Shown here piece after piece: positions 1-64,000 of a stretch of DNA of 64,000 nucleotides. Origin of the DNA: a virus; IMG/VR virus record IMGVR_UViG_3300020416_000002; one strand, written 5' to 3'. The notes beneath the pieces were generated by a model. The model saw only the letters and a program-made list of their open reading frames with translations. It made no database searches and was not told where the DNA came from. Every line of letters starts with the position of its first letter. Position 1 is the first letter of the stretch. The translations under genes were made by a program, and so were the position numbers.

Positions 1-169
1 CTACTGAGTTACCCCAGTACATAGCACCATGATCTATCCACTCACCCTCAAATGGTTCATAGGTATGATTTAGTGAGCGAGTAGATCCTTTGTTGGCAAG
101 AGCGTAATCAATTAGTCTTTGACACTCACTCTCACTAATAAACTCGTCCTCAGTATAAGGTAAACTCAT
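1..169 (-). CDS. partial CDS, probable 2OG-Fe(II) oxygenase N-terminus (runs off window)
   Basis: Hand-translated MSLPYTEDEFISESECQRLIDYA...; ATGA overlap with upstream stop; FISxxECxxLI start typical of the family. Confidence 0.5.
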   Translation of the reverse strand, partial: MSLPYTEDEFISESECQRLIDYALANKGSTRSLNHTYEPFEGEWIDHGAMYWGNSV

Positions 170-1020
170 TTTGTTTTAGTATTTGGAGGACCAGCAAAAT
201 CGGGGTGATCATATCTGCGATTCTCAAAGTCATCAGAATAATGATGTGGATCAGGATAGTCTTTCCAACTATCACCTTCGTATTCAGTAATCAATGGATT
301 GATATCTTTTCTCTCTGCGTATACATGATAGAAACAATCAATTTCTTTATCCTCTTTGCCATGTCCTCTATGAATCGTAATCATTTTATTATCAAACTCT
401 TTGACATATAATTTCTGACATGTACCAATAGGAGTTAGTTGTACTGTAATACTATCTTCATGCACCAGATCAGTCCAGTAATATGGAAGTAAAATAGTAT
501 TTGATCCTTTTAATCTACCACGATAGTATACTGCAACCTCTGGTCCTTCAATACATGCGTATCTAAGTCTATGCCCTTCTCCTCTAGTAGGATGAACTAA
601 GTCAAATGGTTTTGGTGATGCGTCTGCTGCGTTAAATCTAGATGATAGGTCACCAATATTACCATGATCAAAAAATGCGTTACCACCTACCTGTAGAGGA
701 TAACTGCTAGTCCCTTTAATAAAGGTATCACCCATAATATCTGCACTCTTACAGACATATAATTCTTCTTCAATCTGTGTCTGTTGTAATGTAGTGATGC
801 CTGGTCTTACTAGAAGATTACCAGTGTAAATTCTAACACTACCATGAGTAATTTCAATGTCAGTATTTTTATCAGGAGTTCCTAAGACATCAACAAAACT
901 ACCAATGAGAGTAGGATCCTCACTATAATTTAAATTGTCTTGATATTTGTAGGGTTTATTTGCAACATCTTGTTTGACATTACAATTAAAATTAGTGGGA
1001 TTAGATTCAGAGGCTGACAT
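166..1020 (-). CDS. conserved cyanophage virion/baseplate-associated protein
   Basis: 284 aa; KPFDLVHP...LRYACIEGPEVAVYYRGRL domain typical of phage fibre/structural C-termini; downstream of gp5. Confidence 0.55.
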   Translation of the reverse strand: MSASESNPTNFNCNVKQDVANKPYKYQDNLNYSEDPTLIGSFVDVLGTPDKNTDIEITHGSVRIYTGNLLVRPGITTLQQTQIEEELYVCKSADIMGDTFIKGTSSYPLQVGGNAFFDHGNIGDLSSRFNAADASPKPFDLVHPTRGEGHRLRYACIEGPEVAVYYRGRLKGSNTILLPYYWTDLVHEDSITVQLTPIGTCQKLYVKEFDNKMITIHRGHGKEDKEIDCFYHVYAERKDINPLITEYEGDSWKDYPDPHHYSDDFENRRYDHPDFAGPPNTKTK

Positions 1021-1025
1021 GATTT

Positions 1026-2357
1026 TTAAGTGTTAAATGTTTTGTTGACGAGACCAGAGATCATACCACCCTCTAATAGAGTTTTAGCAGCATTTGATGC
1101 AAGATCATCTAAGGCACCCTCACCAAGTGCTCTTTGAATATCTTTTTGTGCCTCTTCAGCAGCTAAAGATACAGCAGATAAAGTTTCGGAGTTCAATTTT
1201 TCTGAAAGATTTTTCTTGATAGCAGCAACCTGATCAATCTTAAATCCTTTAGGAACAAGAGAATCCATGACAGCAAGTTGGTCACTAGTCTTAGCACCAA
1301 CAGTAGCAGCAGCACCTTTACCAAGAAGTCCAGATGCAATTTGATCTTTGACACCAGTGAGAGAGTGACCACCTGATATGACACCAAAGGAAGATTTGGC
1401 AGCACTGGTGAGTGATCCAATATCTCCTCCTGCAATTTTACCTATAGAACCAATAGAACTTAGTGCAGAGTTGTTACCCAATAAAGAAGATGCATTAGCA
1501 GTTATACTTGAGGGATCTCCAATAATACCACTTGCTTTGTCAACTAAACTGCTAAGTCCACCAAAACCAGATCCTCCTGTAACCTTTCCAAGAGCACCAC
1601 TAATTGATTCTGGGATAGCATTGGCACCCTCACCAGAAATAAAGTTTGTAAGATCCTCCAGTGGTCCTTTTAATCCAAGAGCAGCTTCCTCAACTGCTTT
1701 TTCAATTGCCTCGATACCACCAATATCGGGATTATTAATACCAAGATCTTGTAAACTTAAACCTAAACCCTTAGCAGCAGCACCTGCAACACCACCATCT
1801 CCAAGAGGACCAGCACCTAAAGATGTTGCTTGAGTTGCAATATCAAAGAATTTGGCAATAGTATCATCAGGAACAAAACTATTAGCAAGAACCTTGGCAC
1901 CCCATGATTTAGGTACTAAGTTTCCTTTCTTACCATATGATGATACAGTGTTTGATTTTAATAAGATACGACCAGTGGTTGCCTTCATGTTAATATTTCT
2001 ACCAGCATCCAGATCAATATCTCTTTCTGCATGTACTGCAATATCTTTTGCATTAACACGAACTCTACCTCTATCAGCATTGATAGTGATATCTCCTGTA
2101 GCAGCACTTACTCTAATGTCAACACTATTAGGATTATTCTTATCTCCTGCTCTAATTTCAATAGACTTGTCACATGCCACACGACCTAATCCAGATCCAT
2201 GACCATGAGTAATCAAGAACACCTCTTGATTATCATTCACTGCATATATTTTAAATGTTTCTGCACCATCCCTACCAATTAGAGGAGAACCAGATTCAAT
2301 ACGAAAATGAGATCCTCTAGAATCAATAACTCTCCTGCCCCAGTTCTTAGTAGTCAT
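1026..2357 (-). CDS. gp5 C-terminal (beta-helix spike)-like protein with Gly/Ser-rich extension
   Basis: 443 aa; repeats such as GDITINADRGRVRVNAKDIAVHAERDIDLDAGRNINMKA; coupled to gp5. Confidence 0.6.
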   Translation of the reverse strand: MTTKNWGRRVIDSRGSHFRIESGSPLIGRDGAETFKIYAVNDNQEVFLITHGHGSGLGRVACDKSIEIRAGDKNNPNSVDIRVSAATGDITINADRGRVRVNAKDIAVHAERDIDLDAGRNINMKATTGRILLKSNTVSSYGKKGNLVPKSWGAKVLANSFVPDDTIAKFFDIATQATSLGAGPLGDGGVAGAAAKGLGLSLQDLGINNPDIGGIEAIEKAVEEAALGLKGPLEDLTNFISGEGANAIPESISGALGKVTGGSGFGGLSSLVDKASGIIGDPSSITANASSLLGNNSALSSIGSIGKIAGGDIGSLTSAAKSSFGVISGGHSLTGVKDQIASGLLGKGAAATVGAKTSDQLAVMDSLVPKGFKIDQVAAIKKNLSEKLNSETLSAVSLAAEEAQKDIQRALGEGALDDLASNAAKTLLEGGMISGLVNKTFNT

Positions 2358-4909
2358 TAGTATCCATATCCTCCGCTATCGACAGATCCACTTGAGTTGT
2401 TATCAGATGAGTCATCCATATCCAATACACTAGTTGTGTTGTCAGTATCTGTATTTGGTGGTGGTGTTGATGATGTAGGTCTCAAATCTCTTCTCGGTAA
2501 GTCAGTGGCAGAGTTATCAACCTGTGGTAATGGTGTCTCTGGAGTTTTCATGATGTTTAATTTACCACTTCCTCGTACACAGTCTACCACAGTAAGAACT
2601 CCTTGCTGTCTTTCTTCAGGAATAGGACCGAAGATTGGTCTAAGTATTGCACCTTCACCAGTCTTTGTTTTAATTGTGAAGATTGGTTGAGATTCAAATT
2701 TAAGGATATTTAATACCTTAACAGAATTTATACCACCAGTAACAGGATCAATAACTAATTCATATGTAGGTTTGTTAGAAACATTTATTAGAAGATCTGT
2801 CTCTGGAACTAAACCTGCTCCAGCACTAACAACATTAGAAGGGATAGGTTCTCCCGTTGCAGGATCAAATTGTTGTTCTTCATCAACAGTGTCTTGAGTA
2901 TCAGGGTCACGGAATCCTCCTCCTTTTGGAACAATTGTAATTAGGTTTTCTTCGATGATACTATCACCAGGCGTATAACCAGTGCCAGGATCCTGTACGA
3001 ATACAGTAGTCACACCAACATTATCATCAATAGCACCCTCTTCTACAATTGGGTACCCTTCACCAGTGCTTGTAATAACAACACCAACAATCTGACCATT
3101 TTCATCAATGATTGCTTCACCATGAGCACCATATCCCTTACCACACTTATCAGCAAAACTAATAGCGGGAGGTGTTCTATAATTTCTGCCAGGCACAGTA
3201 ATGTTAGCACCAATAATGCCTGCAGTTCTACTTACACTATCAGCAAGAGTAGTTAATCCTGGCGTATTCTCAATAAAGTTACCAAGAACAACATTACCAA
3301 TTGCTCCTATACCACCTCCACCAAATATTTGCATAGTGGGGTTACCACAATTCTGCTTACCACCAGTACAAGATCCACCACTACTTAGATCATCAATTAG
3401 TCCAGATATTCTACCAACACTACCAAGACTATTTGTAACTCCAGATGGTATTAAGTTGCCAAACTTACTCTTAACTAAACCACCAACAAGAGCACTAGGA
3501 TTTTGTACAGCATCAACAATGCCACCAATACCATCAGTAATTCCACCAAGTCCATCGGCAAGTGAATCAATTTGATTTGCAATTCCTGCAAGACCTTTAG
3601 TACCACCACCTTTAGATTGTTTGTTCATGGCATAGGAAACATATGCGAAAGGATCTGCCCCTTTCTCCATAGGACCACCAGAGACTTCATACTTTCTTAT
3701 GGGAGGACACTTATCTTTATTTGTTTGTCCGCAATCTAGAAATCCTCCAAAATCTTCAATAGCTAATGCTGAACCCCTTAGGAGATCCCCTATGTCAAAT
3801 CCATCCAAGATATTAGAAAGATCTGCTAAAGGTAACTTCATAGCATCAGCAATATTATTAGTAATATTATTCAAAAAGTTAGCAGCAAAGTTAGTAGTAA
3901 CACAACCAGCAAGACCAAGACCAGATGCTAACAAATCCTTCAACATGTCAGAAACTGTTCCTCTCAATCCTTCAACTACCTTGTTAGCTACACATGATAA
4001 AGCGTTCTCTGCGTTCTTAATTTTAGGTATCTCACCAATTTGAGCTGCTCTACCAGCAGCGTGTGCAACTGCATATGATTGTGGTGAGTTGCCAGTTTGT
4101 GCAAATACTTTACCAAAAGTGTCATTATATAATTTCTCCAATCCATCTTGTAATTTTCCTTCTAACTCATCATATGCAAAGTCAAACATTCGTCCAACAA
4201 ATGCATTACTCTGAGTTTCTATTAAGTCAGCAACAGCATCGATCTCTGCCTCTAATGCCATCCCAGTCAATTTGAATTGATCTATTCTATCTGCCATATT
4301 CTCAAGGGCAGTAGACATTCTTGATATAGGAGTTGGACTACATGTGTCTGGAGTAATTTCTTTACGACCAGATCCATTTTGATCTACAAAGGTGCCTTCA
4401 TTAGCACTAGTATTTGTTATCTGTGACTCAGCGTTTTGTTCTCCTGTTTCTTTTTGTTTTATTTTATCAAATGCAGGAGTAACTTCTGTGAATCCTGTAA
4501 ATGGTACAAATGGGGTAGAAAATTCTTCAGTTCCTTGATTTATCTCAACACCAGTTGCTCTACCAAAATGACCTAAAATTGCAGGTATTTGTGCATCATC
4601 ACCATCTAAAAAGAATCCAAATACAATGTCACCCTGTTGTAGTTGAGTTGATTTTGAATAGTTTGCGGAACCACTACCTACAGTGGTAGGCAACAAACAT
4701 ATTGCCCAAGGGAGATCCTCATTAGGGATACCTGGCGATTCAGTAAATGGATGATAACCCATGATACGAACCTTGTATCTAGATGCCCACCCTTCACCAT
4801 CATTGATTTGATCAGGTTGAGCATCCCTAGGAGCAACCTGACCAATCCACCAACGGAAACCGTCTCGGCCTAAAAATTTTGCTTTACCTAAAACATCTGT
4901 TTCTAACAT
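2357..4909 (-). CDS. gp5: baseplate hub / central spike gp5
   Basis: 850 aa; FRWWIGQV, RYKVRIMGYH, DLPWA, GDIVFGFFLDGDDAQIPAILG = gp5 OB-fold. Confidence 0.9.
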   Translation of the reverse strand: MLETDVLGKAKFLGRDGFRWWIGQVAPRDAQPDQINDGEGWASRYKVRIMGYHPFTESPGIPNEDLPWAICLLPTTVGSGSANYSKSTQLQQGDIVFGFFLDGDDAQIPAILGHFGRATGVEINQGTEEFSTPFVPFTGFTEVTPAFDKIKQKETGEQNAESQITNTSANEGTFVDQNGSGRKEITPDTCSPTPISRMSTALENMADRIDQFKLTGMALEAEIDAVADLIETQSNAFVGRMFDFAYDELEGKLQDGLEKLYNDTFGKVFAQTGNSPQSYAVAHAAGRAAQIGEIPKIKNAENALSCVANKVVEGLRGTVSDMLKDLLASGLGLAGCVTTNFAANFLNNITNNIADAMKLPLADLSNILDGFDIGDLLRGSALAIEDFGGFLDCGQTNKDKCPPIRKYEVSGGPMEKGADPFAYVSYAMNKQSKGGGTKGLAGIANQIDSLADGLGGITDGIGGIVDAVQNPSALVGGLVKSKFGNLIPSGVTNSLGSVGRISGLIDDLSSGGSCTGGKQNCGNPTMQIFGGGGIGAIGNVVLGNFIENTPGLTTLADSVSRTAGIIGANITVPGRNYRTPPAISFADKCGKGYGAHGEAIIDENGQIVGVVITSTGEGYPIVEEGAIDDNVGVTTVFVQDPGTGYTPGDSIIEENLITIVPKGGGFRDPDTQDTVDEEQQFDPATGEPIPSNVVSAGAGLVPETDLLINVSNKPTYELVIDPVTGGINSVKVLNILKFESQPIFTIKTKTGEGAILRPIFGPIPEERQQGVLTVVDCVRGSGKLNIMKTPETPLPQVDNSATDLPRRDLRPTSSTPPPNTDTDNTTSVLDMDDSSDNNSSGSVDSGGYGY

Positions 4910-5169
4910 CAGTCGTCGTATACTCTACACTCAAAAGCGTCTGGATGATTGTCACAATAAATTTCTAATACTTGATCACTATGTCTATTATGCCAATCGT
5001 CAATTCTAGCATCATTAGGAGAAATTTTTTCACCTTCATGCTTATCCATAAATCCATGCAATTTTAAATCTTCTGGAGTATACTCAAGCATACCATGATT
5101 GACATGTTCTTTCCCATCTTTAGGATCAATATACTCGTGAATGTGTTTTTCTGATTGATTGCAAGTCAT
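4909..5169 (-). CDS. cp12: CP12-like Calvin cycle inhibitor with His-rich N-terminus
   Basis: C-terminal LEIYCDNHPDAFECRVYDD is the CP12 signature. Confidence 0.75.
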   Translation of the reverse strand: MTCNQSEKHIHEYIDPKDGKEHVNHGMLEYTPEDLKLHGFMDKHEGEKISPNDARIDDWHNRHSDQVLEIYCDNHPDAFECRVYDD

Positions 5170-5178
5170 AGAACCTCT

Positions 5179-6492
5179 TTATTGTTTACTCCCAGAAGTG
5201 TCCCGTAGGACTCTGAGAGATGTGTATGATCTGTTGCCAGCAAAGTAGTGACTGAGCTCCTTTATAATATATAGACCGCTCAGTTTATCGTCAACCTCAT
5301 CATCAGAGGTAACTTTTGGAAACTGACAATCTATTTTATCACCTGCCATCAACTTTATGTTAACTGGCACTGTTAATGTCATGGATTGATTAAATAAACT
5401 ACTGTATCTCCAAATTGATTGTGCCATATCCTCAGTTTGAGGTTGTACAACCGTAGTGTCTACCTTAGGTTCTAAACATCCAGTAGCATTGATTCCAGTT
5501 AGAATTCTATGTGCCATGTATGGTCTACTAAAAGGATGTTCTCCATTAGTAGGATCAGCTTCTGGGGGTGGTTCATCCAATTCTGTTCCTAAGTGTTCGC
5601 CACCCATTGTTCCCCACTTAGCAGCATATGATGTATCATACTGAGTAAATCCCCATGTGTGTGGATTAAAATAAATTCTATATGTAGAATATTCTCCAGA
5701 CGCTGCAGACCTAAGAATATTTGCATGACTTTCTACAGTATATCCTAGAATTTTTTTAAAATTTAATTCTGAATTTTCACCAGTTTGAACACCACGATTA
5801 AAAATATACTCTGCAACTACATCACCACTAATGAGACTCTCAATAGACTTGAATCTCATACCATTTCTAGTTTGCCAAAAGAAAAATCCAGCAGTATTTT
5901 GTTTAGAGTTTTCAGGTATTGCTCTTGCGGCAAGCATAGGTGCAATGGTAAATGGTTTTCGCATGTTACCAATAAAATTAATCTTTCCTTTTGTGTTTTC
6001 TACCTCATCAATATCATCCCCAGTAAACTTACATGCCTTTAGTAAAACATTTATTAGATCTGAAATACTTTTACCAACAAACTTTTCAATAATTCTAGTG
6101 TTGTTATTGATAATTGCATGTCTAGATACTAAATTTAAAGTAAATACCTCCAATTGTTTCTCACCAACATAATTTGATATGTTATTGACATACATATCAA
6201 TTACAAATTCACCAACAGATGTTCCACGATCAAGTTCAATTGGAGTTGTTAAATGTATTTCTACTTTTTCTCCTCCTCTAATCGGTAAATCATCATATAC
6301 ACCTCTCTGTCCTGATGATGGATCAGCAGTATTTGTAATGGATAGATTAGCAGTAAAGGTAGGAGAAAAAAGATCTTCAAAATACTGAAATTCGACAACA
6401 CCAGCCTTCAATTCAATCTCTTTACTCCCGTCTAGGGAAAAGATCGTGAATCTTTCAAAAGTTGAACCTTGAGTAGGGGATGCTAATGCCAT
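5179..6492 (-). CDS. baseplate hub protein (gp27/phage GPD-like)
   Basis: 437 aa; FFFWQTRNGMRFKSIESL, LMAGDKI, SGLYIIKELSH motifs; position. Confidence 0.65.
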   Translation of the reverse strand: MALASPTQGSTFERFTIFSLDGSKEIELKAGVVEFQYFEDLFSPTFTANLSITNTADPSSGQRGVYDDLPIRGGEKVEIHLTTPIELDRGTSVGEFVIDMYVNNISNYVGEKQLEVFTLNLVSRHAIINNNTRIIEKFVGKSISDLINVLLKACKFTGDDIDEVENTKGKINFIGNMRKPFTIAPMLAARAIPENSKQNTAGFFFWQTRNGMRFKSIESLISGDVVAEYIFNRGVQTGENSELNFKKILGYTVESHANILRSAASGEYSTYRIYFNPHTWGFTQYDTSYAAKWGTMGGEHLGTELDEPPPEADPTNGEHPFSRPYMAHRILTGINATGCLEPKVDTTVVQPQTEDMAQSIWRYSSLFNQSMTLTVPVNIKLMAGDKIDCQFPKVTSDDEVDDKLSGLYIIKELSHYFAGNRSYTSLRVLRDTSGSKQ

Positions 6493-8402
6493 TAAGTAAA
6501 GTGATTATTGAGAACTCTCATAATATCGATTACATTACGACCTTCAGATGAAGTTTTTACCATAGATGTCGCACTAACTTTTTTAGTTCGTGGTTTTGCT
6601 ACGGTTGTGTTATTTATGATAGGGATTGGAATCGTGTACTTTTTCTGAAGTGGTTGTTCTGGAATATTCTCCTGAATAGTGCTAGAAATTGGTGGAGCAT
6701 TAATTGGTGCTTCTATTGGTTCAAGAGTAAAACCAGCATCATCAGGCACTTGGATAACTTGAGCGGGTGTGATATTAGTTTTACGAGTTTTACTAATTGG
6801 GTCTGGTCCTCTGTTCAAATGGAAAATTGTATATTGTCTTCCCTTGAAGGTAAATAAGATATTATTTCCTTCACCTCCACCACTTTGCTGATAGAGATCA
6901 CTTTCATTATATGAAATCTCAGGTGAGAATTGGATAGGTGCGTTGTTAATATCTTTTGAAGCAAAGTCAGGACCAAAATGAGGACTTTGTGTAAACGCCC
7001 GCCAAGGTGATGCAGGAGAAGATACCCTATATGAACTCAATGGTCTACCACGAACAAAAATATGATCCATAATTTCATGATCTGCTGTGATATGATCGCG
7101 TTCCCAATTAGTAGCTGGATATCTCTGAATATGAACATGAGGACCACTAGATCTACCAGTGCTACCAACATATCCTACAACCCTGCTATCACCAATATTT
7201 GAACCACCTCTTCCCATAATCTTTTGAGCACGATTAGAATTTAGTTGACCATTACCAACTCCCTGTTTAAATCTTGTAAAAGCCTCAGTAATTTTAGAAT
7301 CTGGAATAGTAATCATATTATCACCAGTTCCTAAAAACATTTTAAGGTGTCTTGCAAAATCCTCTTGGGTGCTTTCATGACTTAATCCTTTGTTGACTAG
7401 AAAATTCGTAGCAAGGGAGTCTTGAATTTTTGGAGTGAATTTAGCAGTCATTGGAATGATTGCTTGTGTTGCATAGACTTGTAACATATCGGGATTCATA
7501 CCATATCTTCCCACATCAGGTGCATCCATAGTAGATACCTCTTCTAAAGTTTTACTTGTTAATTCTGGATCATTTTCTGATCCGATTGAAGTATAACTGA
7601 AGTTCAAAGATTTTGCAACTAAATCCAGTAATGCCATATAGTTTGGATCTCTGTATACAGTTTTCGGATCCATATCATTAGTTGGATTTGGGGTATTTGA
7701 TGACCTTCCATCAAAAACATTTGTACCTTCAGGAGTTATAAGTTCCTCAGCTTTATCTTCTGCATTATTAGCATTTTCAAGTCTTGGATTTTTATATCCC
7801 TCTTCCTTACCATAATTTAAAATCATATTTTTAATATTCTCAAATGCAGCAACTGCAGCATTTTTTTCATTTCTTAATTCATCCGACAACTCACCAAATT
7901 CTTTTCTAATTTGACCAGACTTATCAGTAAAATCAAATTGTTTTAAATTATTCCAAACTGCTTTGATTACATCACCAATTTCTTTAAATATTTTAACTAT
8001 ACCTTGCATCAATTCATTTACATATGTAATAACCCTATTGACTTTTGCAATTAAATCTTCTATAAATTTAACAATCTCTGGTAATTTATCTAATAAAAAC
8101 CCTATAATTAATTGACCAATGACCTCTAGTAAATTGTCAAAAAAACCACCCTTCTTTTTCTTAAGTGCCTGACTTACACCACCAGTAGTTTTTAAAGGTT
8201 TTGCCTCTAGAACTCTTTCTTTTTCATCTTTTTTCTGACTATCTAATAATTTTTGTCTATCAATATTTCTGGTGTTTATTTGAGATTTTCTTGCTCTAAT
8301 TTTTGCACCCATAGCCTTCCTAAGACCTTGCGAAGTTTGTCTAATCGCAATGACCCCAAAACTAATTGTTGAAAATACTTCTTTATTAGGTATAAGTTTC
8401 AT
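6492..8402 (-). CDS. tail/hub-associated protein with lysozyme-like and M23 peptidase-like domains
   Basis: 636 aa; helical N-terminus; GYVGSTGRSSGPHVH and HFGPD motifs. Confidence 0.65.
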   Translation of the reverse strand: MKLIPNKEVFSTISFGVIAIRQTSQGLRKAMGAKIRARKSQINTRNIDRQKLLDSQKKDEKERVLEAKPLKTTGGVSQALKKKKGGFFDNLLEVIGQLIIGFLLDKLPEIVKFIEDLIAKVNRVITYVNELMQGIVKIFKEIGDVIKAVWNNLKQFDFTDKSGQIRKEFGELSDELRNEKNAAVAAFENIKNMILNYGKEEGYKNPRLENANNAEDKAEELITPEGTNVFDGRSSNTPNPTNDMDPKTVYRDPNYMALLDLVAKSLNFSYTSIGSENDPELTSKTLEEVSTMDAPDVGRYGMNPDMLQVYATQAIIPMTAKFTPKIQDSLATNFLVNKGLSHESTQEDFARHLKMFLGTGDNMITIPDSKITEAFTRFKQGVGNGQLNSNRAQKIMGRGGSNIGDSRVVGYVGSTGRSSGPHVHIQRYPATNWERDHITADHEIMDHIFVRGRPLSSYRVSSPASPWRAFTQSPHFGPDFASKDINNAPIQFSPEISYNESDLYQQSGGGEGNNILFTFKGRQYTIFHLNRGPDPISKTRKTNITPAQVIQVPDDAGFTLEPIEAPINAPPISSTIQENIPEQPLQKKYTIPIPIINNTTVAKPRTKKVSATSMVKTSSEGRNVIDIMRVLNNHFT

Positions 8403-10222
8403 GCTGAGTACACGCTAATATAATGGTACAAATAATCATTAGATGGATTTGCAGTAGGAATGTTAATACCAACAGTAGGTGATGAACCATCCTCACCATC
8501 ACCCTCGCCTGATGTTGCACCAGTGCCAGCAGTATCTGGCACAAACTCAAATGTTGGTAAATTTTCAGTCACATTATTGTAAATATTACTAAAACCTTCT
8601 CTAGCATTTGATATAGCATTATCAATATCCTTCATGGGAGTGAAGTTTTCCTGAAAATTACCATCCTCGTTTATATTGTTTGGTGTAACAGCTTCCATAT
8701 TAACATCAGATATATCAGTTGATGTTTTAGTAGTGCTAATAGGAATATCGTCTAGTCCTGGATATATTCTCGCCATAATCCTAGCGATTTGCTCATACAC
8801 AAGAGGATCTTTAACAGTATCATCTAATGTACCAAGTTTTCCATCAGGACCAGGTTCTTCACTTCTACTTCCAATACCACCCAAATTGAGAACTCTCATT
8901 GCTAGTGTATTGATAATATTATTATCACCTTCAGGTAAACTTGCCTTTAATCTTCTAACCTCTTTGAGGGTTTGTTGGAATTGAATTTCTAATTTGTCAA
9001 TTTGTATTTTTGCACCCTCCACATTTGTTTTTTTCTTTATTTGTTCTTGATATTCAAATTGTGCTTGTCTAATCCTAGACATGTCTCTATAAAGACCTGT
9101 TAAGTTTTGTAAGGTGGCAAGTTGTGGTTCTGTTCTATCAACATTCTTTGCTAGTTTAACTAGATTTTCCCTCTCAAAAGCAAAATCGGTCTTATCAGTG
9201 CCCTGCCATAAATATCGTTTATCTTCGTTGCTGCCGATTCCTAGAGCGGGTGAATTAATCAAGGATCCTTCTGCACCTGCTTTTCTATACCTAGGATCAC
9301 CAGTTCCATAGTATCCCAGTTCTAATGCTTTAATTTGTTTTTTAATCTCAGCAATAACGGTATTTCTCTCTGCCTCTTGGAACATTCTTTGGAAAATATT
9401 TCCCGTTAAATCTCCTTCTTCTGCTTTTTTTAATTCCTCTTTTAAGTTATCAATTACAACTTGCCTATCACCGTTAGCATCTGCAACTGCCTTAGCAATT
9501 TGTCTTTCTGCATCACTCTGTACATTAGTTTTTGCGAGGTTGAAGGCCATTACTGCTGCAATACCCATCCACACAACAGGATTTGCTAAGAGCGATAAAA
9601 TTGCAGGAATAGATGAAATAATTGCTCCTACTAAAGCAGTGATACCCGAAATAATTAGCGGTATACCAAACTGAAATGCTGCGAATACACCAACAGCAAC
9701 TAAACCAACTTTGATAAGATTATCTCGTATGTTTTCTAATGTTTTTGTATCCCCTGCATTATATGCCTTTAACGCCTTAAGTCCTTTATCTGCTAAGAAA
9801 CCAAGAAATAAATTTTTTAGCACATCCATGAGTCTCCCCATCAAACCCTTAGTCTTAGTACCAAGAGCAACGATAGGTTTTGTAAGTTTTTTAATTACAG
9901 AACCTTCAATAAATTTTTCTTTATTTACTTTCTTCTTTATATCTGCGTCTTTTTTGGATCTCTGTCTCTCGTCTTGGAACTCTTTATTGTCTAACTTAAA
10001 GTCAAGTTTAAGTAATTCCTGTACTGCAACTAAATTTCTATTAATCGCCTGTATTTGATTACCTAAAGCAGCAAAATCATTCTCTTTAATTGAATTTTCG
10101 GCAACAGCATTTTGTCTAGCAGTATCCATTCTCTGCGTCCCTGTTCGTGAGGATCTAGGCAGGAGTTTATCTACTACTACAACCTGTTTAGGTTTTGGTG
10201 CTTGCTGTTGTTCTTCAACCAT
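8399..10222 (-). CDS. tape-measure/gp29-like hub protein
   Basis: 607 aa; coiled coil plus hydrophobic helices; immediately after gp51. Confidence 0.5.
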   Translation of the reverse strand: MVEEQQQAPKPKQVVVVDKLLPRSSRTGTQRMDTARQNAVAENSIKENDFAALGNQIQAINRNLVAVQELLKLDFKLDNKEFQDERQRSKKDADIKKKVNKEKFIEGSVIKKLTKPIVALGTKTKGLMGRLMDVLKNLFLGFLADKGLKALKAYNAGDTKTLENIRDNLIKVGLVAVGVFAAFQFGIPLIISGITALVGAIISSIPAILSLLANPVVWMGIAAVMAFNLAKTNVQSDAERQIAKAVADANGDRQVVIDNLKEELKKAEEGDLTGNIFQRMFQEAERNTVIAEIKKQIKALELGYYGTGDPRYRKAGAEGSLINSPALGIGSNEDKRYLWQGTDKTDFAFERENLVKLAKNVDRTEPQLATLQNLTGLYRDMSRIRQAQFEYQEQIKKKTNVEGAKIQIDKLEIQFQQTLKEVRRLKASLPEGDNNIINTLAMRVLNLGGIGSRSEEPGPDGKLGTLDDTVKDPLVYEQIARIMARIYPGLDDIPISTTKTSTDISDVNMEAVTPNNINEDGNFQENFTPMKDIDNAISNAREGFSNIYNNVTENLPTFEFVPDTAGTGATSGEGDGEDGSSPTVGINIPTANPSNDYLYHYISVYSA

Positions 10223-10392
10223 TAGCCTGTTTGTGCTTTAAGGTTCTCTTCTTCAATATGAGATTTAAGTAGAGAAAGATATATTTCCCGTTCCCACGGG
10301 ATCATGTTTTCAATATCACTCAAGCTATATTTATGATGCTGCATGAGGGCGAAGTTGATCTTGTAATAAGAGACAAGATCCTCATGCAACAT
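10222..10392 (-). CDS. gp51: baseplate hub assembly catalyst gp51 (56 aa, not in ORF track)
   Basis: Hand-translated MLHEDLVSYYKINFALMQHHKYSLSDIENMIPWEREIYLSLLKSHIEEENLKAQTG. Confidence 0.9.
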   Translation of the reverse strand: MLHEDLVSYYKINFALMQHHKYSLSDIENMIPWEREIYLSLLKSHIEEENLKAQTG

Positions 10393-10394
10393 CG

Positions 10395-11111
10395 CTAGTT
10401 GAAAAAAGCTGCTAATCCCTCAAGTGGAATAGTGCTCTCTACTTTTGTAACGGGATTGACAACTGTGACTTCATGATACAATCTGGGCATAGTAGCAAAA
10501 AATTTCTCTAGTTTTTTAAATTGCATTGATCCCAGTCCTTCTAGGAATTCAACCATTTCTTTGTGAGTAAAATCAGTTGACTTCCAAGTTTCTTCATCAT
10601 TGTAGATCATATCAACACAATCAGCGATCATATCAAATGATTGATCAAATCCAATATTTTCTATATCAAAGTTATCTTTAATAAATTGATCTAGTGATGG
10701 ATACCTCATTTTCATAGTAAGGGTATCATCTAATTTGATTTCTGGATCATGCTCTGGATCACGAATCACTCTAATCTCATCAAGGTTGACTGACATGTCT
10801 ACCTGAGTCTTACCGTCATCAGGACAAGTAACTTTAATCTCGACAGACTCACCAACTGACTTTCCTCTAACATTTAAGAAGAGATACTCAATATCAAATG
10901 TGGATAATTTATCAACTTTGATACCTCTAGTGAGGATACAGTTGTTTAAGACTTGTTTAACTGCAGTAGCAATATCTTTGATATCATTGCTCTCCATTGC
11001 AATAACAAGGATTTTTTCTTCTTTAACAAGAAAAGGTCTATATCTAACTTTTTTATTAGACGAAGGCAACACCAACTCATAAGTTGGAGAATTAATCTGG
11101 GGTAATGGCAT
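10395..11111 (-). CDS. gp26: baseplate hub subunit gp26
   Basis: MPLPQINSPTYELVLPSS..YRPFLVKEEKIL; FDIEYLFLNVRGKSVGE. Confidence 0.92.
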   Translation of the reverse strand: MPLPQINSPTYELVLPSSNKKVRYRPFLVKEEKILVIAMESNDIKDIATAVKQVLNNCILTRGIKVDKLSTFDIEYLFLNVRGKSVGESVEIKVTCPDDGKTQVDMSVNLDEIRVIRDPEHDPEIKLDDTLTMKMRYPSLDQFIKDNFDIENIGFDQSFDMIADCVDMIYNDEETWKSTDFTHKEMVEFLEGLGSMQFKKLEKFFATMPRLYHEVTVVNPVTKVESTIPLEGLAAFFN

Positions 11112-11133
11112 AATAATTTTATCAGTGGCTTAT

Positions 11134-11955
11134 TTAGGCGTTAAATCTAACGGATTCTTCAGGATTAAAACCTAGAGCAATATTTGTTGATGCTGGTACT
11201 ACTGGGAAGTCACCAATAATTTCCTCCTCAACAGAATCGTTATTAGATAAATCAGCACCAGTAGTGATAGGAGTTGGAATACTAAAGTCGTTCATTAGTC
11301 CGATACGCTTACGCGATCTACTATCAAACGCTCCAAAGAAGTAACGATCATAGGCGAATGTTACTGTACATTCTAGCACCCTATTACCATTATAGGCAAC
11401 GGGCATTGAAGTTACATTAACGGGGAATGCATTTAAGAAGGTATACTCTATACTTCTAAAATGATCTTTACCAAACTTCTGTACCTTAATACTATCACAT
11501 TTATACTCATTAGGATACTGCATACGATGATAATATCCTTGCTCTACTTTATCGTTAATAGATCCCTCGGCACCCATATCAGCACCAGACGCTATAAAGT
11601 CTTGCCATAACTCAAAAAATTGCAATACTCTATAATCAGTATCAACATAAAAAGTAAGATTAGTATCAGTATATACTCTAGTATGAGCAAACTTCTCAGT
11701 GATACCAATTCTATTACCTTCAATCTGTGCCGTACCAAAACTGGTTGCTGGTAATTGTGCTTGACTACAAAGCAATCCTAGATCTCTAGTAATAAAAAAG
11801 TTACTAACAAGAGGTGCTCTGGTTGTGATATGTCCACGCAGTCTAGTCAATGCACCAAACCCACTGAAGAATACTTCATAATGGTTGGTGGTCTCAACTT
11901 TTTGGAACAGTCTTCTTATCTGTTCCGTTTTCTTCTTTCTTGGATAAATGGGCAC
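11134..11955 (-). CDS. tail tube-like protein (gp19/gp54 family)
   Basis: LCSQAQLP, LTFYVD, YTFLNAFP, TVTFAY motifs. Confidence 0.7.
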   Translation of the reverse strand: MPIYPRKKKTEQIRRLFQKVETTNHYEVFFSGFGALTRLRGHITTRAPLVSNFFITRDLGLLCSQAQLPATSFGTAQIEGNRIGITEKFAHTRVYTDTNLTFYVDTDYRVLQFFELWQDFIASGADMGAEGSINDKVEQGYYHRMQYPNEYKCDSIKVQKFGKDHFRSIEYTFLNAFPVNVTSMPVAYNGNRVLECTVTFAYDRYFFGAFDSRSRKRIGLMNDFSIPTPITTGADLSNNDSVEEEIIGDFPVVPASTNIALGFNPEESVRFNA

Positions 11956-11989
11956 AATAAATACCTAAAGATTATCGTTATGGTACAAC

Positions 11990-12421
11990 ATGGCATATTC
12001 AGGTAAGTTTAGACCTACAAATGTACAAAAATATCGAGGGGACTACCGTAATATTATTTATCGCAGTTTGTGGGAAAGAAAATTTATGAAATATTGTGAT
12101 AAAAATGAGAATATTATTGAATGGGGTAGTGAAGAGATTATAATCCCATACCGTTCTCCTTTAGATAACAGGTTACATAGGTATTATCCAGATTTTTATA
12201 TAAAGGTAAGATCTAGGACTGGTATTAAAAAAATGATTATTGAAATTAAACCTAAAAAGCAGTGCCTTGAACCAAAACCTCAAAAGAGAAAGACTAAAAC
12301 ATATATTAGAGAGGTAATGGAATATAGTAAAAACCAAGCAAAATGGCATGCTGCTAGAGATTATTGTCTAGATAGACGCATGGAGTTTAAAGTATTTACG
12401 GAGGAACATTTAGGTGTCTAG
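11990..12421 (+). CDS. gp4: head completion nuclease gp4
   Basis: YRSLWERKFM, WGSEEIIIPY, HRYYPDF, IEIKP. Confidence 0.92.
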   Translation: MAYSGKFRPTNVQKYRGDYRNIIYRSLWERKFMKYCDKNENIIEWGSEEIIIPYRSPLDNRLHRYYPDFYIKVRSRTGIKKMIIEIKPKKQCLEPKPQKRKTKTYIREVMEYSKNQAKWHAARDYCLDRRMEFKVFTEEHLGV

Positions 12422-12764
12422 GCTACAGGAGGTTGTAGACAAAGCAACTGGACTAAGAAGTCCAGATGATATTATGGAGGAAATTTTAGTGGCACTTACT
12501 GACACTAAAAGAATACTTCCAGAGATAGGAAAATATTATACATTTGTATACCTAGCAAAAACACCTGGCATAGAATATGATGAGTTTCCTCTAATAGCAT
12601 GCATGGAATTGGAGAGATGGGGAATAAAAGGATTTAACTATCATTGGGGCAAAATGAGAAATTATACATGGGAGGAGGTGATTGGTGAGTTCTATGAAGT
12701 GCTACCAATAGAGGTGAATGACGCAAGAAATCTAAAATATGCAAAATTCAAGCTAAATACATAA
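12414..12764 (+). CDS. gp2-like DNA end protector
   Basis: GKYYTFVYLAKTPGIEYDEFPLI, GFNYHW; position after gp4. Confidence 0.55.
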   Translation: MSRLQEVVDKATGLRSPDDIMEEILVALTDTKRILPEIGKYYTFVYLAKTPGIEYDEFPLIACMELERWGIKGFNYHWGKMRNYTWEEVIGEFYEVLPIEVNDARNLKYAKFKLNT

Positions 12765-12779
12765 AAATACCTCTGTGTA

Positions 12780-13802
12780 ATGGCGATTTTAGAAGGAACA
12801 TCATTTTTTCAAGAGAGTCTTAGCAATTTAACTAGTTCTGGTAGCAATGCTGGCACTAATGCACCTCCTGCAGAACCATTGAGGTATCCTATTGACATGA
12901 TTGCAGAGACTACTGACTATTTTAAATTAGATATTCTTGAGTATCCAAGAAACGGAGGAGGAACTGCTGGATTTTCAGCTTTACAGGAAGGTGATAAATT
13001 ATCAACGATAAGATCAAGTGAGGTTACTGATGTTGCTGCAAAAGCAAGAGCAAAACAAACAATTATTCTCCCTATACCTCAAAGTGTAAAAGATACGAAT
13101 GGTGCTGGTTGGAGAGAGGATCAATTGAATGATGTAAATGCACTTCTCGCTCAAGGTGGCATCAATCTTATGGAGTCTTCTGCATTTGGATTAAATACCA
13201 TCGCTAATGCATTTGCAAATCCAAGTAAAGCAGGCAACCAAGTAAAAAGTCAATTTTCCGATTTAGCTAATTCTGGAAGAGCACAAGGATTGGTTGATTT
13301 AATTAAAGCAAGAGCTGCTGCATCAACTGCAAATCTTGTAGGTGGTAATGTATCAGCAAATGGATTATTATCAAGGGCAACTGGACAAATTGTCAATCAA
13401 AATACTGAAGTATTATTTAACTCTGTTAAATTAAGAGGATTTGATTTTGGTTGGGATCTTACTCCTAGAAGTCAAACTGAAGGTATTATGTGTGGCAAAA
13501 TCATTAAGATGTTAAAAAAATCTTTGTCGCCAAAATTTGATAGGGCAAACCCAACTGGATTTTTAAATGCTCCTGACATATTCAGGATTACATATATGAA
13601 AGGGAGTGGTGAACATCCATTCTTAAATAAGTTTAAGGCACTTGCATTAAAAAATATGAGCATGAACTATACTGGTTCAAATACATACGCAACATATAGC
13701 GATGGAACTCCTATTCATATGCAGTTACAACTCACATTTATGGAACTTAATCCTATCTACTCTGAGGATTATGCTGGTACAACTAACGGAGTTGGATTCT
13801 AA
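12780..13802 (+). CDS. gp48: baseplate tail tube cap gp48
   Basis: LRYP, IILPIP, NQNTEVLF, LTFMELNPIY. Confidence 0.88.
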   Translation: MAILEGTSFFQESLSNLTSSGSNAGTNAPPAEPLRYPIDMIAETTDYFKLDILEYPRNGGGTAGFSALQEGDKLSTIRSSEVTDVAAKARAKQTIILPIPQSVKDTNGAGWREDQLNDVNALLAQGGINLMESSAFGLNTIANAFANPSKAGNQVKSQFSDLANSGRAQGLVDLIKARAAASTANLVGGNVSANGLLSRATGQIVNQNTEVLFNSVKLRGFDFGWDLTPRSQTEGIMCGKIIKMLKKSLSPKFDRANPTGFLNAPDIFRITYMKGSGEHPFLNKFKALALKNMSMNYTGSNTYATYSDGTPIHMQLQLTFMELNPIYSEDYAGTTNGVGF

Positions 13803-14437
13803 TGGCAAATCATTACTTTAAAAGTTTACCTGACATACAGTACAGGAACCCTCTCAAGACTAGTAATACTCTTGACAATTATGTCACTGCAAAAAATTTA
13901 TTTGTCAGAGCAAAAGTTAGAGATGATATTATCCCTTCAATCACTTTCTTAAGATCTTATACTATTGAGGACGGTGAAAGACCACAAGATGTTGCAGAGA
14001 GATTGTATGGTGATCCACTGTATGATTGGGTTGTTCTAATAACTGCCAACATAATCAATGTCAGACAAGATTGGCCAATGAGTAGTAGGAATTTATACAA
14101 TTATTCTGTTAACAAATATGGTGGTGATCTAAACGCAACTAGAAACTATGAAACAGTTGAGGTTAAAGATAAGAATGGTAGATTAGTGTTACCTGCAGGA
14201 TTATCAGTTGACAAGAACTTTAGTATACCTGACCCTGACTCATTTAATATTACTCTTAATCCAGTTCTAGGCATTACAAATTTTCTAGCAGAGACTAGAC
14301 TAAATGAAAAGAAACGAAATATTAAATTAATGAGAAAAGAATTTCTCACACAATTCTTGTTGGATCATAAAAATGCAGTCGAGTATAAACCATCCTCGCA
14401 GTTTAAGTCTCGCAATTTAAAACAAGCAACTGGATAA
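13802..14437 (+). CDS. gp53: baseplate wedge gp53
   Basis: YTIEDGERPQDVAERLYGDPLYDWVVLITANI (LysM-like). Confidence 0.9.
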   Translation: MANHYFKSLPDIQYRNPLKTSNTLDNYVTAKNLFVRAKVRDDIIPSITFLRSYTIEDGERPQDVAERLYGDPLYDWVVLITANIINVRQDWPMSSRNLYNYSVNKYGGDLNATRNYETVEVKDKNGRLVLPAGLSVDKNFSIPDPDSFNITLNPVLGITNFLAETRLNEKKRNIKLMRKEFLTQFLLDHKNAVEYKPSSQFKSRNLKQATG

Positions 14438-15040
14438 TTATCTTAATTTAGGACCACTTGCCCATCCAACCAACACATATCTCACACCTTTTGTTATTGG
14501 GTTTGCTTTATGTGGGCATCGAGAGTCAAATACAACACAAGCACCTTTCTTAGCGGGAATGGTGCAATATTTGTTGTAGTAATCTACAATGACTAACTCT
14601 CCTCCCTCATAATCCTCTGGATCTGAGAGTTGAACACTCATGGATAATTTTCTCCAAACTTTTTTGTTAGGAGCTACACCATAGTCACAATGCCAATCAA
14701 ATCTACCGCCAGGTTTATATCTTAACACTTGAAACTCAAAAGTATTGATGTCAAACTGATATTGTTTAAAATTAATTCTAGTGAGGATTGATTCTCCGAT
14801 TAACTCAACATCAGTTCCCCTCCTAGGTGGATGAACATCACAAACTCTAAAATCTTCTCTAGAGTCGCCAGGAATTTTCTCAGGAATCCAATATTCCTCA
14901 GTATCTGGGATTTCTTCAATATATCTTGTTAATCTATCTTTTGCTTCATCATTTAGAGCAAACAGATAAAAAGGGTCTTCATGAGACCGATTCATTTCAT
15001 CTCTTTCTGCTGCTCTCTCAGAGAGAGTTTTTGTTTTCAT
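14438..15040 (-). CDS. 2OG-Fe(II) oxygenase
   Basis: FDWHCD, RKLSMSVQLSDPEDYEGGEL, HKANPITKGVRYVLVGW. Confidence 0.9.
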   Translation of the reverse strand: MKTKTLSERAAERDEMNRSHEDPFYLFALNDEAKDRLTRYIEEIPDTEEYWIPEKIPGDSREDFRVCDVHPPRRGTDVELIGESILTRINFKQYQFDINTFEFQVLRYKPGGRFDWHCDYGVAPNKKVWRKLSMSVQLSDPEDYEGGELVIVDYYNKYCTIPAKKGACVVFDSRCPHKANPITKGVRYVLVGWASGPKLR

Positions 15041-15042
15041 AA

Positions 15043-15447
15043 TTAAAGAAGTGCTTCAAGTTGTGATACAGAAGTGGCGTTAGTAATGGTATTATATGGT
15101 ACTGTGGGGTTTGATTTAAGTGATGCAGATTCACCCCTCATATCTGCTATTGATTGAATATCTTCATTCTCTTTTTTAATTGAGAGATATCTACTCTCCA
15201 AAATTTCTTTGGTAATAGTCTTTGCATCATCTAATTCAGCAATGACATTTTTACTGTCATGGTAATACTTCCATGCTGATCTAAATGCAGTATTTGGTAG
15301 TTCAGATGCATCAATTAAAGAATACTCTGATGCAGTAATATCCTTTGCAATGATGGCATCATCAGATAGAGTGCAATCCACTGTAGGAATCACAACTCTA
15401 CACTTTCCATCTACGCCATTAAAGACTATGACTTTATCTCTTGCCAT
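15043..15447 (-). CDS. putative tail-fibre assembly/chaperone-like protein
   Basis: IIAKDI..YSLIDASELP..FRSAW pattern. Confidence 0.45.
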   Translation of the reverse strand: MARDKVIVFNGVDGKCRVVIPTVDCTLSDDAIIAKDITASEYSLIDASELPNTAFRSAWKYYHDSKNVIAELDDAKTITKEILESRYLSIKKENEDIQSIADMRGESASLKSNPTVPYNTITNATSVSQLEALL

Positions 15448-15617
15448 TATGAATTAGCAGCAGCAGTAATTACAATACTCTGTGCCCAAGGATAAGCGAT
15501 TGAGATTTTATTTCTAGCGTCGGTATCATCCTTCGCATATACATCTGCTCTAGTAGTGTTGGTATTATTACCATCATCAAAAGTGGCAGTGTAGTGATCT
15601 CCTTTGTATGCAGCCAT
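15447..15617 (-). CDS. hypothetical protein (56 aa, not in ORF track)
   Basis: MAAYKGDHYTATFDDGNNTNTTRADVYAKDD...; TAATG coupling; late promoter upstream. Confidence 0.7.
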   Translation of the reverse strand: MAAYKGDHYTATFDDGNNTNTTRADVYAKDDTDARNKISIAYPWAQSIVITAAANS

Positions 15618-15636
15618 TATTCTAGTTTAAGTAAAC

Positions 15637-15662
15637 AAAAAAGAGGGAGTTACCTCCCTCTT
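15637..15662 (-). terminator. intrinsic terminator after gp32
   Basis: GAGGGAG-GTAA-CTCCCTC hairpin followed by T-tract on minus strand. Confidence 0.8.
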
Positions 15663-15669
15663 ATTTATA
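15662..15669 (-). promoter_or_regulatory. T4-type late promoter TATAAATA
   Basis: Exact consensus on minus strand. Confidence 0.7.
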
Positions 15670-16542
15670 TCATTCTTCCGCAAGACGCTGGAAGTATGCT
15701 AGTGCATCATCCTCGCTCTCTTTAGCGGTAAGTTGTTTTACTGGTTCTTGTGTTCTCTCTTCTATCTCATCCTCAATAGATTCATCATACGCTACAGGTT
15801 GTGCAGATGGGATCTTAAGAACAGCGTCAAGACGCTTCTTGAGATCTTCGTATGGTTTGAATTTATCAGTAGAGATCAATTCTGCAAGAGAATATTCCTT
15901 CTTCCAAAGTGCTTCAAGTGCGTCATCATCTTCCAAGAGAGCACCTTGCTTAGCAAACTCTGAAGAGTCGTAGTTCCAGTAACCAGCGACTTTCTTGATC
16001 TTGATCTTAAAGTCTGCTCCTTGCCAGAAGTCAAAAGGATTGATAGGTGACTCATCCTCAAACTCTGGTTGCATAGCACCCATGATTTTGTCAAAAATCT
16101 TTTTACCGTATTTGTATAGAAAAACTTTTCCCTCATTTTGAGGATTGGCAGGATCCTTAACAATATAGATGTTGCTATAGTAGGAAAGTTTACGCTTTTG
16201 TTTACGAGCGATTTCTTTGTCAGAGTCAACCCCACTGTTCCAGAGTCGAGTATTGTACTCAGATACTGGATCTTTACCATTAAGAGTAGTAAGACTATTC
16301 TCAATGTACCATCCGCCTGGTCCTTGGAAGGCATGTGAATACAATTTTACCCAAGGAAGGTCTTCACCATCAGGTGCAGGAAGGAATCGAACAACTGCGT
16401 ATCCGTTACCTGCTTTATCAACTTCAGGTTTCCAGAGACGCTCGTCTCCTTGATTAGGGGAATTAGATTTCTCAACTTCTTTAACCAGTTTTGCGGTCAA
16501 AGAACCGAGAGATGATTGCTTTTTAAGCGATGCAAAAGACAT
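15670..16542 (-). CDS. gp32: single-stranded DNA-binding protein gp32
   Basis: Start MSFASLKKQ; GNGYAVVRFLP, WYIENS, YWNYDSSEF; acidic tail. Confidence 0.97.
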   Translation of the reverse strand: MSFASLKKQSSLGSLTAKLVKEVEKSNSPNQGDERLWKPEVDKAGNGYAVVRFLPAPDGEDLPWVKLYSHAFQGPGGWYIENSLTTLNGKDPVSEYNTRLWNSGVDSDKEIARKQKRKLSYYSNIYIVKDPANPQNEGKVFLYKYGKKIFDKIMGAMQPEFEDESPINPFDFWQGADFKIKIKKVAGYWNYDSSEFAKQGALLEDDDALEALWKKEYSLAELISTDKFKPYEDLKKRLDAVLKIPSAQPVAYDESIEDEIEERTQEPVKQLTAKESEDDALAYFQRLAEE

Positions 16543-16585
16543 AAGATTTGGCCTGTGTAATTGGATTTGGCTTGTGTACTGGTCT

Positions 16586-16614
16586 ATTATAGGGCGACAG
16601 TGCTCCCATGTCAA
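16586..16614 (-). promoter_or_regulatory. sigma70-type early promoter of gp32
   Basis: TTGACA-17 nt-TATAAT exact. Confidence 0.85.
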
Positions 16615-16953
16615 TTATTTTCCGTCTTTAAGACCCTGCCTTACTTTATCTAAAGTCTTTCTCATATTAGAGAAAAGGACATTACAATCAACATCCTTTG
16701 GAAATCCCATCAGAATAGCAGAGTCCCTTACATTCTGTGCTACCTCAGCAGCACGAGGATCATCAGACAATTTCATGCGAGTATAAAGAATTTGCTGTTT
16801 ATCTAAAAGTTCATCGAGTAATTCAAGATGATCTATTTGTTCATCAAGGGGAAGTTCTGGAAATTTAAAGACTTGAGAATATACCTCTTCCTGCATTTCA
16901 TTGATAATATCCATTTCCTCCTTAACTATATCGCTATCGAAAAAATTAGACAT
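16615..16953 (-). CDS. DUF1825-like cyanobacterial/cyanophage protein
   Basis: FFDSDIV..E, RMKLSDDPRA. Confidence 0.75.
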   Translation of the reverse strand: MSNFFDSDIVKEEMDIINEMQEEVYSQVFKFPELPLDEQIDHLELLDELLDKQQILYTRMKLSDDPRAAEVAQNVRDSAILMGFPKDVDCNVLFSNMRKTLDKVRQGLKDGK

Positions 16954-16995
16954 GAATCTCCGTTCTGTAATACTATTTATGTTGATTATACCATA

Positions 16996-17250
16996 TTAAA
17001 GAGGGAGTTTGGCACGAGTGGTTTTCTTCATAAAGTTCAGTTGTTGGGCATCACATTTCAATTTTTCCTTAAGTGGTTTAGAAATCAGTTTAGTTACTGA
17101 GTCTAATTCAATACTGTGCTCGTCACAAAACAAAATAACTGCATCAATGTAGTTGATTTTCTCAACTTTGACAAGTTTTTCAATTTCAACGGCAAATTTT
17201 GCTGCTGTCATAAACTTTTTATTCAGTGCTGTTGTAAATTCATTTTCCAT
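16996..17250 (-). CDS. gp33: late promoter transcription coactivator gp33
   Basis: NYIDAV, KLISKPLKEKLKCDAQQLNF. Confidence 0.9.
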   Translation of the reverse strand: MENEFTTALNKKFMTAAKFAVEIEKLVKVEKINYIDAVILFCDEHSIELDSVTKLISKPLKEKLKCDAQQLNFMKKTTRAKLPL

Positions 17251-17917
17251 GTAATTCTAGTTGATAGTTTAAGAAGTTTTCTATGTAAGAAACTAGTAGG
17301 TTCATATATTTTTTCTTATCGTATTCTTCATAAACTACACACTCGCCGTCTTCACATGCCATGATAATGACAAGTTTTTTAACTGGAGTACCTGTTAGTT
17401 CATAATACATGCATGCATATGCTGCTGCCTGTACAAAGTACCCTTCAATCCAACTCCTAGGTTTTGGTGCCTTAGATGTTTTAAAGTCAATAACAGATAA
17501 TTCTCCGTTATATTCTCCAATGCAGTCTACAGTACCAGCAACTCCAAGTTGTTTACTATAAAGAGCACCCTCTAGAGTGTGGATATTGTCAATCTTATTA
17601 AGAGTGGGTTTAGCAATCTTAAATAAGAACTCTGAAATGGGACGCACTTCAGGTAAATCCTCATTTTTTAAATAATGCTCTGTAAGAGTGTGCATGTCGG
17701 TGCCACGACTAGTTGCCTTACGAGTAATCTCGTTTGCCTTGTCTTCACCGACTCTTTTTCTCCATTTAGCAAATTTTGCTCTATTATAATGACTCGTGAC
17801 AGATGTGATAGAAACTAATTTTAGTAGTTCATCTTCATCTGGAACCGAGTAATAACGAACTCCATCAATAGTTTCTCTCTCCAATGGAGAAAGATCTACA
17901 TCTACATGATTAAACAT
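17240..17917 (-). CDS. PD-(D/E)XK exonuclease
   Basis: RGTDMH, AGTVDCI, IDFKTS, YFVQAAAYA. Confidence 0.88.
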   Translation of the reverse strand: MFNHVDVDLSPLERETIDGVRYYSVPDEDELLKLVSITSVTSHYNRAKFAKWRKRVGEDKANEITRKATSRGTDMHTLTEHYLKNEDLPEVRPISEFLFKIAKPTLNKIDNIHTLEGALYSKQLGVAGTVDCIGEYNGELSVIDFKTSKAPKPRSWIEGYFVQAAAYACMYYELTGTPVKKLVIIMACEDGECVVYEEYDKKKYMNLLVSYIENFLNYQLELHGK

Positions 17918-18672
17918 TACATACTCAAAGCGTGTTTAGTAATTAGATATTCTTTACAAAGACCTGAACGAACGATGTCTTCAAGACCAAATTCAATACA
18001 TGAGAATGAAGGCATTTGCTGTAAGATATTCATAAAATCAAGGATACCATTTCTCTCTTTATCTCGTGTGAGATCAGATTGAGTAGCATCACCACAGAAG
18101 TGAATTTTTGTATCCTCTCCTACTCTTGTTATTATACTATCTAATTCGTGAAAATTCAAGTTTTGACACTCGTCAACAATAACAATAGCATTATCAAGAG
18201 TTGTACCTCTTATAAAAGATGTACTCCAAAAAGAAATAGTCTCCTGAGTTTTAAGATTGCCATAAAGCATCTCAAAATCAGCATCGGAGTTCATCTCAAA
18301 CATATACTTTACCATATTCTTGTAAGGAATTTGATAAAGTGCGGATTTGTCCTCATGGTCACCAGGTAGGAAACCAATTTCCCTAGTGGATACCAAAGAA
18401 CGCACAATGTAAATTTTTTGGTATGGAGTTGTTTCATCCAATACCTCTTTTATGGCATTATATAATGTAATAAAAGTTTTACCAGTACCTGCACAACCAT
18501 ATACAAAAAGATTCTTTCCTGCTTTATAATCATCAAACAACTTTCTCTGATTGTCAGTCAGTGGTTGTATGTCTGTGAGAAAATCATTGTTGATTGGTTT
18601 TTTCCGACGCATTTGTTTTGCCGAATGTCCAATCCCAATAATTGCACCTGCAGTTTTTCTTTTTCTTGGCAT
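17917..18672 (-). CDS. phoH: PhoH-family ATPase
   Basis: GCAGTGKT, GFLPGD, RGTTLDNAIVIVDECQN, GDATQSD. Confidence 0.96.
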   Translation of the reverse strand: MPRKRKTAGAIIGIGHSAKQMRRKKPINNDFLTDIQPLTDNQRKLFDDYKAGKNLFVYGCAGTGKTFITLYNAIKEVLDETTPYQKIYIVRSLVSTREIGFLPGDHEDKSALYQIPYKNMVKYMFEMNSDADFEMLYGNLKTQETISFWSTSFIRGTTLDNAIVIVDECQNLNFHELDSIITRVGEDTKIHFCGDATQSDLTRDKERNGILDFMNILQQMPSFSCIEFGLEDIVRSGLCKEYLITKHALSM

Positions 18673-18673
18673 A

Positions 18674-18928
18674 TTAGTCTAAAGTGAGTTTTTGGCGATT
18701 TTGACCTGTTTTTTGAGCTCTTCCTAAGATCTCATTCCAACCAGGTTTGGATTTTCTGAGTTTGTCTTTCCACTCTCCAACTTCTCCTACACCAGGCATC
18801 GTTGATGGATCAGACCAATCCCTTTTCCAATCGGGATTATCCTCACACCACTTAGACCATTCTGTGATACTCATTGCAACTTCTTTCTGTTCGCCAGTCT
18901 CTTTGTTAATTACAGGATAAGTAGCCAT
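18674..18928 (-). CDS. conserved T4-like cyanophage protein
   Basis: MATYPVINKETGEQKEV; usual position between thyX and phoH. Confidence 0.7.
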   Translation of the reverse strand: MATYPVINKETGEQKEVAMSITEWSKWCEDNPDWKRDWSDPSTMPGVGEVGEWKDKLRKSKPGWNEILGRAQKTGQNRQKLTLD

Positions 18929-18951
18929 AAAAGTTTACAAGGTAGTTTTAT

Positions 18952-19587
18952 TTAGACCCACTCCAATGCCTCTGCACAAGTTGGGAATTGTTCGGTAAAT
19001 ACTGTTTTACACTCATTAGCAATATCCATATGCTCTTTTTGAGTGCCATTTGCAGTTCTTAGTTCAATATAATGAATCCATGAACGACATGAACCTGTCA
19101 TGTAGATTTTAGTCGGAGTTGCTAACGGGAGAACAAATCTCGCACATTCCTTCGCAATGCCCTCACGGATAAGTTCATTGTATAGATCAGTTGCCTGAAC
19201 GAAATGCCTTTGAATAATTTTTTGAAGTTGTTCCTTCTGACTCTGCGAGATATCATCGATAGAATTTTGTCTATTTTTACTGTCCTGCCTCCTAAGTTCG
19301 GGTACAGGAATATTTGTTGCTAATAAATTAGCATCTGCATAGCGTTGTGAAAACTCTTGGAATGTAAAACTACGATGTCTTAAAATTTGTGCTGCAATAC
19401 CTCTGGTAGTTTCAATTTCAAGCGTCATAAACGCTTGCTCAAATACAGACCAGTGGTTATGTTTGATGCAATATTTTAAAAGTCCAGCGTAATTAGGATT
19501 CTCTTGATTATTCGGATTTGATACTCTGGCAACATATGCCATGAGTTTTTCCGCATCAGGTGTTGCCTGAATCAGGTTTACTGTCAT
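18952..19587 (-). CDS. thyX: FAD-dependent thymidylate synthase
   Basis: QILRHRSFTFQEFSQRY signature. Confidence 0.96.
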   Translation of the reverse strand: MTVNLIQATPDAEKLMAYVARVSNPNNQENPNYAGLLKYCIKHNHWSVFEQAFMTLEIETTRGIAAQILRHRSFTFQEFSQRYADANLLATNIPVPELRRQDSKNRQNSIDDISQSQKEQLQKIIQRHFVQATDLYNELIREGIAKECARFVLPLATPTKIYMTGSCRSWIHYIELRTANGTQKEHMDIANECKTVFTEQFPTCAEALEWV

Positions 19588-19732
19588 CCTGTAGTCTTCT
19601 CAATTGTTTTAATTTAAGTTGTGCCTTTGCTCTCTTTTTTGCCCTACGCATATAAGAAAGTTCAGACTCAGTATACATTTCAGGGTTTTTTAACGCTTTC
19701 TTCACCAGTTTGATGGTGTCTTTTAGTCTCAT
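19556..19732 (-). CDS. small basic hypothetical protein (58 aa, not in ORF track)
   Basis: MRLKDTIKLVKKALKNPEMYTESELSYMRRAKKRAK... Confidence 0.65.
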   Translation of the reverse strand: MRLKDTIKLVKKALKNPEMYTESELSYMRRAKKRAKAQLKLKQLRRLQDDSKPDSGNT

Positions 19733-19916
19733 AGTACCTTTTGTAAAAACTTACTAATTTTTCAGTATTGCTGTTTCCTTGCGAAATCCAGTCATGAGCA
19801 CATTCGTAGATTGATTGTGCATGATAACCTTTACAACCATATTTAGTTAGTAGTAGTTTAAGGCACTCTTGTCTGAGTTTCATTTTTTGCGGTGTGTACC
19901 GCCAATCATCAGACAT
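19680..19916 (-). CDS. hypothetical protein
   Basis: Likely start MSDDWRY; SIYECAHDW. Confidence 0.65.
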   Translation of the reverse strand: MSDDWRYTPQKMKLRQECLKLLLTKYGCKGYHAQSIYECAHDWISQGNSNTEKLVSFYKRYYETKRHHQTGEESVKKP

Positions 19917-20163
19917 AACTTGACACACAATCATCATCCTTAACATAACAAGGTACACCTGCAGGGTCTAACCATTTGGTGTATTCAAAATCCTCGATAG
20001 CATAATCTAACTGGACTTGATTGTCACATAGGTACATATCCCTGTATCGATTAGTATACTCATCGATTTTTTGGATACGAAAATCAGGTTTTCCGTTAAT
20101 CTCCAATGTACCACACTGGACATAACGATAGGGATACCTCTCAAGGATAACGGTAGGTTTCAT
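19909..20163 (-). CDS. conserved cyanophage hypothetical protein
   Basis: 84 aa; ERYPYRYV, KWLDPAGVPCY. Confidence 0.7.
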   Translation of the reverse strand: MKPTVILERYPYRYVQCGTLEINGKPDFRIQKIDEYTNRYRDMYLCDNQVQLDYAIEDFEYTKWLDPAGVPCYVKDDDCVSSYV

Positions 20164-20561
20164 GGTTTAGGTTTGAGATACTTCTCTATTTTACCAAATT
20201 CTAGCACATAAAACAAGCTCCTGTGAATACCCATTTGACGCAATTTGGCAATACGATGTTTGCCATCAATCATGCGATATTTCAAATTATAGGGATTAGG
20301 AGCATTTTTTGCGATAATGCCAGGATATGTAATTTCACAATCACTGTATCTTTTCTGATCTACAGTTTTCATGAAAAGTTCTCTAGACAGGTTCATGCCT
20401 TTCCAAGCAATTCTATCATGAGATATAATTTTTATTTTTTTATCTGTTAATAGGTGAAAGATGTCGGATAATTGGAGTATCATTGTTTCTCCGTTTATTC
20501 TCCAATCTCCATATAATGAGAGACTGCAAGAATGAACCCCATTAATCGGGATATCCGTCAT
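20160..20561 (-). CDS. ParB/sulfiredoxin-like domain protein
   Basis: YPGII...YRMIDGKHRI motif; likely start MTDIP. Confidence 0.55.
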   Translation of the reverse strand: MTDIPINGVHSCSLSLYGDWRINGETMILQLSDIFHLLTDKKIKIISHDRIAWKGMNLSRELFMKTVDQKRYSDCEITYPGIIAKNAPNPYNLKYRMIDGKHRIAKLRQMGIHRSLFYVLEFGKIEKYLKPKP

Positions 20562-20721
20562 CGTCGAATACTTCATCATAGTCGGTGGGTTTTTGAGGAA
20601 AATCACTGAGAACTTCCTGTTTTGTTGTATAAGCACTTATGTCAGAGTAAATTTCTGACTCAATCTCTTCAACAATGTTTTTTAGATCAAAAAGTAAAAC
20701 TTTTAATTTTCCTTTGTTCAT
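20542..20721 (-). CDS. small acidic hypothetical protein (59 aa, not in ORF track)
   Basis: MNKGKLKVLLFDLKNIVEEIESEIYSD...DDDGYPD. Confidence 0.7.
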   Translation of the reverse strand: MNKGKLKVLLFDLKNIVEEIESEIYSDISAYTTKQEVLSDFPQKPTDYDEVFDDDGYPD

Positions 20722-20723
20722 GA

Positions 20724-20990
20724 TTATTCATTCAGTAGTTCACTAGACCTTCTATCTATGTTTGACATAGTTGAACTTGACTTAAAATATTTGTTTATAA
20801 CTTCTAATTGATCATCATATCTAGCAATCTTATCAAGTTCAACTTGGATTGCCTCAGTAATATCTGAATGCTCTCCAATACCTGCTGGATGCTCTAGATA
20901 TACCTCCACATTTGCTCTGTGTTTGGCAATTTCGCCTTGAGCATGTGCCAATACTGCTCTAAGCAGTTGTTCTCTCATATGAAGTGCCAT
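20724..20990 (-). CDS. conserved hypothetical protein
   Basis: HRANVEVYLEHPAGIGEHSDI. Confidence 0.75.
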   Translation of the reverse strand: MALHMREQLLRAVLAHAQGEIAKHRANVEVYLEHPAGIGEHSDITEAIQVELDKIARYDDQLEVINKYFKSSSTMSNIDRRSSELLNE

Positions 20991-21010
20991 AGACTTAGTA
21001 ACTTTTTAAC

Positions 21011-21039
21011 ATTATAGTATAAAAAAAGAGGGGTGTAAA
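21011..21039 (-). promoter_or_regulatory. sigma70-type promoter overlapping terminator
   Basis: TTTACA-17 nt-TATAAT. Confidence 0.7.
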
Positions 21040-21047
21040 CCCCCCTT
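21021..21047 (-). terminator. intrinsic terminator of the riboswitch/DUF4278 operon
   Basis: GGGG-TTTACA-CCCC hairpin then T-tract. Confidence 0.75.
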
Positions 21048-21070
21048 GATACCAATGATGGATCTGACCT

Positions 21071-21172
21071 TCAGATCTCTGTACCCCTCAATAGGAGTAC
21101 TTCGCCGTAAATAAACGCGAGAAACACGGCACATCCTATGGAGATTCCTCCGACAATGTATAGTGCTTCCAT
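21071..21172 (-). CDS. 33-aa single-TM microprotein
   Basis: MEALYIVGGISIGCAVFLAFIYGEVLLLRGTEI. Confidence 0.6.
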   Translation of the reverse strand: MEALYIVGGISIGCAVFLAFIYGEVLLLRGTEI

Positions 21173-21176
21173 TGGT

Positions 21177-21320
21177 CTAACTCTTAGAGGCGAACTTGCG
21201 TTTCACCTTAATGCCACGATACATTAGTTCATGGTTACGGTTTTGTTCTCTCTCTGCGAGAACTTTTGCTTTATATCCTTCGGCGTCGTATTTGACACCG
21301 CGATAGGTGATTTGAGTCAT
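21177..21320 (-). CDS. DUF4278-family small protein (47 aa)
   Basis: MTQITYRGVKY...LMYRGIKV; two YRG motifs; GGAG RBS. Confidence 0.85.
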   Translation of the reverse strand: MTQITYRGVKYDAEGYKAKVLAEREQNRNHELMYRGIKVKRKFASKS

Positions 21321-21354
21321 TTGCCTTCTCCTGAAGTAGTTGGGATTTTAGCCC

Positions 21355-21554
21355 CGTTCCTTCAGTCGTTTGCGTCCCATGTACATGTTAGACCCATTGT
21401 TTCAACTAGATGAACTTGATAGATTTCCATGATTTCAATCCTCTGTTGAGGTGTGAGGTCAGGATGTCTTTTTACGCGATCAAGCTTTTCAGCAATATCC
21501 GCACAAGTTACACCTGCGACCAATAGTCCTACTAAATGTATCATAGGATGAACG
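21355..21554 (-). ncRNA. glutamine riboswitch aptamer 2 with greatly expanded P2 loop
   Basis: 5' CGUUCAUCC ... GGGACGCAAACGACUGAAGGAACG 3'; P1 CGUUC/GAACG; directly upstream of DUF4278. Confidence 0.7.
21362..21544 (-). CDS. 60-aa protein nested within riboswitch aptamer 2
   Basis: MIHLVGLLVAGVTC...TCTWDAND; hydrophobic N-terminus, two Cys, GGAG 10 nt upstream. Confidence 0.7.
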   Translation of the reverse strand: MIHLVGLLVAGVTCADIAEKLDRVKRHPDLTPQQRIEIMEIYQVHLVETMGLTCTWDAND

Positions 21555-21557
21555 CTC

Positions 21558-21597
21558 CGTTCCGCGACCTACTTGCGTCCCTTTCGGGATGAACGAT
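21558..21597 (-). ncRNA. glutamine riboswitch (glnA-type) aptamer 1
   Basis: AUCGUUCAUCCC-GAAA-GGGACGCAAGUAGGUCGCGGAACG; P1 CGUUC/GAACG, GNRA-capped P2. Confidence 0.8.
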
Positions 21598-21603
21598 ATG
21601 TGC

Positions 21604-21653
21604 ATTATAACACATTACTATGTATATGACCACTTATTGTAACATTTTGTAAA
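21604..21653 (-). promoter_or_regulatory. promoter with extended -10 and HLR1 (RpaB) box
   Basis: TGnTATAAT at 21604-21612; TTTACAAA-AT-GTTACAAT at 21636-21653. Confidence 0.65.
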
Positions 21654-21656
21654 GTG

Positions 21657-21697
21657 AATCCTACAGACCAAAAAAATTATGGAATTTTTTTTCCCGA
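21657..21697. repeat. A/T-tract intergenic element, copy 1
   Basis: aatcctacagaccaaaaaaattatggaattttttttcccga, similar to 34299-34346. Confidence 0.6.
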
Positions 21698-22465
21698 TTA
21701 TCTGTAATTGGGGTTCGGTTTTCCCTCAGGGATTGAGTCTAAAACTTTTTCTCTTGGGAACCAACCGAGTTCACACAGTGCTGTAGTGTCAGCACATGTA
21801 ACATCTCTCTCGCCTGGCGTGTGCTCCTTGACTGGTAGATTTGCTTGACCAAATGCCTCTGCTAGTTCTCTTACCGTAGTAGTTTCTCCTGTTCCAATAT
21901 CAATAACTCCTGTGGTTGTGCTTGTCATTAAGTAACAAATTGCTCTAGCAACATCCTTCACATGAATCCAATCTCTTTTATGATTAGTAATATATTTTGC
22001 GGTCTTATCCTGTAACATTCTGTAAAGCATGTCAGGTCTGCTATTCTCACCGTAGACGGTCTGGAATCTCATTCCTACACTATTAGGTGGTGCTTGTAGT
22101 TCATTGACCTTCTTGGTGATACCATAAGGGTTCTGCCACCACTCTTCGACTTGTGCAGAACTAGCATAGAGTAACCTAGTTCTATATTTCCTACAATATT
22201 CAAAAATAGGTTTAGATTTCTCTACATTATTCTCCCAAAATTTTTCTGGATTATCTATGCTGTCTCTGATAGCAGCAAACGCTGCTAGATGAATAATAAC
22301 ATCATAGGGTTGATCAAACATACCAATCTCAGACTGAAAATCCCCGATATCATCGGGGAAATCCATACCATCAACTGAGTATCCATAACCTGCATCATGT
22401 CTAAGGTGATCAAACACATAACTGCCAATGAATCCCTTATGACCCGTAACAAGGATCTTTGTCAT
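21698..22465 (-). CDS. NAD-dependent nucleotide-sugar epimerase/dehydratase
   Basis: VTGHKGFIG, YASSA, YGITK. Confidence 0.9.
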   Translation of the reverse strand: MTKILVTGHKGFIGSYVFDHLRHDAGYGYSVDGMDFPDDIGDFQSEIGMFDQPYDVIIHLAAFAAIRDSIDNPEKFWENNVEKSKPIFEYCRKYRTRLLYASSAQVEEWWQNPYGITKKVNELQAPPNSVGMRFQTVYGENSRPDMLYRMLQDKTAKYITNHKRDWIHVKDVARAICYLMTSTTTGVIDIGTGETTTVRELAEAFGQANLPVKEHTPGERDVTCADTTALCELGWFPREKVLDSIPEGKPNPNYR

Positions 22466-22854
22466 TCTTTTTTCTTTCTTTTTGATGGTGGTTTAGGTTG
22501 AGTACCCCAAAGAGCGGGTTTCCTATTACCTTTTGTAAATGCGATTGCCTTCAATCCCTTCTTGAGTTTGTCCCAATAGAAATTAAAGATGTCACTTTGT
22601 TTTTGTGCCATCACAATGTCGTAGTGGATGACATCAGAATTGTCTGAAGTATATGATACTACAAACGAATTGGTAGGCAAAGAAGTGTCTTGCGACTTAG
22701 CAAAGTCACAATCTGTTTCATGGATATTGATCCAGTATACTTCCTTTGCCTCCTTTTTCTCTTCAGGAGTCCATACTCTAGACCCTGTTGCCCCAGACGA
22801 TATCGGGGTAGGCTTCTTTAACGACTGGGAAGCTGCATTTGTATTTTCTGCCAA
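22462..22854 (-). CDS. conserved hypothetical protein (start uncertain)
   Basis: ORF track; DTSLPTNSFVVSY. Confidence 0.6.
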   Translation of the reverse strand: MAENTNAASQSLKKPTPISSGATGSRVWTPEEKKEAKEVYWINIHETDCDFAKSQDTSLPTNSFVVSYTSDNSDVIHYDIVMAQKQSDIFNFYWDKLKKGLKAIAFTKGNRKPALWGTQPKPPSKRKKKE

Positions 22855-23239
22855 GTTTTTTGTCCTTTGCTAAACATAATACTTCTGCTTCACCTGGATT
22901 TAAGGATTCAAGCAGTTGGATGAACAAGACCTCACGGCGAGTGCTCGTGAGTTCATAGTTACCTCCTTCAATGAAATTATACAGTGTTCTGTACTCAGAT
23001 GCAAGTTTGCTCTGAGATTCCACTGTAGGGGAAGGATTTGGTTCATATGGTACATCTCCATCTGGTAATGCACTCTTCAAACTCTCATCATAATTCCAAA
23101 TAAGACAGTAACGAAGTGCTTTAGAGTCATAGTTTCTAAGCAATTCAATCTTTTTATCTTTAGTCTTTGCCTTATGAACTGCGTCCAAGACTTCACTAAC
23201 GAGAGGTTTAGGTGGTAATTTTGCCATAATAAGTTTCAA
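22778..23239 (-). CDS. conserved T4-like phage protein (DUF6433-like)
   Basis: LPDGDVPY, RREVLFIQLLESL. Confidence 0.7.
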   Translation of the reverse strand: MKLIMAKLPPKPLVSEVLDAVHKAKTKDKKIELLRNYDSKALRYCLIWNYDESLKSALPDGDVPYEPNPSPTVESQSKLASEYRTLYNFIEGGNYELTSTRREVLFIQLLESLNPGEAEVLCLAKDKKLGRKYKCSFPVVKEAYPDIVWGNRV

Positions 23240-23242
23240 AAG

Positions 23243-23473
23243 TTAAATGTCGTCTTCTACATCCTCATTTTCATTCAAAAAACGAAATGCAATTAGAGAG
23301 TCAGGAAGAATGTTTCCATCTTCATCATACATTTCAGGATGAGTTGGAGGATTAATGTTAGGTCTGTCGTGATGATAAAACATGTACTCTCTGAGTACCC
23401 ATCCTAACATTACAGACAAAATTGCTGTCAGGATAACAAAAAAAGATCCGAAGACCAAAGATACTGCTAACAT
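23243..23473 (-). CDS. membrane-anchored hypothetical protein
   Basis: N-terminal TM; HPEMYDEDGNILPD. Confidence 0.7.
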   Translation of the reverse strand: MLAVSLVFGSFFVILTAILSVMLGWVLREYMFYHHDRPNINPPTHPEMYDEDGNILPDSLIAFRFLNENEDVEDDI

Positions 23474-23535
23474 TGTTTTTCTCTATAGGGTTATTTTAGA
23501 ATTTAAAAATGCCCCTCCATGCTAATTAATTTTAT

Positions 23536-23787
23536 TTAGCTAGCGAGTTTGCGTTCTTTAAAAAAGGAGGCAACTTCAAGAGACCCTCCTACATGTACTC
23601 TTCCCTCTTCGGGAATGTCAACAACCACTTGAGGAAATTGAAAGGAATTAAATTCCTGATTGAATTCCTCAATCGTAAAGTGTTCGTCCAAAGTATACAC
23701 TCTATAAGTTTGTTTTGTCAACTCCATGAGTTGCTTAACTTTGTCACAATAATCGCAACCATCCATTGAGTAGACAGTAAAGTTCAT
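23536..23787 (-). CDS. nrdC: glutaredoxin
   Basis: CDYC, FPQV, VGG. Confidence 0.9.
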   Translation of the reverse strand: MNFTVYSMDGCDYCDKVKQLMELTKQTYRVYTLDEHFTIEEFNQEFNSFQFPQVVVDIPEEGRVHVGGSLEVASFFKERKLAS

Positions 23788-23810
23788 AGTAGTTTAGGAA
23801 TATGAAAAAT

Positions 23811-23818
23811 TATTTATA
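23811..23818 (-). promoter_or_regulatory. late promoter TATAAATA
   Basis: Exact consensus upstream of glutaredoxin. Confidence 0.65.
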
Positions 23819-26800
23819 GGAATGTAGGTTCTCCATCTTGACCTCCATACACAACTATATTAACATCCCTTAGGTCTTCTGGAGCAGGAATGCCGTTATA
23901 TATTGTAACACCAAATCCCGTAGTTGTCCTGTCGTATACGGTAGCATCAACTAAACCGCCAGGAAAATTGTTTGTGCCTCTACCGTTGATGACCACCGCA
24001 TAGTTATTATCATTCATTTCGTCAGCAAAGTTCACTTGGTAAACACCTGTAGATTGCTGTTCAATGGAACTAACATTGTGTGATCTATCGCCAGGCACAT
24101 AGTCACTGTTACCCACACCTAAGTTAGTATTCATATACCATGCAGTAGCACGACCCTCAAACATTTGAGTGTGTGTGCATGTCTTTAGACCTGCCTTATT
24201 TTTATACTCTCCTACCCTCAAGACTTTATGGAAGTCACTGTTGAATACTTGAATGGAGTTACCCATACTACCCATGGTAGTTCCAACTCCAACACCATAG
24301 TAGAATAACTGAGGTGTCTCTTCAGTGACTTCAATTTCTGTGAATGTTCCAGTAACAGTAACACCTTGAGTCATCTTAGCAGGACTTGTAGTACCAAACC
24401 CTACTGGATCACCTGACGCTGCATAGTAAAATTCAAGAGGATAATTTGCCTGCTGTGCAGCATTTTCAAATCTATATGTTTGTCCTACCTCAAACCTTAA
24501 GTAAGGTGACTCAAAACCTTGAATGTTGATTGATCTATCAGATCCAACACCAATATATCTGTGATCTGCTGTCTTAGTACCAAGAGTAACAGGTAGAGGT
24601 AAGAAGTTTGCTTTGTGCTCAGTGTAGAGACTCTTAGATGTCTCTGCAGCACCTGTTAAGGTAGAGAATGACGCTGCCTGTGCAAAGTTAGCATTGAGTG
24701 CATTAGAGGCGATTCCTGCGTTGTCTGCGAAGGTAGCAACACCTGCAAGGTTTGCAAAGGTAGCAACTCCACAGATGTCAGCATGAGGAACCTTCTGAAC
24801 TGATACAGTTGTAATACCAGAAGATACTGAAGTAACATCAATGCTTTGTGCAAAGTTAACAGTGATACCTGTTCCTACAAAACTTCCACCATTCTGAATA
24901 CCAATACCACTACCTGTAGCAACGATACCAGTGAGTTGACTACCATCACCAAAGAATTTGTCAGTGGTTCTGATAGGATTATTAGTAAAGATATCAAAGT
25001 CACTCGTGATACCTGATGCTACACTAGCAGTGGCAGAGTTACCTGTACACTGATCAGCAACTCCAGCAGTATTAGCACGAGTTACAGCAACACCAACGGC
25101 AAGAGAGTTAGCAGTTTCAGCAACGGTCGCTACACCAGCAACAGATGCGAAGTCTGCGGTAGATGCATTAGGAATTGTACCAGCAGTAATTGTGGCAACA
25201 CCAGCAGATACTGTAGTAATATTAAACTCCGATCCAAAGTCGATAGTAGCAGCAACACCAACTTGAGATCCATTACTGGTAATACTAACACCAGATCCAG
25301 CAGCAATCACACCAGTGATAGCAGATCCATCACCAGCAAACGCTGTGGCAGTGATAACACCAATAGTATTGACACTTCCATCAGTTCCTACACCAGCAAA
25401 CTGAAGTTCAATAGGTCTAGTGTATGCAGCAAATGCTACATCAGTTCTAGATGCTCTAGTAATTAAAGTTTGACCACTAGCAATACCAATATTATCAATC
25501 GTTAAATCTTGTAATGGTTGTAGTCTCTGTCCAAACACAAAGAAATCTGCAACGCTAAAGGTGCTAGTGTCACCTTCGGCAATACCAACGGAGACTGCAG
25601 CAGTTTGATCAGAGTTTCTATTTGATACATGAATAGTTGCTACACCATCATACTTTGATGTAAATAATCCTACATTATCATTAATCTGAGGGAAAGCAGT
25701 GCTACTAATATATGAATTTCTTCTACCTAAATTTTTCTGAACATCTGCATTGACATTACCATATGCTTTGTTAGCGATGACAGTAAAACTTACGCCAGGT
25801 TCAGATGAGGAAACATATACTGCGTCACCTGGTTTTAAGGTAACATCATCATACATGTCATTGCCACCAACTTTCATTGGAATACCATAGGCAATGTAAT
25901 CTGAGTCTAGGTTACCAGCATAGACACCACTTAATTTTGCACCATTGCCGTGAGTAACAGATACATTAAGTCTAGCAAGATCAGCAGCGTCGCCACCATC
26001 TATGGTAACAATATCACCATCAGTATAATTGAGACCATCATTATTAATTACTGCACTAACTACAGTTCCATTATTATCAACCTCAATATCAACAGTTAAT
26101 CCAGAACCAGAACCACCTGCTGCAGACAATACAATGATACCATTCATTGTGGGATGACTCATGCACTGATAGTAGTATGTCCCTGCAGGAAGTCCTGTAG
26201 TGTCCCAAGTAACATTGGCAGTTCCCTGTCCAGTTACACCACCAGCAGCAGCACCACCTAAACTAGTTCTGATAGCAAAGGGGTGAGCAGGAGCAATAGC
26301 AGTTAGATCAACATTAAGAGTGTCACCAACGGTAAGATTAATTGTAGGAGCGTTACCAGATACTGCTCCAAGTCTATCAGTACCACCACCGCCAAAAGTA
26401 TAGAAGTCTCCACCATATCCTCCGTGCTGTGCTGAGACAACATATACAGTATATGATTCTGGAGCACTGGAACCAGATATTGATGTAGTGCCAACATCTG
26501 CGTAAATACCTTGTGTATAACCAGTACCATTACTAATAAAAGGACCTAGTGTCTTAGCACCAGTGGCGTTGGCGTTTGGAATTGTAAGGACATCACCAGT
26601 AGAGTATCCTGAACCATCTGCAACAATTTCAACTTCAGTTACTGCACCATTAGAAACCTCGGTAATATTAACAGACGCTCCTGTTCCAGATCCTCCAAGC
26701 AAAAGTAGATTTGAACCAAGAGAGTAACCAGATCCACCATCAGTGACTGTTAATTCTTGAGCACCACTGTCACCAGATATTGACACAGAGTGAGTTAACT

Positions 26801-26936
26801 CCTCCTCAGTTTGATTTGATGCTGAGATGTTAACTGTTACCATTTCGGTTGCTGTATACAACAGGGTATTGGTAACAGTACCCAGTTGTAATGTAGTTTT
26901 CAGCGAGGCAAGTCTTCCTATCACGGCTCTAAGCAC
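23814..26936 (-). CDS. tail fibre / virion fibre with cupredoxin-like insert
   Basis: 1040 aa; GSGYS repeats, FAGDGSAITG fibre repeats, C-terminal AW..NVSSI..GVYQVNF domain; HPF...YYQCMSHPTM. Confidence 0.8.
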   Translation of the reverse strand: MLRAVIGRLASLKTTLQLGTVTNTLLYTATEMVTVNISASNQTEEELTHSVSISGDSGAQELTVTDGGSGYSLGSNLLLLGGSGTGASVNITEVSNGAVTEVEIVADGSGYSTGDVLTIPNANATGAKTLGPFISNGTGYTQGIYADVGTTSISGSSAPESYTVYVVSAQHGGYGGDFYTFGGGGTDRLGAVSGNAPTINLTVGDTLNVDLTAIAPAHPFAIRTSLGGAAAGGVTGQGTANVTWDTTGLPAGTYYYQCMSHPTMNGIIVLSAAGGSGSGLTVDIEVDNNGTVVSAVINNDGLNYTDGDIVTIDGGDAADLARLNVSVTHGNGAKLSGVYAGNLDSDYIAYGIPMKVGGNDMYDDVTLKPGDAVYVSSSEPGVSFTVIANKAYGNVNADVQKNLGRRNSYISSTAFPQINDNVGLFTSKYDGVATIHVSNRNSDQTAAVSVGIAEGDTSTFSVADFFVFGQRLQPLQDLTIDNIGIASGQTLITRASRTDVAFAAYTRPIELQFAGVGTDGSVNTIGVITATAFAGDGSAITGVIAAGSGVSITSNGSQVGVAATIDFGSEFNITTVSAGVATITAGTIPNASTADFASVAGVATVAETANSLAVGVAVTRANTAGVADQCTGNSATASVASGITSDFDIFTNNPIRTTDKFFGDGSQLTGIVATGSGIGIQNGGSFVGTGITVNFAQSIDVTSVSSGITTVSVQKVPHADICGVATFANLAGVATFADNAGIASNALNANFAQAASFSTLTGAAETSKSLYTEHKANFLPLPVTLGTKTADHRYIGVGSDRSINIQGFESPYLRFEVGQTYRFENAAQQANYPLEFYYAASGDPVGFGTTSPAKMTQGVTVTGTFTEIEVTEETPQLFYYGVGVGTTMGSMGNSIQVFNSDFHKVLRVGEYKNKAGLKTCTHTQMFEGRATAWYMNTNLGVGNSDYVPGDRSHNVSSIEQQSTGVYQVNFADEMNDNNYAVVINGRGTNNFPGGLVDATVYDRTTTGFGVTIYNGIPAPEDLRDVNIVVYGGQDGEPTFL

Positions 26937-26985
26937 TTTTTTTAGTATTTATCTGTGCTAGAATATATACAGTAAACATCTTAGC

Positions 26986-27765
26986 ATGAACATTATAACG
27001 GGATCCGATGGATTCATTGCAAGGCACTTTCAAAGTTCCCTTGACAATGGTATTGGAATTGATATGGAGAACTGTTTTGATTTTTTCGACAACTTTAAGA
27101 GTTGGGATAAAATTGATATGATTATCCATCAAGGTGCGTTGTCCTCTACGACCAACAAGAACCTTGAGATGGTCTACAAATACAACACTGAATATAGTAT
27201 TAAGTTATTTGAGAAAGCAATTGAGTATGGTATCCCTGTAAAGTATGCTAGTTCAGCATCTGTCTATGGTAATCAGCAAGGTATCATTAATCCTTTAAAT
27301 TATTATGCATTATCAAAAGCAACCATAGACTATTGGGTCTTGGATAATATTGATCGCTTCAGGTATATTCAAGGGTTCAGATACTTTAATGTGTACGGAT
27401 CAGGTGAACAACACAAAGGAACTATGGCATCACTAGTCAGTCAGTTTCAGTGGCAGGCGGTGACTGGTCAAATACATCCGTTTGAGGGGAGCGATCAGAT
27501 ATATCGTGACTATGTGTGGGTAGGGGATCTTGTGAATGTTGTACTATCAAACACTGCGGGTTCTGGCATATTCGATCTTGGCACAGGAGAGCCAATAACA
27601 ATTGACACTGTAGCTCAACTAGTTTCAGCAAAATCTGGGTCGAAACTGTCTCCAATTCCTTTTCCTCCTAATCTTAAAGGTAAGTACCAATATTATACCA
27701 AAGCTGACATGGAATGGTTAAAAGATTACAAATTTAAGACTGTGGAAGAGTATCTCCTTGAATAA
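26986..27765 (+). CDS. rfaD: ADP-L-glycero-D-manno-heptose 6-epimerase-like
   Basis: ITGSDGFIA, HQGALSSTT, YASSASVYG, NPLNYYALSK, RYFNVYG, LKGKYQYYTKAD. Confidence 0.85.
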   Translation: MNIITGSDGFIARHFQSSLDNGIGIDMENCFDFFDNFKSWDKIDMIIHQGALSSTTNKNLEMVYKYNTEYSIKLFEKAIEYGIPVKYASSASVYGNQQGIINPLNYYALSKATIDYWVLDNIDRFRYIQGFRYFNVYGSGEQHKGTMASLVSQFQWQAVTGQIHPFEGSDQIYRDYVWVGDLVNVVLSNTAGSGIFDLGTGEPITIDTVAQLVSAKSGSKLSPIPFPPNLKGKYQYYTKADMEWLKDYKFKTVEEYLLE

Positions 27766-28111
27766 CTCGATGAGAGTCGGAGTCAAAATGCTGTGTAGAA
27801 AATTCAAATAATTCTGAGTCTTGTATTGCTACCATCTGGTGTCTAGTTCCTCTTTTCATGTGGAACTTCATGCCAGGTTCTAGTATTAATGTGTTTGCCT
27901 TTGCTAGATCATCATCCTTGCCATAAAACAAATGAATGAGACCTGACTGTAGATAAAAGGTTTCGTCTTTTAATTTGTGGTAGTGCCATGAGCATCTTTT
28001 ATTTTTAGCAATGAATAAAAGTTTACCGCAATATTCTGGAGAGTTAGCGATCCACTTCTCGTAACCCCATCCTTTTTCTACAAATTTAATTCCTGAATCT
28101 GTCATACTCAT
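27734..28111 (-). CDS. cupin-fold sugar isomerase
   Basis: VEKGWGYE, SWHYHKLKDETF, EFST. Confidence 0.8.
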   Translation of the reverse strand: MSMTDSGIKFVEKGWGYEKWIANSPEYCGKLLFIAKNKRCSWHYHKLKDETFYLQSGLIHLFYGKDDDLAKANTLILEPGMKFHMKRGTRHQMVAIQDSELFEFSTQHFDSDSHRVIQGDTLPQS

Positions 28112-28132
28112 AGTCTCCCATTATATAGTATA

Positions 28133-28927
28133 TTATTTGAGGATACCATCTACATCCTCCATGGTCAAAGTATATGTGCCAGGATTTTGTACCGCTATCG
28201 CTGCACATCTATTAGCAAAATTAATAGACTCATCCATGTCTGGTAACTGTACATAATAAAACACTAGTGCTGCTAAAAATGTATCGCCAGCACCTGTTAC
28301 ATCAAACACTCTAGTGATAGGGACAGGAAATGTTTTATGATTCCACAATGCACCATTGGCACCGTGAGTTACAATCATATTCTCACCCTTAGGTATATGA
28401 TTTGCGTCTAATAAATTAAATTCTTTCTGATTAATTTTATAGATTATATTAGGATACTGTGTAGGTAACTTCTTCTTTTTAGTGTCAACAAATACTTTTA
28501 TGTCTGGATTCCTACTAGCAAGATGTTGAATATCTTCTACAGATATAAATCCTTTATCATAATCTGATATAACAATAGCATCATAACTTTGATGCACTGC
28601 TGCCATGGTAATTTGAGAAGGATGTAATGGTTCTACCTCTGGTTCAGTATCCAGACGCATGATCTGTTGATTAGATTTCTCATGAACATATCTTGTCTTA
28701 GTAATCTTCTCCTTATGAGTCAAGAAGTTTACATTGATACCAAGAGACTTTAAATTCTCATAAACATTTGCTGCCATGCCAGGAGCACTTTGAGTCTCCC
28801 TATATTTCATAACAGGAATTGGTGCTTCAGGACTTAAACGATCACAAGATCCATACACCCATTCATCGGTACAACTATCCCCGATCAATAATACATTGAA
28901 TTGTCTTGCTAGTCGCATACTTTTCAA
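28133..28927 (-). CDS. heptose-7-phosphate kinase (HldE/RfaE domain I, PfkB family)
   Basis: RLSPEAPIPV, ISDYDKG, VFDVTGAGDTF. Confidence 0.9.
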   Translation of the reverse strand: MKSMRLARQFNVLLIGDSCTDEWVYGSCDRLSPEAPIPVMKYRETQSAPGMAANVYENLKSLGINVNFLTHKEKITKTRYVHEKSNQQIMRLDTEPEVEPLHPSQITMAAVHQSYDAIVISDYDKGFISVEDIQHLASRNPDIKVFVDTKKKKLPTQYPNIIYKINQKEFNLLDANHIPKGENMIVTHGANGALWNHKTFPVPITRVFDVTGAGDTFLAALVFYYVQLPDMDESINFANRCAAIAVQNPGTYTLTMEDVDGILK

Positions 28928-29300
28928 TCCTATCGTAAAATTTTAGTTCAGCAGACCAGTAAGAACCTATTACTGATTTACCTTTCCAATCAGAACCTAC
29001 AACCATTATATCAGGTTTGATGTCCTTTACCAAGGACTCTAATGATTCATCACTATCAAAATACCTGACTTCATCAACTGCTGATAGAGCAATAAGCATG
29101 ATGCCCCTATCTTCCTGATTATATATTGGTCTAGTAGATCCTTTTTTTTCTCTCACTCTGTCGTCAGTATCAATACCAACTACAAGATAATCTCCAAGAG
29201 ATTTTGCCCAATTCAATAGTGATACATGACCAGGATGTAAGAGATCAAATGTCCCATTAACAAAAACTCTTACAGGTGCAAACGGATGTACTAATTTCAT
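28875..29300 (-). CDS. heptose-1-phosphate adenylyltransferase (HldE/RfaE domain II)
   Basis: NGTFDLLHPGH, KGSTRPI, GSDW. Confidence 0.88.
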   Translation of the reverse strand: MKLVHPFAPVRVFVNGTFDLLHPGHVSLLNWAKSLGDYLVVGIDTDDRVREKKGSTRPIYNQEDRGIMLIALSAVDEVRYFDSDESLESLVKDIKPDIMVVGSDWKGKSVIGSYWSAELKFYDRIEKYATSKTIQCIIDRG

Positions 29301-29887
29301 TTTCTACCTATTTTATATGCAATTGTTGCACGGAGACCAGTGTAGTCTGCGTCAAATGATAGACCCTTATGCATTAATTTACCTAAGAATACACAAACTC
29401 TACCAGGTCTAGGTGCCACTCTCATAACATTATCACTTTCAAATTTGATACAAGTTTCTCCATGATACTCTTCTTTAGCATCTTGATTTACATAGTATAT
29501 CATGGTTATACCATTATCCTTACAATCCTTATGATAAATTGTATTATGTAAATATTGTTGTCCATTGATTAGGATTTCTCCTAGTTGAATGTCCTCATTA
29601 GTCATAGTTCTACAGACCGCATGATATATCATGGGGAACAATGAGTCATTAGCAATGGGTGACAAAGGTTCGGGATAAATTTTTTGAGAAAAAGCAGGCA
29701 CTTCTTTTTCTGGATTTCTGGTCTCGGTATAGTGACCGAATCTCCACCCAGAAGAGTCCATGACAGTTCGATGAACATATTCAATAAACCAGTCAGGGAA
29801 TAAGTTATCAATTACAATAACTTTTTCCTCATCAATATTATATTGTGAGAAGTCAAGTCGTTCTTGACTACAATCAACACTAATCAT
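29297..29887 (-). CDS. 2OG-Fe(II) oxygenase
   Basis: HKD, PRPGRVCVF, HKG, RATIAYK. Confidence 0.75.
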   Translation of the reverse strand: MISVDCSQERLDFSQYNIDEEKVIVIDNLFPDWFIEYVHRTVMDSSGWRFGHYTETRNPEKEVPAFSQKIYPEPLSPIANDSLFPMIYHAVCRTMTNEDIQLGEILINGQQYLHNTIYHKDCKDNGITMIYYVNQDAKEEYHGETCIKFESDNVMRVAPRPGRVCVFLGKLMHKGLSFDADYTGLRATIAYKIGRK

Positions 29888-31784
29888 TTGGAACTTTAAT
29901 AAGTTTGTTATACTCAGGGAGATAGAGATACTCTAGTCCACTATTAGAAAGAGTCTTCATTGCATCTTCTAATGTCTCTACCAATGGTTCACCACCAAGA
30001 TTAAATGATGTATTGAAAATAATAGGACATCCAGTCTGCTGATAAAACTCATTGATAATATTATAGTAATGATTGTTTTGTTGTTTGGTTACTGTTTGAA
30101 TTCTGCAGGTCTTATCAACATGAATAATTGCAGGAATCTTTTCTTCAATGCCAGGTTGACAGTTGACTGCATACATCATAAAAGGAGTGTCCTCCATACC
30201 ACGAAGATCAAACCATTCATGCACATGTTCTTTAAGAATAGATCCAGCAAAAGGTCTAAAGAACTCACGCCTTTTCAATTTATTCACATGATCTTTTCCA
30301 TCAGGATCACGAGGATCATAAAGCAAAGAACGATTACCTAATGCTCTAGGACCTGCCTCAGATCTACCTTGGAATAAAGCAACAATGTTTTTATTAGTAA
30401 TTAGTTCTACTACATCTGCGTATGTAGCATCTTTAATCTCTGCTTCATAATCATATACCATTTTGTTAATGGTTTCTTCCATGTAATTATACTGAGGACC
30501 GAGATATAGATTTTCAATGCGGTCACGAACTCTAGTATCTTTGGTAATACGATGATGCCATAGTAGAGCAGCACCTAATGCTGTACCAGCATCGTTACTG
30601 ACAGGTTCAACATAAAGATTGATACCCTCATCTTTGAGTTGGTCAAGATACCAATAGTTAGCAACACAATTTAATCCATATCCACCAGATAAAACAACAT
30701 TTTTGATACCACTATCCTTAACTGCTTTTCTGATTAGATTTAGAACCTGCTGTTGAGTATCGTTTTGTACTCTCCATGCAAAATTCTTTCTACCTTCACA
30801 GTCATATGATTGTTTAATTTTAGAATCTGCTACTCCTGTTTCATATTCTTTTTCTGATACAATCTCATTGATCTCTGGTTCATACCAAAGATTTTGAATT
30901 GCACCATTAGGATACATTGGAGTAAAGATATTACTATCTGCTAAATCTACGGGTAACATACCACACTTGTTAAACAAAGGTGGAATGTAACTACACTCTT
31001 TACCATAAGGTGACAGTCCCATAGTTTTACCTGCCTCAATAGCAGGGAATCCACAGTATTCAGTCACTGCCTCATAAGTTTTTACAATGCCACATTTGTG
31101 ACTTGCAATCAGTTCATGATGATCATTTTGTGGTGATTCATAGTTAACATCTTGACCATACCCAGACCAGAATCCAGAATCAAAATTGTTGTAGTAGTTT
31201 AAAGGTGATGCAAACTTAGAACCTAAGTGTTTATATTTTGTGTCAAACTTATGTGGGTAAGCACATTCAAAAATAGTCTCTGTCTCCCAGTAATCCTCAA
31301 CTTCTTTTTTCTTGGCACCAAACTTAACCCATGAACCTGCACCGTCAACAATTACAGCAACTGCGTTTTCAAATCCAGAGTTATAAAATGCTGCTGCAGC
31401 ATGTGTTCTATGATGGATGTGTCCCATGTCAATGACATTTTTAGGAACCTCTGCACCACATGTTCTTTTTTTAATCTCATCCTCAGGTAAAGAGTTTACA
31501 TCAGGCAAGAGACCAATCTTTCTTGCAAGACCATAGTAAGGATCATTCATAGAATAATCCAACTTCATATCAGGATGTCCATCTAATCTAGTAGTATGAA
31601 CACAAACAAAATAATCTAACCTGTCTGTGTACTCCTTGATCTTTAAAATAGATGCTAGAGGACCACCATCATACTTTGCTCTAGTCAATCTCTCTTCTTC
31701 TAGAGCAAATACTAACTTACCATCTTTTAATAAAGCAACTCCAGAGTTATGTCCTCTAGCAACTGCTGCAATCCATTGTGCCAT
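29880..31784 (-). CDS. carbamoyltransferase (NodU/CmcH/TobZ family)
   Basis: EEERLTRAK, HHRTHA, GKTMGL, GGYGLNCVAN, EAGPRALGNRS, REFFRPFA, NTSFN. Confidence 0.95.
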   Translation of the reverse strand: MAQWIAAVARGHNSGVALLKDGKLVFALEEERLTRAKYDGGPLASILKIKEYTDRLDYFVCVHTTRLDGHPDMKLDYSMNDPYYGLARKIGLLPDVNSLPEDEIKKRTCGAEVPKNVIDMGHIHHRTHAAAAFYNSGFENAVAVIVDGAGSWVKFGAKKKEVEDYWETETIFECAYPHKFDTKYKHLGSKFASPLNYYNNFDSGFWSGYGQDVNYESPQNDHHELIASHKCGIVKTYEAVTEYCGFPAIEAGKTMGLSPYGKECSYIPPLFNKCGMLPVDLADSNIFTPMYPNGAIQNLWYEPEINEIVSEKEYETGVADSKIKQSYDCEGRKNFAWRVQNDTQQQVLNLIRKAVKDSGIKNVVLSGGYGLNCVANYWYLDQLKDEGINLYVEPVSNDAGTALGAALLWHHRITKDTRVRDRIENLYLGPQYNYMEETINKMVYDYEAEIKDATYADVVELITNKNIVALFQGRSEAGPRALGNRSLLYDPRDPDGKDHVNKLKRREFFRPFAGSILKEHVHEWFDLRGMEDTPFMMYAVNCQPGIEEKIPAIIHVDKTCRIQTVTKQQNNHYYNIINEFYQQTGCPIIFNTSFNLGGEPLVETLEDAMKTLSNSGLEYLYLPEYNKLIKVPND

Positions 31785-32791
31785 TACTTAAATCCCTTTG
31801 GAGTTTTGTTATCACAACATGATTTAGTTTGTTGTGGTTGTTCTTGTTTAACGATAGGAACATCTTTTGACTTACCCAATCTTTTCTTACAGGAGTCAAT
31901 GATATTCTTGATGTCATCATCCGTCATGGACATACATTCATCGTTCATCATATCCTGTTGATCTTCCATAGTCAACCTGATAGGAGAGAATGTTCTTCTG
32001 TCTTCTCCAAGATCAATAATATCAACATCATCATCATTTGGATAAGAAATATTGATAGGATATGTAGATCCTATCACAACTGTTGATGTTGTTCCTACTG
32101 ACTTTGCAATATGTTGTCCAACACTATCACATCCTAAGAAATGATCTGCACACTCAATAAGTCCTGCCCATAAACGAATGTCAGGAACTTCAGGAGTTGC
32201 ATGATTATATTTACTCTCTCCAGTATCGAATGGAAATTCACTCATGATTACTACAGTGTAATCTTTCTTGAGTGTGTTAACAATAGTACTAATATCTTGG
32301 ATGTTAAAACTACGAGAGGTAGGATCGTAAATGTATCCATCGGTGTTCATGACACCCCTACCAAATGGTTGAATAATAATTACTTTATCTTTACCACACT
32401 GACCCTTGATCTGTTCAATGGTTTGAATTGCAGAGATGCCCTCCTGTTTTGTTACCTTAATATTAGGAGTAGGAAGTTCTCTAGGTTCTTCTAACTCATT
32501 GATCTCCATATCAAATGCTTGTGCAAGACTACATTTTTGATTGTAGTAATGCCAACGACGATATGGTTCTGGAGTAACACAATCTCTATCCTTTATCTTA
32601 TCCTCAAACAAACCCTTATGCCAAATATCATAGGCATGTTTATGTAGAATCGGATGTCCCTTGAAGAAGTTCATACCTCCTTCAGCAACGATAATAAAAT
32701 CATCATGTGTCTCTGCGTATTTTTCAAAAGCAGGTATGGAACAGATGATACGACCAGCACCACCATTAATAAAGAATGCTTTAGATCTCAT
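31784..32791 (-). CDS. GT9-like (heptosyltransferase-like) glycosyltransferase
   Basis: GGAGRIICSIPA N-motif; IECADHFLGCDSVGQHIA C-motif. Confidence 0.65.
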   Translation of the reverse strand: MRSKAFFINGGAGRIICSIPAFEKYAETHDDFIIVAEGGMNFFKGHPILHKHAYDIWHKGLFEDKIKDRDCVTPEPYRRWHYYNQKCSLAQAFDMEINELEEPRELPTPNIKVTKQEGISAIQTIEQIKGQCGKDKVIIIQPFGRGVMNTDGYIYDPTSRSFNIQDISTIVNTLKKDYTVVIMSEFPFDTGESKYNHATPEVPDIRLWAGLIECADHFLGCDSVGQHIAKSVGTTSTVVIGSTYPINISYPNDDDVDIIDLGEDRRTFSPIRLTMEDQQDMMNDECMSMTDDDIKNIIDSCKKRLGKSKDVPIVKQEQPQQTKSCCDNKTPKGFK

Positions 32792-32816
32792 AATATTCTA
32801 TCAACAATTTATATAG

Positions 32817-33557
32817 TCACATAAAAAGAACTTGATTCATTCGATTATAATCGGTAAACATACCTGTATCTATATCTGGTGAATGAAGCACATCTGACTC
32901 GTAAACAATACATCTATTATACACCATATTAAACCTATGTTCAACCTTCCATTCTCTATCACCATTAATCCAGTCATGTATATATGGAAACAACTGATCT
33001 TCTTTACTCACCTCTTCATCAAATCCCTCAGGTTTCTTGATATAATTTAAGGTACTACATGGTAGGGTCATCATCCCATTATAAGAATATAAATTAGTAC
33101 CACCTGCACACTCCTCAGGTGTATTTAAGAACACAACTACACCAAACTGATTAGGTGCATAAAAATCTGCCTTAGATGAATCTTGATGAGGTAGATTTAA
33201 CCAAGGGTTTATAGTTATAGATTTTGAGTTCATTATATTACACATAAAACCAACTCTATCCCATTGCTCTTCATATTTGTGAGGATCTATTGGTTTATTC
33301 CACAAACCTACCTGCATACAGAAAGAATCAAATAGTAATTTTAAATGATCTTTTACCTCAGGGGTTTCAATAAAAATTCTCTCGCCTGGTATGCCACGGA
33401 TGAGATCATCTCTTCTCTCTGATCTAGTATTTAATGCTAAGGATCTAACCTCATCAGGATTTTTATAGAAGTTATCAATAACTATTGCCGTCCTCTTATC
33501 CTTACCGATATCACGGACATAATTAACCTTTAGGTTATCATTTAACTCAAACATCAC
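32817..33557 (-). CDS. DUF6445-like 2OG-Fe(II) oxygenase
   Basis: IDNFYKNPDEVR, PHQD, GGTNLY, YNRCIVY, LHS. Confidence 0.75.
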   Translation of the reverse strand: MMFELNDNLKVNYVRDIGKDKRTAIVIDNFYKNPDEVRSLALNTRSERRDDLIRGIPGERIFIETPEVKDHLKLLFDSFCMQVGLWNKPIDPHKYEEQWDRVGFMCNIMNSKSITINPWLNLPHQDSSKADFYAPNQFGVVVFLNTPEECAGGTNLYSYNGMMTLPCSTLNYIKKPEGFDEEVSKEDQLFPYIHDWINGDREWKVEHRFNMVYNRCIVYESDVLHSPDIDTGMFTDYNRMNQVLFM

Positions 33558-34291
33558 ATAAAAATAACTTGATTCATGCGGTGATAATTGGTGAACATAC
33601 CCAAATCAACACTCTGACCATGCAAAAGGTCTGCTTCATACATTACCATCCTATTATATACCATTTCCAATTCATGTTCAACCTTCCAATGAGGACCATT
33701 ACGAGTGTGATACCTCACATGTTTAAATCTCTCAGCGTTTGTTAAGTTTTCTTCATTGTCTGGGATAGGTATACCACTGACATATCGTTGAGGGATAGAG
33801 ACATCACCATTAAAACTATAGATAGCAGTGCCTCCTGCACATTCCTCTGGACTATTTAAATATATGTTAGCACCAAACTGAAAATTTGGTAAACCAGGTT
33901 CTTTTACACCAGTATATGCATCTTGATGTGGAACAATAGCGAGAGGATCTTTAATTAATGACTCATCATTCAATAAATTAACCATAAACCCTGCGGAGTT
34001 CCATGATTTGTCAAACTCTCTAATATCAAGTAGGTTTTTCTTATCCCATATGCCATTGTCTATTGCCAGTTCAAGAAATAAATTGTATAGGTAAGTTTGG
34101 ATATCATTATCTCTCTTAAATATTCTCCAACCAGGAAATCCACTACATAATCCCTCATCATCACTATATTCTTCTGTTAATGCTCTCTCCCTTACTTCAT
34201 CAGGGTTTTCGTAAAAATTATCTATGATAACAGCTTGATGTCCTTTAATAGTTGTTACCTTGACATCTAGGTTGTCATTTGTTTTAAACAT
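33554..34291 (-). CDS. DUF6445-like 2OG-Fe(II) oxygenase (tandem paralogue)
   Basis: Same motifs as neighbour; shared C-terminus GMFTxYxRMNQVxFM. Confidence 0.75.
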   Translation of the reverse strand: MFKTNDNLDVKVTTIKGHQAVIIDNFYENPDEVRERALTEEYSDDEGLCSGFPGWRIFKRDNDIQTYLYNLFLELAIDNGIWDKKNLLDIREFDKSWNSAGFMVNLLNDESLIKDPLAIVPHQDAYTGVKEPGLPNFQFGANIYLNSPEECAGGTAIYSFNGDVSIPQRYVSGIPIPDNEENLTNAERFKHVRYHTRNGPHWKVEHELEMVYNRMVMYEADLLHGQSVDLGMFTNYHRMNQVIFM

Positions 34292-34298
34292 TCTATAA

Positions 34299-34346
34299 AA
34301 TCCTCAGAGACAAAAAAATTCTGGAAAAATTTTTCCCAGAATTTTG
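34299..34346. repeat. A/T-tract palindromic intergenic element, copy 2
   Basis: AAAATTCTGG-AAAAATTTTTC-CCAGAATTTT. Confidence 0.6.
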
Positions 34347-34369
34347 TAAATAAAAGTTGAATTTTGAAA

Positions 34370-35077
34370 TTAGTCTGGAACCTGTACAAAATCTGGGTTG
34401 TCCTCATCATCTGGAGTGCAAGGCCACACAATCAAGTGTGTTGCTGTACCAATGCCTGCCCAATCTGCAGGTAAGTTTCTTAACTTAGTACGATAATCTT
34501 TCCAGCGTTGCTTGACTGCCTCAGGCATGTCCTCTGCAATACGAGTATCAGTTGCAGCAAGTTTAGCATTTCTTTCTGCTCTTACCCACTCCCAACCAAA
34601 ACTAAAGTCATCATCCTCACCAGGACTAGGAGCGTTGGTAGCAAACTTAGGAGTAGACCATCCACCAACACCACTGTTAAGTGTTGGATCGTAAGTGAAA
34701 GATCTCATGTCATACACTTCATGGAAGTGATGAGGATCTTCAATCTTTGGATTAGGATCTGCTGACGGACCACAAACAACCTCAATCTTAGAAGGTGCAG
34801 ATACATTGCCGTACATCGCAGCAGCATGCATAGGATATACTTCTGCGTCTAGACTAACAACATATGTATTGATTGGAGGGTTAGGAAATTCAGGACCATC
34901 CGTATCATACACTTCAAAAATTTGGTTTGTTTTATTACCAGAGTCGTCTTTCAACATGATAACAGACAAGTTCTTAGGACCTGAGTAAGTATCAACACCT
35001 ACTTGAGCGTCATCTTGGTCTTGTCCATGCCATGTTGTAGGCACTGGAAATAAAAATGTCTTAGTTATGTTTGCCAT
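34370..35077 (-). CDS. tail fibre assembly chaperone
   Basis: WVRAERNAKLAATD...WKDYRTKLRNLP...WP motif. Confidence 0.8.
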   Translation of the reverse strand: MANITKTFLFPVPTTWHGQDQDDAQVGVDTYSGPKNLSVIMLKDDSGNKTNQIFEVYDTDGPEFPNPPINTYVVSLDAEVYPMHAAAMYGNVSAPSKIEVVCGPSADPNPKIEDPHHFHEVYDMRSFTYDPTLNSGVGGWSTPKFATNAPSPGEDDDFSFGWEWVRAERNAKLAATDTRIAEDMPEAVKQRWKDYRTKLRNLPADWAGIGTATHLIVWPCTPDDEDNPDFVQVPD

Positions 35078-35110
35078 GGTTGTTCAGGTTTTCTCCTTCA
35101 GTAGTATTTA

Positions 35111-35956
35111 TTAAGACCAAGTAGTAAGGACTACCATACCCGCCTGTCCCCAGTCACCCCAACAGTTACCACCTTGAGTAGATGGACTAAATCCACCACC
35201 GCCAGGAAATAGAGAGTGTCCATTGCAACATCCGCGAATAGGTCCTCTTGAACAGAAGTCTCTTCCGTATGATACTGGAGCACCGTATGGTCCTGAAGAA
35301 CCTGATGCCATTTGTCTAAACTCAGTATGGCAATACTGGTTTGCGTGATATACAGAACGAATACCACCAATAGCATAGTCAGCACCACATGCACAAGATT
35401 GAACCTCACTATAGCACTGGTTGCACTGAGCATGATAAGCACAGTTATAGCACCAACCACCACACTTCTGTCTGCCCCATGCACCACCATTGGCACAGAA
35501 GTTACTTAGTCCTGGTCCTTGAACATATGTTACACACCCACAGAATCCACAACCTGTCCTACCGTGACAGCATCCACAACAACTACATCTATTACTACCA
35601 CCAGCACAAATAGTATATGATGATGAACCTGGTGTGTAGTCACCTTTATGAGCGTAGATAGTCTTGACTGCATATGAACCAGATCCGCCAGGAATACCCT
35701 GATTAGATTGGCAACATCTACCACCTCCACCTGATCCTCCAGCACCTTGCAATTCAAATCGCATCGTTAATGCCTTTGCTGGAGCGGTAAAGTTGCAACA
35801 ACAACCTCCGTTCTGAGGATTCCAGTAGCAACAGTTAGTAAAGAAATATCTACATGTAACTGCAGTAGAGAATCCACTAACCTGTGCAGGACCTAAAGAG
35901 TTTGCTATAACCGCTTGGTCACCCTGAATCTTTTTATAAGTTTGATAATTAGCCAT
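35111..35956 (-). CDS. Cys/Gly-rich virion protein
   Basis: About 30 Cys in 281 aa; FELQGAGGSGGG...GGSGSYA glycine-rich fibre domain. Confidence 0.7.
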   Translation of the reverse strand: MANYQTYKKIQGDQAVIANSLGPAQVSGFSTAVTCRYFFTNCCYWNPQNGGCCCNFTAPAKALTMRFELQGAGGSGGGGRCCQSNQGIPGGSGSYAVKTIYAHKGDYTPGSSSYTICAGGSNRCSCCGCCHGRTGCGFCGCVTYVQGPGLSNFCANGGAWGRQKCGGWCYNCAYHAQCNQCYSEVQSCACGADYAIGGIRSVYHANQYCHTEFRQMASGSSGPYGAPVSYGRDFCSRGPIRGCCNGHSLFPGGGGFSPSTQGGNCWGDWGQAGMVVLTTWS

Positions 35957-36001
35957 CGCCTATCTCGGTGGTGTACTTGTATTTAGAAGAATATGTATAA
36001 C

Positions 36002-36028
36002 AAAAGGGGGATGATGATCATCCCCTCC
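36002..36028 (-). terminator. intrinsic terminator
   Basis: GGGGATGA-TCA-TCATCCCC hairpin then T-tract. Confidence 0.7.
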
Positions 36029-36036
36029 AAGTAGAA

Positions 36037-39000
36037 TTAGACTGTAATTAGTCTCCATCCTTGTGTGCCATCGTAGAACACAAGTTCAAACGCAGCACCC
36101 TCGGTGTTAACTGTCATGTCTGAGGCGTCACCCATGATTGGGTTACCATTTCTGCCAACTGTTAGTGGACTAGAATCGAATGTCTTAGCAACATCGAAGA
36201 TCCTAACACTATCACCCTTAACTGGTGAGGCAGGTAAGGTAATTGTGAATGAACCACCAGATGTATTAGCAAAGATTTGTTGTCTGTTACCAGCAGTGAT
36301 ACTAGTAGTAGCATCAATACTTGCGTATGCTCCTAGAGGCAACCAACTTCCACCATTGTAGAACTCAAATCCGTTAGCATCTTCATCGTAACGAAGACCA
36401 CCTTCAAGAAGATCAGCTCCAGTTGGACGACCAGATTGAGGACCGCGAGGTGGAACCAAGATACCAGATGTGGCATCCATCTTACCGCGAGTAAGGAATC
36501 CTCTAACTGCTTTCTCAGTAGGAGATGCAGTGTTAGAGTCTCCACCCATGGTCTCGTCAGAGGAGAATTCGTTAATTGCTTCACCAATCTGACCACCGAT
36601 AGCACCCAATCGTAGTTCTGTCAAACCAGAAAGGTTAAACGCGGAAGCATCCAAGGTAGCAGCACCAGTCAACTGGTTAACTGAGAAGAATTCACCAACT
36701 CTGAAGTTACCTCCTTGGTCTGTTGATACAAAGAAGATCTTACCAGTGTTCTGGATACTAGTTTCTTGACCTTGAGCAGCTGAGTTCTCATTAACATTTG
36801 GATAGTTAGTAGGAACTGTACCACCAGTACCGATTAACAAGAAGTCATGACCTGTCAATCTGATCTTGGAGAACTTAGATCTCATCAAGAACTCTTGATC
36901 ATCAAGACCAATTGTAGGTGATGAACCTTTGCCAGGTGCGATAGTAACGGTTGCTCTACCATTACCAGCAATGATTGCTCCAACTGATGTCTTACCAATA
37001 CCACCTTCTTGACCAATGTAAGCATGATCAGAGAGGTTAGTAGATGCTTGGTTTTCTCCAGTAGTATTCAATACATTGAAGACCAGAGTTGTAGATCCTG
37101 TACCTGCGAGAACAGGGATAGGATTACCTGCGATAGCATCAGTAGGACGAGGATATGCGGTAGAAGAAATGTTACCATCAAGATCACAAGTGAATACTAA
37201 TGAACCAGTATTAACTCTAATGAAGTCACCAAAGAGAAGACCATGAGGTTCTGATGTAAAGGCAGTAACGACACCAATATTAGGATCATAAACAGCTTCA
37301 TTAACATCTAATGAAGTACCCTCAACATAATTACTTTGCGTTCTAACAATGTAAGTATTAGAGTCAGAGAATCCCAGACCAACTGTCGTGAATCCAATCG
37401 CGTCTCCAACTTGCGGAGTCGTAGTTAATCCAGCAACCTCAATAAGAATATCTTTTTGTCCAGCAACAGCGTTTGCTGCAGATGCAATTCTAAAGTAACC
37501 AGTTGCACCAGCACCAACGGAATCAACCTCAACAAACTCACCAGGTTTGAACACCGTAGTACCGATACCAATTGCACCGTTAGGTGTAACAGTAGGATCA
37601 CTAGAGGTGTTACCATATCCAGCGAAGTACTTGAAGTACACTGCGTCAGCAGATGTTTGGTCATTGGTTAGTTCAGCACGAGCACCTGACTCAGTACCAC
37701 GCATAGTAGCACCAACTCCAAAGGTACCAGCGTAAGTACCAACAACAGTTGCCATCTTATCGCCGTAAAGTTTACCAGGTCTCGCTACCTCATGAGTAGA
37801 GAATCCTGTAGCGACTGCACCGTATGTACCGTAAGAGTTGTTACCAGATAGAGATCTAATCTCAGATCCATCATCGGAGTAGTAACCATATGCACAGTAG
37901 TAAGTGAAGCAAGACACAACCTCAGCGACTGCATCATCCTCAAGCATAAATCCAACACCATCAGAGTGAACATTGGTAAATGCGTCGAACACCATTGATT
38001 TGAATCCCTTACCTTCAGGGTTCAGATGATGTTGTCCACCTTCAATGAAGATACCAATAGCACCACCATGACCAGTACCATCTTGAGCATTGTCAGAGAA
38101 AGCAGTACAGTCTTTGATGTAAGGAGATCTAGTTAAGATAGATTCGTCAGGGTTAAGTCTAATGTAGACACCACAAGCAGTAGTTCCAACACCAACCTTG
38201 TGTTGCATCTTATCTGTATTGAAAGGATCATTAACATCGTAGTCAAATCCCTTCAGACCCTTCATGGTAATCGCCTGAATTGTTGTAGCGTCAGACACAA
38301 AGAACATCGTTGAACGATCATTCGGTGTCACACCATCAGTTGAAATACCAGGATTAGGTTTAATAGTAGAACCTCTTAGAACATCACCAGCGATGGAGAA
38401 GTTCTTTGGAAGAACAATAGGAAGATCCTCATTGAACACACCAGCAGAGAGTTTCAGAATAACAGGTGCAGCGTTAGTAAGTTGATTTAAAGCACCAGCA
38501 GGTTGTGGATTAGAGTATACATGTGGGATAGTAGAAGGACCAACACGAGTAACTAACTGTCTATCACTGTTAATACCAGAGATGGTGAAGTAATAACCCT
38601 CAGCACCAGATGGGAACTCAGTACCAGGTCCAAGACCAGAGGCACAAGTAAAGTGTAGACCAACAATTTTAATCTCACCACCTACAAACATACCATGGTT
38701 GGTAGCAGTAGAAATCGTAGTGATACCAGTTGTATTATCATAAACTGCATCAACAACATCTAACTGTGGGTTTGTAGATGTAGCAGCAAATGCAACTGTT
38801 TTAAACGCAGCATCAGGAGACTCACCTGAGAAATTATTATTACCTTTCTGAGAGTCAACATAGTAAATTTTAGTACGCTTAGCAGCAAATTCCCATTGAA
38901 TCTCATCACTAGTACTAACATTCAAGAATGTACCTTGAGTACCAATACCCTGTCTTGTAGGACCTGTACCATTTCTAGTAAGCAAGTCACCTTTAGTCGT

Positions 39001-40068
39001 TAGTAATGCTGCACTATCTCCGATAGCAAACGCTTGCCAGATAGTTGAGTCAGTACCAGGTGTTGTTCCTGTGTTAGTAGATGCGACTGAAATATATGCT
39101 GAAGATTGGAACTCAGCGATGTCACCAATCTCATAGAATCTAGATGTAGTGTAAGCACCTGTCCAACTAAATCCTCTGTGTAACAGTGACCAACCATTAA
39201 CACCTGAATCAAAAGTAGTACTACCGATACCAGTTGGTCTATTGAATGGCTCAATCTTAAGGATATCAGCTTGATATGTGTTACCACCAAATCTTACAAT
39301 CTCACCTTTAGAATACGCACGAGTTTCATCCCATGAGTCATTAGCACCTGTACCAATACCTAAGTTGAGGAACTTCCAATCATTTGGGTTCTCGTTAGGT
39401 TGTTTAGACTGTGGGTTAGTACCAATAGCAACATATGTAGCTCCTGTAAACTCAACAATGTCGCCACGCTCATACCTTGCGGTTGAAATATATTGTCCCT
39501 CGTTGTTAAGACTTAATGAGAGAGGAGTAAAGTTTGCTGCGGGTGGGAAGAATCCATCTGATCCAATACCTGCGGGATCAGTTTCTTTGCTATGGATGTC
39601 ACCTGCAATTTGAATTGGATCAATACAACGATACTCATTAGCACCAAACTTGGCAACATCATTAATGCCGTAATAAGTATTGGTTGTAAGATTTCCTCTG
39701 AAATTAAGACCCTCTGCATAAAGTTCCCATCTTGTAGGGAAGTCTGAAGTATACCAGTTACTAGACAAACCTGTAGAGGTGTGTTGACTAGTACAGATAT
39801 AAAGATTACCACCCTCCTGTACAACATCGTCTACAACATAGGCAGTCGTAGGAGTCCACTCACCCTTGTAGTCGAAACCACTGGTATGTGTGTTCCAGTA
39901 AATAGAATCACTGGTAAAGTTGGAAGCCGATCCCGCTGAGGTATGATTTCCGATACAGACAAAAGAAGTTGCACCGAATCTCACGATGTCATCTACGACA
40001 TAAGCGGTGGAGGTTGTCCAATCGCCACGCCAGTTGAACTTCAGTCTGCCAAGTCTAAATTCTGCCAT
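36037..40068 (-). CDS. large virion structural/fibre protein with carbohydrate-binding repeats and beta-helix
   Basis: 1343 aa; repeated W...Y.VDDIV..G..Y.C...H units; YYVD..GNNN.SG....AFKT; FTITLPASPVKGD C-terminus. Confidence 0.8.
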   Translation of the reverse strand: MAEFRLGRLKFNWRGDWTTSTAYVVDDIVRFGATSFVCIGNHTSAGSASNFTSDSIYWNTHTSGFDYKGEWTPTTAYVVDDVVQEGGNLYICTSQHTSTGLSSNWYTSDFPTRWELYAEGLNFRGNLTTNTYYGINDVAKFGANEYRCIDPIQIAGDIHSKETDPAGIGSDGFFPPAANFTPLSLSLNNEGQYISTARYERGDIVEFTGATYVAIGTNPQSKQPNENPNDWKFLNLGIGTGANDSWDETRAYSKGEIVRFGGNTYQADILKIEPFNRPTGIGSTTFDSGVNGWSLLHRGFSWTGAYTTSRFYEIGDIAEFQSSAYISVASTNTGTTPGTDSTIWQAFAIGDSAALLTTKGDLLTRNGTGPTRQGIGTQGTFLNVSTSDEIQWEFAAKRTKIYYVDSQKGNNNFSGESPDAAFKTVAFAATSTNPQLDVVDAVYDNTTGITTISTATNHGMFVGGEIKIVGLHFTCASGLGPGTEFPSGAEGYYFTISGINSDRQLVTRVGPSTIPHVYSNPQPAGALNQLTNAAPVILKLSAGVFNEDLPIVLPKNFSIAGDVLRGSTIKPNPGISTDGVTPNDRSTMFFVSDATTIQAITMKGLKGFDYDVNDPFNTDKMQHKVGVGTTACGVYIRLNPDESILTRSPYIKDCTAFSDNAQDGTGHGGAIGIFIEGGQHHLNPEGKGFKSMVFDAFTNVHSDGVGFMLEDDAVAEVVSCFTYYCAYGYYSDDGSEIRSLSGNNSYGTYGAVATGFSTHEVARPGKLYGDKMATVVGTYAGTFGVGATMRGTESGARAELTNDQTSADAVYFKYFAGYGNTSSDPTVTPNGAIGIGTTVFKPGEFVEVDSVGAGATGYFRIASAANAVAGQKDILIEVAGLTTTPQVGDAIGFTTVGLGFSDSNTYIVRTQSNYVEGTSLDVNEAVYDPNIGVVTAFTSEPHGLLFGDFIRVNTGSLVFTCDLDGNISSTAYPRPTDAIAGNPIPVLAGTGSTTLVFNVLNTTGENQASTNLSDHAYIGQEGGIGKTSVGAIIAGNGRATVTIAPGKGSSPTIGLDDQEFLMRSKFSKIRLTGHDFLLIGTGGTVPTNYPNVNENSAAQGQETSIQNTGKIFFVSTDQGGNFRVGEFFSVNQLTGAATLDASAFNLSGLTELRLGAIGGQIGEAINEFSSDETMGGDSNTASPTEKAVRGFLTRGKMDATSGILVPPRGPQSGRPTGADLLEGGLRYDEDANGFEFYNGGSWLPLGAYASIDATTSITAGNRQQIFANTSGGSFTITLPASPVKGDSVRIFDVAKTFDSSPLTVGRNGNPIMGDASDMTVNTEGAAFELVFYDGTQGWRLITV

Positions 40069-40080
40069 TGTTAGTGCTCT

Positions 40081-40431
40081 TTATACAGGTCCAGAGTAGT
40101 TGTATGATCCATTGACTTGAAGGACTAGATATCCATCAGAATCTATGAAATAATTTATGTTTCGCCTGTCAAAGCGAATCTGTTGATATTTATCTTGTGG
40201 ATGATTGCTTAAGGATTTTTGTTCCGTTGTCTCCTCCACATAATCCATGTAGTCACCGATGTTCTCCACTTGAGTACCATCCAATCTAAATGGATCAAAA
40301 GTTTCGGTTGTTGATGCAGTACTAACCTTAGTAAGGTGTAGCATGGATTCTGCATCTCTCCTCAAAGCATAGACATAGTAGCCTTTAGAATCTTTGGGTT
40401 GAAAGTGTGAGTTACTAAGAGATAGTGCCAT
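40081..40431 (-). CDS. virion structural protein
   Basis: YVYALRRD...KYQQIRFD..INYFIDSDGYLV. Confidence 0.6.
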   Translation of the reverse strand: MALSLSNSHFQPKDSKGYYVYALRRDAESMLHLTKVSTASTTETFDPFRLDGTQVENIGDYMDYVEETTEQKSLSNHPQDKYQQIRFDRRNINYFIDSDGYLVLQVNGSYNYSGPV

Positions 40432-40895
40432 TAGCTAACAATGCTCCAATAAGAACCGTTCCATAAAAGCATAACAGTGATTGATGGAACATCTAAAATA
40501 AGAGGAGGATCCTCAATATTTCCGATGGCATCCCGAAATTTATTCACAGTGTCAGTGATGATAACATTATTTATGTGCCATGTATTTGCTGCATCATGGA
40601 TCTCTATACTGTCTCCGACGGATAAACCGACGGTAGGCATGGAATAGTAGAGTTCCCCTGCAGAGGTATCAACAATGTACCGTTTGTTAACAACAAATGC
40701 AGCGTTTGCGTTCTGGTAATTCCAAACTGGAACAGCACCAGTAGCAGCAGATGCAACAGTCTCAATATTATTGCCACTTCTAATGTAGATCTTTTGGTCT
40801 ACAATATTAATGGCCATCTCGCCGTCCTGCAAATCGGCCAGACCTGGAATCTGACCGATTGTAGTACTTCGTTTTGGTTTAATTGCGGTAGGCAT
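40431..40895 (-). CDS. fibre-related structural protein
   Basis: IKPKRS...LQDGEMAINIVDQKIY (major tropism determinant N-like). Confidence 0.65.
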   Translation of the reverse strand: MPTAIKPKRSTTIGQIPGLADLQDGEMAINIVDQKIYIRSGNNIETVASAATGAVPVWNYQNANAAFVVNKRYIVDTSAGELYYSMPTVGLSVGDSIEIHDAANTWHINNVIITDTVNKFRDAIGNIEDPPLILDVPSITVMLLWNGSYWSIVS

Positions 40896-40928
40896 TATCT
40901 AGGCACTAACACTTCTAATATTTATTTA

Positions 40929-41468
40929 TTAGAAATAGTTAATCGCTAATACCAACCTGTGTTTTTCATCAGTGCAATTTGAACTACTATGTTCTACTGA
41001 TCCATTAAATGTAACCAATGTATTTGCTACACTCCCAACTCTTTCTATCTTCGTCGCTAACTTACCGTTGTTCAACTGAGAATCCTCTGGTATTTCAAAC
41101 TCAGTAAACCCATTACAGTCATTCATATAGATTAATGCTGCTGTATGATCAAAAGGATAATCTACATGTCTATCATGAATAATTTGTTTTCCCTGATTGA
41201 CATACATCAATACTCTTGCTCTGAGTAAAGATCTAACTTTTAAATTTTCAAGGAGAGGAGTAAGAGTCTCAAAGAAACTACTCTCAGGAACAAAGTTTTC
41301 ATACAGTCTATGCACAAAATAAAAATGATCCTGTTTAGATTCATCAGAACTTTTCTCTAGAGGTAATCCAACATTCGCTTGATACAACCAAGGAAAATTA
41401 CACCCAGAAATTTCATGGTAGATATGATCGAAGTAATCCTTCGGTAAGAAGTCTTGAATAATGTTCAT
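40929..41468 (-). CDS. 2OG-Fe(II) oxygenase-like protein
   Basis: HVD, YMNDCNGFT, HSS, RLVLAINYF. Confidence 0.75.
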   Translation of the reverse strand: MNIIQDFLPKDYFDHIYHEISGCNFPWLYQANVGLPLEKSSDESKQDHFYFVHRLYENFVPESSFFETLTPLLENLKVRSLLRARVLMYVNQGKQIIHDRHVDYPFDHTAALIYMNDCNGFTEFEIPEDSQLNNGKLATKIERVGSVANTLVTFNGSVEHSSSNCTDEKHRLVLAINYF

Positions 41469-42058
41469 TAGGCATATCCTATATTAAAAGACAATGATAC
41501 ACGAGTCATTGTACTTTCATTTATATCAACTCTATGAGGTATGTGTGCAGGAAATATACACATCTCTCCATCTACAGGACTGTATCTTGCATCAGACACA
41601 CCCTCATCAAGTTCAGAGGTGAGATGAGACATCGGATCTTGAAAGACTAGAGGTGGAACATCAATATCTGTAGGCATCCTTAACCATATTACTCCTGCAA
41701 TCAAGCAACCAGGATGAGTGTGCATAACATTATAACAATACTGGTGGTTAAAATTGAACCACATGTTGCCTAGTTTTAATGGAACATCCTCTAAAATAGT
41801 TCCTTTGACATACGCTTTTTGTGAGGTAACAATCCATTCAGATAATCTATTTAAAAATGGTGCAAAAGATTCCTCGTAATAAAAATTATCAGGACTTTGA
41901 TATCCTCCAAAGTTACTCCTAGTCACGGTTGGATTTTTGAATGAATAATCATTCATCCACTTAACCAATGGCACTTTGTACTCATCAAATTTATCATCAG
42001 TAGAGAATTGTATTTTTGTAGGGAATAACAATTCAATATCTTTTACATTTATGGTCAT
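41468..42058 (-). CDS. 2OG-Fe(II) oxygenase (TIGR02466-like)
   Basis: HTHPG, IFPAHIPHRV, RVSLSFN. Confidence 0.85.
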   Translation of the reverse strand: MTINVKDIELLFPTKIQFSTDDKFDEYKVPLVKWMNDYSFKNPTVTRSNFGGYQSPDNFYYEESFAPFLNRLSEWIVTSQKAYVKGTILEDVPLKLGNMWFNFNHQYCYNVMHTHPGCLIAGVIWLRMPTDIDVPPLVFQDPMSHLTSELDEGVSDARYSPVDGEMCIFPAHIPHRVDINESTMTRVSLSFNIGYA

Positions 42059-42204
42059 TATTTTTTCAAGGTAATAATAATACGGTTGTTTTTATAGTCT
42101 GCTCTCATATCTAATGGTGCATCATGATCCCACATCAACTCTTCATATAATGCATTAAGACGCTCCATGTCCTCATACAAATCATTAACTTCGTGGTCTT
42201 CCAT
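42058..42204 (-). CDS. small hypothetical protein (48 aa)
   Basis: Likely start MEDHEVNDLYEDMERLNALYEELMW. Confidence 0.65.
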   Translation of the reverse strand: MEDHEVNDLYEDMERLNALYEELMWDHDAPLDMRADYKNNRIIITLKK

Positions 42205-42217
42205 AATAGTATTGTAT

Positions 42218-42244
42218 AAAAAAAGAGGGTCAATTACGACCCTC
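42218..42244 (-). terminator. intrinsic terminator downstream of psbA
   Basis: GAGGGTC-GTAATT-GACCCTC then T-tract. Confidence 0.8.
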
Positions 42245-42310
42245 AGTATAGCATTCTCCTTGGGTTTTGCCAAGGAAATGTTTAGCGGCGAAGATATTCT
42301 CTTCTATTTA

Positions 42311-43396
42311 TTAACCTACGCTAGGTGCAACAAGTGCAACTTCACTAGTCTCTGCTGCAGCAAGGTCTAGTGGGAAGTTGTGAGCGTTACGCTCATGCAT
42401 TACTTCCATACCTAGGTTTGCTCTGTTAAGAACATCTGCCCAAGTAGGAACAACACGACCAGAGTTGTCTAGAACAGACTGGTTGAAGTTGAAACCGTTA
42501 AGGTTGAATGCCATTGTGCTGATACCCATTGCAGTAATCCAGATGCAAAGCACTGGCCACGCTGCAAGGAAGAAGTGTAGTGAACGAGAGTTATTGAACG
42601 ATGCGTATTGGAAGATCAATCTACCGAAGTACCCGTGGGCAGCGACGATATTATATGTCTCTTCTTCTTGTCCGAACTTATAACCATAGTTTTGTGATTC
42701 TTGCTCTGTAGTCTCCCTAATCAGTGAAGAAGTTACGAGAGAACCGTGCATAGCACTGAAGAGTGCTCCACCAAATACACCTGCTACACCAATCATATGG
42801 AATGGGTGCATTAGGATGTTGTGCTCTGCTTGGAACACGAACATAAAGTTAAAAGTACCTGAGATACCTAGAGGCATACCATCGGAGAAAGAACCTTGTC
42901 CAAAAGGATAGACTAGGAATACTGCCATTGCTGCAGATACAGGAGCACTGTATGCAACACAGATCCAAGGTCTCATACCCAAGCGGTATGAAAGTTCCCA
43001 CTGACGACCACAGTATGCTGTGATGCCAATTAAGAAGTGAAATACAACAAGTTGGTAAGGACCACCGTTGTACAACCATTCGTCTACGGATGCTGCTTCC
43101 CAAATTGGGTAGAAGTGTAGACCAATAGCGTTTGAACTAGGAACAACAGCACCAGAAATGATGTTGTTACCATACATGAGCGAACCTGCAACAGGTTCTC
43201 TGATTCCGTCGATATCGACTGGAGGTGCTGCAATGAATGCAACGATGAAGCATGCTGCTGCTGCGAGCAATGTTGGGATCATAAGAACACCAAACCAACC
43301 AACATAAAGTCTGTTGTTTGTTGATGTGACCCACTCGCAGAATTCTGGCCAGCCTTGAAGAAGACCGCCTTGTCTTGATCTTGAAAGAGTAGTCAT
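42311..43396 (-). CDS. psbA: photosystem II D1 protein
   Basis: 361 aa from MTTLSRSRQ; intact D1 motifs through HNFPLDLA; no intron. Confidence 0.99.
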
Positions 43397-43399
43397 TGA

Positions 43400-43525
43400 A
43401 ATTAGGGTAAGTATTAGTGCAGGGAAACACTGATTATGGTATTCCTTTGTCACCCTTAGACAAAGGTATGAAAGACTATTATTTAATGTCGCTGTTTAGT
43501 CTTGGTGAGGCGACGAAGTATGACA
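43400..43525 (-). ncRNA. PhotoRC-II-like structured psbA leader
   Basis: GUCUUUCAUACC...UAAGGGUG...GGAAUA...UUUCCCUG...CUUACCC; UAAGGGU can pair with downstream pyrimidine runs; family assignment recalled, not searched. Confidence 0.6.
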
Positions 43526-43553
43526 GATGTGAGGAATCCCTCATCCGTTCATG

Positions 43554-43587
43554 TATTTATATTAAGACAGATTGCCGCTTTTGTCAA
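43554..43587 (-). promoter_or_regulatory. overlapping early and late promoters of psbA
   Basis: TTGACA-17 nt-TAATAT overlapping TATAAATA. Confidence 0.7.
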
Positions 43588-43864
43588 GGAGTTTTGCCGC
43601 CTTCTCAGCGATCTGATTGATGATGTTAATATCGATGTCCATAAAAGGTGGAATGATACCAAGTAGTCTCAGCGTACCATCCAAGAATAATGCCAAGCAT
43701 GTGAATCCTAAGATCATGCTAATGATAGTTGCTTCACGATTGTGCTTTGCCATAGACGCTTCATCTATTGCTCGTGCTTCATCTACTGCTGCAGCAATAA
43801 GATCATCTACTTCTTGTTTTGTGTAGCAGTGCTCTGGTTGTATTTGTTTGAAACGGTGAGGCAT
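43562..43864 (-). CDS. conserved cyanophage membrane protein
   Basis: IDEASMAKHNREATIISMILGFTCLALFLDG. Confidence 0.7.
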   Translation of the reverse strand: MPHRFKQIQPEHCYTKQEVDDLIAAAVDEARAIDEASMAKHNREATIISMILGFTCLALFLDGTLRLLGIIPPFMDIDINIINQIAEKAAKLLDKSGNLS

Positions 43865-43866
43865 TG

Positions 43867-44031
43867 TTAGTATCTGTATTCTTTGAGGATTTCTAGCATG
43901 TTATTCAACATTGAATGTGCTCCATCATGCCAGTCCCCATTTTTGTGGGAGTAATTTCCTCCGTACAATTCGTTTTTTAATTTAATTACTCTAGCTTGAA
44001 TGTCAACCTTGAGCATTTGTCCATTTGACAT
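43867..44031 (-). CDS. hypothetical protein (54 aa, not in ORF track)
   Basis: MSNGQMLKVDIQARVIKLKNELY...WHDGAH...EYRY. Confidence 0.65.
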   Translation of the reverse strand: MSNGQMLKVDIQARVIKLKNELYGGNYSHKNGDWHDGAHSMLNNMLEILKEYRY

Positions 44032-44055
44032 GGTATAAACTAAGTGTCTTAAACA

Positions 44056-44169
44056 CTATACCATATAATTGCTCATGATTGCAACTATGATTGAGGATAG
44101 AGACAATACTCCCCCTAAAATTATGAAGACCATAGTAAATGTCTCTATCCAATTGACAGACTCAATCAT
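44056..44169 (-). CDS. 37-aa single-TM microprotein
   Basis: MIESVNWIETFTMVFIILGGVLSLSSIIVAIMSNYMV; ATGA coupling. Confidence 0.5.
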   Translation of the reverse strand: MIESVNWIETFTMVFIILGGVLSLSSIIVAIMSNYMV

Positions 44170-44282
44170 ATTACCCCTAAGCTACCCAACATAGTACCAA
44201 CACCGACGAAGAACGCGAACTCTAGGAGTCCATGAACTTCATTCGGTGTGGAGAAAATCAATAGGTCTAATTTACGCTGCAT
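44166..44282 (-). CDS. 38-aa membrane microprotein
   Basis: MQRKLDLLIFSTPNEVHGLLEFAFFVGVGTMLGSLGVI. Confidence 0.55.
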   Translation of the reverse strand: MQRKLDLLIFSTPNEVHGLLEFAFFVGVGTMLGSLGVI

Positions 44283-44475
44283 TTGGTACTGTTGCTAATT
44301 GCATTTGAGGTTCGGATGATCTGATACCTATACCGCCATCACGATCATCGTCATCATCGTCATCATCCCATGGTAAATCACCTAGCATGATGAAACTTAA
44401 AATGAATACGCATATGACAGGCATAAACGGAAACAGAATTGTGTTCATCCATGTCTGGTAATCTGCATCTAGCAT
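44272..44475 (-). CDS. TM protein with poly-Asp tract (67 aa)
   Basis: Start MLDADYQ; TM then DDDDDDDDRDGG. Confidence 0.65.
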   Translation of the reverse strand: MLDADYQTWMNTILFPFMPVICVFILSFIMLGDLPWDDDDDDDDRDGGIGIRSSEPQMQLATVPNAA

Positions 44476-44567
44476 TAACCTAAACCTGATGCATATACAG
44501 GTAATCCAACTGACGCTGTAACGCCTGTCATGATGATAAATGTGATGAATGGGATGAATGTTTTCAT
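44475..44567 (-). CDS. 30-aa hydrophobic microprotein
   Basis: MKTFIPFITFIIMTGVTASVGLPVYASGLG; TAATG coupling at both ends. Confidence 0.55.
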   Translation of the reverse strand: MKTFIPFITFIIMTGVTASVGLPVYASGLG

Positions 44568-44704
44568 TAGAAGATGCCTGGAATAATTTGACCTGTAGTT
44601 GCGTATGCACCAATGAGTGCGATACATCCTAAGATTGCTGCCTGACCATTAACACGCTCTGCAACAACCTTTTCTTTTTCTGGTTGAAATTTTTGAATGT
44701 CCAT
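44567..44704 (-). CDS. hli: high-light inducible protein (copy 5)
   Basis: AERVNGQAAILG...TTGQIIPGIF. Confidence 0.9.
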   Translation of the reverse strand: MDIQKFQPEKEKVVAERVNGQAAILGCIALIGAYATTGQIIPGIF

Positions 44705-44817
44705 TATACGAAACCTGGAATAAGTTGACCTGTGAAGATGTAAGATCCAGTTAGGAAAATAAATCCCATCATTGCTGGTCTACCGATTGCTTTGTAAAAG
44801 ATATCTTTGTTGCTCAT
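44704..44817 (-). CDS. hli: high-light inducible protein, divergent (copy 4)
   Basis: MSNKDIFYKAIGRPAMMGF...TGQLIPGFV. Confidence 0.8.
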   Translation of the reverse strand: MSNKDIFYKAIGRPAMMGFIFLTGSYIFTGQLIPGFV

Positions 44818-44924
44818 TAGAAGATACCTGGAATGATTTGTCCTGTTGTTGCGTATGCACCGACTGCTGCTACGAAACCGAGCATTGCTGCCCAACCATT
44901 AAACCTTTCTGCTGATTCGTTCAT
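44817..44924 (-). CDS. hli: high-light inducible protein (copy 3)
   Basis: MNESAERFNGWAAMLGFVAAVGAYATTGQIIPGIF. Confidence 0.95.
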   Translation of the reverse strand: MNESAERFNGWAAMLGFVAAVGAYATTGQIIPGIF

Positions 44925-44954
44925 TGTTTTTGTCCTAAAAATAGAGGGGGAAAA

Positions 44955-45068
44955 TTAATAGATGCCTGGAATAATCCATCCAGTAAATCCGTAGTTGACT
45001 ACGGCAGCGAATAAACCCATCATCGCAAGACGACCGTTCATTTGCTCAGCGTTCTTCCAGTAATTCAT
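44955..45068 (-). CDS. hli: high-light inducible protein (copy 2)
   Basis: MNYWKNAEQMNGRLAMMG...TGWIIPGIY. Confidence 0.93.
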   Translation of the reverse strand: MNYWKNAEQMNGRLAMMGLFAAVVNYGFTGWIIPGIY

Positions 45069-45259
45069 TAGAAAATACCTGGAATGATTTGTCCTGTAGT
45101 TGCATATGCAACTAAGAGTGATACCATACCAATCATCGCCCAACGACCATTAGTTTTCTCAGCGTTAACACCATATCCTTCATAGGATTCGTCAACATAA
45201 GGACGAGGTTCTGTAGCGAAGATGTTTTGGCGGTTGCCTGATTCAGTTACTGTGGTCAT
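45068..45259 (-). CDS. hli: high-light inducible protein (copy 1)
   Basis: AEKTNGRWAMIG...TTGQIIPGIF. Confidence 0.95.
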   Translation of the reverse strand: MTTVTESGNRQNIFATEPRPYVDESYEGYGVNAEKTNGRWAMIGMVSLLVAYATTGQIIPGIF

Positions 45260-45285
45260 TGTCTGTTTGTGAAGAACTGTTACAT

Positions 45286-45314
45286 ATTATATAGTAATGT
45301 AAAGTTTTTGTCAA
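45286..45314 (-). promoter_or_regulatory. sigma70-type promoter of the hli operon
   Basis: TTGACA-17 nt-TATAAT exact. Confidence 0.85.
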
Positions 45315-45403
45315 ATTTTCAAGATGTTCGGATAGCAGAACCTCAAAAAGCATTGCTTATGACCATGATTAGTAACACTTATGTAACAAATCGTTTATTT
45401 ATA

Positions 45404-45568
45404 TTAATATTCTTCCTGATTTTCTACCCACTCAGCATTGTTCCTACAATACGCATGCACATCAATCTCCATCATGTAGTGTGCCCTAGTGTGTATGACC
45501 TGTATTAGACCTAAAGAACCACAGATCATGAGGTTTAAGATTGTGACTGGGTGAGATAAGTATTTCAT
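45404..45568 (-). CDS. small hypothetical protein (54 aa)
   Basis: MKYLSHPVTILNLMICGSLGLIQVIHTRAH...DVHAYC. Confidence 0.65.
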   Translation of the reverse strand: MKYLSHPVTILNLMICGSLGLIQVIHTRAHYMMEIDVHAYCRNNAEWVENQEEY

Positions 45569-45584
45569 TTTGATAGTATAGCAG

Positions 45585-45614
45585 AAAAAAAGACCCCTGC
45601 AATGCAGAGGTCTT
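45585..45614 (-). terminator. intrinsic terminator
   Basis: AGACCTCTGC-ATT-GCAGGGGTCT then T-tract. Confidence 0.8.
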
Positions 45615-45671
45615 AGGTAGTTCCGATTGTAGAGACCGCACGAACGATGTCTCAATCTTATTTAGCAGTGC

Positions 45672-46058
45672 TTAGAAGTTCCACTTAGCACCGATTTTAG
45701 CACCCCAGTTGATGATGTTGTCGCCATCAGCGTCTTCACCATTAGAGATACCAGAGATTTCTCCGTATACATCTGTAGCAGGAGTTACACCATAAGATGC
45801 ACCAACCTTACCAGAAAGTTCTGTATCGGTATCATCTGCTGCCTCGCTGTGAACAAGAGCAGGACCACCTTGTACATAATATGCTAGACCACCTTCGGTC
45901 TGTCCTTCGTAACCAACATGGATATCTGTAGTTGCACCAGAGTAGTCCCCATCAGGATATGAAGCATTAGCTTCTACATTAACATATGGACCTGCAATAG
46001 CAGCAGTAGACAGAACGAAAGGGGCAGCGACAACGGCTGCGATTGTAGATTTAAACAT
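45672..46058 (-). CDS. host-like small outer-membrane beta-barrel protein
   Basis: Signal peptide, AGPYVNVEAN, YVQGGP, C-terminal GAKWNF. Confidence 0.8.
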   Translation of the reverse strand: MFKSTIAAVVAAPFVLSTAAIAGPYVNVEANASYPDGDYSGATTDIHVGYEGQTEGGLAYYVQGGPALVHSEAADDTDTELSGKVGASYGVTPATDVYGEISGISNGEDADGDNIINWGAKIGAKWNF

Positions 46059-46069
46059 TGTTTTTTAGA

Positions 46070-46215
46070 TATTTACTTGCGGAATGGATACCCGCAGATG
46101 AGAACAGACTCGACAAGTCTGTGTAGAGATTGTATCCTCGTTTGATCAGAACGATTAGACTAGCTCAAATTTGCGGAATTCGTCTATGGAAATTCTTAAC
46201 TGGCATTGCCAGTTG
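46070..46215 (-). ncRNA. structured 5' leader, manA-motif-like
   Basis: Hairpins AACUGGC/GCCAGUU, ACAGACUUG-U-CGAGUCUGU, UGCGG...CCGCA; family assignment recalled, not searched. Confidence 0.5.
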
Positions 46216-46218
46216 AGT

Positions 46219-46252
46219 TATTTAGTATAACAGTCGATTGGAATGTTGTCAA
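46219..46252 (-). promoter_or_regulatory. overlapping early/late promoter
   Basis: TTGACA-17 nt-TATACT overlapping CTAAATA. Confidence 0.75.
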
Positions 46253-46272
46253 GCTCTGATAATAGAAACTTA

Positions 46273-47079
46273 TCATTTACCCTCAAAACCTGGTGGCAAT
46301 GTACCAAAGTAAGGATTGAGTTGTACAATCTGTACAGGATTTTCTACCTGATTGACCTCATTTCTCCAGAACTGCCATAACCCATCGTGACAGTTGCGAT
46401 GATAGACATCGATATGAATATCATGAATGTCTGATCCCAGATCTAATTTGTATAAGAAGATAGGCACAGAATAAGTAAGTCCTGTGTTATAGATCAGGTC
46501 ATCTGCAACAGCACGAGGTAAAACCTTCTGATCAAGTTTATATTTGTCTCCTTTAGTATGGAAATCCAGTAACTTCTTAGCATACCTTCTATTGATTAGA
46601 TAACATGCTGTAGAAAAATCATTAACAAATCTCCTGTGTAATTGAATACTAGCGATAGCAGGATTGATAATTGCTAACTGAATACAGTCCCATCCATGAG
46701 GAGCATTTGCCATCACATCTTTCCATGTGAAAGGCCAATGACTAGTAACAGAAAGGTCACAGTCATCTTCCATCATTATAGCATACTCTTCGTCACTGGT
46801 CTCTAACCAATGCTTCATAGCATGCAAATGAGATGTCACACATCCAATCTCACCTGATGACATGTTATGTGGATATCTTCCTGTGAGAATATCACTAAGA
46901 TCATCCTCCCTGCCATCATAAGCAGAAATTCTAGTATGATTTTCTATCTCCCAATACTCAAACTGTTGCTCCATGTATTCTCTACGATCAGTCTTATCAT
47001 CAAGATTGATCCAATAGATATGTGGAATACCCTTGAGTTTGTGGGATGCTTTATTTTTATCTAATACGAAACTAGTCAT
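46273..47079 (-). CDS. glycosyltransferase family 25
   Basis: YWINLD...RR, SSGEIGCVTSH, MEDD. Confidence 0.88.
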   Translation of the reverse strand: MTSFVLDKNKASHKLKGIPHIYWINLDDKTDRREYMEQQFEYWEIENHTRISAYDGREDDLSDILTGRYPHNMSSGEIGCVTSHLHAMKHWLETSDEEYAIMMEDDCDLSVTSHWPFTWKDVMANAPHGWDCIQLAIINPAIASIQLHRRFVNDFSTACYLINRRYAKKLLDFHTKGDKYKLDQKVLPRAVADDLIYNTGLTYSVPIFLYKLDLGSDIHDIHIDVYHRNCHDGLWQFWRNEVNQVENPVQIVQLNPYFGTLPPGFEGK

Positions 47080-48014
47080 CCGATAATTTTCTTCACGGTA
47101 GGTAGGTAATAAGTCTTGATGACATTCTCCCAATCAAATTGTTTGGCATACTTCAAGATCTCATCTCTATGAGAAACAGAATACTCTCTGTTCTTAACAA
47201 TAGCATACTCTACATATTGAGGATCGTCAATCTTTGACTCTGGAATCACAGTAATAAATTCCTTATCTGTATCTAGGTTAGCAGTAGCAAACTCACTTAC
47301 AACCACTCCTAAACCTGCAGCAAATGCTTCCATAATAACCAGAGAGTGTGCTTCACCATCTGATAGCAGCACAAGGTTACCATAGTCTGTTAGATAGTCA
47401 TGTAAATATTCTTTCTTCCACTCACCAAGATAATTATGATTCTCATTAAATCTCTTGTCTGCAATGTTACCAGCAAAGAAGAGACTGTCTATTGATTGGA
47501 ACTTATGTTGACGCTTTCTATAATCAATTTTTGCTAGATAGATGCTGCGATCAGGGAACTCTGGTTCGTTTGTTGTACGGAAGAGAGAAAGATCAACACC
47601 ATTAGGAACAACGAACAATTTATTGTCAGGAATGCCGCCAAGAATAGAATAGGCTTTCCTAATACTTTCGGATAAACAGAAGACATTTGGTTTAGTTTGT
47701 TGGAAGTGTCCGAAGATTTGACCATAGCCATTCATCTTCTCAGGTTGTTCAAGGTATGCAAAGTGTGTTGTGCATGCACAAGGATATTGTATGTATGGAT
47801 ACAAGATGATCCAGTCATCATATTGAATGTGACAAAAGTCTGGTTGGAATTCATTAACTCTATGAATAATCTCTTTAGGATTACTGATGTTAATGACCTG
47901 TACTGTGTGACCTAGGTTCTCTAGGTTCACCTTGTAGTCCCAGATCAGACTTTCAACTGCACCCCATCCTACAGGAGGAATTGGTGTAGCAGGACCTATG
48001 ATGGTGAACTTCAT
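47076..48014 (-). CDS. glycosyltransferase family 4
   Basis: IPPVGWGAVE, VPNGVD, EAHSLVIMEA. Confidence 0.85.
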   Translation of the reverse strand: MKFTIIGPATPIPPVGWGAVESLIWDYKVNLENLGHTVQVINISNPKEIIHRVNEFQPDFCHIQYDDWIILYPYIQYPCACTTHFAYLEQPEKMNGYGQIFGHFQQTKPNVFCLSESIRKAYSILGGIPDNKLFVVPNGVDLSLFRTTNEPEFPDRSIYLAKIDYRKRQHKFQSIDSLFFAGNIADKRFNENHNYLGEWKKEYLHDYLTDYGNLVLLSDGEAHSLVIMEAFAAGLGVVVSEFATANLDTDKEFITVIPESKIDDPQYVEYAIVKNREYSVSHRDEILKYAKQFDWENVIKTYYLPTVKKIIG

Positions 48015-48979
48015 AATAGCGATTCTAGTTTAGGAATATATTCGTAGGCAATAATATTCTCTAGACCAAATGCATCAATACCATATGATCTAATCTCTTT
48101 ACGGATTTGCCTAGAATGTTTTTTATTTTTGAGAATGACTTCCCTGATGTATGGGATGTCAGTCATTTTTGACTCAGGAATAACATCAATGAATGATTTA
48201 GAAGTGTCAAGTTCTACTGCATTCTCCTCTGATACTACCACACCTAGTCCACAAATCAAAGCTTCCTTTACAACAAGTGTAGTAGTGTTTTCTACTTCAC
48301 TCAGTAATACAAAGTTTGAATAATTTGTTATGCTCTGGTTTAGAATATTCCTAGGCAGTTCTCCATGATAAGATTCACCACGATATTTGCCAGGTTCTCT
48401 ACGACCAAAGATATCAATACGAAGGTCAGGTGACATCACCTCCTCTAATAACCACTGTCTTTTTCTATCACAAACTTGAGAGAAACATATAGTAGTATCA
48501 AAGGTAGCGTACTCATTGAATTGATATGGGGCACACCTAACACCTAACTTGCTCAACCAAATGTTATCTGGATTAGCAGCACCAAATTCTTTATAAGTTT
48601 CAATATCTTTTTTACTAGATGCAAAGATCCAATAGTCTTTATTCTCTCTCATTCTAGCAAAATGAGGACCGTAACCATCCCTTCCCCACATATGTGGAGT
48701 ATTAATATATGGATAGTGACTTGATACAATCAAGGTTTTACATAACGGTACAAGGTCACTAATGATATCAGAAAAAACATCATAATGAAGATGTACAATG
48801 TCGTACCGTCCATGTTCTACCTCAAACTTGATAAGTTCTTTGTCTGGAGTGTTTATAATTTCAACTCTGTGTCCTAGTGCTCTCATGATTTGAGTATAGT
48901 CCCAGATCATCATCTCTACAGCACCCCATTTATCTGGTGGGATCTCCATAACGCCAGGACCGATTAAGGCAACCTTCAT
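48011..48979 (-). CDS. glycosyltransferase family 4 (paralogue)
   Basis: IPPDKWGAVE, LVVKEALICGLGVVVSE. Confidence 0.85.
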   Translation of the reverse strand: MKVALIGPGVMEIPPDKWGAVEMMIWDYTQIMRALGHRVEIINTPDKELIKFEVEHGRYDIVHLHYDVFSDIISDLVPLCKTLIVSSHYPYINTPHMWGRDGYGPHFARMRENKDYWIFASSKKDIETYKEFGAANPDNIWLSKLGVRCAPYQFNEYATFDTTICFSQVCDRKRQWLLEEVMSPDLRIDIFGRREPGKYRGESYHGELPRNILNQSITNYSNFVLLSEVENTTTLVVKEALICGLGVVVSEENAVELDTSKSFIDVIPESKMTDIPYIREVILKNKKHSRQIRKEIRSYGIDAFGLENIIAYEYIPKLESLL

Positions 48980-49815
48980 TGATAATCCTCCCAATACATA
49001 ACTTTTTTTAATTCATCTACATCAGTGCCATATTGACCTAGAGTAGCGACATTTTGATAAGCACTATGAAATAGAAATACTGGTTTCATTTCATCCTCAT
49101 AGGGATTAGAACCATACCATACACCATCTCTTTGTTCCATCGGCATGTATGCTTTAGCAGCACAATGATTGAACGCACCGTTGGTAAACTTATAGTTTTT
49201 CCATGTGTTTAATGCTAAGCATAAAACTAGTTCATCAGTTACACCACTATGCACTTTATCATCAGAAAAAATATGATCATAGATCTCTGCATATTTTTCA
49301 AAGAGACCATCATGTTTTTCTTTCTGAAATAAAAATGCACCAGAGGCAGCGTAAGGATAATCTCTAGGATTTTCTGGAAGATATGGAACCATGTTAGTCC
49401 TGTCAATCTTCTCACCAGTATTAAGATAATTTCCTAGAGTAGGAACCCACCAGTGTTGAGTACATAAGAATTTATCTTCTGACTCTTCAATAAGTTCATC
49501 AACTCTATCATTGATAACAACAGTATCAGTATCAAGATAAAAACAATAATCTGTTTCTAGATGTTGATACAGTTCATATCTTTTCTTCCAGATGTCTGGT
49601 TGAAAATAATTTCTGTCATCATCATTCTCTAATTGTTTTGCCTTGGACTTAACAATCTTTACATTAGGATCATCAATGTCCAATCTATCATCCATATCAA
49701 TGATAAGAACCTCATGAGGTTGCTTCACTCTCTCAAGTGATTCGCATGCCCTCATCAGGTTCTGATAATATGAGTCATCACCACCAACGATGAATCCAAA
49801 AGTTACTTTGCTCAT
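48976..49815 (-). CDS. GT-A fold glycosyltransferase (GT8-like)
   Basis: YLDTD DxD, ASGAF, TDE. Confidence 0.65.
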   Translation of the reverse strand: MSKVTFGFIVGGDDSYYQNLMRACESLERVKQPHEVLIIDMDDRLDIDDPNVKIVKSKAKQLENDDDRNYFQPDIWKKRYELYQHLETDYCFYLDTDTVVINDRVDELIEESEDKFLCTQHWWVPTLGNYLNTGEKIDRTNMVPYLPENPRDYPYAASGAFLFQKEKHDGLFEKYAEIYDHIFSDDKVHSGVTDELVLCLALNTWKNYKFTNGAFNHCAAKAYMPMEQRDGVWYGSNPYEDEMKPVFLFHSAYQNVATLGQYGTDVDELKKVMYWEDYQ

Positions 49816-50432
49816 TGTTCTGCTTTAATATAAACCCATGACTTGTATGCATATTCATTAGTCAAATGAATACCTTCCCAAACTTCCTCATCAAAGAACT
49901 CTTCTAGAGCACCTTCAACATCAAAATAATCAGCAGTTACATTGTCAGGGTCACAGTATGTGTCATGTCCTGCAATTATACCACCGTATTTTACTTTTGG
50001 ATACCATGCTTTAAGATCTTCTAGGACTGCCTCCTTGGTATGATCAGCATCTAGGTAAACATAATCAAAGAATCCATCTTCAAACTTTGCTGCCCAGTCT
50101 ACTGAAGCACCCTTACACATTTCTACCTGTGGATTATTACCATAGATTTCTTTGACTCTAGCATACCCTTGCTCTACACGATCTTCAAACTTAGTAAAGT
50201 GTGCATCGTTACCTTCTGTCTGCCATTTATCTACAAGATAAATTTTTTCACATGCTGCTTCAAATTGTGGGTAGTAGATATCTAAGTATCCACCATACTC
50301 TACACCAACCTCACATACTTTAAGAGGTTTCCATTCTTCAAGACTGTCAACTACAACAGTGGGAAGATGATCCCTAGAAAATTCAAAGTGTTGAAACTTA
50401 GGATTGATTTTGAAATTAAGCGGATTGTACAT
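49812..50432 (-). CDS. class I SAM methyltransferase (Methyltransf_24-like)
   Basis: EVGVEYG, DYVYLDADH, GGIIAGHD. Confidence 0.88.
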   Translation of the reverse strand: MYNPLNFKINPKFQHFEFSRDHLPTVVVDSLEEWKPLKVCEVGVEYGGYLDIYYPQFEAACEKIYLVDKWQTEGNDAHFTKFEDRVEQGYARVKEIYGNNPQVEMCKGASVDWAAKFEDGFFDYVYLDADHTKEAVLEDLKAWYPKVKYGGIIAGHDTYCDPDNVTADYFDVEGALEEFFDEEVWEGIHLTNEYAYKSWVYIKAEQ

Positions 50433-50434
50433 AA

Positions 50435-51349
50435 CTATACTAGTTTTAAAATACCTTTAGATCGATTCATAAATGTATGTTTGTCTTTGACAATGAGCAT
50501 TTGATGACGAATCAATTCAATGTTTTCATGTTTTTGAAAACCTTTGAGGAAAAGTTCTTTGATGTCCTCTGAACATACTATACTGTCATCAATAAACTTA
50601 GCAAGTTTAGGTGAGTTAGTCATACCTAAATGACCATAACTAATTGCCTTAAAAATACGGCAACTTTTTACACCCCATGCTTTGTGAGTCTCATTTCTAA
50701 GATCAGGTTGCATGATAGATTTCTGCATCAACTCCCTGTACACATCGTCAGGAAGTGGATTAGTCCAAGGATTACTATGGAAGCATTGAATGCCTGCATA
50801 TTGACACTCACGAACCCATTCATTAATAGCAGGACCATTGGCAAAGGCACCGTGATCTGATATGGTGCCAATCATATGATATTCTGGTGATCTTTTTTTG
50901 GTTGCCCAATTAAGATCAATCTCATGAGGCAATAGGTTTGCTGCCCATGCCATATAGATTATATCATACTCGGAAGAATTCTTATCATAGAGTACACCTG
51001 ACTCTAACTCTTCACAATTATCGTAGTCTACAGTGTATGTATAGTTAACATCTTCCATGTAATCTACATGGTATCTCATGTCAATTAACTTCTTGACATT
51101 ACCCAAATATTTTTCAGGGTTGACACAGACATGGCATACATATGTACTACTCTTCCTTAAGGGAATTTTTTTATCTTTATAACCTTCGCAAAAGAATAAA
51201 CAGTTTTCATAATCAAAGTCCTCTGGATGATCTTCATCAGTAAACCAGAAGACTTCGTACCCTTGGTACTCAAATGCTTTCTTAAATGCCTCGTAGATAT
51301 AAGAATAGGTATCCGTATGTAATGGATACCCCCACAATACTATTTTCAT
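50435..51349 (-). CDS. putative glycosyltransferase
   Basis: WGYPLHTDTYSYI, CRIFKAISYG, KHTFMNR; cluster context. Confidence 0.55.
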   Translation of the reverse strand: MKIVLWGYPLHTDTYSYIYEAFKKAFEYQGYEVFWFTDEDHPEDFDYENCLFFCEGYKDKKIPLRKSSTYVCHVCVNPEKYLGNVKKLIDMRYHVDYMEDVNYTYTVDYDNCEELESGVLYDKNSSEYDIIYMAWAANLLPHEIDLNWATKKRSPEYHMIGTISDHGAFANGPAINEWVRECQYAGIQCFHSNPWTNPLPDDVYRELMQKSIMQPDLRNETHKAWGVKSCRIFKAISYGHLGMTNSPKLAKFIDDSIVCSEDIKELFLKGFQKHENIELIRHQMLIVKDKHTFMNRSKGILKLV

Positions 51350-51420
51350 TTTTTAAAGACACCCAATTTAGATAGTAACCACAATGTAACTATTGTCCAT
51401 CCTATAACATACCACATCAT
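51346..51420 (-). CDS. 24-aa single-TM microprotein
   Basis: MMWYVIGWTIVTLWLLSKLGVFKK; ATGA overlaps at both ends. Confidence 0.6.
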   Translation of the reverse strand: MMWYVIGWTIVTLWLLSKLGVFKK

Positions 51421-52118
51421 AACTTTCCTAACATATAGTCCTCTGCCTTTTTAGTCTTACCATTGACACATTTCATCACAGCAAGAATATCAGGATTAAC
51501 AAGATCAGGATGACACCACCAATCCTCAAAGGGATGGCTCTGATCAACAGAAATATTATCAACAACCAACACATAACCTTGAGACTCAAGATACTTGCGA
51601 GAAGTATCCCTAATAGAATCCCCATCATTATAGGAATCATGTTCAAAAGTGATAGTAGCGAATTTGTATTTACTCAAATCAATTTGTTTGAGTGCATTAA
51701 AGGTTACCTCTGCAGGTTCACAATCTACTTGTAGATAATCAAACACAGGACCTAGATTAACCTCTTTAAACAATGCATCGAAGTCAGCAGTAGTGGCATC
51801 ACCTAAAGCAACAGGTGCTCTACGATGTTCATTATATAAATCTGCTTCATGTTCTTTGATTTCAAATCCAATCCCAGTCCATTCAAAACGAGATTCTAAC
51901 AAGGCAGTGTTGTTTGAGATTACAGGATGACCTGCACCAATCTCTACAAAGGTGCCTTTAGGTTTTCCATCTAACATACTCAAGACAAACATGTCTTGAT
52001 AACATTGTGAAAAATTTTGATGACTTACTTTTTCAACCGCATTGAATTTATATCGTAAGTCGTTCACTTTATCTGCCGTATAGAATGTCGGCATTTGCCA
52101 TGCATTAGGATCGGTCAT
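51417..52118 (-). CDS. FkbM-like methyltransferase
   Basis: SQCYQD, FVEIGA, SNNTALLE, DYLQVD, ITFEHD. Confidence 0.8.
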   Translation of the reverse strand: MTDPNAWQMPTFYTADKVNDLRYKFNAVEKVSHQNFSQCYQDMFVLSMLDGKPKGTFVEIGAGHPVISNNTALLESRFEWTGIGFEIKEHEADLYNEHRRAPVALGDATTADFDALFKEVNLGPVFDYLQVDCEPAEVTFNALKQIDLSKYKFATITFEHDSYNDGDSIRDTSRKYLESQGYVLVVDNISVDQSHPFEDWWCHPDLVNPDILAVMKCVNGKTKKAEDYMLGKL

Positions 52119-52810
52119 GTTTGTAATTCAGAGTTATCTTTTGCAAGATGAATAATCTTTCTATCGTATGTATAATGCGGGAAGCATTCTGGAAATGCAT
52201 AGTCTGGAGGCAACGCATTGACCTGATCTTCATTGTCCATGAAGAACTTATTGATCTGACTTTCGTCATGCCATAGTGCTATTATATCATTCTTATAATC
52301 CTTGTCAACTCTATCCCTCAATGTCTTCATCATAGGGATAACACTTTTGGTTTGTCCACCCCAGAGACATCCTTGATAATAATTTTTATGATCACCTTCT
52401 ACATATGCTTCTGACTTAGGATTAGTTTCAAATGTACCAGTGTAGTCTGCATAGTGACAAGGATGATGTACAGCAAGATATTTTTTCTCTGGATTTAAAA
52501 TCTCATGAGAGAATATTTTTTTCTGCACTACCATGTCTGCGTCGAGGAAGATCATCCAGTCAAATTTCTTTAACTCTTTCTCTGCCTCTAAGATAGTATG
52601 AAACCTTTCTAGCGTGATTGCTGGCCATGGTTTGTGTTCTATCTGATAGATGGACATATTATCTGGAGCACCATCCAGTTCACCGTCCGTAAAGATAAAA
52701 TACTGCTTGTTAGCATCTGGCATTAGATGCTCTTCACATTGTTCATAATATCTTGGGAGAAAATCAAGGTACCTATTAGTACCTATGAATACTATTGCCA
52801 CATTTGTCAT
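52115..52810 (-). CDS. glycosyltransferase family 6 (ABO-transferase-like)
   Basis: FIGTNRY, IFTD, WP..TLERF, DAD, HP, YYQGCLWGG, WHDESQINK. Confidence 0.88.
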   Translation of the reverse strand: MTNVAIVFIGTNRYLDFLPRYYEQCEEHLMPDANKQYFIFTDGELDGAPDNMSIYQIEHKPWPAITLERFHTILEAEKELKKFDWMIFLDADMVVQKKIFSHEILNPEKKYLAVHHPCHYADYTGTFETNPKSEAYVEGDHKNYYQGCLWGGQTKSVIPMMKTLRDRVDKDYKNDIIALWHDESQINKFFMDNEDQVNALPPDYAFPECFPHYTYDRKIIHLAKDNSELQT

Positions 52811-53616
52811 ACTTTCATCCAACCTTCGCAGTAGAGATCTTGTGTATTGTGTTGTTGATCCAATGGAGGTCCGAACCACTTGCTCGGAGCTACCACTTGT
52901 TTGTTTGCTGATTCTGAGAGCCATGCACCCCACCAAGAGAATGAGCTATTTGCGATGATGAAATCAGAACACATAGTCATTAAACAAAGATCAACATATT
53001 GATCTCCTGATTCGGAGATCATAAACCTATCATCAGCAAATAGAGGTTGCTCGTGACACCACGCAGGATCATCGGAAAGAACAACCACAGGTCTGTCTCT
53101 ATCAAAATAGGACAGTGCTTTATCATAATATTCTAGCGAAACGATTGGATGATGTCCATACTTAGCGTAGTCAGTTCGTCTCACATGTAAAGCGATAGAT
53201 TTATTTAGACCCTCCATCATCTCCATGCAGGGGTTTTTTATGTTATCTTTAAATGTAAAATCTTTTAATAACGCTTCTCTTACATTTAAGAAATACTTTT
53301 CTGACTGAAAAAATCCATAAAGATCTACCCAATCAGGACAATTATTAAACAACTCTTCATCAAAATGAAAATGTTGTTCTTGTATTACAGGTCTGTTACT
53401 ATCCAACCATTGAATTTGTAATGGACTGAATGTAGTTAGTTCAAACGGGACAAATAATTGATGATCGTTCCATTCATCTGCGTTTGATTTAAAATTTGAC
53501 GGGGGCACACAATATGTGAACCCCCTATTTTTTGCTATACCTTTGAGAGCAGCATACTGGAACATTTGATTTGCCAAACGCTCCTTCTTTTTACCTAAGT
53601 GGTTATTACCAATCAT
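52807..53616 (-). CDS. alpha-1,2-fucosyltransferase (GT11)
   Basis: RLANQMFQYA, GFFQSEKYF, HVRRTDY, IIANSSFSWWGAWL. Confidence 0.93.
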   Translation of the reverse strand: MIGNNHLGKKKERLANQMFQYAALKGIAKNRGFTYCVPPSNFKSNADEWNDHQLFVPFELTTFSPLQIQWLDSNRPVIQEQHFHFDEELFNNCPDWVDLYGFFQSEKYFLNVREALLKDFTFKDNIKNPCMEMMEGLNKSIALHVRRTDYAKYGHHPIVSLEYYDKALSYFDRDRPVVVLSDDPAWCHEQPLFADDRFMISESGDQYVDLCLMTMCSDFIIANSSFSWWGAWLSESANKQVVAPSKWFGPPLDQQHNTQDLYCEGWMKV

Positions 53617-54560
53617 TTTGTCTGGATATTTGTTGCCTGTTGAAACCATTCATAGGTTTTTTTCAAACCAGCATCAAGATCATACTTAGGTGTCCAACCT
53701 TTTTCTGTAATTTTACTATAATCTAATGGTCTTTTAGGAGTACCATTAGGACGATTAGTATCCCATTCAATCCTTCCTTGATACCCTACTAGATCTTTGA
53801 CCTTGTGAGCAAGATGAAAGATTGATACATCTTGACCTGATCCTACATTAATAAGTTCAGCATCACTATAATTTTCTATAGCAAAGAGACAAGCATCTGC
53901 TAGGTCATCCACATACATAAACTCACGAGTAGGTGTACCATCACCCCAACATGTAACTGTATCTTCAGTTGCGTTGTTGAACTTAGTCATTAGTGATGGG
54001 ATAACATGTCCATTGTCAGGATGAAAATTATCATTAGGACCGTATAGATTGCAAGGCATGAGTGACACACCCTTGAATCCATACTGTTTGTTATACATCT
54101 TAAGCATTTCTATGCCATGAATTTTAGCAATAGCATATGCTTCATTAGTAGGTTCTAATTCACCAGATAAAATAGACTCTTCTTTAACAGGAGTCTCAGC
54201 AAATTTAGGATAGATGCAGACGCTGCCAAGGAAAACAAATTTCTTGACAAAATATTTGTATGCCCAATGAATCAGGTTCATCTGAATCATTGTATTTTGA
54301 TAGATAAATTCTGCAGAATAAACATCGTTAGCATGAATACCGCCGACTCTAGCAGCAGCATCAAATACATAATCAATTCTATTGCTTGCGAAAAAATCTC
54401 TAACTTGATCAGAATTAGTCAAGTCACATTCTGATCTATCAGCAGTGATGATATTCTCATACCCATCTTGTTGAAGTCTGCGAACGATAGCAGAACCAAC
54501 CAAACCTTTGTGACCTGCCACAAAGATATTATCATGTTTTTGCATCTGCCTCAGTCTCAT
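53613..54560 (-). CDS. fcl: GDP-L-fucose synthase
   Basis: AGHKGLVGSA, AARVGGIHAN, LEPTNEAYAIAK, NLYGPNDNF. Confidence 0.95.
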   Translation of the reverse strand: MRLRQMQKHDNIFVAGHKGLVGSAIVRRLQQDGYENIITADRSECDLTNSDQVRDFFASNRIDYVFDAAARVGGIHANDVYSAEFIYQNTMIQMNLIHWAYKYFVKKFVFLGSVCIYPKFAETPVKEESILSGELEPTNEAYAIAKIHGIEMLKMYNKQYGFKGVSLMPCNLYGPNDNFHPDNGHVIPSLMTKFNNATEDTVTCWGDGTPTREFMYVDDLADACLFAIENYSDAELINVGSGQDVSIFHLAHKVKDLVGYQGRIEWDTNRPNGTPKRPLDYSKITEKGWTPKYDLDAGLKKTYEWFQQATNIQTK

Positions 54561-55813
54561 GGGATAATAACTTCAGGAGTTGGTAGTGGGAAAAGAAGTC
54601 TCTTACCTTTGAACTTAGGATTCTTAACAAAGAATTCCTTAAAGTGCCAAGGTAATACAATGTATACATCGTAACCTTTTTCCATTACTGCTTCCTCTGA
54701 GGTAATAGGAATCCATGTGCCAGGTGTATATGATCCATCCTTATCAGGATTCACATCACCGATAACACTAACATCATTAGGAGTGACCTCCCATGTTTGA
54801 AGGGTAACATTACCTTTAGTACTAGCACCCAAGGCACAAATAGTTGCCTTGTTTTCTTTATAAAAATTCAGCATCTTCCAGAACTGTTCTCTGTTCTGAA
54901 CTAATCTAATACCAAACTCTCTCCAAGGTGCTGTTGTATTCAACTCTTGATCTAATTCACTGGCAAGAATACCAGTTAGTTTAGTAGTGCATTCTGGACG
55001 CCTACTAGAACTCTTGGCAACAACAACAGAAATACTACCACCATTAACATCATTAAATTCAAAGTCAACGATCTTAAATCCTGACTTATCCATGATGTAT
55101 TTGAGTTGTCTCATTCCATAGTATGAAAGATGTTCATGGCATACTGTGTCAAAGGAATTGACCTTCAACATTTCTGGCATGTAACTCTGTTCTAGAACCC
55201 AGATACCCTCAGTGTCAAGACACTCATTAACCTGTTTAGCAAATGCACATGGATCCTCTAGATCGTAGAACATAGAGAATGATGTGATGATCTTTGCTTT
55301 TTGATTACCAAATCTTTCTTTGAACACTTCCTCAGAAAAGAAGTTGGCACTATAATTAATATGTTCCTCAAAGAAATCTTTAAATTTCTTAGATGTAGGA
55401 TCAATACTAATTAACTGACAGTCATGAGGAAAGAATGATAAGAATGTTCCATCGTTACCAGCAATATCACATACGATATCACCAGACTTTAAAGTAACAT
55501 CTTTAAGAATCTTATCTGCCTTGCGTTTAAGATGCTTGACCATGCTGTTGTTGAGTCCAGAACGATACCCATACTCATCCCCATACATTGTAGGAAGATC
55601 AAAGGTATGCTCTAGTTGCACATGACCACAACCACCTTTAGATTCGTCACACTTAACAAGAGTTAGTGGACCTTTGTACATCTCAGGTTCAATCTGTTTA
55701 GGAAAGATACCTGATAAGTATTGATCACCAAGATCTAGAACAGTGTCATAGTGTTCGTTACCACAAACCCTACACTTTTCTATCTTGTGAAATTTGTTGC
55801 ACTGTAATGTCAT
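54557..55813 (-). CDS. NDP-hexose C-methyltransferase
   Basis: CRVCG and C..C Zn site, [34 protein letters not shown]. Confidence 0.88.
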
Positions 55814-56808
55814 TGTCCGTAAATACACATGTCTTCAACGAGATCTTTAAAAGATAACTCTGGTTCCCATCCTAAGACTTCTTTTGCCTTAGTAGCATCA
55901 CCTAAAAGTTGTTCAACTTCTGTTGGGCGGTAGTATTTATCGCTCACTCTGATGATGTCTCTACCCATAGTAGCACAGTAACCACGCTCTTCTAATCCCT
56001 CACCATGCCAGCGTATTCTGAATCCAAAATAATCTGCTGCATGTTCTACAAACTCTCGCACACTATACATTTTACCAGTTGCTAATACAAAGTCATCTGG
56101 TTTTTCATGTTGTGTAATCATCCACATACCTCGGACATAATCCTTAGCATGACCCCAGTCTCTCTTAGCATCCAAATTACCTAGCACTAGTTCGTGCTGT
56201 AACCCTGATGATATACGAGAGAGACCCATTGTAATCTTACGAGTTACAAAGGTCTCACCTCTTCTCTGGGACTCGTGATTAAATAGGATGCCATTACTGG
56301 CATGCATACCATATGCCTCACGATAATTTTTGACCATCCAATATGCATAGAGTTTTGCTACACCATATGGACTACGAGGATAGAATGGAGTGGTTTCTTT
56401 CTGAGGAATTTCCTGTACCAATCCATACAACTCTGAGGTAGATGCTTGATAGAATCTACACTCATGATCTAAGAGACGAATAGCATCTAGAAGACGAAGA
56501 GTTCCTAAGGCATCTACTTCACCAGTATATTCAGGCATCTCAAACGATACCTTTACATGACTCATAGCAGCAAGGTTATACACCTCGGTTGGTCTAATCT
56601 TTTGAACTAAACTAATAATGTTACCTGAGTCAGTCATATCTCCATAGTGGAGATGGATTCTATCATAGATGTGATCAATCCTATGGGTATTAATCATTGA
56701 AGAACGGCGTACGATGCCATGAACTTCATAACCTTTTTCAAGGAGAAGTTCTGCAAGGTACGAACCGTCCTGTCCTGTAATACCAGTTATTAGTGCCTTC
56801 ATTATCAA
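55810..56808 (-). CDS. gmd: GDP-mannose 4,6-dehydratase
   Basis: [34 protein letters not shown]. Confidence 0.97.
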
Positions 56809-57122
56809 CTAAAAGTAATTACATCCTCCCCACTGCCACCAACTACATGATGTGGAACCTCGTCACTGATTGTAAATGTATCTCCTGTTGTACTAAAATC
56901 AAACACAGGAGATTTAGACGCATCATTTAGATTAGTGTCACCGAAAAAGCTTGTGGAGGATTCAACCGCTTTGTCTGCTCGGTTACGAGACCTTAGATAA
57001 TCTTCCCAGAGCTCTGTAAGCGTTGAAGTTTCCTCGTCACTATTTAGTGCCTCAACTAGAGCGTTCTTCAAAGAGTCCGCTGCCTTTTGATAGGCATCGT
57101 ACCTATGATTTAAACAAGACAT
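56805..57122 (-). CDS. hypothetical protein
   Basis: 105-aa ORF in operon. Confidence 0.6.
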
Positions 57123-57124
57123 GA

Positions 57125-57325
57125 TTACAAATCTTCAGATAGTACATCCATGAGAACTTCATAGTCCTCAAAGTCATTTCCAGTAAACTCAATTAAACCT
57201 TCACTTTCGTAATATTTTCTAACCTTTTTGTACAACTTAGGGTACCTGATGTCTAGGAATAATTCCTTGTTCGCAGCTGCCCTAAGAGTGCTCAGGTCTT
57301 TCTTGAACTTAACCGTCAGAGACAT
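57125..57325 (-). CDS. conserved cyanophage hypothetical protein
   Basis: FLDIRYPKLYKKVRKYY. Confidence 0.65.
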   Translation of the reverse strand: MSLTVKFKKDLSTLRAAANKELFLDIRYPKLYKKVRKYYESEGLIEFTGNDFEDYEVLMDVLSEDL

Positions 57326-57358
57326 TGTTCTGGATATGTTTGCGTTTATTATTATAGT

Positions 57359-57571
57359 CTAGGCATTGACTTTAGTCAAGTCCTCTTTGTGAAGAAACAC
57401 TTCTTTAAGATCGAAGTGAAGGACATAGTTTTCAGTCTTGACATAGTATCCTACGATATCTTTTCCATCGTCTGTGTAACCGTACGCCCGAACCTTTTCA
57501 TTAATACCATCTATTCTCATTTTCTTATGACCCTTAAGGTATTCGTGGTAGCGAGCGTCCAAATTAATCAT
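57359..57571 (-). CDS. hypothetical protein
   Basis: 70-aa ORF with ATGA coupling. Confidence 0.6.
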   Translation of the reverse strand: MINLDARYHEYLKGHKKMRIDGINEKVRAYGYTDDGKDIVGYYVKTENYVLHFDLKEVFLHKEDLTKVNA

Positions 57572-57813
57572 CGTTCCTCAAAATTTAGTTTACGAACTTT
57601 GCGTTTGCGTCGTTTCTCCAACCATTCTACCTGATCTTGGGAGAATTGTCTAGGTTCCGACACATTTGTAACATTATTTAGTATAATGACCGCCGACAAG
57701 TCCATTGCTGTAAACCCTTTGTCATCTACGATTAAATTATTCTGACACCCACAGTTTTGTGGCTTGCCATTACTAACAATTTCTTTTTTACACACTACAC
57801 ATTGCACTTTCAT
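57568..57813 (-). CDS. small Zn-ribbon protein
   Basis: CxxC...CxC; RRKRKVRKLNFEER. Confidence 0.65.
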   Translation of the reverse strand: MKVQCVVCKKEIVSNGKPQNCGCQNNLIVDDKGFTAMDLSAVIILNNVTNVSEPRQFSQDQVEWLEKRRKRKVRKLNFEER

Positions 57814-58478
57814 TTGAAAAATGCTACCTCCGTAAATCTAGTTTGCTCTTTAAATCTGTTGTCGTTGATAATTTGTCCGTGTGGAATGTGACCAGGAAAT
57901 ACTACCATGCTATTAAACTTAGAGAGGATAGCAAGGTCTGGTGTAAACATAGATGAGTCCTTCCAAGGATTAGCATGCTCGGTTTCATTTTCTAACATCT
58001 CTTCTACCTCATCACTTGCTGGTAGATAGAACATCGTACCAGCATCTGAACCTACACTTGGATTCATGTATGTTAAACAGTTCAATAAACCACCATCTAC
58101 ATGGGGTGTAAAGAATACATCATCGCCAGGATAATCTTCTACCAATCTAAATTGATTAAACTTTGATACTGGAGGATAATTTTCGTCCTTTTCTTTACAA
58201 TAAAATTCTAAAATTTTATCATACAAATATGTTCTGCTAGTAATACATCTGTTATCTACTAGATGTTGTCCATCGTAAAATAACTTTCCATTCTTACTGG
58301 TAGGATCTGCCTCAGTTAGTTTGTGTGCTCTAATAGGACACTCTTTTAAATACTCATATACCTTGTGAGGTTTTTTGTAGATCTCATCAATGTGTAAAAT
58401 AAGGTCGCCTCTATATGGAATGATAGCAACACCCCATGAGGTATTAAACTCAAAGTCTTCAATTGAATAAAATGACAT
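57810..58478 (-). CDS. 2OG-Fe(II) oxygenase (DUF6445-like)
   Basis: PHVD, GTMFY, FNSMVVF, PHG, RFT. Confidence 0.7.
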   Translation of the reverse strand: MSFYSIEDFEFNTSWGVAIIPYRGDLILHIDEIYKKPHKVYEYLKECPIRAHKLTEADPTSKNGKLFYDGQHLVDNRCITSRTYLYDKILEFYCKEKDENYPPVSKFNQFRLVEDYPGDDVFFTPHVDGGLLNCLTYMNPSVGSDAGTMFYLPASDEVEEMLENETEHANPWKDSSMFTPDLAILSKFNSMVVFPGHIPHGQIINDNRFKEQTRFTEVAFFK

Positions 58479-58480
58479 GA

Positions 58481-59089
58481 TTACTTAAACATGAATGTGT
58501 AGTTCACTCTACGATTTGCGTCACCCTCAATCATTGAAACGCCATTCGTTTTGTGAAAATATTTAGACTCAAAAATTGTTATCCTATTGTAGTTGTAAGG
58601 AACAAATCTTGGTGTGGCATTTGATTCTATTAAGTACTGATTAATTTTTTTAGAATCACTATTGTATTCACTCCATGTCCAATCATCAGGTGCCTTTTGA
58701 TCATAGATTATCAATCCATTTTTCAATGTATCTTTTTGACAATCAAATGGAGTTACCCATAGGTTGACATTGATAGCAGCAGGATCAGCATGTGGAGTGA
58801 CTCCAGATGCCTCATTATCATATACAAATGCCCACCCTCTGTCAAACTCTAGGTCATGTAGAGGAGAGAAGGCACCATGGATAGCATTTATAACATCAGG
58901 TAAAACAGGAAATGGAAAGTTTTCTCTATCAAAATTTATAGAATGATATCCCCACTCAGAATAATCATCATCTTTGTACTGACAATTTAATGCAGACTGA
59001 TGAAGTTCATTTACAACATCAGTGTATAAAAAATCATCAATAATTACATACCCATCTCTGAGTATTGTTTCACGAACTTGATCCATCAA
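58481..59089 (-). CDS. 2OG-Fe(II) oxygenase-like protein
   Basis: PHAD..AINVNLW, NRITIF, FHKT, RRVNYT. Confidence 0.65.
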   Translation of the reverse strand: MMDQVRETILRDGYVIIDDFLYTDVVNELHQSALNCQYKDDDYSEWGYHSINFDRENFPFPVLPDVINAIHGAFSPLHDLEFDRGWAFVYDNEASGVTPHADPAAINVNLWVTPFDCQKDTLKNGLIIYDQKAPDDWTWSEYNSDSKKINQYLIESNATPRFVPYNYNRITIFESKYFHKTNGVSMIEGDANRRVNYTFMFK

Positions 59090-59270
59090 TCTTAGGCAGA
59101 GTAGGTAAGGTATCTTTTAACATTCCTGATACTAATTTATCTTTTTTCATTGACAGTAAAACGATTTCTTTGAGTTTACTTTTTAACTCATCAATATTAT
59201 CACAGTCATTAATTTCCCTCACAATTTTTTCGTATTCAAACTGTTGAGTTAAATCTAATTCCATGATCAA
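59070..59270 (-). CDS. NblA-like small helical protein
   Basis: LDLTQQFEYEK...DELK..L.EIV...M......GML pattern. Confidence 0.5.
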   Translation of the reverse strand: MIMELDLTQQFEYEKIVREINDCDNIDELKSKLKEIVLLSMKKDKLVSGMLKDTLPTLPKIDGSSS

Positions 59271-59908
59271 TCCATTACTGATAGGTCTGCACTATCTTTT
59301 CTATTGATAGTTTCTGGATGTTCGCACCATCTATTTATGTCATCCTGTCTAGCTGTTTTAACAGCAATACTAAACCTTTGGTAAGACTTAAATGGGGATG
59401 CTCTATGTAAAATTTGTGAGGTAAATCTACATGTAGTATTCCATTCTGGAGGAACACCAATAATTTTTTTCTCTAGATAAAATTCTGTCCATCCAGATTC
59501 TTCTATATCATAATCCCAATCATGAATAGGATAATATAAAAATGTGTTTTGATCTTGACCCTCATCAGCATCGTTATGAAAGTATGCTCTTTCATTAGGT
59601 GCGAATACATTAATATAGAGTCTGTAAATACCATACTTATCCCAGTAATTAGGATAGTGTTTACCAATAGCAGTGGTAATACAGTCAAAAATTAATTTGT
59701 CATCACCAATAGTTGCGTCAGGTTTGTCGGCAAAGAACACATTGTGTACTAGACCTGTAGGTTTCCTAGGATCATGCTCATTCCCCTCATTGTCTGCCTC
59801 ACCATACTTATAACTAGCAGTGGTGTGGCAGAAATCAGATACGAAGTTAGCAATGTCTGGTGGAAAAAAATTATCAACAACTTCAATTGTTGGTTTCTTT
59901 AATTTCAT
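59267..59908 (-). CDS. 2OG-Fe(II) oxygenase
   Basis: YINVFAPNE..YFHND, GWTEF, LHRA, RFSIAVK. Confidence 0.8.
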   Translation of the reverse strand: MKLKKPTIEVVDNFFPPDIANFVSDFCHTTASYKYGEADNEGNEHDPRKPTGLVHNVFFADKPDATIGDDKLIFDCITTAIGKHYPNYWDKYGIYRLYINVFAPNERAYFHNDADEGQDQNTFLYYPIHDWDYDIEESGWTEFYLEKKIIGVPPEWNTTCRFTSQILHRASPFKSYQRFSIAVKTARQDDINRWCEHPETINRKDSADLSVMD

Positions 59909-60132
59909 GTGGGTTTATGATCTTTAAATTTGTCGTGATTACCATCACCAGGCATTTTACCATAGGCACAATATTCAATCGCTTGAATAGAACCTTGTAG
60001 TCTATCTAGATCTTTTTGTACCTTTACATATTCTTCATATGCATCAAGCAATTCATCTGCCCTAGCAGATAGTTGTTTAGTTCGTTTATTAAAACGATCT
60101 AGTAATTGTTCAAAGTTTTCAGTTTGTTTCAT
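59905..60132 (-). CDS. hypothetical coiled-coil protein
   Basis: 75-aa ORF. Confidence 0.6.
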   Translation of the reverse strand: MKQTENFEQLLDRFNKRTKQLSARADELLDAYEEYVKVQKDLDRLQGSIQAIEYCAYGKMPGDGNHDKFKDHKPT

Positions 60133-60313
60133 GTCCTAAAAAGTGTAGTACATCATTTCTAATTTCCATGAGTTCATGGTAGCATTTTTGATTGTGGGCA
60201 CAACCACGGAGGTCGTTATCAGGTTTTAAGACAGATTCAATGAACAATGATCTTGCTCTTGCAATCTTATCCTCCTTTGATTCATGTTCTCTCACTGTGT
60301 TTTGATCCTTCAT
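60119..60313 (-). CDS. conserved cyanophage hypothetical protein
   Basis: LFIESVLKPDNDLRGCAHNQKCY. Confidence 0.65.
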   Translation of the reverse strand: MKDQNTVREHESKEDKIARARSLFIESVLKPDNDLRGCAHNQKCYHELMEIRNDVLHFLGHETN

Positions 60314-61551
60314 TTGTTAATGCCAGTGTCTGCGTAAGTGAAACCTTCATTAGGTTTACCGTCACCAAAAGTATAGGTATCACCTAGTTTGGGGATCTTA
60401 AGATCCCAACTAAAATACTGTCTTCCTTTTCTTGGTACGGTAACATCCCATCCATTATAAGTCATCACGCCACTCTGACTAGAAGTCACACAGTCTTCGA
60501 CTGCATCCTCATCACCATCCCACATCCAATCAGTACATGCATCTACCGTAAGAATAGGAAGACTAGTATTGAATGATGTCATATGGAAAAATGCATCATG
60601 CCATTTGTCAAAGATTTGCCAATCATAATCTTCCTCTTTACCTTTCCTACCATTAGTAGCATGGAAGATAATATTGAAACATCCCATCTGATTAAAGATA
60701 GATGTAAGAGGACGCTGACCACCTTCTTGATAACCCCATAGATCATTACAGATCAAACCAGCAGCAAGTGGTTCTTGCCACCATTCATCCGAGTTAGCAA
60801 CAGGAGTATCATCATGTGATAGTCTAACCATCACAACAGGATCATCCTTATCTCTCTTAAGAACATTTTCCAAAGGAGGATTAGGATGAGATGCCTGTCT
60901 ATCTAAAACTAAACTTTTATATGTACAACATGCCAATCTACCATTAGATTTGTAATGTCTAATTTCATTTCTAAAAACCTTTGATCCAAAATATTCTGTT
61001 TCAAAGAAATTAGTACCTAAATGTAGAGCAACTCCTGCCTTCTTTTGATGTGCCTCAACCTCTCTAAGGGCATCAGTAAGTTCATCTAATTTATTTTCCC
61101 ATCCACCTAACCATCCAGACAAAGATCCTTCTGGAGTTAGAAGATGATCTACATTATTTTCTTTTGCCCAATCAATAGCTTTAAAGATCTCTCTTTTATT
61201 AACTTGAATGTTAGTGCCTACTGGAATTTGAGCACCTGCCATCTTATATACTTCTCTAGTTTCTTGAGTATCAGCAGCAACACCAAATCCTTTCCAAGTT
61301 TGTTGATTGTAAAGTGGGTCTTCACCTATAACTTCTTTTACTTTTTCTGCATACTCTTTTTGTTCAGGAATAGCATCGTCAATTAAACCTTCCTCTGCTA
61401 ATTTTTTGTAGTTATAGCAACCACCAAGGGGAGCAATCTTAGGTTCACTCTTAGATACGGGAGGGGTATATTCATACCCATACTTTTCTAAACCCTCTTC
61501 AAATTCTTCGGGAGTAACATTACCTTCCCAATAATCTTTTTCATTAACCAT
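60310..61551 (-). CDS. carbon-nitrogen hydrolase (nitrilase superfamily) with N-terminal extension
   Basis: E-K-C triad: LTPEGSLSG, TYKS, LICNDLW. Confidence 0.82.
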   Translation of the reverse strand: MVNEKDYWEGNVTPEEFEEGLEKYGYEYTPPVSKSEPKIAPLGGCYNYKKLAEEGLIDDAIPEQKEYAEKVKEVIGEDPLYNQQTWKGFGVAADTQETREVYKMAGAQIPVGTNIQVNKREIFKAIDWAKENNVDHLLTPEGSLSGWLGGWENKLDELTDALREVEAHQKKAGVALHLGTNFFETEYFGSKVFRNEIRHYKSNGRLACCTYKSLVLDRQASHPNPPLENVLKRDKDDPVVMVRLSHDDTPVANSDEWWQEPLAAGLICNDLWGYQEGGQRPLTSIFNQMGCFNIIFHATNGRKGKEEDYDWQIFDKWHDAFFHMTSFNTSLPILTVDACTDWMWDGDEDAVEDCVTSSQSGVMTYNGWDVTVPRKGRQYFSWDLKIPKLGDTYTFGDGKPNEGFTYADTGINK

Positions 61552-62126
61552 TAAAAAAACCTCTCAATGTCTTCTAGTATAACACGATATACTGTAGTAT
61601 ATCTATAAACATATTCGTTGAGGGGTCCTAGACCCCTATGTGGAAGAGTAGAATCAAATATAATAATTCTACCAGGTTTATATTCTATCTCCTCAACAAC
61701 CTTAGCATCCTTTTCCATCGAATCCATAAGTTGAAACTGTCCACCCCATTCACTTTTCCATTGTGTATTGTTCATGACCATTACAGTTAAACCTTCACCA
61801 TCATTATGTGTTGTACCATTTTGTCCAAAGTACTGAAGATTTAGATCAATTCTTCTAAGGTAAGTAGGAACCTCAAAAAGATTTTCATCAATGATCTCCC
61901 ATGCATCAAAAAATATTGGAGCATCTGTATGTAATTTAGTAATTCTATTGCCGTTATCTCTTGAAAAAATATCAGTGCCAAATAATCTATGACTTCCAAT
62001 CAATCCCTGAGGGAATGACTGAGGGTTAGCAACATTGGTTGTATATACTGGGACTTCTAAGACTGTTTCCTCTAACTCACAGAGGAATTGCATGTCAAAT
62101 AAATCATCTACAATATGAGATATCAT
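61551..62126 (-). CDS. 2OG-Fe(II) oxygenase
   Basis: HND, WKSEWGG, PGRIIIFDSTLPHRG. Confidence 0.82.
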   Translation of the reverse strand: MISHIVDDLFDMQFLCELEETVLEVPVYTTNVANPQSFPQGLIGSHRLFGTDIFSRDNGNRITKLHTDAPIFFDAWEIIDENLFEVPTYLRRIDLNLQYFGQNGTTHNDGEGLTVMVMNNTQWKSEWGGQFQLMDSMEKDAKVVEEIEYKPGRIIIFDSTLPHRGLGPLNEYVYRYTTVYRVILEDIERFF

Positions 62127-62149
62127 TTTGAATTATTATTATGTCATAT

Positions 62150-62185
62150 ATTATAAGACCCCTGACTGAATCAGTCAAGGGTCGG
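62150..62185 (-). promoter_or_regulatory. sigma70 promoter embedded in a GC-rich hairpin
   Basis: TTGACT-17 nt-TATAAT within GACCCTTGACTGA/TCAGTCAGGGGTC inverted repeat. Confidence 0.7.
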
Positions 62186-62209
62186 TGAACATTTTTTAAT
62201 CTTAACTAG

Positions 62210-62371
62210 TTAGGTTAGAATCTCCTTACAGATTTTTTTACAAGAGGAGTGATCATCTGCACAATCGATCAAGCAATCAAAGTAGTCGTTTACTATTTCT
62301 GAGTCTAGTTTAGGCTCATCGATTTCAGACCATTCTGCTAATTGATTGAATGATAAGATATTGTGCTTCAT
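62210..62371 (-). CDS. 53-aa four-Cys protein (not in ORF track)
   Basis: MKHNILSFNQLAEW...DYFDCLIDCADDHSSCKKICKEILT; AAGGA RBS. Confidence 0.75.
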   Translation of the reverse strand: MKHNILSFNQLAEWSEIDEPKLDSEIVNDYFDCLIDCADDHSSCKKICKEILT

Positions 62372-62506
62372 GATATCCTTCTTTAACTGGACAATAACAA
62401 AGAGAGTTTCAGGTCATCTTGTTAACCTTAATTCTACCACTATTTAGTATAGAAATTTCAAAAAATGGCATTTCTGTGACAAAAATTTATGCCTACTAGT
62501 TTATAC

Positions 62507-63166
62507 TTATCCACCTGCAATTTTTTCAATAACCTGTTCCCAATCTGCATCAAACAGTTCTAATCCTTTATCAGTAAGAACATGCTTGTACATCTTGTCA
62601 AGCACAGAAGGAGGGAGAGTACAGATGTCTGCACCTGCATCAAAACAACGACCGACTGTGTGTGCTTCACGAATAGATGCTGCTAACACTTGAGTTTTTA
62701 CAAACTGTTCTTTGTATACACTACAAATAGTTTGAACTAGTGCAACTCCAGAAAATGAATTGTCATTAAGTCTTCCTACAAATGGAGAAACATATGTTGC
62801 ACCTGCCTTTGCTGCAAGGATTGCTTGTACTACTGAGAAAATAAGAGTGACATTGACCTTAATACCATTCTCAGAAAGTTTTTTACAAGCATACAATCCT
62901 TCAGGACTACAAGGCACTTTGATTGTTGCTTGAGCACCAAATTTTTTAGAGAGTCTCAATCCCTCTTTCAGCATATCATCTGCATTTCCTACAACTTCCA
63001 TACTGATATCAGGAATACCAATATCAATAAGTTCTTGGTATACCTCCTCAGGATCTCTGCCACTCTTTCTAATAAGAGTAGGGTTAGTTGTTACACCATC
63101 AACCAAACCAGTCTCGTAATGTTTACTGATGATTGAGGTGTCTGCTGTGTCTAGAAAAATTTTCAT
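62507..63166 (-). CDS. talC: transaldolase (TalC/FSA family)
   Basis: IFLDTAD, GVTTNPTL, IKVP, YVSPFVGR, LAASIR. Confidence 0.96.
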   Translation of the reverse strand: MKIFLDTADTSIISKHYETGLVDGVTTNPTLIRKSGRDPEEVYQELIDIGIPDISMEVVGNADDMLKEGLRLSKKFGAQATIKVPCSPEGLYACKKLSENGIKVNVTLIFSVVQAILAAKAGATYVSPFVGRLNDNSFSGVALVQTICSVYKEQFVKTQVLAASIREAHTVGRCFDAGADICTLPPSVLDKMYKHVLTDKGLELFDADWEQVIEKIAGG

Positions 63167-63597
63167 GTAAAGTAATCCTTTCGATAATACCTGCCTAGGA
63201 TGTTGCTATTATAGTATGCAGGTGTTCCGTCTGTCAATGTTTCGGTTAGGACATTATTATAAAACAACTGTTTAGTTTCTTCAAAGTTTGTCTTGCCAAT
63301 AGTGGCATGCAATGACATTATTTCTCGTTTAAAGATATTCTTTCCAAACTGTTTAATATCTTGTTTAAGTTCTGGACAAGATCCGTAGTACTTTTTCCAG
63401 TCACTCTCACTAGTGACTCTCCTACCACCACCTCTAGGCTTTCGTTTCTGGTAGAAATATTTTCTTCCGATGTATTGTTTACCTGTTTGAATATTAGTAA
63501 TCCTGTAGACAAAACCGAACTGGTCGCCAATGTCATCAGAAGTAAAAGGTTTACCCTCATATATCCAGGCGTTTTCGTAAACTCCCTCTTCAACCAT
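63163..63597 (-). CDS. GIY-YIG endonuclease family protein
   Basis: GFVYRITN...KQYIGRK, YYGS. Confidence 0.85.
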   Translation of the reverse strand: MVEEGVYENAWIYEGKPFTSDDIGDQFGFVYRITNIQTGKQYIGRKYFYQKRKPRGGGRRVTSESDWKKYYGSCPELKQDIKQFGKNIFKREIMSLHATIGKTNFEETKQLFYNNVLTETLTDGTPAYYNSNILGRYYRKDYFT

Positions 63598-63624
63598 TTC
63601 ATAATTTTTATATCTTTCGTATAT

Positions 63625-63846
63625 TTATTCAGCATCCTCTTCCTCCTTTTTAGGAGTATATACCAATAACTCTTCACCATACCTTACACCCTCCATCTCA
63701 GGATGTGGTGCTGGTACTCTTGTTTTTTTAATTGGTTTGTCCATATCAGCAAGAGTGGAAGTCATCATCTTCCACATAAATGCGAAGGTAGCACCGAACA
63801 ACCCTACAAAAAATACAAGGTATATAAAAACTGTAACCTCATTCAT
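63625..63846 (-). CDS. DUF2973-like membrane protein
   Basis: TM helix then HPEM...GEELLV. Confidence 0.65.
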   Translation of the reverse strand: MNEVTVFIYLVFFVGLFGATFAFMWKMMTSTLADMDKPIKKTRVPAPHPEMEGVRYGEELLVYTPKKEEEDAE

Positions 63847-64000
63847 TCAGTTTCGGATGTGTGACCATTTTCTTTACGGAGCATGCCTTCAGGATCAACC
63901 ATGAATCCTTTGGGGATAGGTTTACAAACTTTGTCGGTATAACAATAGTAAGAACCTGCTTTACATTTTCCGTTTTGTTTTTCAGACTGTTCAAGAATAT
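63843..64000 (-). CDS. partial CDS (3' end), hypothetical
   Basis: ...KCKAGSYYCYTDKVCKPIPKG...; ATGA coupling to next gene. Confidence 0.55.
   Translation of the reverse strand, partial: ILEQSEKQNGKCKAGSYYCYTDKVCKPIPKGFMVDPEGMLRKENGHTSETE

Follow-up and report, generated by a model that had tools for sequence, protein, structure and literature searches.

Glutamine riboswitches, alone and in series

Glutamine riboswitches of type 1 (glnA, RF01739) and type 2 (Downstream-peptide, RF01704) are built on one core, CGUUCA, P2, ACGCAAGUA and GAAGGAACG, and have in common the P1/P2/P3 layout, a DUF4278 (IF17-like) target and a helix that masks the ribosome-binding site. All of these features recur in the phage RNA discussed here. 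Klahn et al. 2018 (PMC6212724) reported that the glutamine riboswitches before gifB and before a Prochlorococcus DUF4278 gene activate translation, and proposed that glutamine binding melts an inhibitory duplex of the platform type. Glutamine aptamers also occur in series: Sherlock et al. 2022 (PMC9481103) described 157 glutamine doublets and 4 triplets as tandem pseudo-cooperative riboswitches. In that survey, an ORF between the domains disqualified an arrangement as tandem, and gaps over 300 nt were left out on the grounds that they probably contain an intervening ORF missed by annotation. A layout with a gene nested between the units would escape such surveys, because an ORF between the domains leads to its being discarded. 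Riboswitch aptamers are usually regarded as non-coding leaders; here, the aptamer core doubles as the start region of a protein and as its C-terminus.

Genomic setting and anatomy of the RNA

The window, i.e., the whole 64,000-nucleotide stretch of DNA that was analysed, comes from a T4-like cyanomyovirus, and the nearest relatives of the region are Prochlorococcus and Synechococcus myoviruses. In a cmscan search of the whole window, a PhotoRC-II RNA at 43431-43527 was the sole gathering-level match; the glutamine units surface under E-value thresholds, not at gathering level. Unit 1 (21597-21554, minus strand) scores 31.4 bits (E 5.6e-5) against Rfam Glutamine RF01739, for which the gathering score is 35, and 24.7 bits against Rfam Glutamine-II. 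The composite as a whole is not scorable by the Rfam model because of its 170-nt insertion.

Two glutamine-aptamer units lie on the minus strand at 21595-21355. A sequence-only reading of this DNA had listed their motifs, among them a second unit running from CGUUCAUCC at 21554 to GGGACGCAAACGACUGAAGGAACG at 21355, and all of these statements are correct. In minus-strand order, the parts are a, first P2, J1, GGUCG, b, GAG, c, UCCUA/ORF, UGGGA, J2, CGACU, GAAG, d, small hairpin, CUUCAG-GAG and DUF4278. Strand a (CGUUC, 21591-21595) is the 5′ strand of the outer closing helix and has strand d as its partner. It is followed by the first P2 hairpin (UCCC GAAA GGGA, 21578-21589), assigned by Rfam alignment, and by junction J1 (CGCAAGUA) with the P3 5′ strand GGUCG (together 21565-21577), which are supported by J1-J2 compensatory variants. 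The inner hairpin (21550-21562), supported by b-c covariation, consists of strand b (GAACG, 21562-21558), a GAG loop and strand c (CGUUC, 21554-21550). Next comes the 5′ strand of the second P2 arm (21536-21548), with its core UCCUA at 21548-21544 and a lineage-specific extension to 21536; this strand contains the nested AUG (21544-21542), the first base of which is the final A of UCCUA. The nested gene (60 aa, 21362-21544, minus strand) forms the loop of this arm. The 3′ strand of the arm (21375-21386) has the core UGGGA (21379-21375), made up of the Trp codon and the GA of an Asp codon. The 3′ core (21355-21374), marked by frozen synonymous sites and covariation, is made up of J2 (CGCAAA), the P3 3′ strand CGACU, the UGA stop codon (21364-21362), GAAG and strand d (GAACG, 21359-21355), with the last U of CGACU starting the stop codon. 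In the expression platform (21328-21365), CUGAAG (21365-21360) and CUUCAG (21336-21331) enclose a small GGG/CCC hairpin, and the AGGAG ribosome-binding site of DUF4278 (21332-21328) overlaps the CUUCAG strand. The conserved core nucleotides CGUUCA, ACGCAAGUA and GAAGGAACG are present, the P1, P2 and P3 helices have covariation support, and the predicted minimum-free-energy fold of the window RNA has -87 kcal/mol with a z of -3.07.

The RNA lies in the leader of a DUF4278/IF17-like gene, in keeping with the usual position of glutamine riboswitches before nitrogen-related genes, typically of this kind. This gene, the one under proposed control, encodes 47 aa (21177-21320, minus strand); its product scores 26.2 bits against PF14105, above the curated cut-off of 25.3, and matches phrog_5049 with an E of 1.2e-24. 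A DUF4278 gene is also found 3′ of the homologous RNA units in relatives. Further downstream lies a hydrophobic ORF of 33 aa (21172-21071, minus strand), which gave no family match in Pfam and PHROG profile comparisons. A sigma-70-type promoter on the same strand (21604-21632; TGGTCA, 17 nt and a TG-extended TATAAT; 10/12 matches, with TG preceding the -10) would start the transcript a few bases 5′ of strand a, the first aptamer strand, and a -10-like box is present at the equivalent position in homologous loci. An intrinsic terminator (21047-21026, minus strand), a 9-bp stem and then a T run, ends the operon; together, promoter and terminator bracket a minus-strand transcript of ~575 nt. The element is rather likely to be the leader of a small cyanophage operon composed of promoter, sensor RNA, DUF4278, the 33-aa peptide and terminator.

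The nested genes and the conservation of their layout

The sequence-only reading had placed a complete gene within a glutamine-aptamer hairpin upstream of DUF4278. A phrog_504 match of the protein (E 1.8e-15), the codon signature and the shared layout bear this out and point firmly to ORF 21544-21362 being a genuine, conserved protein-coding gene. By tblastn, the ORF was found in 92 cyanophage records at ≥80% coverage, and it is annotated as a hypothetical protein in 11/11 fetched isolate phages, several of the entries being labelled 'T4-like GC 430'. Differences between related copies at codon positions 1, 2 and 3 number 3887, 1615 and 6683, respectively, and 47% of the differing codons are synonymous. 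Two Cys residues, C14 and C54, are invariant across 70 nested-protein sequences with identity down to ~20%. The protein has a hydrophobic N-terminus, and AlphaFold2 models it as a two-helix hairpin (pLDDT 77.6). Comparison of the model with the PDB gave no fold match, only viral hypothetical proteins appear as neighbours in the Atlas, and the sole Pfam hint is a weak one to HTH_23 (E 0.097). A locus search with the single nested protein returned six related loci.

The layout is shared well beyond the window. In all 11 of the 11 fetched ORF-bearing isolates, the nested ORF begins directly after CGUUCAUCC(C/U) and ends with ...UGGGACGCAAACGACU(A/G)A, after which AGGAACGG follows; S-SKS1, which lies outside Kyanoviridae, is among the isolates with this layout. 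Syn19, P-SSM7, S-SSM4 and P-TIM40 are further examples of isolates with the unit. P-TIM68 has no nested ORF and carries an ordinary 4-nt loop at the equivalent place. When IMG/VR was searched for the 3′ core, 94 units among the matches listed had an ORF and 23 had none, while the rule left 6 unplaced. In the opposite direction, loci were retrieved by the 5′ junction and the AUG, with the 3′ end left unconstrained; the ORF ended in the strict 3′ core in 116 of the 119 complete loci listed, the three exceptions being point variants. In total, at least 200 distinct ORF-bearing units were collected, 160 with one nested gene and ~35 with two. The sequences come from pattern searches and are mutually related, so that the counts, which in all scans refer to the matches listed, are not counts of independent events; on these counts, the association of the shared 5′ junction with the 3′ core lies far beyond chance. 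A host origin is unsupported: in 185,579 cellular genomes, the 3′-core pattern matched only phage-like contigs, which had been binned into MAGs or single-cell assemblies, and chance matches. The nested arrangement seems to be confined to phages, and the phage groups concerned include isolates infecting Prochlorococcus and marine Synechococcus.

The first P2 arm can also hold a gene. At ~35 loci among the matches listed, an ORF of 61-70 aa occupies the loop of the first arm; this second family ('T4-like GC 429/936') has a hydrophobic N-terminus and two Cys. Its AUG is placed in the 5′ strand of the first P2 arm, and its stop codon falls in the 3′ strand of the arm or else coincides with the UAA within conserved CGCAAGUAA, in which case the protein ends in ...GRK. 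Both nested genes are present in P-RSM4, S-TIM4, Syn19 and Sf-FR1, and L127 is a locus with three units. Of the two nested genes, only that of the second arm is found in the window.

Two units, one interlocked fold

The sequence-only reading took the RNA as a tandem, with the gene in P2 of the second aptamer and with b-c as an alternative pairing. Spelled out, this model has two independent aptamers, each closing its own P1 (a with b, and c with d), and a b-c pairing that would be non-functional or an OFF-state. Such an arrangement is in line with several features. Singly, the units resemble RF01739 (31.4 bits for unit 1 of the window; 31-35 bits for unit 2 alone in ORF-less relatives; gathering score 35), the canonical a-b and c-d strands are perfectly complementary, and glutamine doublets are catalogued as pseudo-cooperative tandems in Sherlock 2022 (PMC9481103). 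Moreover, a-b rather than a-d is formed in the minimum-free-energy fold predicted for the window. In the canonical sequence, window included, the four strands are mutually compatible, so that a-b and c-d are also possible, and it is the variants that distinguish the two topologies.

In an alignment of 113 sequences, a-d is 100% paired, with U-A replacing C-G in 9, and b-c is 100% paired, with 19 double changes. When variants of d were searched with a left unconstrained, d=AAACG went with a=CGUUU in 10/10 listed complete loci having the upstream half. The b-c pairing, GAACG with CGUUC, is real and covaries: in conditional scans, among the matches listed, b is CAACG in 65/65 cases given c=CGUUG, and c is CGUUG in 73/73 given b=CAACG. 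Loci retrieved by the 3′ core alone include five with b=CAACG and c=CGUUG and none with a single change. At the innermost bases (a,b,c,d), ~147 units are canonical, ~62 are (C,C,G,G), 8 are (U,C,G,A) and 1 is (U,G,C,A); six apparent strand-a variants (G, A, T) were rejected as chance occurrences of CGTTNA in upstream coding sequence and are excluded from this tally. All of the ~70 variants keep a-d and b-c Watson-Crick paired, yet c-d is broken in every one of them and a-b in all but L191, where it survives as a U.G wobble. Applied to the 113 sequences, the interlocked model pairs 98.3% of cells, and changes on both sides occur in 7 of its pairs. Under the tandem model, the innermost pair of each P1 is lost in 19-20 sequences, no pair of either P1 changes on both sides, and the U-A change at a-d is left unexplained. 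RNAalifold, unprompted, predicted a-d, b-c and the long-range arm.

The junctions give the same answer. J1 (AGUCG) pairs with J2 (CGACU), and the compensatory variants AGUCA/UGACU, AUUCG/CGAAU and AAUCG/CGAUU occur; in a longer variant, AGCCGACU pairs with AGCCGACU, its end pair changing from U-A to A-U in 15 sequences. The P3 helix so formed shows four kinds of compensatory change, is 96.5% paired and has 3 pairs that change on both sides. Small 2-bp P3 hairpins local to each junction (AG-CCGA-CU) were considered and rejected: the variants AGCCGACA and UGCCGACU, 15 sequences in all, break them and keep J1-J2. In relatives that lack the ORF and share the core motifs of the window, the best cmscan alignment is a single a-to-d aptamer with a P3 insertion of 38-41 nt, at 38-41 bits (gathering 35). 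Variation within the P1 helices is confined to their innermost pairs; apart from P3, then, a single position in each helix decides between a-d/b-c and a-b/c-d.

Since the variants keep a-d and b-c and J1 pairs with J2, the two units are best described as one interlocked fold, with a-d as outer helix, b-c as inner hairpin, a P3 shared between J1 and J2, and two P2 arms. By this comparative evidence, the fold can be written a( P2-1 P3( b()c P2-2 )P3 )d. Two aptamers that each close their own P1 are very improbable, and we consider the anatomy and the topology, taken together as described, highly likely to be correct. Given the a-b pairing in the predicted fold of the window, tandem pairing may occur as a transient state. 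The fold spans 240 nt, or >400 nt with genes in both arms, and a 5-bp helix enclosing 170-240 nt needs help from tertiary structure. For cyanophage doublet glutamine riboswitches, the interlocked fold amounts to a corrected secondary structure, which changes how cooperative sensing is to be modelled.

RNA-level constraint on the nested gene

The two halves of the interlocked fold are not equivalent. J2 is without the consensus GUA and the b side is without GAAG, and the inner unit is for this reason regarded as a degenerate copy. Judged by these motifs, the outer part corresponds to a canonical glnA-type aptamer, and the inner part to a permuted, degenerate copy that shares P3. It might then be argued that the outer aptamer (a, first P2, J1, P3, GAAG, d) alone senses glutamine and controls DUF4278, the rest being a harmless insertion into the variable P3 loop from which the nested gene is translated independently of glutamine. 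In keeping with this, cmscan treats a-to-d as a complete aptamer and the remainder as a P3 insertion, and units without the ORF exist and look intact. The constraint on the inner part, however, exceeds what the protein would need and makes a tolerated passenger unlikely.

First, inner CGUUCA...GGGACGCAA is conserved at synonymous sites. The sequence-only reading had put the nested AUG in the 5′ strand of the stem and the codons W-D-A-N-D-stop in the 3′ core; both placements were verified, and the terminal codons proved to be frozen. In structural terms, the last five codons with the stop make up the 3′ strand of the arm, J2, P3 and the E-loop. Among the loci listed for the 5′ junction and AUG, the terminal Asp at the end of the nested ORF is GAC in 106/106, vs 23% in the body of those ORFs; the terminal Ala is GCA in 106/106, vs 40%; and the last Asp is GAC in 103/106, vs 23%. 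The terminal Asn is AAC in 66 cases and AAU in 3, vs 29% AAC in the ORF body. This is natural dual coding under a strong and measurable constraint.

Second, the arm that spans the ORF covaries. Its five basal pairs, the core of the second arm, are 92-100% paired with compensatory changes, and a MAFFT alignment agrees, which answers the question, raised with the first description of this long-range P2, of whether it covaries. At pair 4, C-G occurs 63 times, U-A 16, U-G 12 and C-A 0, and A-U, U-A and C-G all occur at pair 5. The 5′ partner is free of coding constraint because it lies just upstream of the AUG, and despite this it co-varies with the codon at the 3′ end of the ORF. Of the longer stem originally proposed, UCCUAUG-A-UACAU with AUGUA-CAUGGGA, all 12 bp are present in the window and in its predicted minimum-free-energy fold, but only the five basal pairs hold family-wide. 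A conserved 12-bp stem was rejected, as pairs 6-9 form about as often as expected by chance when all sequences are taken together; the extension to 12 bp is specific to the lineage of the window, and other lineages have extensions of their own.

Third, the coding sequence appears to be tuned for closure of the arm. When the ORF was shuffled synonymously, predicted arm closure was 0.74 for native vs 0.54 for shuffled sequences, the native sequence being the better one in 49/57 cases (Wilcoxon p 5e-7, a value that is optimistic because the sequences are related). Moreover, the AUG always lies in the arm and a loop resembling a ribosome-binding site always lies in the b-c hairpin, and the second gene family uses the other arm likewise. 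Collectively, these data argue strongly that the stem spanning the nested gene is under RNA-level selection.

Expression platform and a model for reciprocal control

In the family, CU(G/A)AAG, with the stop codon inside, pairs with (C/U)UU(C/U)AG, and AGGAG is found 9-11 nt before the DUF4278 AUG. The complementarity of CUGAAG and CUUCAG beside the DUF4278 ribosome-binding site, pointed out at the outset, is supported by covariation: a UAA stop goes with CUUUAG in 53/53, and C is found only with UGA (26 cases). The helix appears in the minimum-free-energy fold of the window. It is also kept in units without a nested ORF, which identifies it as an ordinary platform.

The features by which the nested gene would be initiated are part of the fold as well. 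Its ribosome-binding-site-like GGAG is the 3-nt b-c loop plus the closing pair, and strand c separates this site from the AUG, which is within the second arm. The loop of the b-c hairpin is GAG in 125/201 ORF-bearing units vs 0/19 ORF-less ones. With GGAG in the b-c hairpin and the AUG in the arm, the interlocked fold should block initiation of the nested gene. Conversely, a translating ribosome would unwind the second arm and, at the stop codon, would cover P3, GAAG and strand d, so that the fold could not form during translation of the nested gene. We infer from this anatomy that folding and translation of the nested gene would be mutually exclusive.

The composite RNA is probably a working glutamine sensor. 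In the fold stabilized by glutamine, CUGAAG would be held in the aptamer core, which would leave the DUF4278 ribosome-binding site free, as in the ON switch that Klahn 2018 showed for gifB, and the start region of the nested gene would be buried. At low glutamine, the nested gene would be translated and CUGAAG would pair with CUUCAG, masking the DUF4278 ribosome-binding site. The expected outcome, reciprocal control of the nested gene(s) and DUF4278 by glutamine, is put forward tentatively. One effect would blur the reciprocity: a ribosome terminating on the stop codon in the core would also unmask the DUF4278 ribosome-binding site, opening the platform helix only transiently.

The same event could be given a larger part. 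If translational coupling were the main route, unit 1 would govern nested initiation, and the terminating ribosomes would open CUGAAG/CUUCAG and turn DUF4278 on, so that both proteins were made together. The stop codon does lie inside the 5′ strand of the masking helix, 41 nt before the DUF4278 AUG, its identity covaries with the masking strand, and there is the ribosome-binding-site-like GGAG between the units. The URA and the platform helix are, however, conserved in ORF-less units, so the helix is not specific to coupling, and the covariation favours a single interlocked sensor over unit 1 acting alone. Coupling as the main route is improbable for these reasons.

The most far-reaching reading is that of a strand-swapped glutamine sensor that carries one or two genes in its loops and switches reciprocally, giving the nested proteins at low glutamine and DUF4278 at high glutamine, with the ribosomes on the nested gene antagonising the sensor. 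As far as we found, it would be the first natural riboswitch with a coding aptamer. We assign this complete reading a probability of roughly 0.35. It provides a model, open to test, of ribosomes and a metabolite competing for a single RNA. If true, the nitrogen status of the host in infection would be tied to which product is chosen: small phage proteins, or an IF17-like protein that is a candidate inhibitor of glutamine synthetase.

Comparison with known systems

The closest relatives of the phage RNA are the glutamine riboswitches themselves. In the Rfam consensus of RF01739 and RF01704, the P2 loop has 4 nt, whereas in the phage unit it is a 183-nt gene; the phage core doubles as the last five codons plus stop, and two units are interlocked and share P3. 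The gifB (IF17) switch of Synechocystis (PMC6212724) likewise has a DUF4278 target and is a translational ON switch, in which the 3′ nucleotides of the aptamer pair with the ribosome-binding-site region without glutamine. It is a host element with a single aptamer and no nested gene, whereas in the phage unit folding would hide the start of a further gene as well. The tandems of Sherlock 2022 (PMC9481103) are alike in having two or three glutamine units in series before one gene. They were, however, treated as independent, complete riboswitches, whereas the phage unit has the strand-swapped pairs a-d and b-c, a P3 formed by J1 and J2, and genes inside. In the papers compared, among them Weinberg 2010, Klahn 2018 (PMC6212724) and Sherlock 2022 (PMC9481103), neither nested ORFs nor a dual-coding core nor exchanged helices are described.

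The phage RNA agrees with the glutamine riboswitch in its core, platform and regulated gene. What is new is the presence of genes in the aptamer arms, the dual-coding core, and closing helices that are exchanged while P3 is shared. Two more distant systems show parts of this architecture. Group I introns carry homing-endonuclease ORFs in peripheral loops, sometimes reaching into the core, and their translation and folding compete. They are ribozymes whose ORFs belong to mobile elements, whereas the phage RNA is a putative metabolite sensor in which small, conserved proteins without nuclease features are nested. The tandem glycine riboswitch combines two homologous aptamers into one unit with a single expression platform. 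Its aptamers have their own P1 each and contact one another by tertiary interactions, whereas in the phage RNA each closing helix joins strands from both units.

Variation of the putative riboswitch among related loci

In a number of the related loci retrieved by the pattern scans (L005, L007, L009, L013, L016, L050, L054, L086, L127, and others), another family of small nested genes (61-70 aa, "T4-like GC 429/936") occupies the loop that caps the first of the two P2 arms of the putative glutamine riboswitch. Some copies of this family have the C-terminus ...GRK, and the UAA within the conserved junction sequence CGCAAGUAA serves as their stop codon. In several phages the two nested genes occur together, one in each P2 arm. 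In the window, the only nested gene is that in the second P2 arm, and the first arm holds no member of the GC 429/936 family. Some relatives also vary further downstream, where a conserved element of approximately 30 nt (..ACGGAUCC-stem-GNRA-like loop-stem-GAGAAGGUUAA..) substitutes for the small hairpin between strand d, the last of the four closing-helix strands (a to d, 5′ to 3′), and the strand that masks the RBS (L007, L009, L024, L031, L046, L082, L108, and L189-L205).

In five loci (L192, L194, L199, L200, and L202), the end of a coding gene stands in place of the upstream half of the unit, i.e., strand a, the first P2, the junction J1 3′ of it, and strand b. These truncated units keep strand c (CGUUG), the nested gene, and strand d (AAACG). 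Because the c-d pair that is left is mismatched, the truncated units are probably a decayed sensor in which the nested gene has been retained.

The phage unit was also found on contigs filed under cellular genomes (L323, L335, L333, L328, L329, and L321), including a Synechococcus MAG (194 kb), a Prochlorococcus single-cell contig (189 kb), and a Euryarchaeota MAG. These contigs are probably cyanophage sequence that was binned together with cells.

Other features of the window

Another RNA element, PhotoRC-II, lies at 43431-43527 on the minus strand (57.4 bits; gathering score, 39). Directly 3′ of the DUF4278 gene and before the terminator, a hydrophobic 33-aa ORF (21071-21172, minus strand) matched neither a Pfam nor a PHROGs family; P-RSM4 has an annotated short ORF (GC 661) in the matching position. 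On the other side, the promoter of the riboswitch is closely preceded by the end of an NAD-dependent epimerase/dehydratase gene (21698-22465, minus strand; Pfam PF01370, E = 7.5e-25), whereas most relatives have nrdB and small ORFs as upstream neighbours.
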